Shown here: in pieces, positions 1 through 29,810 of the stretch
Position numbering within the stretch: the stretch's first letter is position 1
Layout of the letters: the number at the start of each line of letters is the position of its first letter
DNA from: Acidobacteriota bacterium
GTDB taxonomy: Bacteria > Acidobacteriota > Vicinamibacteria > Vicinamibacterales > UBA8438
Length of the DNA: 29,810 bases
Assembly: GCA_005778315.1 (NCBI GenBank)
Contig: SXOW01000513.1
Span: 1-29,810, forward strand
Direction of reading: 5' to 3'
Notes under the pieces: model-generated
What the model was told of the DNA's origin: nothing
Seen by the model: the letters and a program-made list of their open reading frames with translations, nothing else
Databases searched by the model: none
Program-made: the position numbers and the translations under genes

Positions 1-262
1 CGCCAACCAAATACATGCGCCGACGGCCATACAGGTCGGACATGCGACCCCAGATCGGCACTGACGCCGTGGACGTGAGCAGATACGCCGAAAACACCCA
101 GCTGTAGTGCGCCAGGCCGCCGAGCGTAGCGATGACAGTCGGCATCGCGGTGCTCACAACGGTGGCCTCGAGCGCGGCCAGGGCCATGCCGAGGAGCAAA
201 CCGACCGTGATCGCCCTGCGGCGGGGGAGGCTGACCTCTAGGTGGGGAGTCGCCGTCGACAT
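1..262 (-). CDS. MFS transporter, DHA2 (EmrB/QacA-like) family, N-terminal part; runs off the window edge
   Basis: Not in the ORF track; translated by hand from ATG at 262: [87 protein letters not shown]. This has the DHA2 TM1 pattern (LxALExTVVxTAMP), WVFSAYLL and MFS motif A ([10 protein letters not shown]). Confidence 0.9.
223..262. repeat. Copy A of a degenerate ~40-bp direct repeat; 5' end of the MFS gene
   Basis: Matches 2081..2119 at 32 of 40 aligned positions by hand, with a 12-bp exact core tggggagtcgcc. Confidence 0.75.
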
Positions 263-268
263 TACGGT

Positions 269-2050
269 TTAGCGCTCGGGTAACGCGAACACGAACAGAT
301 TGTTCGCGCTGCCAGGCTGCAGCTCCGGCGTCAGCCGCAGATTGTCGCGCGAGCTCAGGGATGACCCAGTGCTGGCTACGACGTACTGGGTGCCGTCCAC
401 GGCGTAGGTGATCGGGAACCCGGTCACGGACGACCCGAGGTTGATCTCCCACAACACGTCGCCGTTGTCCTGGTCGAACGCGCGGAACCGCCCGTTGCCG
501 TCGCCGCCAAAAATCAGCCCCCCGCCTGTCGCCACGAGCGAAGTCGTTCCGGCCCGCTGCTCGTAGACCCAGTCAATCTCGCCGGTCTCGGCCGAAATGG
601 CCTGGACGGTCCCGACCTGGTCGGTGCCGGGGGCAATCTGGTCCCGCTTGGCCAGCGCGTAGAGCGTGACGCCGCCCTCGGTGGTGGCCAGCATCTGTGC
701 ACAGGCGTTGCGCAACGGGTAATACATCATCTTGGTGAGGGGGCTGTAAGCGCCGGCCTCCCAATCCTTGCCCCCGGTCACAAACGTGGGACAGACCAAC
801 ACCTCGTCGCCCTCGCGCTCGAAGACCAGCTCACTGTTCAACGAGACCGCCCCGGTCGCCCCATCGATATCCGTGATCACATTCTGAGCGACGGTCGGCG
901 TGGCCCAGAGGAACTCACCGGTGGCGCGGTCGAGCGTGTAGACGATGCCGGTCTTCCCCGGAATACCGGTGATCACCTTCCGCACCTCGCCGGAGCGCAG
1001 CCGCGGGTTGATCCACGGCACCGTGGCCGGGTCTGGCGCCACCACCGTGTCGAGCAGCAGCCGCTCGAACGGGTGATCGAGATCCCAGTGGTCGTTCATG
1101 TGCTGGTAGTGCCAGACGATTTCGCCCGTGTCGGCATCCAGCGCCAGGGTGGAGTTGTGGTACAGGTGCGTCTTGTCCGTGCCCCCGAGTAGAAACTTCG
1201 GGGCGGGCGAGGTGACCGAGGTCCCGATGTAGACCAGGTTCAGCTCGGGGTCGAAGCTCGGCACCATCCAGGCCCCGACGTGCCGGCGTTCCTCGAACGG
1301 CACGTTGCCCCACGTCTCGTCGCCCGGCTCACCCGGCCCCGGAATCAGGCGGCGACGCCAGAGTTCCTGCCCATCTGTTGCGTCGTGCGCCACGACCACG
1401 CAGGCATGTGGCCCGCCCTTCGGGGCGCAGCTTCGCCCGGAAATGACCTTCCCGTTCGCCACGATCGGGCCCGACGTCTGATTGGCCGGGTTCACCTTGT
1501 AGTCGAGGATCTGGGTCTCCCAGACCAGCTCGCCGGTCTGGGCATCGAGGGCAAACACGAAGTCGTCCGCGCTGGTATCGATGATGAGGTTGCCATAGAT
1601 CGCCAGGTTGCGGTTGGTGTCGATCAGACTTGCGATCATGTAGTCAGCGAGGTCGTCTGGACGGTCACGGCGATACTCCCAGAGGAGATCCCCGGTGACG
1701 GCGTCGATCGCCTGGATGACATCACGCGGGTTCGGCATGTACATCACGCCGTTGTAGACGAGCGGGGTGCCCTGCTGCAAGCTGCCAGCGCCGAGCGCGC
1801 GCGTCCAGACCATCCGGATGCCCCCGACGTTGCCGCGGTCGATCTGGTCGAGCGGGCTGTATCCCCAGCTGTCGAACGTCCGACGCCACATGAGCCAGTC
1901 GTCAGGATCCGGGTTCTGCAGCACGGTATCCGTGACCGGCACGAACGCCGACGCCGGCTGCGCCCGTGCGGTCCCGAGCCCGAATGACACGGTGGCAATC
2001 GCGCACGCCAGCGTCACTACCCAACATGTTCCGCGGCTGGATGAAGGCAT
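269..2050 (-). CDS. Exported PQQ-dependent dehydrogenase (methanol/ethanol/glucose dehydrogenase-like beta-propeller)
   Basis: DWLMWRRTFDSWGYSPLDQI, QGTPLVYNGVMY, repeated ALDAxTGExxW tryptophan-docking motifs, HWDLD, CP..GGKDW..AYSP, terminal LFVFALP. Start placed at ATG 2050 because of SD AGGAGAG and a Sec-type signal ending ARA-Q; the ORF track extends to GTG 2119. Confidence 0.88.
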   Translation of the reverse strand: MPSSSRGTCWVVTLACAIATVSFGLGTARAQPASAFVPVTDTVLQNPDPDDWLMWRRTFDSWGYSPLDQIDRGNVGGIRMVWTRALGAGSLQQGTPLVYNGVMYMPNPRDVIQAIDAVTGDLLWEYRRDRPDDLADYMIASLIDTNRNLAIYGNLIIDTSADDFVFALDAQTGELVWETQILDYKVNPANQTSGPIVANGKVISGRSCAPKGGPHACVVVAHDATDGQELWRRRLIPGPGEPGDETWGNVPFEERRHVGAWMVPSFDPELNLVYIGTSVTSPAPKFLLGGTDKTHLYHNSTLALDADTGEIVWHYQHMNDHWDLDHPFERLLLDTVVAPDPATVPWINPRLRSGEVRKVITGIPGKTGIVYTLDRATGEFLWATPTVAQNVITDIDGATGAVSLNSELVFEREGDEVLVCPTFVTGGKDWEAGAYSPLTKMMYYPLRNACAQMLATTEGGVTLYALAKRDQIAPGTDQVGTVQAISAETGEIDWVYEQRAGTTSLVATGGGLIFGGDGNGRFRAFDQDNGDVLWEINLGSSVTGFPITYAVDGTQYVVASTGSSLSSRDNLRLTPELQPGSANNLFVFALPER

Positions 2051-2080
2051 CTGCTCTCCTGGTTGAGGTTGCTGCGTCGT

Positions 2081-2119
2081 GGGGGAAGCTGCCTGGAGAT
2101 GGGGAGTCGCCATCGTCAC
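2081..2119. repeat. Copy B of the degenerate direct repeat, upstream of the PQQ dehydrogenase start
   Basis: gggggaagctgcctggagatggggagtcgccatcgtcac versus gggggaggctgacctctaggtggggagtcgccgtcgacat at 223..262. Confidence 0.75.
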
Positions 2120-2192
2120 CCCATGAGCCTACCAGACGTGGGGGCAATCGCGACTATCATCACTGAATCGCTGTCTTCAACGGGGACTGACC

Positions 2193-3184
2193 ATGACGCC
2201 GAACCTGACCAGAATGCGAGCGGTCGTGCTCGACGCGCCGGGCCCAGCCGACGCGCTGCAGATCCGGGAGATCGCGATCCCGACACCGCGACTGGGCGAA
2301 GTGTTGATCGGGGTGAAGGCGTTCGGACTCAACCGCTCCGAGCTACACACGCGCCTCGGGCTCGCCGAGGGCGTCACGTTTCCTCGCGTCCTCGGCATCG
2401 AGGCCACCGGCACGGTGGCCTCCTGCCCGGGCGGCGAGTTTGACGTCGGGCAACAAGTGGCGGCGTTGATGGGCGGGATGGGTCGCGTGTTCGATGGGGG
2501 GGTACGCGGAGTACACCTGCGTCCCGGCCCGGCAGGTGGTGCCGTTCACGAGCAGCCTCGACTGGGCCACCCTTGGCGCGGTTCCCGAAATGCTCCAGAC
2601 CTCACACGGCTCCCTCACGATCGGCCTCGACGCACAGCCGGGGCAGTCGATCCTGATCCGTGGTGGTACGTCGTCGATCGGGATGGCCACTACGGTGCTG
2701 GCCAAGCGACGCGGGATGACCGTGCTGTCCACCACCCGCAACCTTGACCGCGCCGACATCCTTCGGGGGATCGGTGTCGACCATGTCCTGGTCGACACCG
2801 GCAGCGTCGCGGCCCAAGTCCGCGCAATCGTCCCTGCCGGGGTCGACACCGCGCTTGAACTCGTCGGAACGCCGACCTTGCGAGATACGCTGCGAGCGAC
2901 CCGCGTCCACGGGGTGGTCTGCTTTACCGGGATGTTGTCGAACCAATGGACCGTTCGCGACTTCTACCCCATCGAGTATCTCCCACGCGGCGTCCGGCTC
3001 ACCGCCTACGGCGGAGACGCCACAGACCTCCCGACCGAGGTATTGCAGGACTTCCTTGACGCGGTCGCGGCCGGTGAGACCACCGTGCCGATCCACCGCA
3101 CCTACCGCCTCGACGACATTTGCCAAAGCCCACGCGGACATGGAAGCCGGGCGAGCCACCGGCAAACTCGTCGTGCTGCCGTAA
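2193..3184 (+). pseudogene. NADPH:quinone oxidoreductase / zinc-independent MDR family protein with two +1 frameshifts (pseudogene or sequencing errors)
   Basis: Three ORF pieces join into one ~329-aa MDR protein: MRAVVLDAPG..VKAFGLNRSE..FD / GGYAEY..IRGGTSSIGM..LDDI / AHADMEAGRATGKLVVLP*. There is one extra G in the G7 run at 2496-2502 and one extra base in the TTT or AAA run at 3119-3128. The span is 992 nt = 330 codons + 2. Confidence 0.85.
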
Positions 3185-3250
3185 CGCTCGCTCGCACGCG
3201 GTCTCCAATCTGGTTCGTCCCCTCCGAGCACTGATCACGGTTTCACGGCC

Positions 3251-4564
3251 CTAGCCGCGCGCCGCGGCGACTGCTGCCAACTCTGCGGTCGAGAACGCCG
3301 CTTGAAAGTTCAGCCCCCCGATCGGCCCTTGCAGATCAACCACCTCGCCGAAGACATACAGGTCCTGAAAACGCTTGACGCGCATGGTGCCCGGATCCAG
3401 CTCCCGGAGCGCGAGCCCACCGGCCGTGACCTCCGCCTCGTCGAAGCCCGCCGTGCCGGAGATCGGCACCGGCAGTGCCTTCAGCTGCTCCACCAACAGA
3501 TGGCGTTTCGCTCGTGGCAACACGTGACAGCGAATCTGCGCGTCGAGTCCGGCCTGCCGGCACACGGTTTCGACCAGTCGGCGTGGCAGCTCGCCAGCGA
3601 GCAGTCTGACCACCGTCGGCGCTCCCCTACGCGCGGCGGCGACCCGGAGTTGGTCGGCCAGCGCTTCGCGAGTGACACCAGGCAGCAGGTCGACCTCCAT
3701 CGTGAAGCCCGGCGTGCCCGACCCTCGGGCGTCGTGACCCTCCATCGCGCGCGCGACGACATGCGACAGATCCATCGCACCCGGTCCCGAGAGACCGCGG
3801 TGTGTGAACAGCACCGGTCGCTCGCGCGTGCCGAGAATCGTGCCCTCGGTGTCCCGTAGACGTACGACCGCATCCTGCACCGAGAGCCCGGTGAGTTCGT
3901 GAACCCAGGGCGCTGGGCTCACGAGAGGCACCAGCGCCGGTGCCCCAGGTATGACCTCGAGACCGAGCGCCGCCAACCATGCGTACCCATCGCCGGTCGT
4001 GCCCGATCCGGGATAGCTCTTGCCGCCTGGGGACAGGAGCAGTCGTCTCGCACCGATGGACCGGCCGTCCGCAAGGTGCACGAGCCAGCCGTTGCCGTCG
4101 AGTTCGACGCCGGTGACTGGACACTCGCGACGCATCTCGACCCCGGCCGCCTCACAGGCCCGCACCAGCGCGTCACGCACGTCCCTCGCCGAGCCGCTCG
4201 CGGGAAAGACCTTGTCGAGTGGCGCCTCCACCGACGGCACACCCCAGGCGAGGAACTGCTCGCGCACGGCACTCGGCGGCAAGACCCGAAAGGCGGTTTT
4301 GAGGAAGCGCCCACCTTCAGTCCCGAAGAGCTGGGCCGCGGATTGCGGCCCGAGGGTCGTCGTCAGATTGCAGCGCGTGCCGCCGCTGGCGAGGATCTTG
4401 GTGCCCGCGCGCGGGGTCTTCTCCAGCAGCAAGACATCGGGCCGCTCGCCGCGCGCCTGCAGCAACACACCCGCCCGTTGCGCGGCCCAGAGCCCGGCCG
4501 CTCCAGCCCCGACCACGACGATGGCCCGTCTCGAGCACTCGTCGCCTGCGCCTGCCACTAACAT
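3251..4564 (-). CDS. HI0933/YhiN (BaiN-like) family NAD(P)/FAD-dependent oxidoreductase
   Basis: VVVGAGAAG Rossmann motif, KILASGGTRCNLT, GGKSYPGSGTTGDGY, LFTHRGLSGP, AEVTAGGL, GEVVDLQGPIGGLNFQAAFS. Start uncertain; ATG 4564 chosen, ORF track extends to 4660. Confidence 0.9.
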   Translation of the reverse strand: MLVAGAGDECSRRAIVVVGAGAAGLWAAQRAGVLLQARGERPDVLLLEKTPRAGTKILASGGTRCNLTTTLGPQSAAQLFGTEGGRFLKTAFRVLPPSAVREQFLAWGVPSVEAPLDKVFPASGSARDVRDALVRACEAAGVEMRRECPVTGVELDGNGWLVHLADGRSIGARRLLLSPGGKSYPGSGTTGDGYAWLAALGLEVIPGAPALVPLVSPAPWVHELTGLSVQDAVVRLRDTEGTILGTRERPVLFTHRGLSGPGAMDLSHVVARAMEGHDARGSGTPGFTMEVDLLPGVTREALADQLRVAAARRGAPTVVRLLAGELPRRLVETVCRQAGLDAQIRCHVLPRAKRHLLVEQLKALPVPISGTAGFDEAEVTAGGLALRELDPGTMRVKRFQDLYVFGEVVDLQGPIGGLNFQAAFSTAELAAVAAARG

Positions 4565-4627
4565 CGCTCCAGACGCCGCAGGCCGAGTCCGCGCAGCGGC
4601 TCTTCCCCGCTCTCGATCTGGTCGACG

Positions 4628-4666
4628 GGAGATGCGTGCACGGTGGAAATGGTAGTGCACGTCTCT
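4628..4666. promoter_or_regulatory. Imperfect inverted repeat (cgtgcac-N13-gtgcacg) enclosing a minus-strand -10-like TACCAT
   Basis: cgtgcac at 4635-4641, gtgcacg at 4655-4661, flanked by gaga/tctc; lies in a divergent intergenic region. Confidence 0.4.
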
Positions 4667-4717
4667 GATTCGTTATCGATCAGGTCACCCGGGCCGACGC
4701 GTCCGACCGGTTCCTCC

Positions 4718-4726
4718 TGGTAGACT
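4718..4726 (+). promoter_or_regulatory. Putative extended -10 promoter (TG-G-TAGACT)
   Basis: TGNTANNNT ends 9 nt before ATG 4736; no SD visible. Confidence 0.4.
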
Positions 4727-4735
4727 GGACGCCTG

Positions 4736-6052
4736 ATGACCCTGGTGACGCAGACGAGATTCTTGCGAATCGTGGCGCGGACCGGCCTGTTGCTGACCGC
4801 GCTCGTCAATGCGTCGGCAGCCCAGACATCGTCCGCGGTGCGCATGGTGCCACCACCCAACGACGGCGAGCGCTTCTGGCCGCGTTGGCGCGGTCCGTCC
4901 GGACAAGGCGTGGTCGAGGGGAGCGGCTATGTCGATACCTGGTCGGAGACGACCAACGTGCGTTGGCGGACGCCGGTCCCTGGCGTCGGGCACTCATCCC
5001 CGATCGTCTGGGGGGATCAGATTTTCCTGACCACGTCCCGCGACGGCGGACGACGCCTCTCGGTGCTCAGCTTCCGCCGCTCCGACGGCGCACTGCTGTG
5101 GGAGACCGACGCGCCAGACGGCCGCGTCGAGCAGCATCACGAGAAGAACACACCGGCCTCCGCCACGCCGACCACCGATGGTGAGCGGGTCTATGCGTCG
5201 TTCGGGAGCCGGGGACTGTTGGCGGTCGATTTCGACGGCAACGTGGTCTGGCACCGCGATCTGGGGAAGATCGAGAACTACCATGGCCCGGCCGGATCTC
5301 CCCTGCTGTACGGCGACACGGTCATCATCTATCAGGACCAGGGGGCCTCGTTCGGAGGCCGGAACGCCTCGGGGGCCTTTGTTATTGCGCTCGACGCGGC
5401 CAGCGGTGAGACCCGCTGGCGTACCGAGCGGTCGGCCAGCGTCGGCTGGGGGTCTCCCATCGCGATCTCGCTTGGCGACCATGACGAGTTGATTGTCAGC
5501 AGCAGCCGGGACGTGCGGTCCTACGCCCCCACGACGGGTGAGGAATTGTGGCAGTGCGAGGGCAACCTGTTCGAGGTGATTCCGACCCCGGTCGTCGGCC
5601 TCGGCCTGGTCTTCTGCACGTCCGGCCGCGCCGGCCCGACCCTGGCCATCCGCCCGGGCGGCAGGGGCGATGTGACCGAGAGCCATGTCGCCTGGAAAAC
5701 GACCCGAGGCTCACCGTTCGTCCCGTCCCCGCTGCTCTACGGCGACTACCTCTATACGCTCAACGACATGTCGAGCATTGTGACCTGCCTGCATGCCCGC
5801 ACCGGCGAGACGGTCTGGCAGGAGCGGCTGGGCCGGCCGCAGCGGGAGGCGATCTCGGCTTCACCGGTCGTGGTGGACGACAAGCTCTTCATCACCAACG
5901 ACGACGGAGTGACCTACGTCCTCAGGACCGGTCCGACGTTCGAACTGTTGCACACCAACGACATCGGCGCCCGCACGCTCGCCTCTCCGGCGCTAGTGGA
6001 TGGTGTGTGGTACATCCGCACCGTCGACGGGCTCATCGCCATCGGCGCCTGA
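4736..6052 (+). CDS. Secreted PQQ-binding-like beta-propeller repeat protein (BamB-like fold, Planctomycete/Acidobacteria type)
   Basis: Signal peptide, WPRWRGPSGQG, GHSSPIVWGDQIF, ASATPTTDGERVY, SPLLYGD repeats, terminal ASPALVDG..YIRT..LIAIG. Confidence 0.85.
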   Translation: MTLVTQTRFLRIVARTGLLLTALVNASAAQTSSAVRMVPPPNDGERFWPRWRGPSGQGVVEGSGYVDTWSETTNVRWRTPVPGVGHSSPIVWGDQIFLTTSRDGGRRLSVLSFRRSDGALLWETDAPDGRVEQHHEKNTPASATPTTDGERVYASFGSRGLLAVDFDGNVVWHRDLGKIENYHGPAGSPLLYGDTVIIYQDQGASFGGRNASGAFVIALDAASGETRWRTERSASVGWGSPIAISLGDHDELIVSSSRDVRSYAPTTGEELWQCEGNLFEVIPTPVVGLGLVFCTSGRAGPTLAIRPGGRGDVTESHVAWKTTRGSPFVPSPLLYGDYLYTLNDMSSIVTCLHARTGETVWQERLGRPQREAISASPVVVDDKLFITNDDGVTYVLRTGPTFELLHTNDIGARTLASPALVDGVWYIRTVDGLIAIGA

Positions 6053-6173
6053 GCCCTCTGCCGTGCCAGCGGACTCATTCCTGTAGACCGACCAGACGTA
6101 CCCACCGAGACCGCCCGCCGCGGAAATCGTGCACTTAGCGGTGCGGGAGCACCCCGTCGGCTGACGTGGCGGC

Positions 6174-6179
6174 TATACT
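6174..6179 (+). promoter_or_regulatory. Putative -10 box (TATACT), probable leaderless transcript
   Basis: TATACT ends 6 nt before ATG 6186; no SD. Confidence 0.5.
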
Positions 6180-6185
6180 CAGGCC

Positions 6186-7211
6186 ATGACAGACTCCTCC
6201 AACGCAACGTTCGTCGGTTTGGTGCGGGCGGTCAGCCTCATGGTTGTCCTGGTCCAGGTCGTGGTCCTTCCGCCCGCCGCCGCCGGTCAATCACCCACAA
6301 CCCCCTGGGGCGACCCAGATCTCCAAGGCGTCTGGGACTACTGGACGTTCACGCCGCTTGAACGGGCCGAGGAATTCGCCGGCCGAGCCACGCTGACCGC
6401 AGAAGAAGCGGCGCTCATCGGTGAGCGAGGCAGGGCCGCAGCGCTGGCGACCGACCGGGATGGGCCCAACGCCGGTGATCCCGGGGCCTACGGGCAGGAA
6501 GTCTGGACCGAGCGCTCGCGCGCCACGGCGCTCAGACAGCCGTCGCTTATCATCGACCCGCCGGATGGCAAGATCCCGGCGCTGACGCCGGGCGAAACGA
6601 GCCGGGTGGCCGCACACAGTTCATCGGGTGGACATCCCGTCCGCACCCGCGCAGGCGGTGTGAGCGCCGACGGCCCGGAGAGCCGCGGTCTGGCTGAGCG
6701 GTGCATCGTGGGGTTCAGCACTGGTCCGCCGATGCTGCCCGCGGGCTACAACAACAACGTCCAGATCCTGCAGGCGCCTGGCTACGTCGCGCTCGTGGTG
6801 GAGATGATCCACGACGTGCGGATCGTTCCACTGGGCGATGCCGAGGTGGTGGAACCCGACGTCCGGCAGTGGCTCGGCGTCTCACGGGGGCGATGGGAGG
6901 GCGACACGCTCGTGGTCGAGACCACGAACTTCAGCGACAGGATCGGCAGTTTCAGCACGACGGGGCAGGCGTGGGGCACTGGGACGGACCTGCGTCTGAC
7001 GGAGCGGTTTACCCGGGTCGACACGGACACGCTGGCCTACGAATTCACCGTCGAGAATCCGTCGGTCTTCAGCCGCCCCTTCTCGGCCAGCATCCCGATG
7101 GCCCGGAGCAACCTGCCGGTGTATGAATACGCGTGCCACGAAGGGAACTACGGCCTGTACAACATTCTCTTTGGCGCGCGAACCGAAGAACGCGGCGGCG
7201 CGTCCCGGTAG
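6186..7211 (+). CDS. Conserved secreted hypothetical protein (PDLQGVW..RC..GPPM..WEGDTLVVET..YEYACHEGNY family), paralogue 1
   Basis: 341-aa ORF with hydrophobic N-terminal signal; shares all motif blocks with 7276..8274. Confidence 0.85.
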   Translation: MTDSSNATFVGLVRAVSLMVVLVQVVVLPPAAAGQSPTTPWGDPDLQGVWDYWTFTPLERAEEFAGRATLTAEEAALIGERGRAAALATDRDGPNAGDPGAYGQEVWTERSRATALRQPSLIIDPPDGKIPALTPGETSRVAAHSSSGGHPVRTRAGGVSADGPESRGLAERCIVGFSTGPPMLPAGYNNNVQILQAPGYVALVVEMIHDVRIVPLGDAEVVEPDVRQWLGVSRGRWEGDTLVVETTNFSDRIGSFSTTGQAWGTGTDLRLTERFTRVDTDTLAYEFTVENPSVFSRPFSASIPMARSNLPVYEYACHEGNYGLYNILFGARTEERGGASR

Positions 7212-7347
7212 GCGGGACTGGCATCGGCGCCTCCCTCCTCGCTCGAAACCACCCTCCGTCAGGGTAGCGCCATGCCTACTTCCCTCCGCCCGATGTGGCG
7301 CCGGCCAGGATGTTGTACAGCCCGTAGTTCCCTTCGTGGCACGCGTA
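7128..7347. repeat. 38-bp inverted repeat (7128-7165 and 7310-7347, one mismatch) formed by the 3' ends of two convergent paralogues
   Basis: tacgcgtgccacgaagggaactacgg(c/g)ctgtacaacat occurs on both strands. Confidence 0.85.
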
Positions 7348-8274
7348 CTCGTACATCGGTTGGGGGTTACGCGTCATCGGCACCGAGAACGTCCAGGGAG
7401 CCGTCCACACTTGTGAGTCGGCGACGGTGACGTCGTAGCGGAGCGTGTCTGCATTGACGCGGGTGAACCGCTCCACCAGGGTCAGGTCGGGGCTCGTCAC
7501 CCCCTGCATGAAGTTGGTCTCCCGCAGGAAGTGTGTGGTCTCGACCACGAGCGTGTCGCCCTCCCACCGGCCGCGCGAGTCTCCGGTCCACTGCCGGATG
7601 GACGGGGCGAGGTGTGCGCTCCCGGTCAGCGGGATGACACGCACGTTGTGGTTCATCTCCGCCAGCAGCACGACCGCGTCGTCGGTCTGAAAGACCTGGA
7701 CATTGTTGTTGTAGGCACTGGGTGTCATCGGCGGACCGGAGTTGAACCCCAGGATGCACCGCACCTGCAACCCACCCGGCCCCAGATCCTCGACGAAGCC
7801 TCCAGGTGTTGGTTCGTGGCTGGACACGCCGCTCCTGGCGCGTTCTGCCGCGGCGGCGCGGGCACCCGCGGCTGGCGTGAGCGGCGGGATGCGGCCGTCC
7901 GCTGGATCGACGACCAGTGACGTGCGCTGCGTCGTGACCGCTGTCCCCTCGTCGAACCAGAAATCGTTGTAGGGAATGATGTCGCCCGAAGCCACCCTGG
8001 CCGCCCGGTCCGAGGTGCTCGAGTCCCGGCTTCGTCGTCGGATGGCATCAGCCGAAAATTCCGCCGCCTGCTCGTCGGTGAAGACCTCGTCTGCTGCGAG
8101 GTCTTGGGGGCGTTCCATCGGCGTCAGGCTCCGGAAGTCCCAGACCCCCTGCAGGTCTGGTGCTCCGGACGCCGTGCGCAGGACCTCGGCCGACTGGGCC
8201 TGGGCGGCGCTGGCAACACCGAGGGTCCACAGCGCGCCTACCATCAACGTCCACACCGTCACTCGCACAGGCAT
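7276..8274 (-). CDS. Conserved secreted hypothetical protein of the same family, paralogue 2
   Basis: 332-aa ORF with signal peptide (AQA-Q): PDLQGVWDF, RCILGFNSGPPMTPSAYNNNVQ, GDSRGRWEGDTLVVETT, MYEYACHEGNY. G-rich SD-like run precedes the ATG. Confidence 0.85.
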   Translation of the reverse strand: MPVRVTVWTLMVGALWTLGVASAAQAQSAEVLRTASGAPDLQGVWDFRSLTPMERPQDLAADEVFTDEQAAEFSADAIRRRSRDSSTSDRAARVASGDIIPYNDFWFDEGTAVTTQRTSLVVDPADGRIPPLTPAAGARAAAAERARSGVSSHEPTPGGFVEDLGPGGLQVRCILGFNSGPPMTPSAYNNNVQVFQTDDAVVLLAEMNHNVRVIPLTGSAHLAPSIRQWTGDSRGRWEGDTLVVETTHFLRETNFMQGVTSPDLTLVERFTRVNADTLRYDVTVADSQVWTAPWTFSVPMTRNPQPMYEYACHEGNYGLYNILAGATSGGGK

Positions 8275-8503
8275 GTCGCCCCCCTTCGGCCGTCGCGTTC
8301 ACGATGCCCTGAACGCTCGATCGCTTCTGTGTATAGCCCCGAGTATAGTCCCGGTCCGCCAGCGGCCGGCAGGCCACTCGAACCCATCGGCAACGCCTGC
8401 ACGCGCGAGGAGGCCGACCGGGAGACGACACGGCGCCTCGCGGAGGGTTTCAAGGTCGTTGCGGTCATGACTACCGGGAGACAATAGCGAGCACGATGCA
8501 CGG

Positions 8504-8757
8504 CTACGGCTGGACCTGGATCACGACTTTCCCAACGTGCTGGGCATTTCCGAAGTACTCCATGGCCCGCGCCGTCTCGCTCAAGGGGTCACCCCACCCG
8601 GCTTCAGCGCTCGTGCGTGGGCGAAGGGGGACCGGCTGGTTTCGTATCGAGAATGAGATCGTATTGTCTGCCGCTCCGGGTGAAGTCTTCTTTGGTGTAG
8701 TCGATGACATGGTCGGCCCCCAGCGACGACAACATCGCCAGTGCTGATCGCCTTCAT
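8504..8757 (-). pseudogene. Collapsed remnant of an NAD(P)-dependent MDR-family (alcohol dehydrogenase/quinone reductase-like) gene
   Basis: Minus strand reads MKAI (ATG 8757), then [28 protein letters not shown], then [16 protein letters not shown], then PLSETARAMEYFGNAQHVGKVVIQVQP*, with a frame change between successive pieces. These are typical start, NAD-domain and C-terminal motifs of the family, with large gaps between them. Confidence 0.75.
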
Positions 8758-8868
8758 GCTGTCACGACGGTATACGCGACCAGCAGACCCGATGTTCGGT
8801 GGGCCTGCCCTTCGAGCGCGCATCGCTCGCCGATGAACCCGGGGCCGATGCCGGGACGCGTTCCCGCG

Positions 8869-9663
8869 CTACGGCGCCGGCAGAACGGTCAGCCGGCTGA
8901 TCGCGGGGGGGCTCGTGCCCGCTGACGACGTCAGGTCGCCAGTGGTGTTGAGGTGGATGCCTAGTGCGGCGCTGGTCACGTCCACACTCACCGTGCAATT
9001 CGCGACCACGGTACCGCCAGCGTAGCTGACCGCCCCTCCCCCAGCTACCGCGGTCAGTGTGCCACCACCCATGCAGTTGGTTGCGGCGTTCGGCACCGGT
9101 GCGACGACGACGGTCGCGGGCAGCGTGTCGGTGAAGGACAGCCCCGTCGTCGACGTCGCGTTGGCCGTATTGTCGACCCTGAACGTCAGCGTGGTGAGCG
9201 CGCCGGCCGTGATGGTCGCGGGCGCAAAGTCTTTGGTGAACACGGGGGGCCTCAGCAACGCGATGATCGTCACTTGGACACTGGCTGACTCAGGTGACCG
9301 GCCACCTTCGAAAACGACGGTCACCGTGGCCGTGCCGGTTTGGCCAGCGGGCGTCAGGGTTGCGGTTGCTCGACCTTGACGATCCGCAGTCAGCAGCTCT
9401 GCCGAGAGCCGGCCCAGCGTAGTGGACAACCGGAGTTGGGTTCCGGGAGTCAGCGGGTTTCCGAAGGGTCCGGACCCGGTCACGGTCAACTCTGACGTCT
9501 GATCCACGGTGACAGTGGTCGGATTCGCCGCCAGCATGAGGACGGTTCCCGTCGGGGCCGCCGGGCCGGCGGAATCGCACATTCCGCTCAGCAAGGCGGC
9601 CACGCACACCGCCAGGAGCCTGCGCCATTCCTGTCTAGTCAACGGCGCGTTCCTGAAGGCCAT
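8869..9663 (-). CDS. Exported (possibly lipo-) protein with two Ig-like domains
   Basis: Start ATG 9663 (MAFRNAP..LLAVCVAALLSGMCDS). An invasin/Big-like block (LAANPTTV..TADRQGRATATL) is followed by a PPVFTKDFAP..LTFRVDN..FTDTLP..NC..CTVSVDVT..NTTGDLTS repeat-type domain. The 129-codon upstream extension in the ORF track looks non-coding. Confidence 0.7.
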   Translation of the reverse strand: MAFRNAPLTRQEWRRLLAVCVAALLSGMCDSAGPAAPTGTVLMLAANPTTVTVDQTSELTVTGSGPFGNPLTPGTQLRLSTTLGRLSAELLTADRQGRATATLTPAGQTGTATVTVVFEGGRSPESASVQVTIIALLRPPVFTKDFAPATITAGALTTLTFRVDNTANATSTTGLSFTDTLPATVVVAPVPNAATNCMGGGTLTAVAGGGAVSYAGGTVVANCTVSVDVTSAALGIHLNTTGDLTSSAGTSPPAISRLTVLPAP

Positions 9664-9944
9664 GCTTGCAGCCCCGTTCGTAGGAAGGGGCGCCCCGCGT
9701 GGGCTCGGTATCGGCAGAATCGGAGGAGGCGTGAGCGCCCTGGCGGCATACGCGGTTTCTATCATAGGAGCCCACTTCAGCGCCGACAGACTCCTTGCAC
9801 CATCCACCCGGACGCCGTCGGACCACCACAAGGCGGGTTGTCGGGCCACTGCGCGCCGGCGCTTGGCGTCAGAATGCTGACCAGAAACATACAGCCCTGC
9901 AGTAGATCGCACAACCTGCCGATACGTCGAGGCAGACGGAGTGG

Positions 9945-11537
9945 GTGCTTGGCGGTATGACAGAACTGGAGCAAGCGATCGCGCGGCTTGAAACGGCGGC
10001 GGCTCGGCACCGCGGACAACGGATGCCGGTAGAACCACAGCTGGCTGCACGGCGCCGCCCGCCGTGGCAGGCGGCAGTCGTGTGCGTGGCGGCCGTGCTC
10101 TCCACCACCGCCCTCGCGGCGGTCCTCAGCGCGCCGGACGACAGGGCCGTCTCCCCTCGTGGCCGCCGGCCGATGTTGTCCGAAACTCAAGTGACCCAAA
10201 CCAGGCAGGCGCGACGACCTGACCCGCCGCCCGCAGCAGTTCCGGTAGCGCGTGTCGCCAGGCGGGAGCGCCCCGCCGGGGTCGAGATCCCAGCGCCGTC
10301 GACGCGTGCGCAAGCGTCTGGCACGGCGGTGACCAGCGCCCTCGACGTCGCCGACCCGATGGCCGAACCGCTCCCAGTTCCCGTTGAGCCCGCTGCCGCC
10401 GCTGCCCCGGCGCTGACCGATCCACCCGAGACGACGACGGACGCGCCGCTACCGGCCCGGCCGGACGCGGAGGCGCCGCCACGGGGCATCACCCAGCCGG
10501 AGGCGGAGGCGCCGCCACGGGGCATCACCCAGCCGGAGGCGGAGGCGCCGCCACGGGGCATCAACCAGCCGGACGCGGAGGCGTCGCCACTGGGCATCGA
10601 CCAGCCGGCCACCGAGCCACCGCTACAGGTCGTCCGACCAGCCACCGTGTCCGAGTCACCGCGAGCGGCGACCCCGCCGGGAGGTCTGGAACCGGGGACC
10701 CCAGCGCCACCTCCGACCAGCGCATCGGACACAGCGGAACGAGTAGAAGGGACGCAGCGCAATTGGCGAACAGTGCGGTACGTGCCGGATGCATTGCCGG
10801 TCCCGCTGGCCCAGCTGCCATGCGCGCTGCCTACGCAGGGGACTTTTCCAGCCTCGGCAGTCGGCGGCGACATGCCTGCCCCGGCATTTGGAGCCGTCCC
10901 GTCGGCGGCTTTGCCGTACCGCGGAGTCATGACCGCAGCGGACGGCACACCGCGGGTCGGCCGTATCAATGCGATCTTTGCGCTGTATCACGCGGCCGAC
11001 GGTGGCGTCCCGGTGTGGGTCGACATCAAGGCGGTGGAAACGAGCCCAACCGGGGAGTACCTCGTGTGGCTTGGGCAACCTACGCCGTTCCCCGAAGACC
11101 TCTTCACGTCCGACTCGCCGCCCTGGCTGGGAATACAACCGGAAGGGGCAGCGGAGCAGCCTCGGGTGAGGATGATGGACACGCCATGTCGTCGATCCGC
11201 GCCGGACGACCCGCAGCCCACGCTCGCCGGCGTCGCGCCGCCGACCCCGATCCCGTACCGCAGTGTGTTGTACGACTCGACGGGCGCACCGCTGGTCGGA
11301 CACGTCAGCGCGATCTTCGCGTTCTACGAAGAGCCGGATGGGGGGGTCCCGATGTGGGTCGAAATCCAGACGGTGCACACAGGCGCCGCCGGGGGATATG
11401 CGGTGCTGCTCGGCAGCGGGACCCCGCTCCCAACGGACCTGCTTGCCAGCGGGGCGTCACGCTGGCTCGGCGTGCAACCGAATGGCCACGCAGAGCAGCC
11501 ACGGGTTGAATTCGCCGCCACCTCCGCCCCACGCTAG
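9945..11537 (+). CDS. Membrane-anchored hypothetical protein: N-terminal TM, long Pro/Ala-rich stalk, two tandem ~90-aa domains
   Basis: Hydrophobic AAVVCVAAVLSTTALAAVL segment, PAT-rich linker, and two copies of PY(R)xxxxxxxGxPxxGxxxAIFAxYxxxDGGVPxWVxI..GxYxVxLG..WLG(I/V)QPxGxAEQPRV. Start GTG 9945 or ATG 9957. Confidence 0.75.
   Translation: MLGGMTELEQAIARLETAAARHRGQRMPVEPQLAARRRPPWQAAVVCVAAVLSTTALAAVLSAPDDRAVSPRGRRPMLSETQVTQTRQARRPDPPPAAVPVARVARRERPAGVEIPAPSTRAQASGTAVTSALDVADPMAEPLPVPVEPAAAAAPALTDPPETTTDAPLPARPDAEAPPRGITQPEAEAPPRGITQPEAEAPPRGINQPDAEASPLGIDQPATEPPLQVVRPATVSESPRAATPPGGLEPGTPAPPPTSASDTAERVEGTQRNWRTVRYVPDALPVPLAQLPCALPTQGTFPASAVGGDMPAPAFGAVPSAALPYRGVMTAADGTPRVGRINAIFALYHAADGGVPVWVDIKAVETSPTGEYLVWLGQPTPFPEDLFTSDSPPWLGIQPEGAAEQPRVRMMDTPCRRSAPDDPQPTLAGVAPPTPIPYRSVLYDSTGAPLVGHVSAIFAFYEEPDGGVPMWVEIQTVHTGAAGGYAVLLGSGTPLPTDLLASGASRWLGVQPNGHAEQPRVEFAATSAPR
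10461..10604 (+). repeat. In-frame tandem repeat, 4 x 36 bp (P[D/E]AEAPPRGITQ)
   Basis: Units at 10461, 10497, 10533 and 10569; the first three are nearly identical and the fourth is degenerate. No spacers. Confidence 0.95.
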
Positions 11538-11629
11538 CCGCACCTCAACGACGACTACTGCATCGGTACCGCTGGAAACGGTGGCGCGCCGTCGGCGGCC
11601 TCGTGGTCGACTCGCCCTGTCAGGACGGG

Positions 11630-11635
11630 TATAGT
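11630..11635 (+). promoter_or_regulatory. Putative -10 box (TATAGT) for the MBL gene
   Basis: About 40 nt upstream of ATG 11677, with a GAAGGAG SD-like run in between. Confidence 0.4.
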
Positions 11636-11676
11636 CGCTGCGACACGTGTTATTCCGTCGGAGAAGGAGATGTGGG

Positions 11677-12624
11677 ATGAGACGCAGTATCTATCTGGGC
11701 ACATTGACGTTCTTCGGTATCGTCATGATGGCGACTGGCTTCGAGGCGCGGCAGGAGCGCTCGAGCCTGGTGGTGCATAGCCTCAGCGACAACCTCTACA
11801 TGCTCGCCAACGCAACCGGTGTGGAGGGGATAGGCAGCGGCGGCAACACCGCGATCTTCGTGACCGATGGCGGGGTCACGCTGGTGGACACCAAGATCCA
11901 GGGGTATGGCCAGGATATTCTCGCCGCGGTCCGTACGCTGACCGACAAGCCGGTGACGACCATCATCAACACCCACACCCATTGGGACCACTCGGGATCG
12001 AACACGGAGTTTCCGGACACCGTGCAGTTCGTCGCTCACGAAAACACCCGCCGCAACATGGCCAGCGAGGATTGCGATGATGGTGCTGGGTTTCAGGGCG
12101 GCTCAATCAAGAACTGCCAAGCCTTCAAGGGGGCGAACGCCAGGTATCTGCCGCAGACAACCTACTCGGATACCCTGACGTTGTTCAGCGGAGTCGACCA
12201 GATCGACCTGTACTACTTCGGTCGCGGCCACACCGACGGTGACACCTTCGTCGTGTTTCGCGAAGCGCGCACGATGCACACCGGTGACATGTTCGCGCGA
12301 CCGGGCCTCCCGTTCGTGGACGTGCCAAACAGCAACGGAAGCGCGGTCGAATTCGGTGAAACGCTGAAGAAGGCGATCGCCGGCATCTCCGGCGTGGATA
12401 CCGTGATTCCGGGACACAACCCGGTGCCGCTCGCCTGGAGTGACTTTGTGAACTACAGCGGCTTTTACAACGACCTCGTGATGCAGACGCAGGCAGGCAA
12501 AGCCGCGGGTCGTACGGTGGACGAGGTGGTGTCGTCCTACCGCGTGCCGAGTCAGTTCAGCGGCAACGCGGCACCGCCGGATCGCGTCCGCGCGACGGTG
12601 CAGTATCTCTTCGACGGACAGTAG
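11677..12624 (+). CDS. Exported MBL-fold metallo-hydrolase (glyoxalase II/cyclase-like)
   Basis: GGNTAIF, LVDTK, INTHTHWDHSG (HxHxDH), GHTDGD, HTGD, IPGH; N-terminal signal. Start ATG 11677. Confidence 0.9.
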   Translation: MRRSIYLGTLTFFGIVMMATGFEARQERSSLVVHSLSDNLYMLANATGVEGIGSGGNTAIFVTDGGVTLVDTKIQGYGQDILAAVRTLTDKPVTTIINTHTHWDHSGSNTEFPDTVQFVAHENTRRNMASEDCDDGAGFQGGSIKNCQAFKGANARYLPQTTYSDTLTLFSGVDQIDLYYFGRGHTDGDTFVVFREARTMHTGDMFARPGLPFVDVPNSNGSAVEFGETLKKAIAGISGVDTVIPGHNPVPLAWSDFVNYSGFYNDLVMQTQAGKAAGRTVDEVVSSYRVPSQFSGNAAPPDRVRATVQYLFDGQ

Positions 12625-12679
12625 CGGTTGCGGGAGGCGGGGCGAGGCGTTCGAGCGGTCCGGCGGACTGCGCCTGGCC

Positions 12680-13789
12680 TCACCGGGCCCCAGGCCCCGG
12701 CACGACGAAGAACTGTGACATGTCGCCGGGCAGGGTGATCGTCCGCAGATAGCGGTACGTCGCCGCCTCATGGAGGTCGATGGTGTTGCCGGCTTGGTGA
12801 ATATAGAGAATCTGGCCGTTCGTGCTCGTCGCCAGGCCCATGCGAGGTCGGCCTTCGATGGTCTCACGCCGCGCCAAACGTCTGCCCACCAGGTCGAACG
12901 TCCACATTTCGTAGTGGCCGATCTCGCTCAGCAGCGCATAGGCCTTCTGGCCGCCCGGGGCCAACGCGAACGAACCCACCGGCTCGGACGGACCCAACGT
13001 GTAGAAATCGACGTCCCGTTCGGCCAGATTGATACGGGCCACGCCCATCAAGCTGCGGTTCTGCACCTCGTCGCGCACGCGAAAGAGGCCTGAGTAGAAT
13101 CCGGGCGCCTCGTTCCGATCGTAGTTGAACCCAAAGGTGAACTGACCGACCCCACCTTCGTCGGGTTGCGACAACGCCCACCGTTCGACCTCCTCGAAGG
13201 TGTCGGTCTCCAGCGCTACGATTTCGTCGCCGAACAGGTACAGCAAGCCCCCATCGGGTGAGAAGAGCAGGTTCACCCCGCTGTAACCCCCAGACACGAA
13301 GCCGTCCGGCCACGGGATTTTACGCACCACGTCGTGCGTAGCCAGGTCCACTTGCACCAGTGCCGGTGGGGCAATCTCGAACCGGTCGAGCTGCTTCGTG
13401 GCCGTATCGGTCAACAGGATGATCGACCCGTGGTCGGGTGCGGCCCGAAAATTCCGGATGCGGACCTTGGTCTGCCCCTCACTCAACGTCAGTGTGTCGA
13501 TGGTGCGGCGGGTCGCCACGTCCATGACCTCGATCTGCTCGAACGTGCGGTCCCGCATATACAACCGCGTGCTGTCTTCGGACAGGGCCATATTGCTCGG
13601 AGGACCGTCCAGCGTCATGGTGATGTCGGCTACCACCTGCTCCGTCGCCTCATCCACCACGAACACCCGGTTCGGATAGCCACCGACAAGGAGGGTGCCG
13701 GTCCCGCCGGTGAGATCGGTCGCAGGCTGGGCCGTCACCGGTGCGGCGACCGCAACGGCGGTCACGAGCGCGAGGAGAAGCAGACGCAT
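12680..13789 (-). CDS. qhpB: Quinohemoprotein amine dehydrogenase beta subunit (beta-propeller)
   Basis: Signal peptide and YVTN-like propeller repeats, directly downstream of qhpC in an A-D-C-B order. Confidence 0.8.
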   Translation of the reverse strand: MRLLLLALVTAVAVAAPVTAQPATDLTGGTGTLLVGGYPNRVFVVDEATEQVVADITMTLDGPPSNMALSEDSTRLYMRDRTFEQIEVMDVATRRTIDTLTLSEGQTKVRIRNFRAAPDHGSIILLTDTATKQLDRFEIAPPALVQVDLATHDVVRKIPWPDGFVSGGYSGVNLLFSPDGGLLYLFGDEIVALETDTFEEVERWALSQPDEGGVGQFTFGFNYDRNEAPGFYSGLFRVRDEVQNRSLMGVARINLAERDVDFYTLGPSEPVGSFALAPGGQKAYALLSEIGHYEMWTFDLVGRRLARRETIEGRPRMGLATSTNGQILYIHQAGNTIDLHEAATYRYLRTITLPGDMSQFFVVPGPGAR

Positions 13790-13798
13790 AGCGTAGGG

Positions 13799-14158
13799 CT
13801 AGGGAAAAATGAGGTCGATCTTCCGCCAGTCCTTCTGGGCCGCGGCACACTTGCTGGTCCAGTCGGGCGCGTGATTGAGCTGGTCGGGCACATGCGCCGG
13901 CCAGTAGCACCCCAGGTGACAATCAAACAGGTCGCGCTCGACGGGTTGGCAGAGTCCGGCTGTGCCGCCATTGCGGTCCGCTTCCCAACCTGGCTGAAAG
14001 GCCAGCGAGCACCCCAGCGGGATGTGGGGGCCCTCCGGTTGCTGCGGCGGCCCGGAGCCCTGCTGCAGCGCCACGACATCACCCGCCGGTGGCGCGGCCG
14101 CGGCCACGATGCGCGCGGCTTTTCGATTGATGGGAATCAGATGCTTCATGTGGTTCAT
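13799..14158 (-). CDS. qhpC: Quinohemoprotein amine dehydrogenase gamma subunit (CTQ cofactor precursor)
   Basis: Leader MKHLIPINRKA..DVVAL, then core GCSLAFQPGWE..LCQPVERDLFDCHLGCYWPAHVPD..DWRKIDLIFP. C7/E16, C27/D33, C41/D49 and C37/W43 equivalents are all present. Start ATG 14158 (GAGGG SD) or 14149. Confidence 0.95.
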   Translation of the reverse strand: MNHMKHLIPINRKAARIVAAAAPPAGDVVALQQGSGPPQQPEGPHIPLGCSLAFQPGWEADRNGGTAGLCQPVERDLFDCHLGCYWPAHVPDQLNHAPDWTSKCAAAQKDWRKIDLIFP

Positions 14159-14165
14159 GGTGCCC

Positions 14166-15602
14166 TCATGCGTCGAACCGGTCGAGGAAGCTCGGACTGC
14201 GCTCGGCGATCTCGCCGTAGATCCGCAGACAGATGTCGGTCCACTCGCGGATCCAGTCGCAGTAGTGGAGATTCGGATGGGTCGTGCTGCCGTAGCGCGT
14301 ATGGGCCTCGTGATAGCAGCCGCCAGAGCACAGCGGTCGCGCCCAGCACGTGTGACAGTCCGTCTTGTGGCCGATGTGGTTGCGTTCGAGAAACGCCCGC
14401 TGCGCGTCCCGGTCAAGCCCCGCGCTCACACTGCCCAGACCGTGTTCCTCCGACCCGGCAAAACGGTGACACAGCGCGACATCCCCGCCGGTCGAGACAC
14501 CGATCAACCCCAATCCGGCGCCACACGGATAGGCCTTGCTCACGCCTTTGTGAATCTCCCCAAGCGTCTCGCTGACGTTCGAGAAACCGTGATGCCGACC
14601 GGCCAGCGCGGCCTGCAGGAACTCGTCCGCGAGCGCTGTGAACTGGGTGACCATCTGGTCGAAGCCAGAGGCGTCGAGCGCGTGGTCGCGGTCCGGTGAC
14701 GTGGTGACCGGCGCGAATCCCACTTCTTGAAACCCGATCTCGTCGGTCAGGTGACGGTAGATGCCGAGCACATCACTGACCTGCGACGTCAACGTCACGC
14801 GGGCCCCAATCGGTCGACTCCGGTGACGTCGCAGGAGTTCCTGAACCCGCGGCAGCATCACGTCGTAGCTGCCGCTGCCGTCGTGAAACACGCGAAAGCG
14901 ATTCTGCATCTCGCGCGGCCCGTCAATGGACACCGTCACCGAGATGTCCTCGTCGGCCAGGAACGCAATCATCTTGGGCGTCAACAATGTCGCGTTGGTC
15001 GTCAGGTTGAATTCGACCCGCTTCCCGTACGCCGCCGCCTGGGCCTTGGCGTAGGGGACCGCCCGGCTCAACACGGGATAGTTCATCAGCGTCTCGCCAC
15101 CAAAGAAACTGACGTGGACCACCGCAACCTCGCCCGACTCGCGAAAGAGCAGGTCGATGCTCTGGCGCGCCGTCTCGTCGGTCATGAATTTGGGCTGCTT
15201 GCCGTTGGTCGTGTCGACGATCTTGTCTTCGCTGTATTCGTAGCAATAGCCACAACTCAGGTTGCACTGATTGGTGACGTTGAGCACCGCGGTGGTCAGC
15301 GGGAACGGCGTCACCGGTGTCAGCGGAATAATGGTTGGCGTCTTCGGCGCCGGGGTGGGCACCGGCTGAACCGCATGGATCTGCTCGAGTTCGGCGAGCA
15401 GCCCGCCCAGATCGGTGCGCGGAAACTGCGCGGACACCCGCGAGATCAGGTCCGTCCGGGTGGCCGGCGCTGCGTCGAGCGCATCGATCAAGGCCGCGGC
15501 CGGCGCATCGAGGGCGAACACTGCGGCGCTCGGCACGAGATACAGATAGCGGCGATTGGCCGCCTCGAACGCATGGTGCTCGCCCACACGCAGCATGGTC
15601 AT
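14166..15602 (-). CDS. qhpD: Radical SAM/SPASM thioether-forming maturase of QHNDH
   Basis: CNLSCGYC, SFFGGETL, TTNATLL, VSIDGP, SPASM Cys motifs (YPCGAG, LCHRF, CHTCWARPLCSGGCYHE), N-terminal RRE-like region. ATGA overlap with the qhpA stop at 15599-15602. Confidence 0.95.
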   Translation of the reverse strand: MTMLRVGEHHAFEAANRRYLYLVPSAAVFALDAPAAALIDALDAAPATRTDLISRVSAQFPRTDLGGLLAELEQIHAVQPVPTPAPKTPTIIPLTPVTPFPLTTAVLNVTNQCNLSCGYCYEYSEDKIVDTTNGKQPKFMTDETARQSIDLLFRESGEVAVVHVSFFGGETLMNYPVLSRAVPYAKAQAAAYGKRVEFNLTTNATLLTPKMIAFLADEDISVTVSIDGPREMQNRFRVFHDGSGSYDVMLPRVQELLRRHRSRPIGARVTLTSQVSDVLGIYRHLTDEIGFQEVGFAPVTTSPDRDHALDASGFDQMVTQFTALADEFLQAALAGRHHGFSNVSETLGEIHKGVSKAYPCGAGLGLIGVSTGGDVALCHRFAGSEEHGLGSVSAGLDRDAQRAFLERNHIGHKTDCHTCWARPLCSGGCYHEAHTRYGSTTHPNLHYCDWIREWTDICLRIYGEIAERSPSFLDRFDA

Positions 15603-17290
15603 GGTCGCTCTACCGCCGTCGGATCCCACCGCAGGTAATTGGGCACGGTCACCAGCAGATGTGCCCGCGCCCGGAGTGGGCCTTCGGACCCGGCATAGGT
15701 GCCCACCACCCACACGTCGCCGACATTGTTCCGATTCCCGCTGCGCTCGACATTCGGACCGTCTTCCGCAGGCGTAAACCGGCCCTGGCCGTCGATCGCG
15801 CCGACATACCTGCGGTCGTCATCCCCGAACGTCGTGGCGTACTCCTCCACGGTCCAGGTGACGTCGACGAGCCCGAGATCGAGATCGTCAGCCGTCTCCG
15901 CCTCGCCGTCCGGGCCATCGTGAAACGCACGCGCTTCGAATTGCTGGAACTGCTTCGGCACCCGCACCCCGCCGACACGCGCCATGCCCGCGTCCGGTGT
16001 GACGGCAATCCGGGACACGGTGTCGTAGACGGTGAGCGCATCGGCGAGCGCAGCCTGACCAAGGTAGAGATCCCGACGCCCGACGGCCGCATCTGCACCG
16101 ACACGTATCTCGGCCGTCACGAGATCAGGCGACGCGCTGGAGAGCCGTAGCACCTCCAGGCCCGGACCGAGATCCAAGTCTCCCGCAACCGCTGTCGCCA
16201 GATTCCCACCATGCAGCTGCAGCGAGGCCGTCTGCCCCACCTGGACCGCGGCCGGGTAGACCCCGGTGACAAGGGGGGCCGCCCCAACCCGACTCAGCGC
16301 CACATCAAGGCCGATCTCGTCGTAGCCACCCGTAAACCAGCGCCCGCGCATGGCCTGCCAGTCGCGGTCGACAAACATGACTTCGCGGAGCCCGTCGGGA
16401 TCGGCCGCAGTGGCCTCAGCAGCGCCTTCGAATGAGCGTCCCCGCCATTGGAAACCGGTGTAGACCACCGCGCGCCCCGTCCGCTCCACCTGCCGGCCGG
16501 TACGCGCGTAGACGTATCGGGTCTGGGTCGTAAATTCGTCGTCGGCACCGGGCAGGGCGGCGATGGTGACCTGACCATGTACGGCCCCGAGCCCCGGTGC
16601 ATGGCCCGTCAGCGCCCACGTGCCCGCGATTCTGGGCGGGCGCATCGTGGCTGACCAGGCAGACCACTCCGGCGAGTCCAGCGGAAAACGCTCGGTCAGA
16701 TGCGTGACGGCGTAGTCGACGGGCTGAGGCTCGTCGCTCTCACCTGACCGACGAAACGCCTGGAAGTCGGTAAAGGGGTAATACCCTTGATGCATGGCCG
16801 TGACGAGTCGCCACTCCTCGGCGGTCCGGCGCTGGCTCATGATCCGCCCCATCGAATGGCAGGTGGTGCAGGTCTGGTGAACGTCAGCGTCCTCGTAGGG
16901 CTGGTCGTCGGTGCGCCGCTCGGCTTCGAACGCGGCTGGTATCGCCTCTTCAGGCGCCAATCCAAGATTGTTGGCGAGGTAGCGCACGACCTCGCGCGCC
17001 ACCTCCGGCGTGATCGCCACCTCATTCAACATCACCATCCGACGGATGGTCTGCTGCCACCCCTCGGGGGTGGTGCGGCGGAAAGATATTCGGGACAAGC
17101 GCCCCTGGTCGTCCGCACGGTGGCAGGACCCGCAGGCCTGGCGCACGGCCTCGTCGGCGATCGGGATACCGCTATCAGCGGCGTCCGCGGCTGGCTGCGC
17201 TCCCGCCAGGGCCGGTGCGGTCACGGCCAGAGTGAGGGCGGCCCCGGTCAACAGCCGGCGAACGGCGGACATGAGGGGTAGCAGGCGCAT
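15599..17290 (-). CDS. qhpA: Quinohemoprotein amine dehydrogenase alpha subunit (dihaem c)
   Basis: Signal peptide, CGSCH followed by RISFRRTTPEGWQQTIRRM, CTTCH followed by QRRTAEEW..MH, PRIAGTWALTGH, C-terminal FEARAF..GNRNNVGDVWV..LLVTVPNYLRW. Confidence 0.95.
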   Translation of the reverse strand: MRLLPLMSAVRRLLTGAALTLAVTAPALAGAQPAADAADSGIPIADEAVRQACGSCHRADDQGRLSRISFRRTTPEGWQQTIRRMVMLNEVAITPEVAREVVRYLANNLGLAPEEAIPAAFEAERRTDDQPYEDADVHQTCTTCHSMGRIMSQRRTAEEWRLVTAMHQGYYPFTDFQAFRRSGESDEPQPVDYAVTHLTERFPLDSPEWSAWSATMRPPRIAGTWALTGHAPGLGAVHGQVTIAALPGADDEFTTQTRYVYARTGRQVERTGRAVVYTGFQWRGRSFEGAAEATAADPDGLREVMFVDRDWQAMRGRWFTGGYDEIGLDVALSRVGAAPLVTGVYPAAVQVGQTASLQLHGGNLATAVAGDLDLGPGLEVLRLSSASPDLVTAEIRVGADAAVGRRDLYLGQAALADALTVYDTVSRIAVTPDAGMARVGGVRVPKQFQQFEARAFHDGPDGEAETADDLDLGLVDVTWTVEEYATTFGDDDRRYVGAIDGQGRFTPAEDGPNVERSGNRNNVGDVWVVGTYAGSEGPLRARAHLLVTVPNYLRWDPTAVERP

Positions 17291-17349
17291 AGGCGACGCG
17301 TCAGGTCCGTGCGTGAGCCCTTTGTAGCACAGGTCGGGGGTGAGCGTCT

Positions 17350-18888
17350 CTACAAACCGCCCGTCTCATGCACCAGCACACCCTTGGCGACCAACACCGA
17401 CAGCGCGCCCAGAAAGTCGGGCAGACTGACGGGCGGACAACACCGGATATACGCCTCGAACAGGTCCGGCACCTGCTCGTGGTCCGGCGCCAGCGCCACG
17501 AGACGCACCAGGTCGATGTCGCGCAGGAATCGGATCCCCCTCCCATTCAAGGGCCAGGTCGGCAGCACAAGCCGATCTTCGAGCACCACCTCTCGCTCCC
17601 GCAACGCCGGTTTCGCTTCCATCCGCACCTGATCGCCACGTCGCAACCTGATCCGGGGGGCCCGGCGCAGCCCATCGAACGCAGCGAGCACGCCGGGGTC
17701 GTCGCGCAGCGAGGCCACGTCCAGATCCGCGGACGGACCACGGTCATCCACGACCTCCCCCACACCCGCGCGTCCAGTCCAGAACGGGTGCACGTGGCGT
17801 TCGGCTGCCTCCGCGAAGAACGTCGATGCCTGCGTGACCGACGCCGCGTGAATCTCCTGCTCTCGCGCCGTGAACAGGTCTAGCGCCACACCGGCAAGCG
17901 AGGCGTTGGTCAGCGACGTATGCACGACGACCGCGGCCAGCCAGGCTGATGCCAGCGCCTTCTTGACGCCGTACGACGACAGCGGGTCGATGAAGGAGGC
18001 GGCATCCCCGACCAGCAGCACGCCGGGACCCCCGCCGGCATGCGCGTGATACAAGGACGCGTCGCACCCCCTCGGCGGGTTCGCGCGGGTCGCGTCCCGA
18101 AGGAGCCCTCGGAGCGCTACCGTCTTGGCCACCTCTCGTTCGTATCGGGACAGCAGCGCCCGGGCGCCGCCCATGTCAGTCGTTCGTGGGTCCACCATGA
18201 CCGTGACGTACCGTTGAGAGCGCGTCACCGGAACCGACCATGCCCAGCCGTCCGCATAGGTCTCGACCACGGTGTGGCTGGGGTCGGGCAGTCCCCAGCC
18301 GCCATCTCGGGTCCATGTCGCTGCGAGTGCGAGCGTGGCACCGGCAGGGTCGGCAACCCGGTAGCCGCGTCGGGCCACGACCCCGGCCCGACCGGAGCAG
18401 TCGAGCACAAATGCGGTCGCCACCGTATGGCGCTGCTGGTCGCGGGTGACATAGTCGACCGTGGACACAGAGGGCCCGGGACGACCACTGGCCGCCGCGA
18501 GCCGCACGTCCCGCACAGACGCGTCGGGCACGATCTCCGCCCCCGCGGCGCCCGCGAGCCGCAGGAGCAGGGCATCGAACTCACGGCGTTCGACTTGCCA
18601 GCCGGCGGTGCCGCTGGCAAAGGCGGCCGTGCGCGTCGCCTCTTCACCCCACCACACCGTATTTCCGGTACACCGCAGGAACCCGGCCGCATTGATGGCC
18701 TGAGTGACGCCCAGCAGATCGAACAGCCGCTCGCAACTGGGCGGAAGGGATTCGCCGAGCGACCGGGACGGATCAGCGGCGCGGGTGACCACCCGCACCG
18801 AGTGCCCCCACAGGGACAGGAGACGCGCAGCGGCCGCCCCGGCCGGTCCACCACCGATCACGACCGCGTCGAACGGTTCCCTCACCAC
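17350..18888 (-). CDS. qhpG: FAD-dependent monooxygenase (tryptophan-halogenase-like fold) of QHNDH biogenesis
   Basis: DAVVIGGGPAG, GESLPP, WQVERREFD, DCSGR, GWAWSVP, VGDAASFIDPLSSYGV; immediately upstream of qhpA. GTG 18888 chosen as start (CACAAT 6 nt upstream); ORF track gives 18930. Confidence 0.85.
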   Translation of the reverse strand: MVREPFDAVVIGGGPAGAAAARLLSLWGHSVRVVTRAADPSRSLGESLPPSCERLFDLLGVTQAINAAGFLRCTGNTVWWGEEATRTAAFASGTAGWQVERREFDALLLRLAGAAGAEIVPDASVRDVRLAAASGRPGPSVSTVDYVTRDQQRHTVATAFVLDCSGRAGVVARRGYRVADPAGATLALAATWTRDGGWGLPDPSHTVVETYADGWAWSVPVTRSQRYVTVMVDPRTTDMGGARALLSRYEREVAKTVALRGLLRDATRANPPRGCDASLYHAHAGGGPGVLLVGDAASFIDPLSSYGVKKALASAWLAAVVVHTSLTNASLAGVALDLFTAREQEIHAASVTQASTFFAEAAERHVHPFWTGRAGVGEVVDDRGPSADLDVASLRDDPGVLAAFDGLRRAPRIRLRRGDQVRMEAKPALREREVVLEDRLVLPTWPLNGRGIRFLRDIDLVRLVALAPDHEQVPDLFEAYIRCCPPVSLPDFLGALSVLVAKGVLVHETGGL

Positions 18889-18940
18889 CCGCGCATTGTG
18901 CCCTGTGTGCTGCGGCCAAACCAGCTGCACGGGTTTCCAC

Positions 18941-18946
18941 TACAAT
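18941..18946 (+). promoter_or_regulatory. Putative -10 box (TACAAT) for qhpFE in the divergent qhpG/qhpF spacer
   Basis: Near-consensus hexamer 46 nt upstream of TTG 18993; no clear -35. Confidence 0.4.
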
Positions 18947-18992
18947 CCCCTCCGACCACCTGGCACACTCTTGAGCCGATCGGATCTATCTA

Positions 18993-20735
18993 TTGATCGA
19001 TCCACACTTTCGCCGCGCGCTGACCTACTTGACCCCGTACTGGGGTCGGTTGACCCTGGTTCTGGGGCTCAGCCTTGTCTCAACGGCGGCGTCGCTCCTC
19101 GTTCCCCTCCTCTCCCGATGGCTCGTCGACGACGCCATTCTCGGCGGCGACCGTGGCGCACTCCGAACCGTCGTGGTCTCGTTTGTCGGGGTCACCGCGC
19201 TCGGATTCGGGCTCAACGTCTGGAGCGGGCTCCGGTACACGCGGGTGTCCGCGGACATCCTCTTCGATATGCGGCTGGCGCTCTACCGCCACCTGCAGAC
19301 ACTCTCGCCGCGCTTCTACGCCCGAACCCGGTTTGGCGACATCATGTCGCGCCTCAATACCGATATCGGGGAGATTCAGCGGGTCGCGGCTGAGGTCGTC
19401 CTGGCGTGGGTGGGCAACGTCCTCTTCCTGGTCGGGGCGGTCGGCATGCTCGCGGTGCTCGACCTGCGACTCTTCCTGGTCGGGGTCGCCCTGTTGCCGG
19501 TCAGCGTGTGGGCGCTTGTGCACTATCGGCGTCGTCTCGAAGGTCGCGTGGCCACACTCCGTGACCGGAGCGCGGATATTGGCAGTTTCCTCATCGAGAC
19601 ACTCCAGGCCGTCAAGCTGGTGGTCACCGCGAACGCCCAGGAGCGCGAGGTCCGTCGATTCAAAGAGCGCAACGCCGAGTTCATTGACGCGTTGATGGCC
19701 ATGCAGTGGACCAGCTATCTCTCGGGAGGCCTGCCGGGTGCGGTGCTCTCAGGCAGTTCCGCGCTGGTGTTTTTCTACGGTGGTCTACGGGTCATCGACG
19801 ACACCCTCACGCTCGGGACGCTGGTGGCGTTCATGGCGTACCAGATGCGATTGTTCGGGCCGGTCCAGGCCCTCATGGGGCTCTACACGAGCCTGGCGAC
19901 GGTTCGAGTCTCGCTGCGGCGGGTCCACGAGATTCTGGACGTTGCGCCGGAAGTGGTCGACCCCGCCACGCCGACCGTGCTCTCGTCGGTGCGTGGTGAG
20001 GTGCAGCTGGACGACGTCAGCCTCTCGTTCGACCGTGGCGCGCCCGTGCTGGAACATGTGAGCGTCCGCGTCGCGCCCGGTGAGTGCCTGGCGATAGTGG
20101 GTCCGAGCGGAGGCGGCAAGAGCACGGTCGCGGACCTCGTGTTGCGTCTCGTCGACCCCGACGACGGATGTGTGCGGCTGGACGGGCACGACCTGCGGAC
20201 CCTGCGGCTGTCAGACCTCCGGTCCCACATCGCGTTGGTGGACCAGGAACCGTCGATGTTTCATGCGTCGGTCGCAGACAACATCCGCTACGCACGGCCC
20301 GACGCGACGGACGCGGCACTGCACGCAGCGGTGCAGGCCGCCGGGCTGGAGGCGTTCATCGCGAGGTTGCCAGACGGCCTGGACACGACGGTGGGGGAAC
20401 GGGGTGCCGCCTTCTCCGCCGGAGAGCGGCAGCGGGTCGCGGTAGCCAGAGCGTTGCTGGCCGACCCCGCAGTACTCGTACTCGACGAAGCAACCGCAGC
20501 GCTCGACCCGGAGTCTGAGCGGCGGATCATCGATGGTTACGAGGCGGTGATGCGGGGGCGCACGACTATTCTCATTACCCACCGGGCGTCGGTGGCGAGG
20601 CGCGCCGACCGGGTTGTCGTGCTCGACGGCGCGCGCATTGTAGAGGCAGGGGTACCAGGTGAGCTGGTCGAGCGGCCAAGCCGCTTCGCCGACCTCTTCG
20701 CGGTCCATGCGGCTGGGAGCACCGAACAAGGATGA
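18993..20735 (+). CDS. qhpF: ABC exporter (fused TMD-NBD), probable gamma-subunit exporter
   Basis: Six-TM exporter domain, Walker A GPSGGGKS, Q-loop VDQE, signature FSAGERQR, Walker B VLVLDEAT, ITHR. The qhpF assignment comes from cluster context. Confidence 0.85.
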   Translation: MIDPHFRRALTYLTPYWGRLTLVLGLSLVSTAASLLVPLLSRWLVDDAILGGDRGALRTVVVSFVGVTALGFGLNVWSGLRYTRVSADILFDMRLALYRHLQTLSPRFYARTRFGDIMSRLNTDIGEIQRVAAEVVLAWVGNVLFLVGAVGMLAVLDLRLFLVGVALLPVSVWALVHYRRRLEGRVATLRDRSADIGSFLIETLQAVKLVVTANAQEREVRRFKERNAEFIDALMAMQWTSYLSGGLPGAVLSGSSALVFFYGGLRVIDDTLTLGTLVAFMAYQMRLFGPVQALMGLYTSLATVRVSLRRVHEILDVAPEVVDPATPTVLSSVRGEVQLDDVSLSFDRGAPVLEHVSVRVAPGECLAIVGPSGGGKSTVADLVLRLVDPDDGCVRLDGHDLRTLRLSDLRSHIALVDQEPSMFHASVADNIRYARPDATDAALHAAVQAAGLEAFIARLPDGLDTTVGERGAAFSAGERQRVAVARALLADPAVLVLDEATAALDPESERRIIDGYEAVMRGRTTILITHRASVARRADRVVVLDGARIVEAGVPGELVERPSRFADLFAVHAAGSTEQG

Positions 20736-21412
20736 CGCGCACCGTCGACCGGCCGGTCCGGGTGGCCGTGATTGACAGTGGAGTCAATCCCGCCCACCCG
20801 CACATCGGCTCGGTGGCTGGGGGCGTCGCCATCGGCCCGGACGGCTCTACCCACCCGGACTACCTCGATCGGCTCGGACACGGGACGGCGGTGGCGGCCG
20901 CAATCAAGGAACGCGCGCCGGGAGTCGACCTGCTGGCGGTCAAGGTCTTTCACCTCGAACTCAGCGCGCCGGTCGACGCCCTCGTCGCCGCCATCGCGTG
21001 GTCCGCCGCACAGCAGGCTGACCTCATCAATCTCAGTCTAGGCACCGCAAATCCCGCGCACGCGTTGGTGTTGCAGGCCTCGGTGGACGCGGCCCGCCGC
21101 GCTGGGGCCCTGCTCGTCGCGGCCGCAACCTGCGACGGCGTGGACTACCTGCCGGGCGGGCTGGCCGGGGTGGTACCGGTCGAACTCGATTGGACGGGCC
21201 CGCGGCTTGAGGTCGTCGTATCGGCGTCGGCCGGCGCCACCGCCGCATGCCGCGCGTCAGGGTACGCGAGGCCCATGCCTGGGGTATCCCCCGAAAGGAA
21301 TCTGAAGGGGATCAGTTTCGCCGTCGCGAACACCACCGGTATCCTGGCGCGGAAACTCGCGGCTGGCGGCCACGCGACCGTCGCCACCGCACTGGACGCC
21401 CTGCGCCGCTAG
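20732..21412 (+). CDS. qhpE: Minimal subtilisin-like (S8) leader peptidase
   Basis: VAVIDSGV (Asp), GHGTAVA (His), INLSLG, GISFA (Ser); no signal peptide or propeptide; ATGA overlap with qhpF. Confidence 0.85.
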   Translation: MTRTVDRPVRVAVIDSGVNPAHPHIGSVAGGVAIGPDGSTHPDYLDRLGHGTAVAAAIKERAPGVDLLAVKVFHLELSAPVDALVAAIAWSAAQQADLINLSLGTANPAHALVLQASVDAARRAGALLVAAATCDGVDYLPGGLAGVVPVELDWTGPRLEVVVSASAGATAACRASGYARPMPGVSPERNLKGISFAVANTTGILARKLAAGGHATVATALDALRR

Positions 21413-21424
21413 CGCGTAGGGTCA

Positions 21425-22288
21425 CTACCGCGCGTCGCCCGCGCCGAACAGCACGGCGATATTCGTGGCCTGGCCGTCGTCTTTCGTGGCGGTGACATTG
21501 ACGGTGCCAGCCTCGCCGGTGGCGGAGATCAGCGCGACCTGGCTCGTGCCGCTCCGGTTGCTCGATTCGGTGGCAATCGTGAAACCGTTGCCCTCAAACG
21601 CCTCTCGATAGCGCTCCACTACCTGCTGCACCGTGTCGTTCGTCGTACCGGTGAGCAGCCCCGACTGGCCCTCGGCGGTCGTGGTCAGGTACCCCACTTG
21701 CGCGTCATCGCTCCCCGGATACACGGGCACCCAGTCAGGCAGTTCGTCCAAACTGATGTTCCCACCGATGCGTGAGGAACCATCCGGTCCGCTGAACGTC
21801 ACCCCCCCGGCAGGGGCGCCATCGGCTGCGGGCGCAGCCTCGCTGGCATCGACCGAAAAGTCGCCATCGCTGGTCGTCATGCTGAACCGGCCCTCCGCGA
21901 TATCCGCGAAGTTCAAGGTCGCCTCTTCACCGGTCTCCCTGTTCCGAAACGTGATGGTGCCTGCGTCTTCGTCGGTACTCAGCAATTCCAAGTCCGGATT
22001 CATGCGAATCGCGGTCTCGGCAAGTGTCCTCGCCGGGTTGCCCTCGAGACCTTCGACAAAGTCGGACAGACTTTGCTCCCCGGTCGCTTCCTCCAGGGCA
22101 CCGCGTCCCCAGTTGAAGATCGAGACCCCCAAGACCACCATGCCGACAACCATGAGGACCAAGACGCCGCCACACCCGATGGCCGCCCACGCCCATGGTG
22201 ACAACCCCTTCTTGGCCGGTTGAGAGCCCGGTGCGGGCGGTAGCGTGCTCGGGGAACCTGGAAGAGGTGGTGGCCCGGGGTTGGACAT
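21425..22288 (-). CDS. Hypothetical membrane protein (Pro-rich N-terminus, one TM, acidic extracytoplasmic domain)
   Basis: MSNPGPPPLPG..KKGLSPWAWAAIGCGGVLVLMVVG.., LPDWVPVYPGS; GGAGA SD upstream. Confidence 0.75.
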   Translation of the reverse strand: MSNPGPPPLPGSPSTLPPAPGSQPAKKGLSPWAWAAIGCGGVLVLMVVGMVVLGVSIFNWGRGALEEATGEQSLSDFVEGLEGNPARTLAETAIRMNPDLELLSTDEDAGTITFRNRETGEEATLNFADIAEGRFSMTTSDGDFSVDASEAAPAADGAPAGGVTFSGPDGSSRIGGNISLDELPDWVPVYPGSDDAQVGYLTTTAEGQSGLLTGTTNDTVQQVVERYREAFEGNGFTIATESSNRSGTSQVALISATGEAGTVNVTATKDDGQATNIAVLFGAGDAR

Positions 22289-22377
22289 CGTCAGTTCTCC
22301 GGTGTACGAGTCAGTTTCCTACGTGACGAATCACAGGGGAGCCGACCTGTCGGCCGGCTCCTCACATGCAGTGCCCG

Positions 22378-22848
22378 CTAGTGGCCCTGTCGAGTCAGCG
22401 GAATATCGAACGCGCCGCGGGGCGTCTTGACGGAAATGGTGAACGTATCCCCAACGAGGCTGTAGCTGAGCTCGTCAAGACCGGCAACCTCGCCGTTGTT
22501 CTTGAAACTGACCGTCTTGTCGCCAATCGCGGTCAGGTTCATCACCTGGAAACCGTCGTACCGCGGCTCCATGCCGGGGTTCCATTGCTTGAGGCGCAGC
22601 ACGAGGGAATCGCCTGCTTCTTCGATGGAAATGAACTCCATCATATTCATGGTCCCGTCAGGTCCCATCCCCCTCACCAGGGAAGCGATGGAACCGCCTC
22701 TGGGCGGGGCCCAATTCTCTTCGAGGCTGTCGCTGCTGTAACGGCCAGTCATCCACGACAGGTCAGTGACCTTGGCCGACGGCCCCTGCGCCAGGGCGGG
22801 CACGGCCACGAGGAGCGTGAGAACGGACAGGACAAGCAAACGCCGCAT
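22378..22848 (-). CDS. Secreted protein, probable DUF6265 family
   Basis: Signal peptide (ALA-Q), DLSWMTGRY..EENWAPPRGGSI..MEFISIEE..LVLRLKQW; SD GAAGGGAAG before ATG 22848. Confidence 0.75.
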   Translation of the reverse strand: MRRLLVLSVLTLLVAVPALAQGPSAKVTDLSWMTGRYSSDSLEENWAPPRGGSIASLVRGMGPDGTMNMMEFISIEEAGDSLVLRLKQWNPGMEPRYDGFQVMNLTAIGDKTVSFKNNGEVAGLDELSYSLVGDTFTISVKTPRGAFDIPLTRQGH

Positions 22849-22990
22849 GGCACTTCCCTTCAGAGTGGAGGACCGAATCGAGGCGTGGTGACCCCAGAGC
22901 CCCGACAACGCGCTTCATCACGAGGATGCCCGTATCGGACACCCGACGTCAAGCGGCTCCGAGACGATGCACGTATGCGAGATCCGGCCG

Positions 22991-24322
22991 CTACACACCC
23001 GACAGAAGCGGCAGTTCGCCCGTGCTATCGCCGAAGGCCTCGACGCTGACGCCGAACTTGTCCAGCAGACTCAGGGACAGATTCGCCAGCGGAGTACCCT
23101 TCGGATAGACCAGGTGGCGATTTCCCACGAGGCCGTTCTGGCGCCCGCCGACGACCACCACCGGCACGCTGTAGTTGTTGTGCGTGTTGCCGTCGCTCAT
23201 GCCCTTGCCGTAGAGCACCACGGTACTGTCCAACAGCGTCCCGTCGCCGTCCGGAATCGCCTGCAGCTTGTCCAGGTAATAGGCGAAGGTCTCGATGTGA
23301 TAGGTGTTCAACTTCGAGAACTCTTTCATCTTCTCCGGGTTGTTGCCGTGGTGCGACATGGAGTGGTGCGCTTCCGGGAGACCGATTTCGTCGTACGAGC
23401 GGTTGACATTCTCGCGCGCCATCATGAACGTCGTCACACGGGTCACATCGGCCTGGAAGGTCAAGACCTGCAGGTCGAACATCAACTCGGCGTACTCCCT
23501 GAACGTGTCCGGTACGCCGACCGGACGTTCTGGGAGATCGAAGTCGCGATTGGTGGACTCCGCGCGGCTGATGCGCTGTTCCACGTCCCGAATGGCGCCG
23601 AGATACTCGCTGAGTTTGTCCCGATCCGACCCGCCCAGCGTCCCCGACAGCTTTGCGATTTCCCGCGAGAGGCCGTCCAGAATGCTCCGGTCTTCCTGTA
23701 CACGAATCGCCCGCGCTTCCGCCGTGTCCCCCGATCCGAACAACCGCTCGAACACGAACCGCGGATTGGTCTCCGCCGGCAGCGGCATCGTAGGCGTCTT
23801 CCACGACAACGAATTCATATAGGCGCAGGCGTAGCCATGGTCGCAGGCGCCGACCACGTCATTCCGGTCAACCGACACCTCCAGCGACGACAATTTCGAG
23901 TCGCGGCAGATCCGTGCAGCAATGAGTTGATCGAGCGTCGTCCCGGCCTCGACATCCGCGCCCTCCGTTTGCTTGGGGTGCACCGAACTCATGAAGGCGG
24001 GGGCGGCGCGGGGATGCTGACCACCGGTGTCGCCCTGGTCGGTGGCCGGGTAGTTGTCCAGCCCTGTGAACACGAGCGTCCGGTTGCGGTAGGGCTCGAG
24101 TGGAGCGAGGGTCGGTGAGAACTGAAACCCCGTGCCCTCTGTCGGTGGCGTCCAGTCGAACATGTTCGCGCCATTGCCGACGTAGATCGCGGCAAACCGC
24201 GGCGTGCCCGGGGCCCGGGCCGACAGGGCCGGCACCATCGCGTCCAGGAATGGCAGGGCCACCGTGGCGCCCACACCCCGTAGAAAGGTCCGTCGGGGCA
24301 ACGTCATCTTCGTAATCACCAT
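22991..24322 (-). CDS. DUF1552 (HXXSHH) domain protein with Tat-type signal
   Basis: LPRRTFLRGVGATVALPFLDAMVP, GACDHGYACAYMNSLSW, NPRFVFERLFG, HHSMSHH, LLDSTVVLYG..GNTH, PLANL. Start ATG 24322. Confidence 0.92.
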   Translation of the reverse strand: MVITKMTLPRRTFLRGVGATVALPFLDAMVPALSARAPGTPRFAAIYVGNGANMFDWTPPTEGTGFQFSPTLAPLEPYRNRTLVFTGLDNYPATDQGDTGGQHPRAAPAFMSSVHPKQTEGADVEAGTTLDQLIAARICRDSKLSSLEVSVDRNDVVGACDHGYACAYMNSLSWKTPTMPLPAETNPRFVFERLFGSGDTAEARAIRVQEDRSILDGLSREIAKLSGTLGGSDRDKLSEYLGAIRDVEQRISRAESTNRDFDLPERPVGVPDTFREYAELMFDLQVLTFQADVTRVTTFMMARENVNRSYDEIGLPEAHHSMSHHGNNPEKMKEFSKLNTYHIETFAYYLDKLQAIPDGDGTLLDSTVVLYGKGMSDGNTHNNYSVPVVVVGGRQNGLVGNRHLVYPKGTPLANLSLSLLDKFGVSVEAFGDSTGELPLLSGV

Positions 24323-24377
24323 GAGCAACCGCCTCTCATACTTGGCCGACAAGTCAGCCGTTCACAACCTCAGCTCC

Positions 24378-26765
24378 TCAGTTGGCGGGATCCGCCGCCA
24401 TCCGCATCTGAAACGGCGGACTCGCCACGATGCCTTCAATCACCGAGACGAACGCGTAGTTATCCATCGCGGCGTCTCGCTTGATCTGGCGGACAACCGG
24501 TGCGTCGGTCGGCTCCAGCCCCCGTCCCAGCGCGTAGGTCAGAAGCCGGTCGGTCACGGTGGTCATGAAGTCGTCCGCGTGACTCAGCAACACGGCTCGG
24601 AGCTCGGCCGGGCCGTCGAACGTCGTGCCGTCCGGAAAGATGGCCGACGGGTCGATGGGCAGTCCAGAAGGATAGAACTCCCTCCACTCGCCGATGGCGT
24701 CAAAATTCTCCAGGGCGAAACCCAGCTGATCCATCTGGGCGTGACAGCTGGCGCACACCGGATTCGCACGATGCGCGGCCATCTGCTCGCGCATCGGCAG
24801 CACCTTGCGCGGGTCCCGGTCTTCTTCGAGATCGGGTACGTTCGGGGGGGGCGGCGGTGGTGGAGCGCCCAAGATGTTGTCCAGAATCCACTTGCCCCGG
24901 ATGACCGGCGACGTCCGATTGGCCCGCGACGTCCCGGTCAAGATCGAGCCCTGGCCCAACAACCCGCGGCGCACGCCGTCCGCTGGTAACGACACGCGCC
25001 GAAAGCGTTCTCCCCGGACGCCCGCAATCCCGTAGTGGGTAGCCAGCCGTTCGTTCAGGAACGTGTAGTCCGCGTCCAGCAGATCGAGGAGGCTGCGATT
25101 CTCGCGGATGATGCTGTCAAAGAACAGCTGAGTCTCGCGCTCGAACGCGGTGCGCAGGGCGTCGTCGAAGTGAAACAGGAGTTCAGGACTCGGCTGTAAC
25201 GACGCGACGTTGCGAGTGTGCAGCCACTGCCCGGCGAAGTTGTCCACCAGCGCCTGCGAGCGGGGATCCGCCAGCATACGACGCACCTGGCGGGCGAGTT
25301 CGTCTGGCTGGTGCAGCGTTCCCCCGACGGCGACCGTCAACAGCTCGTCATCTGGAATACTGCTCCACAGAAAAAACGACAGCCGGGATGCGAGCTCGAC
25401 ATCCGAAATGCGATACGGCGTCTGCGGCGGCACCGACGGCGGCTGGGCCTCGAAACGGAACAGGAAGCTGGGGCTCACGAGGATGCCCCGTACCGCCAAC
25501 TCGATGCCGGCCTCCAACCCGCCGGTGCGGGACCCGTCGCGATACAGCGACAACGGAATCTCGAGATCCGCATCGGTCACCGGGCGTCGATAGGCCCGCC
25601 GCGCCAGTGTGGCGATGATCGTGCGGGCGCAGGTCGCGGTGTCCTGCGGGTCGGACGTCGGCGTGCACACGAGCAGCCGGCTGCGACTGGGCGAGTCACT
25701 GACGAACGCTTTGCGAGACGGAGGGCCGGTAATCGTGACACTAGACACGGCCGGCTCGCCATTGGTGGCCCGATATGGGTCGCGGCGCAGGTCCGGGGCG
25801 AACAGGTCTTCGACGTAGGCCGAGGTCTTCGCGGCGAAGTACACCTGCACCTGGTACGACCCCGCCCGAACCGGCGCCGTGAACCGCAGGCTGTCCAGGA
25901 TGGCCTCGATGCGATCGTCGCCGCGCAGACCCTCCAACAGTGGCCCGCCGACCGTCCCGGTCCATATCCTCGCCCCGTCGAGGCTCACGTCAAGCCGGTG
26001 CGGTTCGCTGGTGATGCCCATGAACCCGCCGTCCACACCGCCCTCCTGAGGCCGCATCTCGAAGCGGTAGTCACCGTCCACCGGGAAGTAGTAGCGAAAC
26101 GCGGTGCCGCCACGCGACCCGAAGGGCAGGTCGTCGCTCAGGCGAGCCCCCTGGTCACGATCCGTCGGCACCAGAATCGTCTCCGGCGGCGGTGACCCCC
26201 GAAGGCGTCCCAGGGCCATCTGGCCAATCTTCGCGGCCGCGCCCAGGTAGCGCTCCGTCAAGGCCGAAGACAACGTCAGGGCGTCGGCGTTGTTGTCGAA
26301 ACCATACGCGGCGTTGTCGGCGGGCAGAAGCGAGACATCGACCTCCACCGCCAGCAGATCGCGCACGGCGTTCCGGTATTCGGCGCGATTCAACCGATGC
26401 AGGGTCGGCCTGCCCGGGTTGGGCCGCTCGGCGGCGGCCCGGTCAAGCGCTGTTTCCAGCCAGGTGACCACGGTGTCAGTCTCGGCGGCGTCCGGCCGCG
26501 GTCGCCCCGCGGGCGGCATGGCCCCGGTGCGCAATTTCCGCACGACGTCCTCCCACACGTCTGGACGCTCGGCCACCTGCGTCAGGTCGTGGGTGTCGAG
26601 GGCCAACCCACCGATTTGGGCACGCTCGTTGTGGCAGGCGAAGCAGTACTGCCGCAGGACCGCTCCCACCGCTGGTCCAGTGGACGGCGCGTCCTGCGCG
26701 GCGGTCGAGGGCGCCGCCACCAGCCCGAGCAGGGCCACGGACAGCACCGGCCGAAGGTTCCTCAT
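24378..26765 (-). CDS. Planctomycete-type cytochrome c / DUF1587-1595-1592-1588-1585 multidomain protein
   Basis: Signal peptide, CFACH and CASCH haem-binding motifs, LHRLNRAEYRNAVRDLL, LARRAYRRP, ELASRLSFFLWSSIPDDELL, RTSPVIRGKWIL, GFALENFDAIG. Confidence 0.92.
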   Translation of the reverse strand: MRNLRPVLSVALLGLVAAPSTAAQDAPSTGPAVGAVLRQYCFACHNERAQIGGLALDTHDLTQVAERPDVWEDVVRKLRTGAMPPAGRPRPDAAETDTVVTWLETALDRAAAERPNPGRPTLHRLNRAEYRNAVRDLLAVEVDVSLLPADNAAYGFDNNADALTLSSALTERYLGAAAKIGQMALGRLRGSPPPETILVPTDRDQGARLSDDLPFGSRGGTAFRYYFPVDGDYRFEMRPQEGGVDGGFMGITSEPHRLDVSLDGARIWTGTVGGPLLEGLRGDDRIEAILDSLRFTAPVRAGSYQVQVYFAAKTSAYVEDLFAPDLRRDPYRATNGEPAVSSVTITGPPSRKAFVSDSPSRSRLLVCTPTSDPQDTATCARTIIATLARRAYRRPVTDADLEIPLSLYRDGSRTGGLEAGIELAVRGILVSPSFLFRFEAQPPSVPPQTPYRISDVELASRLSFFLWSSIPDDELLTVAVGGTLHQPDELARQVRRMLADPRSQALVDNFAGQWLHTRNVASLQPSPELLFHFDDALRTAFERETQLFFDSIIRENRSLLDLLDADYTFLNERLATHYGIAGVRGERFRRVSLPADGVRRGLLGQGSILTGTSRANRTSPVIRGKWILDNILGAPPPPPPPNVPDLEEDRDPRKVLPMREQMAAHRANPVCASCHAQMDQLGFALENFDAIGEWREFYPSGLPIDPSAIFPDGTTFDGPAELRAVLLSHADDFMTTVTDRLLTYALGRGLEPTDAPVVRQIKRDAAMDNYAFVSVIEGIVASPPFQMRMAADPAN

Positions 26766-28348
26766 CTAGCCAGGACCTCCTCTGGAATCGCGGCCGCGCA
26801 GGGGGCCGGACACACAATCTCGGTAGCACCCAAGGCCCGCAGGAGCACCGCGGTGTGTGGATGCGCCGCGAATGAGTTGCCGTACTCCACACCGTCCGCC
26901 ACCCGTAGCGGGGTCCGTCCGTCCTTGGCCACGACGTCGAGCCGTGCACCACGGTCAAACAGATACTGCACCACGGTGTTGGCGCCCCGGTATGCCGCGG
27001 CATGCATCGCCGTCTCGCCCACGTCGCTCACCGCGTTGACATCGGCACCCTGCTCTTCGACCAGCAGCCGGACCGCCTCGAGGACTTGGGCCTCACTGGC
27101 GCGGTCCTGATTCGACGCCCAGGAGATCCCGGCCGCTGCCATCAACGTCGTCGTGTTGTCGACGGTATTGATTGTGGGGTCGGCGCCGTGTGCGAGCAGC
27201 ACCCGCATGACCTCGACATCGGCCGCCTTCGCCGCCAACATCAACGCCGTGGCGCCAGTCATGTGCCGGCGGTACCTGGCACCGGACCATCTCGGCTCCT
27301 CCTGCGTGTTCCGACCGTTGACGTCTGCGCCATGCGCCAGCAGCGCCTCGATCACGCGAATGCGGTCGAGCTGTACCACGATGAACTGATCGCTGATGTG
27401 CCAGTTGGCCACGTGCACGGCGGCCTGGAGTGGCCGGCCGAAGATATTGCCGGGTGGAACGGTCTCGGAATCTTGCTCGCTGTAGCCGATGCGTCTGAAC
27501 TCCAACGGCATCGGCTGGGCCCGCACGCCCTGCACCGTCAACCCAGTGGATCCGCCTTCGACGTTCGGGTCGGCTCCGCGGGAAAGCAGTAGATCGACGA
27601 GATCCTCGTGGCCGTTGACTACCGCAATGAGCAATGGGCTCGCACCATCGGGACGCCGCTCATTCACGTCGGCACCGGCTGCGAGCAAGGCCTGCACGGC
27701 ACCGAGGCTCCCTTTGCGCGTGGCGAACATGAGCGGTGACGTCCCGCTATTGGAGCGGGCGTGGATGTCAGCGCCGTGCGCGATCAGCGTCTCGACGACC
27801 TCAGTGTGCCCTTCGGTCGCGGCCCACATCAGCGCGGATTGCCCGTTCCATGCCTCCGTCGCATCGATGTTGGCGCCGACGGTCAACAGCACCTGTACCG
27901 CATCCACCGCGCCGGAGCGAGCCGCCAGCATGAGCGGCGTCTCGCCCGCGTTCACGGTGTGGCGTGGATCGTTTGGATCGGCGCCGGCGGTCACAAGGGG
28001 CCCAATGGTGGCGACGGTCCCGTTGCGAGACGCCAGGCCCAGCGGGGTGACGCCGTACTCGTTCGATACGTTCACGTTGGCACCGGCAGAGAGCAGCAAC
28101 GCGGCGGTCGCCGCATCGTCGAGGTACACCGCCCAGTGCAGCGCGGTCGCCCCATCGGCCTGCGTGGCGTTGACATCCACCCCTGCCTCAAGCAACGAGC
28201 GCACTGCCGCGGCGTCGCTCCGCCGGACGGCGTCGACCAGCGGCAGGTCGCTCCCGGCCACAGCCACGTGGCTACCCACGCCGCTCAGCACCACCGCGAG
28301 GAAGACGGCCCGGCCGGTGAGTCTGGACATACTGCGAACCGGTGTCAT
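26762..28348 (-). CDS. Exported ankyrin-repeat protein
   Basis: Signal peptide, then many GxT(P/A)LxxA..LLxxGADVN repeats (about 10-12) with non-ankyrin inserts; ATGA overlap with the DUF1592 gene. Confidence 0.92.
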   Translation of the reverse strand: MTPVRSMSRLTGRAVFLAVVLSGVGSHVAVAGSDLPLVDAVRRSDAAAVRSLLEAGVDVNATQADGATALHWAVYLDDAATAALLLSAGANVNVSNEYGVTPLGLASRNGTVATIGPLVTAGADPNDPRHTVNAGETPLMLAARSGAVDAVQVLLTVGANIDATEAWNGQSALMWAATEGHTEVVETLIAHGADIHARSNSGTSPLMFATRKGSLGAVQALLAAGADVNERRPDGASPLLIAVVNGHEDLVDLLLSRGADPNVEGGSTGLTVQGVRAQPMPLEFRRIGYSEQDSETVPPGNIFGRPLQAAVHVANWHISDQFIVVQLDRIRVIEALLAHGADVNGRNTQEEPRWSGARYRRHMTGATALMLAAKAADVEVMRVLLAHGADPTINTVDNTTTLMAAAGISWASNQDRASEAQVLEAVRLLVEEQGADVNAVSDVGETAMHAAAYRGANTVVQYLFDRGARLDVVAKDGRTPLRVADGVEYGNSFAAHPHTAVLLRALGATEIVCPAPCAAAIPEEVLAR

Positions 28349-28419
28349 GGCGTCTCTATGACTCCAAATCCTACTATGTCGGAGGCTCCACGGGGAGTGC
28401 GATAAACTTCGCGGGATAC

Positions 28420-29268
28420 ATGGACATCGAACCGCTCGCGCGACAACTCGCCGGCCGCCTCACCCTGGCGAGACCGTTGGTGTGCGTGGACCTGGAAGCA
28501 ACCGGCGTGTGGCCCGGACAGGACCGCATCGTCCAGATCGCCATCGCCACCATCCATCCAGACGGCCGCCTGTCCACCTGGTCATCGCTGGTGAACCCAG
28601 AGCGTCCGATGCCCCCTGATGCTCAGGCCATCCACGGCATCAGCGACGCGATGGTGGCCACGTCACCGACGTTCGCCGACTTGGCGCCGACGGTGAGCGC
28701 GCTGCTCACCGACTGTGACCTCACCGGTTACAACGTCGAACGATACGACCGGCGCCTGCTGGCGGCTGAATTTCGCCGAGCGGGATGTGCCGACCCGATG
28801 GTGGGAGCCCGCGTCCTTGACGCCTACACCCTCTTCGCGCGTCGTGAGCCGCGGAGCCTCGACGCCGCGTTGCGTTTCTACCGGGTCGAGGCCGGGAACA
28901 CGCCGCGGCAGGCGCATGATGCGAGAAGCGATGTCGAGGCCACGGTCGCGGTCCTGGCCGCGCAGTTGGAGACCTACACCGACCTGCCCCAGACCGTGGA
29001 TGCCCTCCACGCCTGGCTATATCCGATCGACCCCAACCGGATCGACGCCGACGGCAGATTGGTGTGGCGGGACGGTGTTGCCACCGTGGCGTTCGGGGCC
29101 CAGGCGGGTACGGCGCTGACCGAGTTGGCGGACAACGACCGCAGTTTCCTCGAGTGGGTCTTGCGCAAAGACTTCTCGCCTGAGGTCAAGGCGATCGTCG
29201 AGGCGGCGCTAGAGGGACGATTCCCGATCCACGGGGAGACCGAGACGACGACCGCCGGGAGTGCCTGA
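28420..29268 (+). CDS. DEDDh 3'-5' exonuclease (DnaQ/epsilon-like) with an ExoX-like C-terminal extension
   Basis: ExoI VDLEATG, ExoII GYNVERYD, ExoIII HDARSD; C-terminal FG..G..L..L..D.SFLEWVL..DF. Start ATG 28420. Confidence 0.9.
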   Translation: MDIEPLARQLAGRLTLARPLVCVDLEATGVWPGQDRIVQIAIATIHPDGRLSTWSSLVNPERPMPPDAQAIHGISDAMVATSPTFADLAPTVSALLTDCDLTGYNVERYDRRLLAAEFRRAGCADPMVGARVLDAYTLFARREPRSLDAALRFYRVEAGNTPRQAHDARSDVEATVAVLAAQLETYTDLPQTVDALHAWLYPIDPNRIDADGRLVWRDGVATVAFGAQAGTALTELADNDRSFLEWVLRKDFSPEVKAIVEAALEGRFPIHGETETTTAGSA

Positions 29269-29308
29269 CGGTCGGTGCCCCCCGCCGCAACGGGGGGCGC
29301 CAGCCGTC
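29267..29308. terminator. GC-rich hairpin between convergent genes, possible bidirectional terminator or REP-like element
   Basis: gacgg..gccccccg-ccgcaa-cggggggc..ccgtc; no U-tract on either side. Confidence 0.5.
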
Positions 29309-29340
29309 GGGGGTGGATCACGAAGGCTGAGTCAGGCGCA

Positions 29341-29685
29341 CTACGGCATCTGCATCAACGGCAGGATTTCGATCGTGCCGTCCATGACCGTCAGATGCGG
29401 GCACGTGAGCGACAACCGCTGAATCGCTTGGATGGTTTTCCCTTCGAGGATACAGTAGCCGGCCACGTAGCTGCCGCTGTTCCCCGCCCGTTTGGCCTTG
29501 ACCGCTTTCGCCTTCCCCACCAACTGGACCGCGGCGGAACTCTGGACTGGCGCGCCGTGCACCAGGGCACCCGCCTTGCCCAGCTTTTCCATGTAGGCGC
29601 CCCACTTCTTCATCAGCGCGTCATTTTCCTTGGGCGACAACTTGCTGCCGTCTCCACCGCGATACAACACCAGGAACTTCGCCAT
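29341..29685 (-). CDS. YciI-family (YCII-related) protein
   Basis: MAKFLVLY..WGAYMEKL..G.LV.GAP..VAGYCILE..CPHL..GTIEILPL; strong SD AAGGAGAG. Confidence 0.85.
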   Translation of the reverse strand: MAKFLVLYRGGDGSKLSPKENDALMKKWGAYMEKLGKAGALVHGAPVQSSAAVQLVGKAKAVKAKRAGNSGSYVAGYCILEGKTIQAIQRLSLTCPHLTVMDGTIEILPLMQMP

Positions 29686-29718
29686 GATCGCTCTCCTTAG
29701 GACATGAACCGAAAGGGG

Positions 29719-29762
29719 AGTATACCGGCATCAGGGACTGGTGTCGCGACGCCACCCCTGAT
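29719..29762 (-). promoter_or_regulatory. -10 box (TATACT, 29719-29724) for the YciI gene with an adjacent 33-bp imperfect palindrome (29730-29762)
   Basis: atcaggg-ac-tggtgt-cgcg-acgcca-c-ccctgat covers the expected -35 region. Confidence 0.5.
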
Positions 29763-29810
29763 CCCTGGGTGTATCGTCTGGCCACGCGGAGCCGGGCTTG
29801 TGCCGCGCCG

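Follow-up and report, generated by a model that had tools for sequence, protein, structure and literature searches.

A minus-strand gene for a PQQ-dependent dehydrogenase is located within the first 16 codons of an MFS transporter gene in a soil genome of the Acidobacteriota. It is very probable that a promoterless segment of about 1.8 kb, carrying the dehydrogenase, became lodged behind codon 16 of the MFS gene, that about 47 nt of the 5' MFS coding sequence was duplicated in the process, and that the MFS promoter was taken over. Since the transporter's former promoter and start have been left behind upstream of the dehydrogenase, and a second copy of the start stands downstream of it, the locus is a readable scar of the birth of a two-gene operon and not a new kind of system. 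On the minus strand, the order is as follows: the MFS promoter, copy 2 of the MFS start (codons 1-16), a linker of 21 nt containing the Shine-Dalgarno sequence (SD), the dehydrogenase, a gap of 6 nt, and copy 1, which leads into the transporter (Table 1). The window, by which we mean the whole stretch of 29,810 nt that was analysed, is an entire contig of a 3.7-Mb MAG that is 65% complete, and the remainder of the MFS gene is absent from this assembly. Compared with all congeners, the region has undergone rearrangement.

Table 1. Features of the dehydrogenase-MFS locus, in order of position in the window
Feature	Position	Strand	Details
MFS transporter gene	1..262	-	First 87 codons only, up to the contig end; Pfam MFS_1
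Copy 1, working MFS start (ATG 262)	216..262	-	Start position and N-terminal pattern common to orthologues; nhmmer match 262-210, E 6e-4
Right junction ACCGTA, between stop and MFS ATG	263..268	-	From comparison with the G006 orthologue
PQQ-dependent dehydrogenase, probable inserted cargo	269..2050	-	593 aa; Sec signal peptide; stop TAA 271-269; Pfam PF01011, E 5e-60
Linker with dehydrogenase SD (AGGAG, 5 nt before ATG 2050)	2051..2071	-	21 nt; MFS similarity stops at 2072
Copy 2, relic MFS codons 1-16 (GTG 2119, VTMATPHLQ...)	2072..2119	-	Smith-Waterman alignment to copy 1; nhmmer match 2137-2081, E 1.2e-3
Extended -10 element TGGTAGGCT (TGn + TAnnnT)	2126..2134	-	Hexamer ends 6 nt before GTG 2119

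The two copies of the transporter start

The preliminary description of this DNA had pointed to a repeat between positions 223-262 and 2081-2119. We found the repeat at these positions, and a Smith-Waterman alignment (+1/-1, gap -3/-1) carries it further, to 216-262 and 2072-2119, which makes it about 8 nt longer than first claimed and takes it into the RRR codons. From 261 to 216 and from 2118 to 2072 on the minus strand, 38 of 48 alignment columns are identical, with one gap of 1 nt and one of 2 nt (score 24). A more permissive alignment past 216/2072 produced noise. When the query was dinucleotide-shuffled 400 times and aligned with the window, the highest score was 21 (Gumbel P ~3e-4), but an all-against-all scan of the window returned one further, unrelated pair that also scored 24. 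The comparison with shuffled sequence, which had been proposed as a check, speaks for the repeat, and the all-against-all scan speaks against it. Genome-wide, copy 2 is the top non-self match of the 52-nt MFS start, the runners-up scoring 20, 18 and 17. The 12-mer core of the repeat has two occurrences in the 3.7-Mb assembly, both at this locus (about 1.7 are expected by chance), and blastn-short with the core gave E=18 only; a search for further copies had also been suggested, and the motif is not frequent. Judged by similarity alone, the significance of the repeat is borderline, and the assignment of the copies is settled by genomic context, not by the similarity score alone.

The genome encodes 17 PQQ dehydrogenase paralogues, and a repeat between the upstream and downstream flanks was found at this one only. 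Its score of 24 compares with a mean of 11.1 (sd 2.0, maximum 18, n=272) for cross-pair flank controls. There were no flank repeats at the other 16 of the 17 paralogues or among 18 orthologue loci, where the high flank score of a single locus (L015) was due to GC-rich low complexity. A general "cassette" mechanism for the dispersal of PQQ dehydrogenases is therefore unsupported, no other paralogue or orthologue having such repeats.

A nucleotide profile built from the 12 nearest foreign MFS orthologue starts was used to search the genome with nhmmer. It gave exactly two significant matches, which are the two copies listed in Table 1; the next match had E 0.64. Both repeats thus match the foreign orthologue profile, as mutual closest kin descended from the target gene. 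The nearest orthologues read GTG ... CCT CAT CTT CAG GTC AGC CTC. Of these orthologue states, copy 2 retains GTG, CAT and CAG, all lost from copy 1, and copy 1 retains TCG, GTC and CTC. The sequence GCGACTCCCCA is common to the two copies and is carried by no aligned orthologue start, and this argues that the duplication arose within this lineage. MFS sequence no longer follows copy 2 on its 3' side; the copy now forms the 5' portion of the transcript for the dehydrogenase, with which it is in frame. It had been claimed earlier that the dehydrogenase lies just within the MFS gene, near its 5' end, and that the MFS start is present again downstream. Both claims are supported: copy 2 is marked as the old MFS start by an MFS-type -10 element at the orthologue spacing before it, and by the two copies being the sole significant matches to the foreign profile in the genome.

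The arrangement in relatives is consistent with an insertion here. No PQQ dehydrogenase was found upstream of the MFS gene in any of 189 orthologous loci (29+80+80), in which ~0.5-3 kb of upstream sequence was scanned, depending on the flank. The uninterrupted arrangement, with the promoter directly before the full MFS gene, is the rule in all orthologous loci examined, as the search for empty sites had been expected to reveal, and only ~20 promoter-proximal bases upstream of the start are common to the relatives. Neither the QOR neighbour nor the remainder of the 2120-2192 spacer is conserved anywhere in the sequences searched. A DNA search with the spacer and the QOR gene in 104 genomes of the family (G000 included) gave no match, and our searches recovered neither a close relative with the same arrangement nor an exact empty site with the same spacer and QOR neighbour. 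Among 103 genomes of the host's own family, none carries an orthologue of this MFS gene, whose closest relatives come from other families. With regard to age, 8 of 46 sites differ between the copies, compared to a divergence of 0.34 at four-fold sites between the host genome and a congener. The duplication, previously described as old, would by this measure be only moderately old.

The probably captured promoter and the inserted gene

Upstream of copy 2, TAGGCT occupies -12 to -7 before GTG 2119, with TG at the extended -10 position. The architecture TGGTAsSCT-N6-start recurs in 64 unique MFS orthologue starts from other Vicinamibacterales. A PWM derived from 10 foreign MFS orthologues placed TGGTAGGCT-N6-GTG (2134-2117) first among 7.4 million genome positions. 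The combination TGGTANNCT-N6-RTG has just 5 occurrences in the genome, and TGGTAnnCT-N6-ATG precedes a few of its other genes (contigs C413 and C24 have examples). On contig C77, a look-alike promoter is probably antisense within a gene, as indicated by poor forward translation. According to Zheng et al. (2011, PMC3160421), leaderless genes are marked by TANNNT some 12 nt ahead of the start codon and have their highest frequency in Actinobacteria and Deinococcus-Thermus. The MFS orthologues and copy 2 resemble the genes of that account: the hexamer begins 12 nt before the start and an SD is absent, so that GTG 2119 has a leaderless-type start. They differ from the pattern described there in that the signature is family-wide for one transporter gene in Vicinamibacterales, with a start codon that is often GTG, and in that it is predicted from sequence.

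In our reading, TGGTAGGCT is the promoter, of leaderless type, from which the MFS gene was originally transcribed, and it would now drive the dehydrogenase and the MFS gene jointly. Its orthologue-type position, exactly 6 nt before GTG 2119, supports the earlier suggestion that the enzyme captured the promoter of the transporter. A scan for consensus sigma-70 promoters and terminators had no hits in positions 1-2400, and between the two genes there is no terminator or second promoter. The 99-nt leader RNA had no excess of structure over shuffles (z=+1.7).

The inserted gene encodes a PQQ-dependent dehydrogenase, with an eight-bladed PQQ beta-propeller domain (PF01011, 204 bits, residues 52-383, plus PQQ_2) and an export signal, the hydrophobic N-terminal segment ending between ARA and QP. 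The preliminary description had placed a start codon at the head of each copy of the repeat. ATG 262 is indeed the MFS start, but GTG 2119 is the relic MFS start, and the most likely start of the dehydrogenase is ATG 2050, since this codon is preceded by the AGGAG SD and yields a signal peptide of the same length as in orthologues. In agreement with this, the orthologues begin ~30-35 residues ahead of the mature N-terminus, and their sequences suggest a G-rich, SD-like stretch at the matching position before the start codons. Orthologues of the dehydrogenase in congeners (92-94% aa identity) are found in other contexts, without the MFS gene, and a 98%-identical dehydrogenase with the same ends is present in ENA data, where the longest contig that encodes it measures 105 kb.

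The left junction of the insert is at ~2072/2071, its placement being limited by signal peptides and leaders that cannot be aligned among the dehydrogenase orthologues. A leader of the copy 2 type is absent from the orthologues compared, and a search with the dehydrogenase leader and signal peptide returned only noise and no donor locus. On the right side, homology to the congener G006 continues through GAG CGx TAx AC and ends 2 nt past the stop codon. The CGTA of this junction is filler, and no promoter remnant is recognisable in 263..268. A C-terminal "ER" extension was also considered as junction filler and was rejected, as G006 has ER too.

The history that we propose begins with a monocistronic MFS gene of the leaderless type, whose extended -10 promoter would have ended 6 nt before a GTG start. 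The ~1.8-kb promoterless segment, comprising one PQQ dehydrogenase gene with its own SD, signal peptide and stop, would then have entered behind codon 16, and this entry would have duplicated the MFS coding sequence over its first ~47 nt. The MFS start codon probably changed from GTG to ATG. The present starts of transcription and translation can be predicted as follows. A single transcript would begin at or beside GTG 2119. The dehydrogenase would be translated mainly from the SD-led ATG 2050; leaderless initiation at GTG 2119 would lengthen it by 23 in-frame residues. The MFS gene, with no promoter or SD of its own, would be translated through re-initiation 6 nt past the dehydrogenase stop.

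Possible routes of entry

Our tentative proposal for the mechanism is a single recombinase-independent event, in which the segment may have been inserted by end-joining or template switching at a staggered break, with fill-in giving rise to the 47-bp target duplication. A gene for Ku is present in the genome. We read the event as a one-off recombination or repair scar, since the locus has no integrase, inverted repeats or att-like structure. Against this proposal, a target duplication of 47 bp is unusual for a simple insertion.

A possible but doubtful alternative is homologous recombination. A circular DNA, in which a short 5' fragment of the MFS gene was joined to the dehydrogenase, could have entered by a single crossover of the Campbell type, or homology-facilitated illegitimate recombination could have been anchored in the MFS gene. 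Both routes are known from naturally transformable bacteria, and both likewise leave a fragment duplicated around the DNA without a dedicated recombinase; the direct repeat of a gene fragment around the insert is the classical outcome of insertion-duplication. Furthermore, 47 bp is within the reach of RecA, and the distribution of the MFS gene, with its nearest kin in other families, indicates that foreign DNA entered the region. However, this explanation requires that the dehydrogenase and an MFS start had been joined in an earlier event. No donor-like locus was found in our searches, nor a circular or anchor-bearing donor, and both copies appear to be own-lineage sequence, GCGACTCCCCA in both of them arguing for one source. 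By this route each copy could stem from an allele of its own, in which case the event would not be dated by the divergence between them.

The dehydrogenase may instead once have been downstream of the MFS gene, although we regard this as unlikely. Tandem duplication of the MFS-to-dehydrogenase block would have joined the dehydrogenase stop to the second MFS start, and a deletion would then have extended from codon 17 of the first MFS copy to the dehydrogenase SD. This scenario uses only common bacterial rearrangements, it explains why the repeat begins at the start codon without invoking a special cut, and it agrees with the rearranged state of the region. On the other hand, it takes two events and three breakpoints, every one of them at gene edges. 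It also predicts a second dehydrogenase past the MFS gene, whereas no second copy above 73% identity was found in the assembly, which is incomplete and in which the contig ends inside the MFS gene.

In a leaderless gene the start codon is also the 5' end of the transcript, and the downstream copy at this locus starts at most 4 nt from the start codon. This coincidence of positions could mean that there is a recurrent, recombinase-less insertion route that enters at the initiation region of leaderless genes, by way of an RNA-templated step or of a break associated with the initiation of transcription, but we consider it quite improbable.

Site-specific integration is very improbable. SXT/R391 ICEs (prfC) and dusA-specific integrase islands enter the 5' end of a gene and regenerate the gene, and a decayed integrative element with an attP that mimics the MFS 5' end, and with the 12-bp core as crossover, would act in the same manner. 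As with these elements, the insert is just within the 5' end of a gene, the downstream start copy restores the frame, and the gene's first promoter and start have been moved to an upstream position. The 12-bp exact core, flanked by diverged sequence, would also fit. Contrary to this explanation, no integrase or recombinase was detected in the insert or in the Pfam-scanned ORFs of the window (the neighbours and 9 further), as had been noticed at the outset. The insert is a single 1.8-kb housekeeping-type gene native to the genus, with no terminal inverted repeats at its ends. The similarity is on both sides of the core and runs ~27 nt downstream of it, which an attP of this type does not need, and at 83% identity an exact run of 12 nt is to be expected by chance. 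There is also no recurring att site: the core is found nowhere else in the genome, the other orthologue loci carry no insert, and the event is a single one among 189 loci. The att-site version of the earlier interpretation is thus not supported. Transposable elements also border their inserts with a direct repeat of the target, but their target duplications usually measure 2-14 bp. The present repeat is of 47 bp, inverted termini are lacking, the cargo is trimmed to SD-plus-ORF-plus-stop, and no transposase was found in the insert or the window ORFs scanned with Pfam.

A chance likeness of 38/48 among GC-rich gene starts, behind a generic leaderless-type dehydrogenase promoter, is hardly credible: the unrelated window pair does attain an equal score, and a few other genes do have TGGTAnnCT-N6-ATG, but a triple coincidence would be needed (the best match in the genome being in start-codon register, behind a rare promoter typical of the MFS family, and directly upstream of the MFS gene), and the genome-wide E 1.2e-3 of copy 2 with the foreign-sequence profile, the flank controls that do not exceed 18 against the 24 observed, and the lack of such a leader in any compared dehydrogenase orthologue all oppose it.

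A probable record of operon growth

According to the "life-cycle of operons" view, operons grow by gene insertion beside or into an existing transcription unit. The present case is similar, in that a gene would be expressed by landing behind a resident promoter, with the resident gene becoming a downstream cistron. It departs from the usual case in that the point of insertion falls among the codons of a leaderless-type gene, and in that the scar, consisting of the relic and the regenerated start, can still be read. The locus reveals no new molecular system. Its value is that of a natural record of operon birth, in which the incoming gene seizes the promoter of a resident gene and reduces the latter to a coupled downstream cistron. 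With both starts legible, the event is datable relative to speciation. The locus also suggests what a leaderless gene needs after the loss of its promoter, namely a stop-to-start distance of 6 nt and, probably, a change from GTG to ATG. Finally, it documents a conserved promoter, predicted to be of the leaderless type, for one transporter family across Vicinamibacterales.

The repeat flanking the dehydrogenase gene

The window spans contig C510 completely, and the locus lies at one end of it; C510 is one of 525 contigs in a 3.7-Mb metagenome-assembled genome that is 65% complete. The rest of the MFS gene, beyond the contig end, was not found in this assembly. The quinone-oxidoreductase (QOR)-like gene changes reading frame near 2500 (...GRVFDGG / GGYAEYTCV...). 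The frame also seems wrong at its C-terminal end, and the gene is either a pseudogene or the product of an assembly indel.

Features of the dehydrogenase locus and the surrounding window
Feature	Position	Strand	Remarks
MFS transporter gene	ATG 262 to contig end	-	87 codons present; start 6 bases past dehydrogenase stop
Copy 1 (MFS gene start)	216-262	-	
PQQ-dependent dehydrogenase, 593 aa	ATG 2050 to TAA 271-269	-	PF01011; Sec signal peptide; AGGAG box before ATG
Copy 2 (second MFS-like start)	2072-2119	-	
QOR-like gene	2193-3234	+ (divergent)	Frameshifted; ADH_N then ADH_zinc_N
Second, shorter beta-propeller protein	4736-6052	+	PQQ_2/BamB-like; at the edge where congener synteny begins
About 5 tandem 36-nt units	10420-10635		12-residue repeats in ORF 9945-11537, without Pfam match

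The two copies of the MFS start claimed in the preliminary description are present. Under +1/-1 scoring, the alignment of minus-strand 261->216 with 2118->2072 scores 24: 38 of its 48 columns are matches, and it contains two gaps, of 1 nt and 2 nt. The repeat, spanning MFS codons 1-16, is slightly longer than first reported. Judged by sequence alone, it would be borderline. Copy 2 is the top non-self match of the MFS start genome-wide (score 24; runners-up 20, 18 and 17), and none of 400 shuffled queries scored above 21, which corresponds to a window-wide Gumbel P of about 3e-4. In an all-against-all scan of the window one unrelated pair ties at 24, a direct repeat at about 15421-15540 and about 17311-18310 within an amine dehydrogenase gene cluster. 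The 12-mer core has two occurrences in the genome against about 1.7 expected by chance, and does not recur elsewhere. A control matched to the claim was clearer than sequence similarity alone: when 220 nt upstream were compared with 220 nt downstream of 17 PQQ dehydrogenase paralogues from the same genome, only the window gene stood out (24, versus a cross-pair mean of 11.1, sd 2.0, maximum 18). No comparable flank repeat was found at 18 dehydrogenase orthologue loci in relatives; the single high score among them reflected GC-rich low complexity, not a repeat.

A stranded transporter start and its promoter

No orthologue of this MFS was found in 103 genomes of the organism's own family, its genus included. 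The closest relatives (80-93% over 87 residues) come from other Vicinamibacterales families and soil metagenomes. At the orthologue loci the start codon occupies the position of ATG 262, and the encoded proteins share an N-terminal pattern, x-x-(T) plus 13 protein letters (not shown). Ahead of the start codon they have a strikingly conserved TGGTAsSCT and a 6-nt spacer. This promoter has an extended -10 element with the first base of its TANNNT hexamer 12 nt ahead of the start, and no Shine-Dalgarno sequence; PMC3160421 gives TANNNT about 12 nt before a start lacking Shine-Dalgarno as the signature of leaderless genes. Across Vicinamibacterales this one DHA2-like MFS family (about 507 aa; loci L041-L232, -20 to +3) has a near-invariant cgTGGTAC(G/C)CT-N6-start, and all sequence further upstream varies. 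The nearest clade uses GTG as its apparent leaderless start codon.

None of 29+80+80 MFS orthologue loci has a PQQ dehydrogenase, QOR or HI0933-like gene in the upstream flank, of which about 0.5-3 kb was available per locus, so relatives as a rule have an uninterrupted MFS start. Region 1-4750 shows no synteny in the genus, hence no relative offers an empty site that matches this locus down to its spacer (2120-2192). Locus L049, from an unpublished genome (G319), is one of the 29 loci and one of the ten promoters in the weight matrix described below; no conclusion depends on it alone.

The TGGTAsSCT-N6-start architecture is absent before ATG 262. It is found before copy 2, as TGGTAGGCT (2134-2126), CATGGG and then the copy 2 start GTG (2119). 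Three tests show that this architecture is not generic. The genome holds just five matches to TGGTANNCT-N6-RTG. A weight matrix from ten foreign orthologue promoters gives its top score, among 7.4 million positions, to the copy 2 promoter site. Finally, when the start regions (-35 to +54) of the twelve closest foreign orthologues were made into an nhmmer profile, it yielded exactly two significant genomic matches: 262-210 (E 6e-4), covering the coding part, and 2137-2081 (E 1.2e-3), covering promoter, start and 40 nt of coding sequence (next E 0.64).

Compared with the orthologues at single positions, copy 2 has retained states lost from copy 1 (the GTG start, CAT and the Gln codon CAG), copy 1 has retained TCG, GTC and CTC, and both share GCGACTCCCCA, which aligned orthologue starts lack. 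The two copies therefore have a single ancestral sequence within this lineage, and the MFS start left stranded behind the original promoter is copy 2. The match of copy 2 to the orthologue promoter and start profile supports the earlier proposal that the dehydrogenase entered the MFS 5' end and the start was regenerated.

Between the copies, 8 of 46 aligned sites are different and there are two indels; dehydrogenase four-fold degenerate sites differ by 0.34 between this genome and its congener G002. Assuming almost neutral drift in both copies, the insertion would, on these small numbers, be younger than the split from G002, which fits the absence of the arrangement there.

Edges and origin of the insert

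Dehydrogenase orthologues (92-94% amino acid identity in two congeners, 75-87% across the family) lie in other contexts, without this MFS gene. The window matches congener G006 as far as ...CCC GAG CGx TAx AC but not beyond, which places the right junction 2 nt past the stop, before CGTA and the MFS ATG. On the left, MFS similarity stops at 2072, followed by a 21-nt linker with the Shine-Dalgarno sequence and then ATG 2050; this edge is not refinable because orthologue signal peptides and leaders cannot be aligned with one another.

The orthologue occurs at 88-89% nucleotide identity in three contexts in three congeneric genomes (L002 in G002, L068/L069 in G006, and window 269-2050). Homology across them is limited to the mature coding region, with unrelated signal peptides and flanks, a pattern possibly reflecting gene conversion among 20+ paralogues or frequent relocation. 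A gene of about 1 kb beside a PQQ dehydrogenase paralogue is inverted between G000:C497:860-3759 and G006:C202 (L068), at the place where G006 has the orthologue of the window dehydrogenase. Synteny with G002, G005 and G006 begins only at about 4770, beyond block 1-4750 (MFS, PQQ dehydrogenase, QOR and HI0933-like flavoprotein). The distribution of MFS relatives suggests horizontal acquisition.

The structure is a target duplication flanking a single-gene insert, without mobile-element parts. The insert lacks terminal inverted repeats, and a Pfam scan of window ORFs found no recombinase, as previously noted. The favoured route is one insertion event that needed no recombinase, either at a staggered break or through template switching, in which fill-in would make the repeat; the genome has a Ku gene. 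Alternatively, a Campbell-type or homology-facilitated event may have involved DNA already carrying an MFS start, or a tandem duplication may have been followed by deletion; under this last model another copy of the dehydrogenase is expected past the MFS gene, beyond the contig end. Integration at an att site, suggested earlier, is disfavoured by the lack of an integrase among the scanned ORFs, the non-recurring core and the similarity on both sides of it.

Proposed expression of the new operon

With an MFS-type promoter now before copy 2 and none before ATG 262, the dehydrogenase would have captured the transporter's promoter, as first proposed. RNA polymerase would bind the old MFS promoter and start transcription at or beside GTG 2119, the first 69 nt being relic codons and linker; this leader shows no more structure than shuffled sequence does. 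Dehydrogenase translation would begin at the Shine-Dalgarno-led ATG 2050, a start that yields a signal peptide as long as those of all orthologues. The frame is open upstream as far as GTG 2119, and leaderless initiation there would lengthen the protein by no more than 23 in-frame residues. The frame of GTG 2119 is also that of the dehydrogenase and of the MFS gene (start-to-start distance 1857 nt, a multiple of three); with a chance probability of about 1/9, this carries no inference. Neither terminator nor promoter was found between dehydrogenase and MFS gene. Since the MFS gene never had a Shine-Dalgarno sequence, it would now depend on re-initiation 6 nt past the TAA. Its ATG start, in place of the GTG found in copy 2 and in the majority of its closest orthologues, is plausibly an adaptation to the new re-initiation context.

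The locus does not represent a new type of system. The evidence supports a one-off rearrangement scar, the record of how a promoter was captured and an operon formed at the start of a leaderless-type gene, and it makes a good teaching example.

Follow-up and report, generated by a model that had tools for sequence, protein, structure and literature searches.

The study of radical-SAM thioether crosslinks within enzyme subunits has its founding case in quinohemoprotein amine dehydrogenase (QHNDH), and to our knowledge what is now known about the enzyme derives entirely from two proteobacterial proteins whose gamma subunit, QhpC, has four cysteines. All four of these cysteines end up in thioethers. 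The DNA analyzed here, a stretch of 29,810 nucleotides from an Acidobacteriota bacterium that we call the window, encodes a QhpC with a fifth cysteine, and the question raised by this locus is what becomes of that residue. An earlier note, made from the sequence alone, had proposed that the maturase QhpD joins it to a downstream aspartate in a fourth thioether ring.

The QHNDH locus is complete within the window, with qhpG, qhpA, qhpD, qhpC and qhpB on the minus strand, and F and E divergent from them, on the plus strand:

12680-13789, minus strand: qhpB, beta-propeller subunit (TIGR03907 match below the cut-off; synteny and length fit)
13799-14158, minus strand, stop codon included: qhpC, gamma-subunit precursor of quinohemoprotein amine dehydrogenase (PF08992, NF037958, gapless match to 1JJU_C/1JMX_G)
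14166-15713, minus strand, maximal ORF: qhpD, radical SAM/SPASM maturase (TIGR03906 equivalog and Pfam Radical_SAM)
15599-17290, minus strand: qhpA, dihaem alpha subunit (four QhpA domains found)
17350-18930, minus strand: qhpG-like flavoprotein monooxygenase (NF049967; Pfam Trp_halogenase and FAD_binding_3)
18993-20735, plus strand: qhpF-like ABC exporter (matches ABC exporter families; divergent from qhpG)
20732-21412, plus strand: qhpE-like subtilisin protease (NF049966 QhpE match; divergent from qhpG)

QhpC scores 110.1 bits with PF08992 (cut-off 25) and 117.2 bits with the equivalog NF037958 (cut-off 50), and judged by all testable features the window protein is a true QhpC. QhpD scores 573 bits with the equivalog TIGR03906 (cut-off 453); as the family match begins only at residue 45 of the maximal ORF, the true qhpD start probably lies near the end of qhpA, at about 15600. 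The QhpG-like protein, with 217.7 bits for NF049967, and the QhpE-like protein, with 147 bits for NF049966, fall below the respective cut-offs of 240 and 165, while QhpB reaches only 61.6 bits with TIGR03907 (E 6.9e-17, cut-off 223) and matches no Pfam family. By these scores QhpG, QhpE and above all QhpB are divergent members of their families. The nearest named relatives are metagenome-assembled Vicinamibacterales and other Acidobacteriota. Two in-frame ATG codons for qhpC are found just 3′ of the qhpD stop codon, at 14158 (119 aa) and 14149 (116 aa); the MKHL start of most homologs corresponds to the second of them, and the choice affects the leader peptide only. A GAGGG motif overlaps the qhpD stop (window positions 14149-14168, minus strand).

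Residues are numbered here so that the first core cysteine is Cys7, and residue 1 of the mature subunit is residue 44 of the 119-residue precursor (translated from 13802-14158). A phmmer search against the PDB sequences placed residues 48-119 of QhpC on residues 5-76 of the solved gamma subunits, over 72 residues without a gap, with E-values of 8.6e-21 for 1JJU_C (Paracoccus denitrificans) and 3.6e-20 for 1JMX_G (Pseudomonas putida). The codons and stretches that matter for what follows, all on the minus strand, are:

14009-14011, minus strand: codon of Cys7, known thioether donor to Glu16 (codon 13982-13984) (by register; chemistry from PMC7876137, PMC8172795)
13931-13951, minus strand: Cys27-Asp33 stretch, C-Q-P-V-E-R-D, known i+6 thioether ring (by register; PMC7876137, PMC8172795)
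13883-13921, minus strand: Cys37-Asp49 stretch, with the CTQ pair Cys37/Trp43 (Trp codon 13901-13903) and the Cys41-Asp49 ring (by register; PMC7876137, PMC8172795)
13847-13849, minus strand: TGT codon of Cys61, the fifth cysteine (Ala61 in both solved proteins)
13829-13831, minus strand: GAC codon of Asp67, the proposed thioether acceptor (Asp in both solved proteins)

The pairs Cys7-x8-Glu16, Cys27-x5-Asp33, Cys37-x5-Trp43 and Cys41-x7-Asp49 are all in register with 1JJU_C and 1JMX_G, and a pattern match agrees. Between Cys61 and Asp67 lie the residues A-A-A-Q-K. The description in the earlier note was therefore accurate on three points, namely the gapless alignment of the core to the Paracoccus gamma subunit, the position of the extra cysteine six residues before Asp67, and the identity of this i to i+6 spacing with that of the Cys27-Asp33 link. 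QhpD is known to make three thioethers in QhpC, each from a cysteine to an acidic residue 6-9 positions downstream (PMC7876137; PMC13692751), in a process described as "sequential" (PMC7876137). In the Pseudomonas system, crosslinking is aided by QhpG (PMC7876137).

Compared with the QhpC of Paracoccus (1JJU/1PBY chain C) and of Pseudomonas putida (1JMX/1JMZ chain G), the window protein shares, in addition to the 72-residue core and its four crosslink pairs, a leader peptide and the adjacent qhpD, qhpA, qhpB, qhpG, qhpE and qhpF. It differs in having five cysteines where the models have four, with Cys61 in place of Ala61, in a leader of about 40-43 residues as against 28, and in Tyr42 and Arg32 as against Trp42 and Ala32. 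The gene order, G-A-D-C-B with F-E divergent, also differs from that of the model systems, and the host is a member of the Acidobacteriota (Vicinamibacterales-like) whereas the models are proteobacterial. Position 42 (13904-13906, minus strand), next to the cofactor residue Trp43, is Tyr or Phe in the clade of the window protein, and Arg32 (13934-13936, minus strand), beside the catalytic Asp33, is present in 179 of 222 five-Cys cores but in only 1 of 155 four-Cys cores.

The ranthipeptide maturases (PapB for freyrasin, CteB for thermocellin; SCIFF) are, like QhpD, radical SAM/SPASM enzymes with a leader-binding domain, and they join the sulfur of a cysteine to a non-alpha carbon of a downstream Asp or Glu, with several rings per substrate (PMC8172795; PMC13692751). 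The substrate of QhpD is nevertheless an enzyme subunit and not a secreted peptide, and its rings span 6-9 residues, in contrast to the short repeats of freyrasin. The window QhpD scores below the cut-offs of the PapB/SCIFF models (NF047865, 265.7 bits against 340; TIGR03974, 231.2 bits against 425), and we take these scores to mean that the maturase is a QhpD, a relative but not a member of those families.

Is Cys61 an accident of one genome or a property of a lineage? It was found in all 120 of the best database homologs (67-98% identity), 119 of which also have Asp67. The 81 species-level genomes examined from Acidobacteriota and Gemmatimonadota all have exactly 7, 27, 37, 41 and 61 as their QhpC core cysteines, and Asp67 is likewise present in all 81. 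The codon at position 61 in these genomes is TGC in 73 and TGT in 8, both of which also occur at the four known cysteine positions, and since both cysteine codons are used at 61 the amino acid itself is under selection. Wider sampling, with 50%-identity representatives and a profile search using divergent members, showed Cys61 in many separate subfamilies, among them cultured Bacillota (Sporosarcina soli and a Planococcaceae strain), Terriglobales, Sericytochromatia and certain sequences of proteobacterial appearance. In all, 222 unique five-Cys cores, which carry Cys61, were compared with 155 unique cores without it. When clustered so that members of different clusters share less than 70% identity, Cys61 is kept in 18 of 18 five-Cys clusters, and the cores without it fall into 7. 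The 18 subfamilies, which include Bacillota and Sericytochromatia, share only 35-50% identity. In a search seeded with a four-Cys protein, by comparison, 118 of 119 sequences have only four cysteines. A basic residue at position 66 appeared to co-vary with Cys61 in the raw counts (211/222 against 64/155), but in the clusters below 70% identity the figures were 14/18 and 4/7, and this candidate was dropped.

In a maximum-likelihood tree of the 377 unique cores, the state of position 61 changes about four times. The cores that lack Cys61 group in what is essentially a single clade (151 sequences, support 0.96); this is the proteobacterial type, to which the model enzymes belong. The midpoint root carries Cys61. 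From this topology Cys61 is probably the older state, lost in the proteobacterial clade with both model enzymes; we call an ancestral Cys61 only likely because the tree is built on a short core of 76 residues, is weakly supported in places and is midpoint-rooted. Where Cys61 is missing, position 61 is occupied by A (107), K (26), S (11) or N (5), and also by E, V and Q. In the five-Cys class, by contrast, Cys61 is invariant although its neighbors vary, and given this invariance it is a selected residue and neither a chance nor a neutral substitution. Of the two outcomes that the earlier note had distinguished, conservation in the clade or sporadic occurrence, it is the former that was found (120/120, 81/81, 222 cores, about four changes on the tree). 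The feature is not special to the one QhpD that the note had considered; Cys61 is the state of most non-proteobacterial lineages. Across the sampled sequences, an invariant fifth cysteine defines a large class of QhpC that is broader than first noted.

A few sequences depart from the general pattern. W43R, D67N or C61Y occurs in single close homologs (P0090, P0008 and P0136); as these all lie on short metagenome contigs, the variants could be sequencing errors or rare dead alleles. P0432 and P0438 combine an N-terminal half of the proteobacterial type with a C-terminal half of the five-Cys type, and may be chimeric assemblies or recombinants.

The five-Cys QhpC of Sporosarcina soli (locus L084; Planococcaceae) resembles that of the window in its cysteine pattern, in Cys61 and Asp67 at i+6, and in being accompanied by a QhpB free of cysteines. 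It differs in that Pro62 follows Cys61, in its cultured, Gram-positive host, and in a gene order of C-A-D-B-x-U32-F-E, with a 303-aa protein and a U32-family protein where QhpG would be. In the five-Cys operons of L084:8001-16318 (Sporosarcina soli, GCA_042655805.1) and L082:556-5285, qhpB is followed by a protein of about 284-303 aa that matches no Pfam family and then by a Peptidase_U32-family protein; no QhpG flavoprotein was seen within these two stretches.

An unpaired thiol in an exported or extracytoplasmic protein is unusual, and the partner of Cys61 could in principle be sought in the other subunits. The window QhpB has no cysteine, and the cysteines of QhpA are confined to its two CxxCH haem motifs (residues 53, 56, 141 and 144), so that neither subunit offers Cys61 a partner, and a disulfide inside the heterotrimer is ruled out. 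In related genomes, 50 of 72 QhpB sequences lack cysteine and 57 of 67 QhpA sequences have only four, and across 81 such genomes we found no conserved extra cysteine in either subunit. The same holds for Sporosarcina soli, whose QhpB has no cysteine and whose QhpA has, besides the haem cysteines, only an N-terminal one that is a probable lipoprotein (lipobox) site. The pairing with an alpha- or beta-subunit cysteine that the earlier note had set against its own proposal thus finds no partner. Taken together with the invariance of Cys61 and its roughly four state changes on the 377-sequence tree, this makes both a disulfide with another subunit and a neutral, sporadic substitution very improbable. 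A disulfide that joins the gamma subunits of two enzyme molecules may be compatible with the sequence.

The most likely single fate of Cys61, which we put forward tentatively, is a fourth QhpD-made thioether to Asp67. QhpD, the radical SAM/SPASM enzyme encoded next to qhpC, would act on this cysteine too while the subunit is still in the cytoplasm, and would join its sulfur to the beta-carbon of Asp67, the putative acceptor, before the leader is cleaved by QhpE and the subunit is exported by QhpF. The closed ring would comprise seven residues, C-A-A-A-Q-K-D, with the size and direction of the known Cys27-Asp33 ring, and would brace the C-terminal third of the gamma subunit. The proposal is based on four observations: Cys61 itself, its invariance, the lack of a disulfide partner and a full-scoring QhpD. 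Because position 61 is invariant in the five-Cys class and free to vary in the four-Cys class, a chemically engaged side chain is expected there, and the pattern fits a chemically used side chain better than a packing one. Three further considerations would favor the thioether. QhpC is exported, which would make an unpaired thiol unusual, and its other four cysteines are all known to end in thioethers; of the acidic residues that follow Cys61, Asp67 alone is conserved in each of the five-Cys subfamilies; and the window QhpD is, by its score, a bona fide equivalog.

Not all the support once claimed for this candidate crosslink can be kept. Whereas clade conservation and the missing disulfide partner speak for it, as described above, the conservation of Asp67 and its spacing from Cys61 do not. 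Asp67 is found in 155 of 155 cores without Cys61 and in 221 of 222 with it; the two positions do not covary, since the four-Cys clade keeps Asp67 just as strictly, and for the same reason Asp67 must have a role of its own. The neighboring Trp68 and Arg69 are present in 155 and 147 of the 155 four-Cys cores, respectively. A spacing of exactly six residues in 218 of the 222 five-Cys cores was rejected as evidence of a ring, given that hardly any indels occur anywhere between residues 57 and 76 in either class. The pattern of conservation along this segment (W57, A64, D67, W68, R69, L/I71, V/I74, F75, P76) is also the same in both classes and shows, in the four-Cys class, an alpha-helix-like periodicity, which suggests a shared local fold that would need no crosslink.

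These observations lend weight to a different role for Cys61, that of a thiol left free where the C-terminal helix begins, lying on the conserved face of W57, A64, W68 and L/I71 and buried against the gamma core or a neighboring subunit, where it would serve in packing or in a non-covalent function such as hydrogen bonding or redox buffering. We regard this as a realistic possibility. It would account for the small Ala at position 61 in the model enzymes, which is also the most frequent residue at this position among the four-Cys sequences, and for a conservation of 57-76 that is the same in both classes, and it leaves the invariance of Asp67 explicable without a crosslink. On a wheel of 100 degrees per residue, position 61 falls on the face of W57, A64, W68 and F75, with D67 120 degrees away. 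The segment is, moreover, strongly helix-prone, and a two-bond bridge could not span residues i and i+6 of a regular alpha-helix. AlphaFold2 gave a pLDDT of 41.6 for the QhpC precursor alone and of 47.4 for the core with a 128-sequence alignment, for which Foldseek found no match to the solved gamma subunits; both models draw a helix over 57-70, at a pLDDT of about 50, which is too low to trust. The five residues between Cys61 and Asp67 are Ala-rich and contain no Pro or Gly in 199 of 222 cores, in contrast to the three known rings of the window QhpC, each of which contains Pro, and this scarcity would count against a thioether.

With identities of only 35-50% among the 18 subfamilies, a packing residue should, however, have given way to Ala, Ser or Val, and Cys61 never has; the Lys, Asn, Glu and Gln accepted at position 61 in the four-Cys clade argue, in addition, against a tight buried pocket, and an invariant unpaired thiol outside the cytoplasm would be unusual, all the more as it occurs in Gram-positives too. 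Nor does a helix necessarily separate the two residues. Many sequences have Pro62 followed by Ser63 or Asn63, and Pro followed by Ser or Asn is typical of positions just before or at a helix N-cap. Because these residues are frequent, and because only "two short alpha-helices" are spoken of for the gamma subunit (PMC7876137), the helix may start at about residue 63-64. Cys61 would then lie in the turn before it and Asp67 in its first turn, possibly close to each other.

Two further points would tell against the thioether between Cys61 and Asp67. QhpD is selective, in that Cys37 stays free throughout its action (PMC7876137), and it is spared in the model proteins despite Asp39 and Asp49 downstream of it. 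Furthermore, one five-Cys subfamily (P0174, P0444, P0449 and P0465) reads C-S-G-M-N-A-E-D-W, with Glu at i+6 and Asp at i+7; here one residue more separates Cys61 from the Asp-Trp pair, a natural variant of the spacing. Cys61 might instead be engaged elsewhere, in a crosslink to, for example, Trp57 or Trp68, in metal binding, or in the formation of the quinone cofactor. The invariance that favors the thioether would fit such a role equally, and Cys61 has an invariant Trp at both i-4 and i+7, yet W57 and W68 are just as invariant where Cys61 is missing, and there is no enzyme or precedent for such chemistry in QhpC. A small subfamily (P0192 and P0469) that lacks the cofactor residue Cys37 and yet keeps Cys61 would make sense if Cys61 reached the cofactor region; the contigs of its members, however, are 0.9-1.9 kb long, and the sequences could be erroneous or the genes non-functional. 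On balance, we consider an engagement of this kind unlikely. In detail, P0192 (1.9 kb contig) and P0469 (0.9 kb) have Thr for Cys37, a one-residue insertion before Cys41 and Tyr for Trp15, and retain Cys7, Cys27, Cys41 and Cys61; unless the genes are defective, another cysteine, possibly Cys61, would replace Cys37.

The distribution of the qhp operon was reportedly surveyed by Nakai in 2014. In the open-access literature on QhpC and QHNDH we found no mention of a fifth QhpC cysteine; an alignment figure of that earlier work (Nakai 2014) might show one. Only mass spectrometry or a structure can show the candidate crosslink. The question is testable, as a protocol of co-expression and mass spectrometry has already been published for the model proteins and a cultured carrier, Sporosarcina soli, is at hand.

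If Cys61 is crosslinked, QhpD makes four rings and not three, and both the accepted structure of the cofactor cage and the range of substrates known for the maturase would change. If it is free, it has still to be explained why a redox enzyme that is exported should keep an unpaired thiol invariant. It is conceivable, though we would not call it probable, that most natural QHNDHs, including those of Acidobacteriota, Gemmatimonadota, Bacillota and Sericytochromatia, carry four QhpD rings in addition to CTQ, the Cys61-Asp67 ring being ancestral and the three-ring proteobacterial enzymes a reduced derivative. The non-proteobacterial lineages are in any case the more diverse ones in our sample (18 against 7 clusters at 70% identity), and the enzymes studied until now may not be typical of the family.
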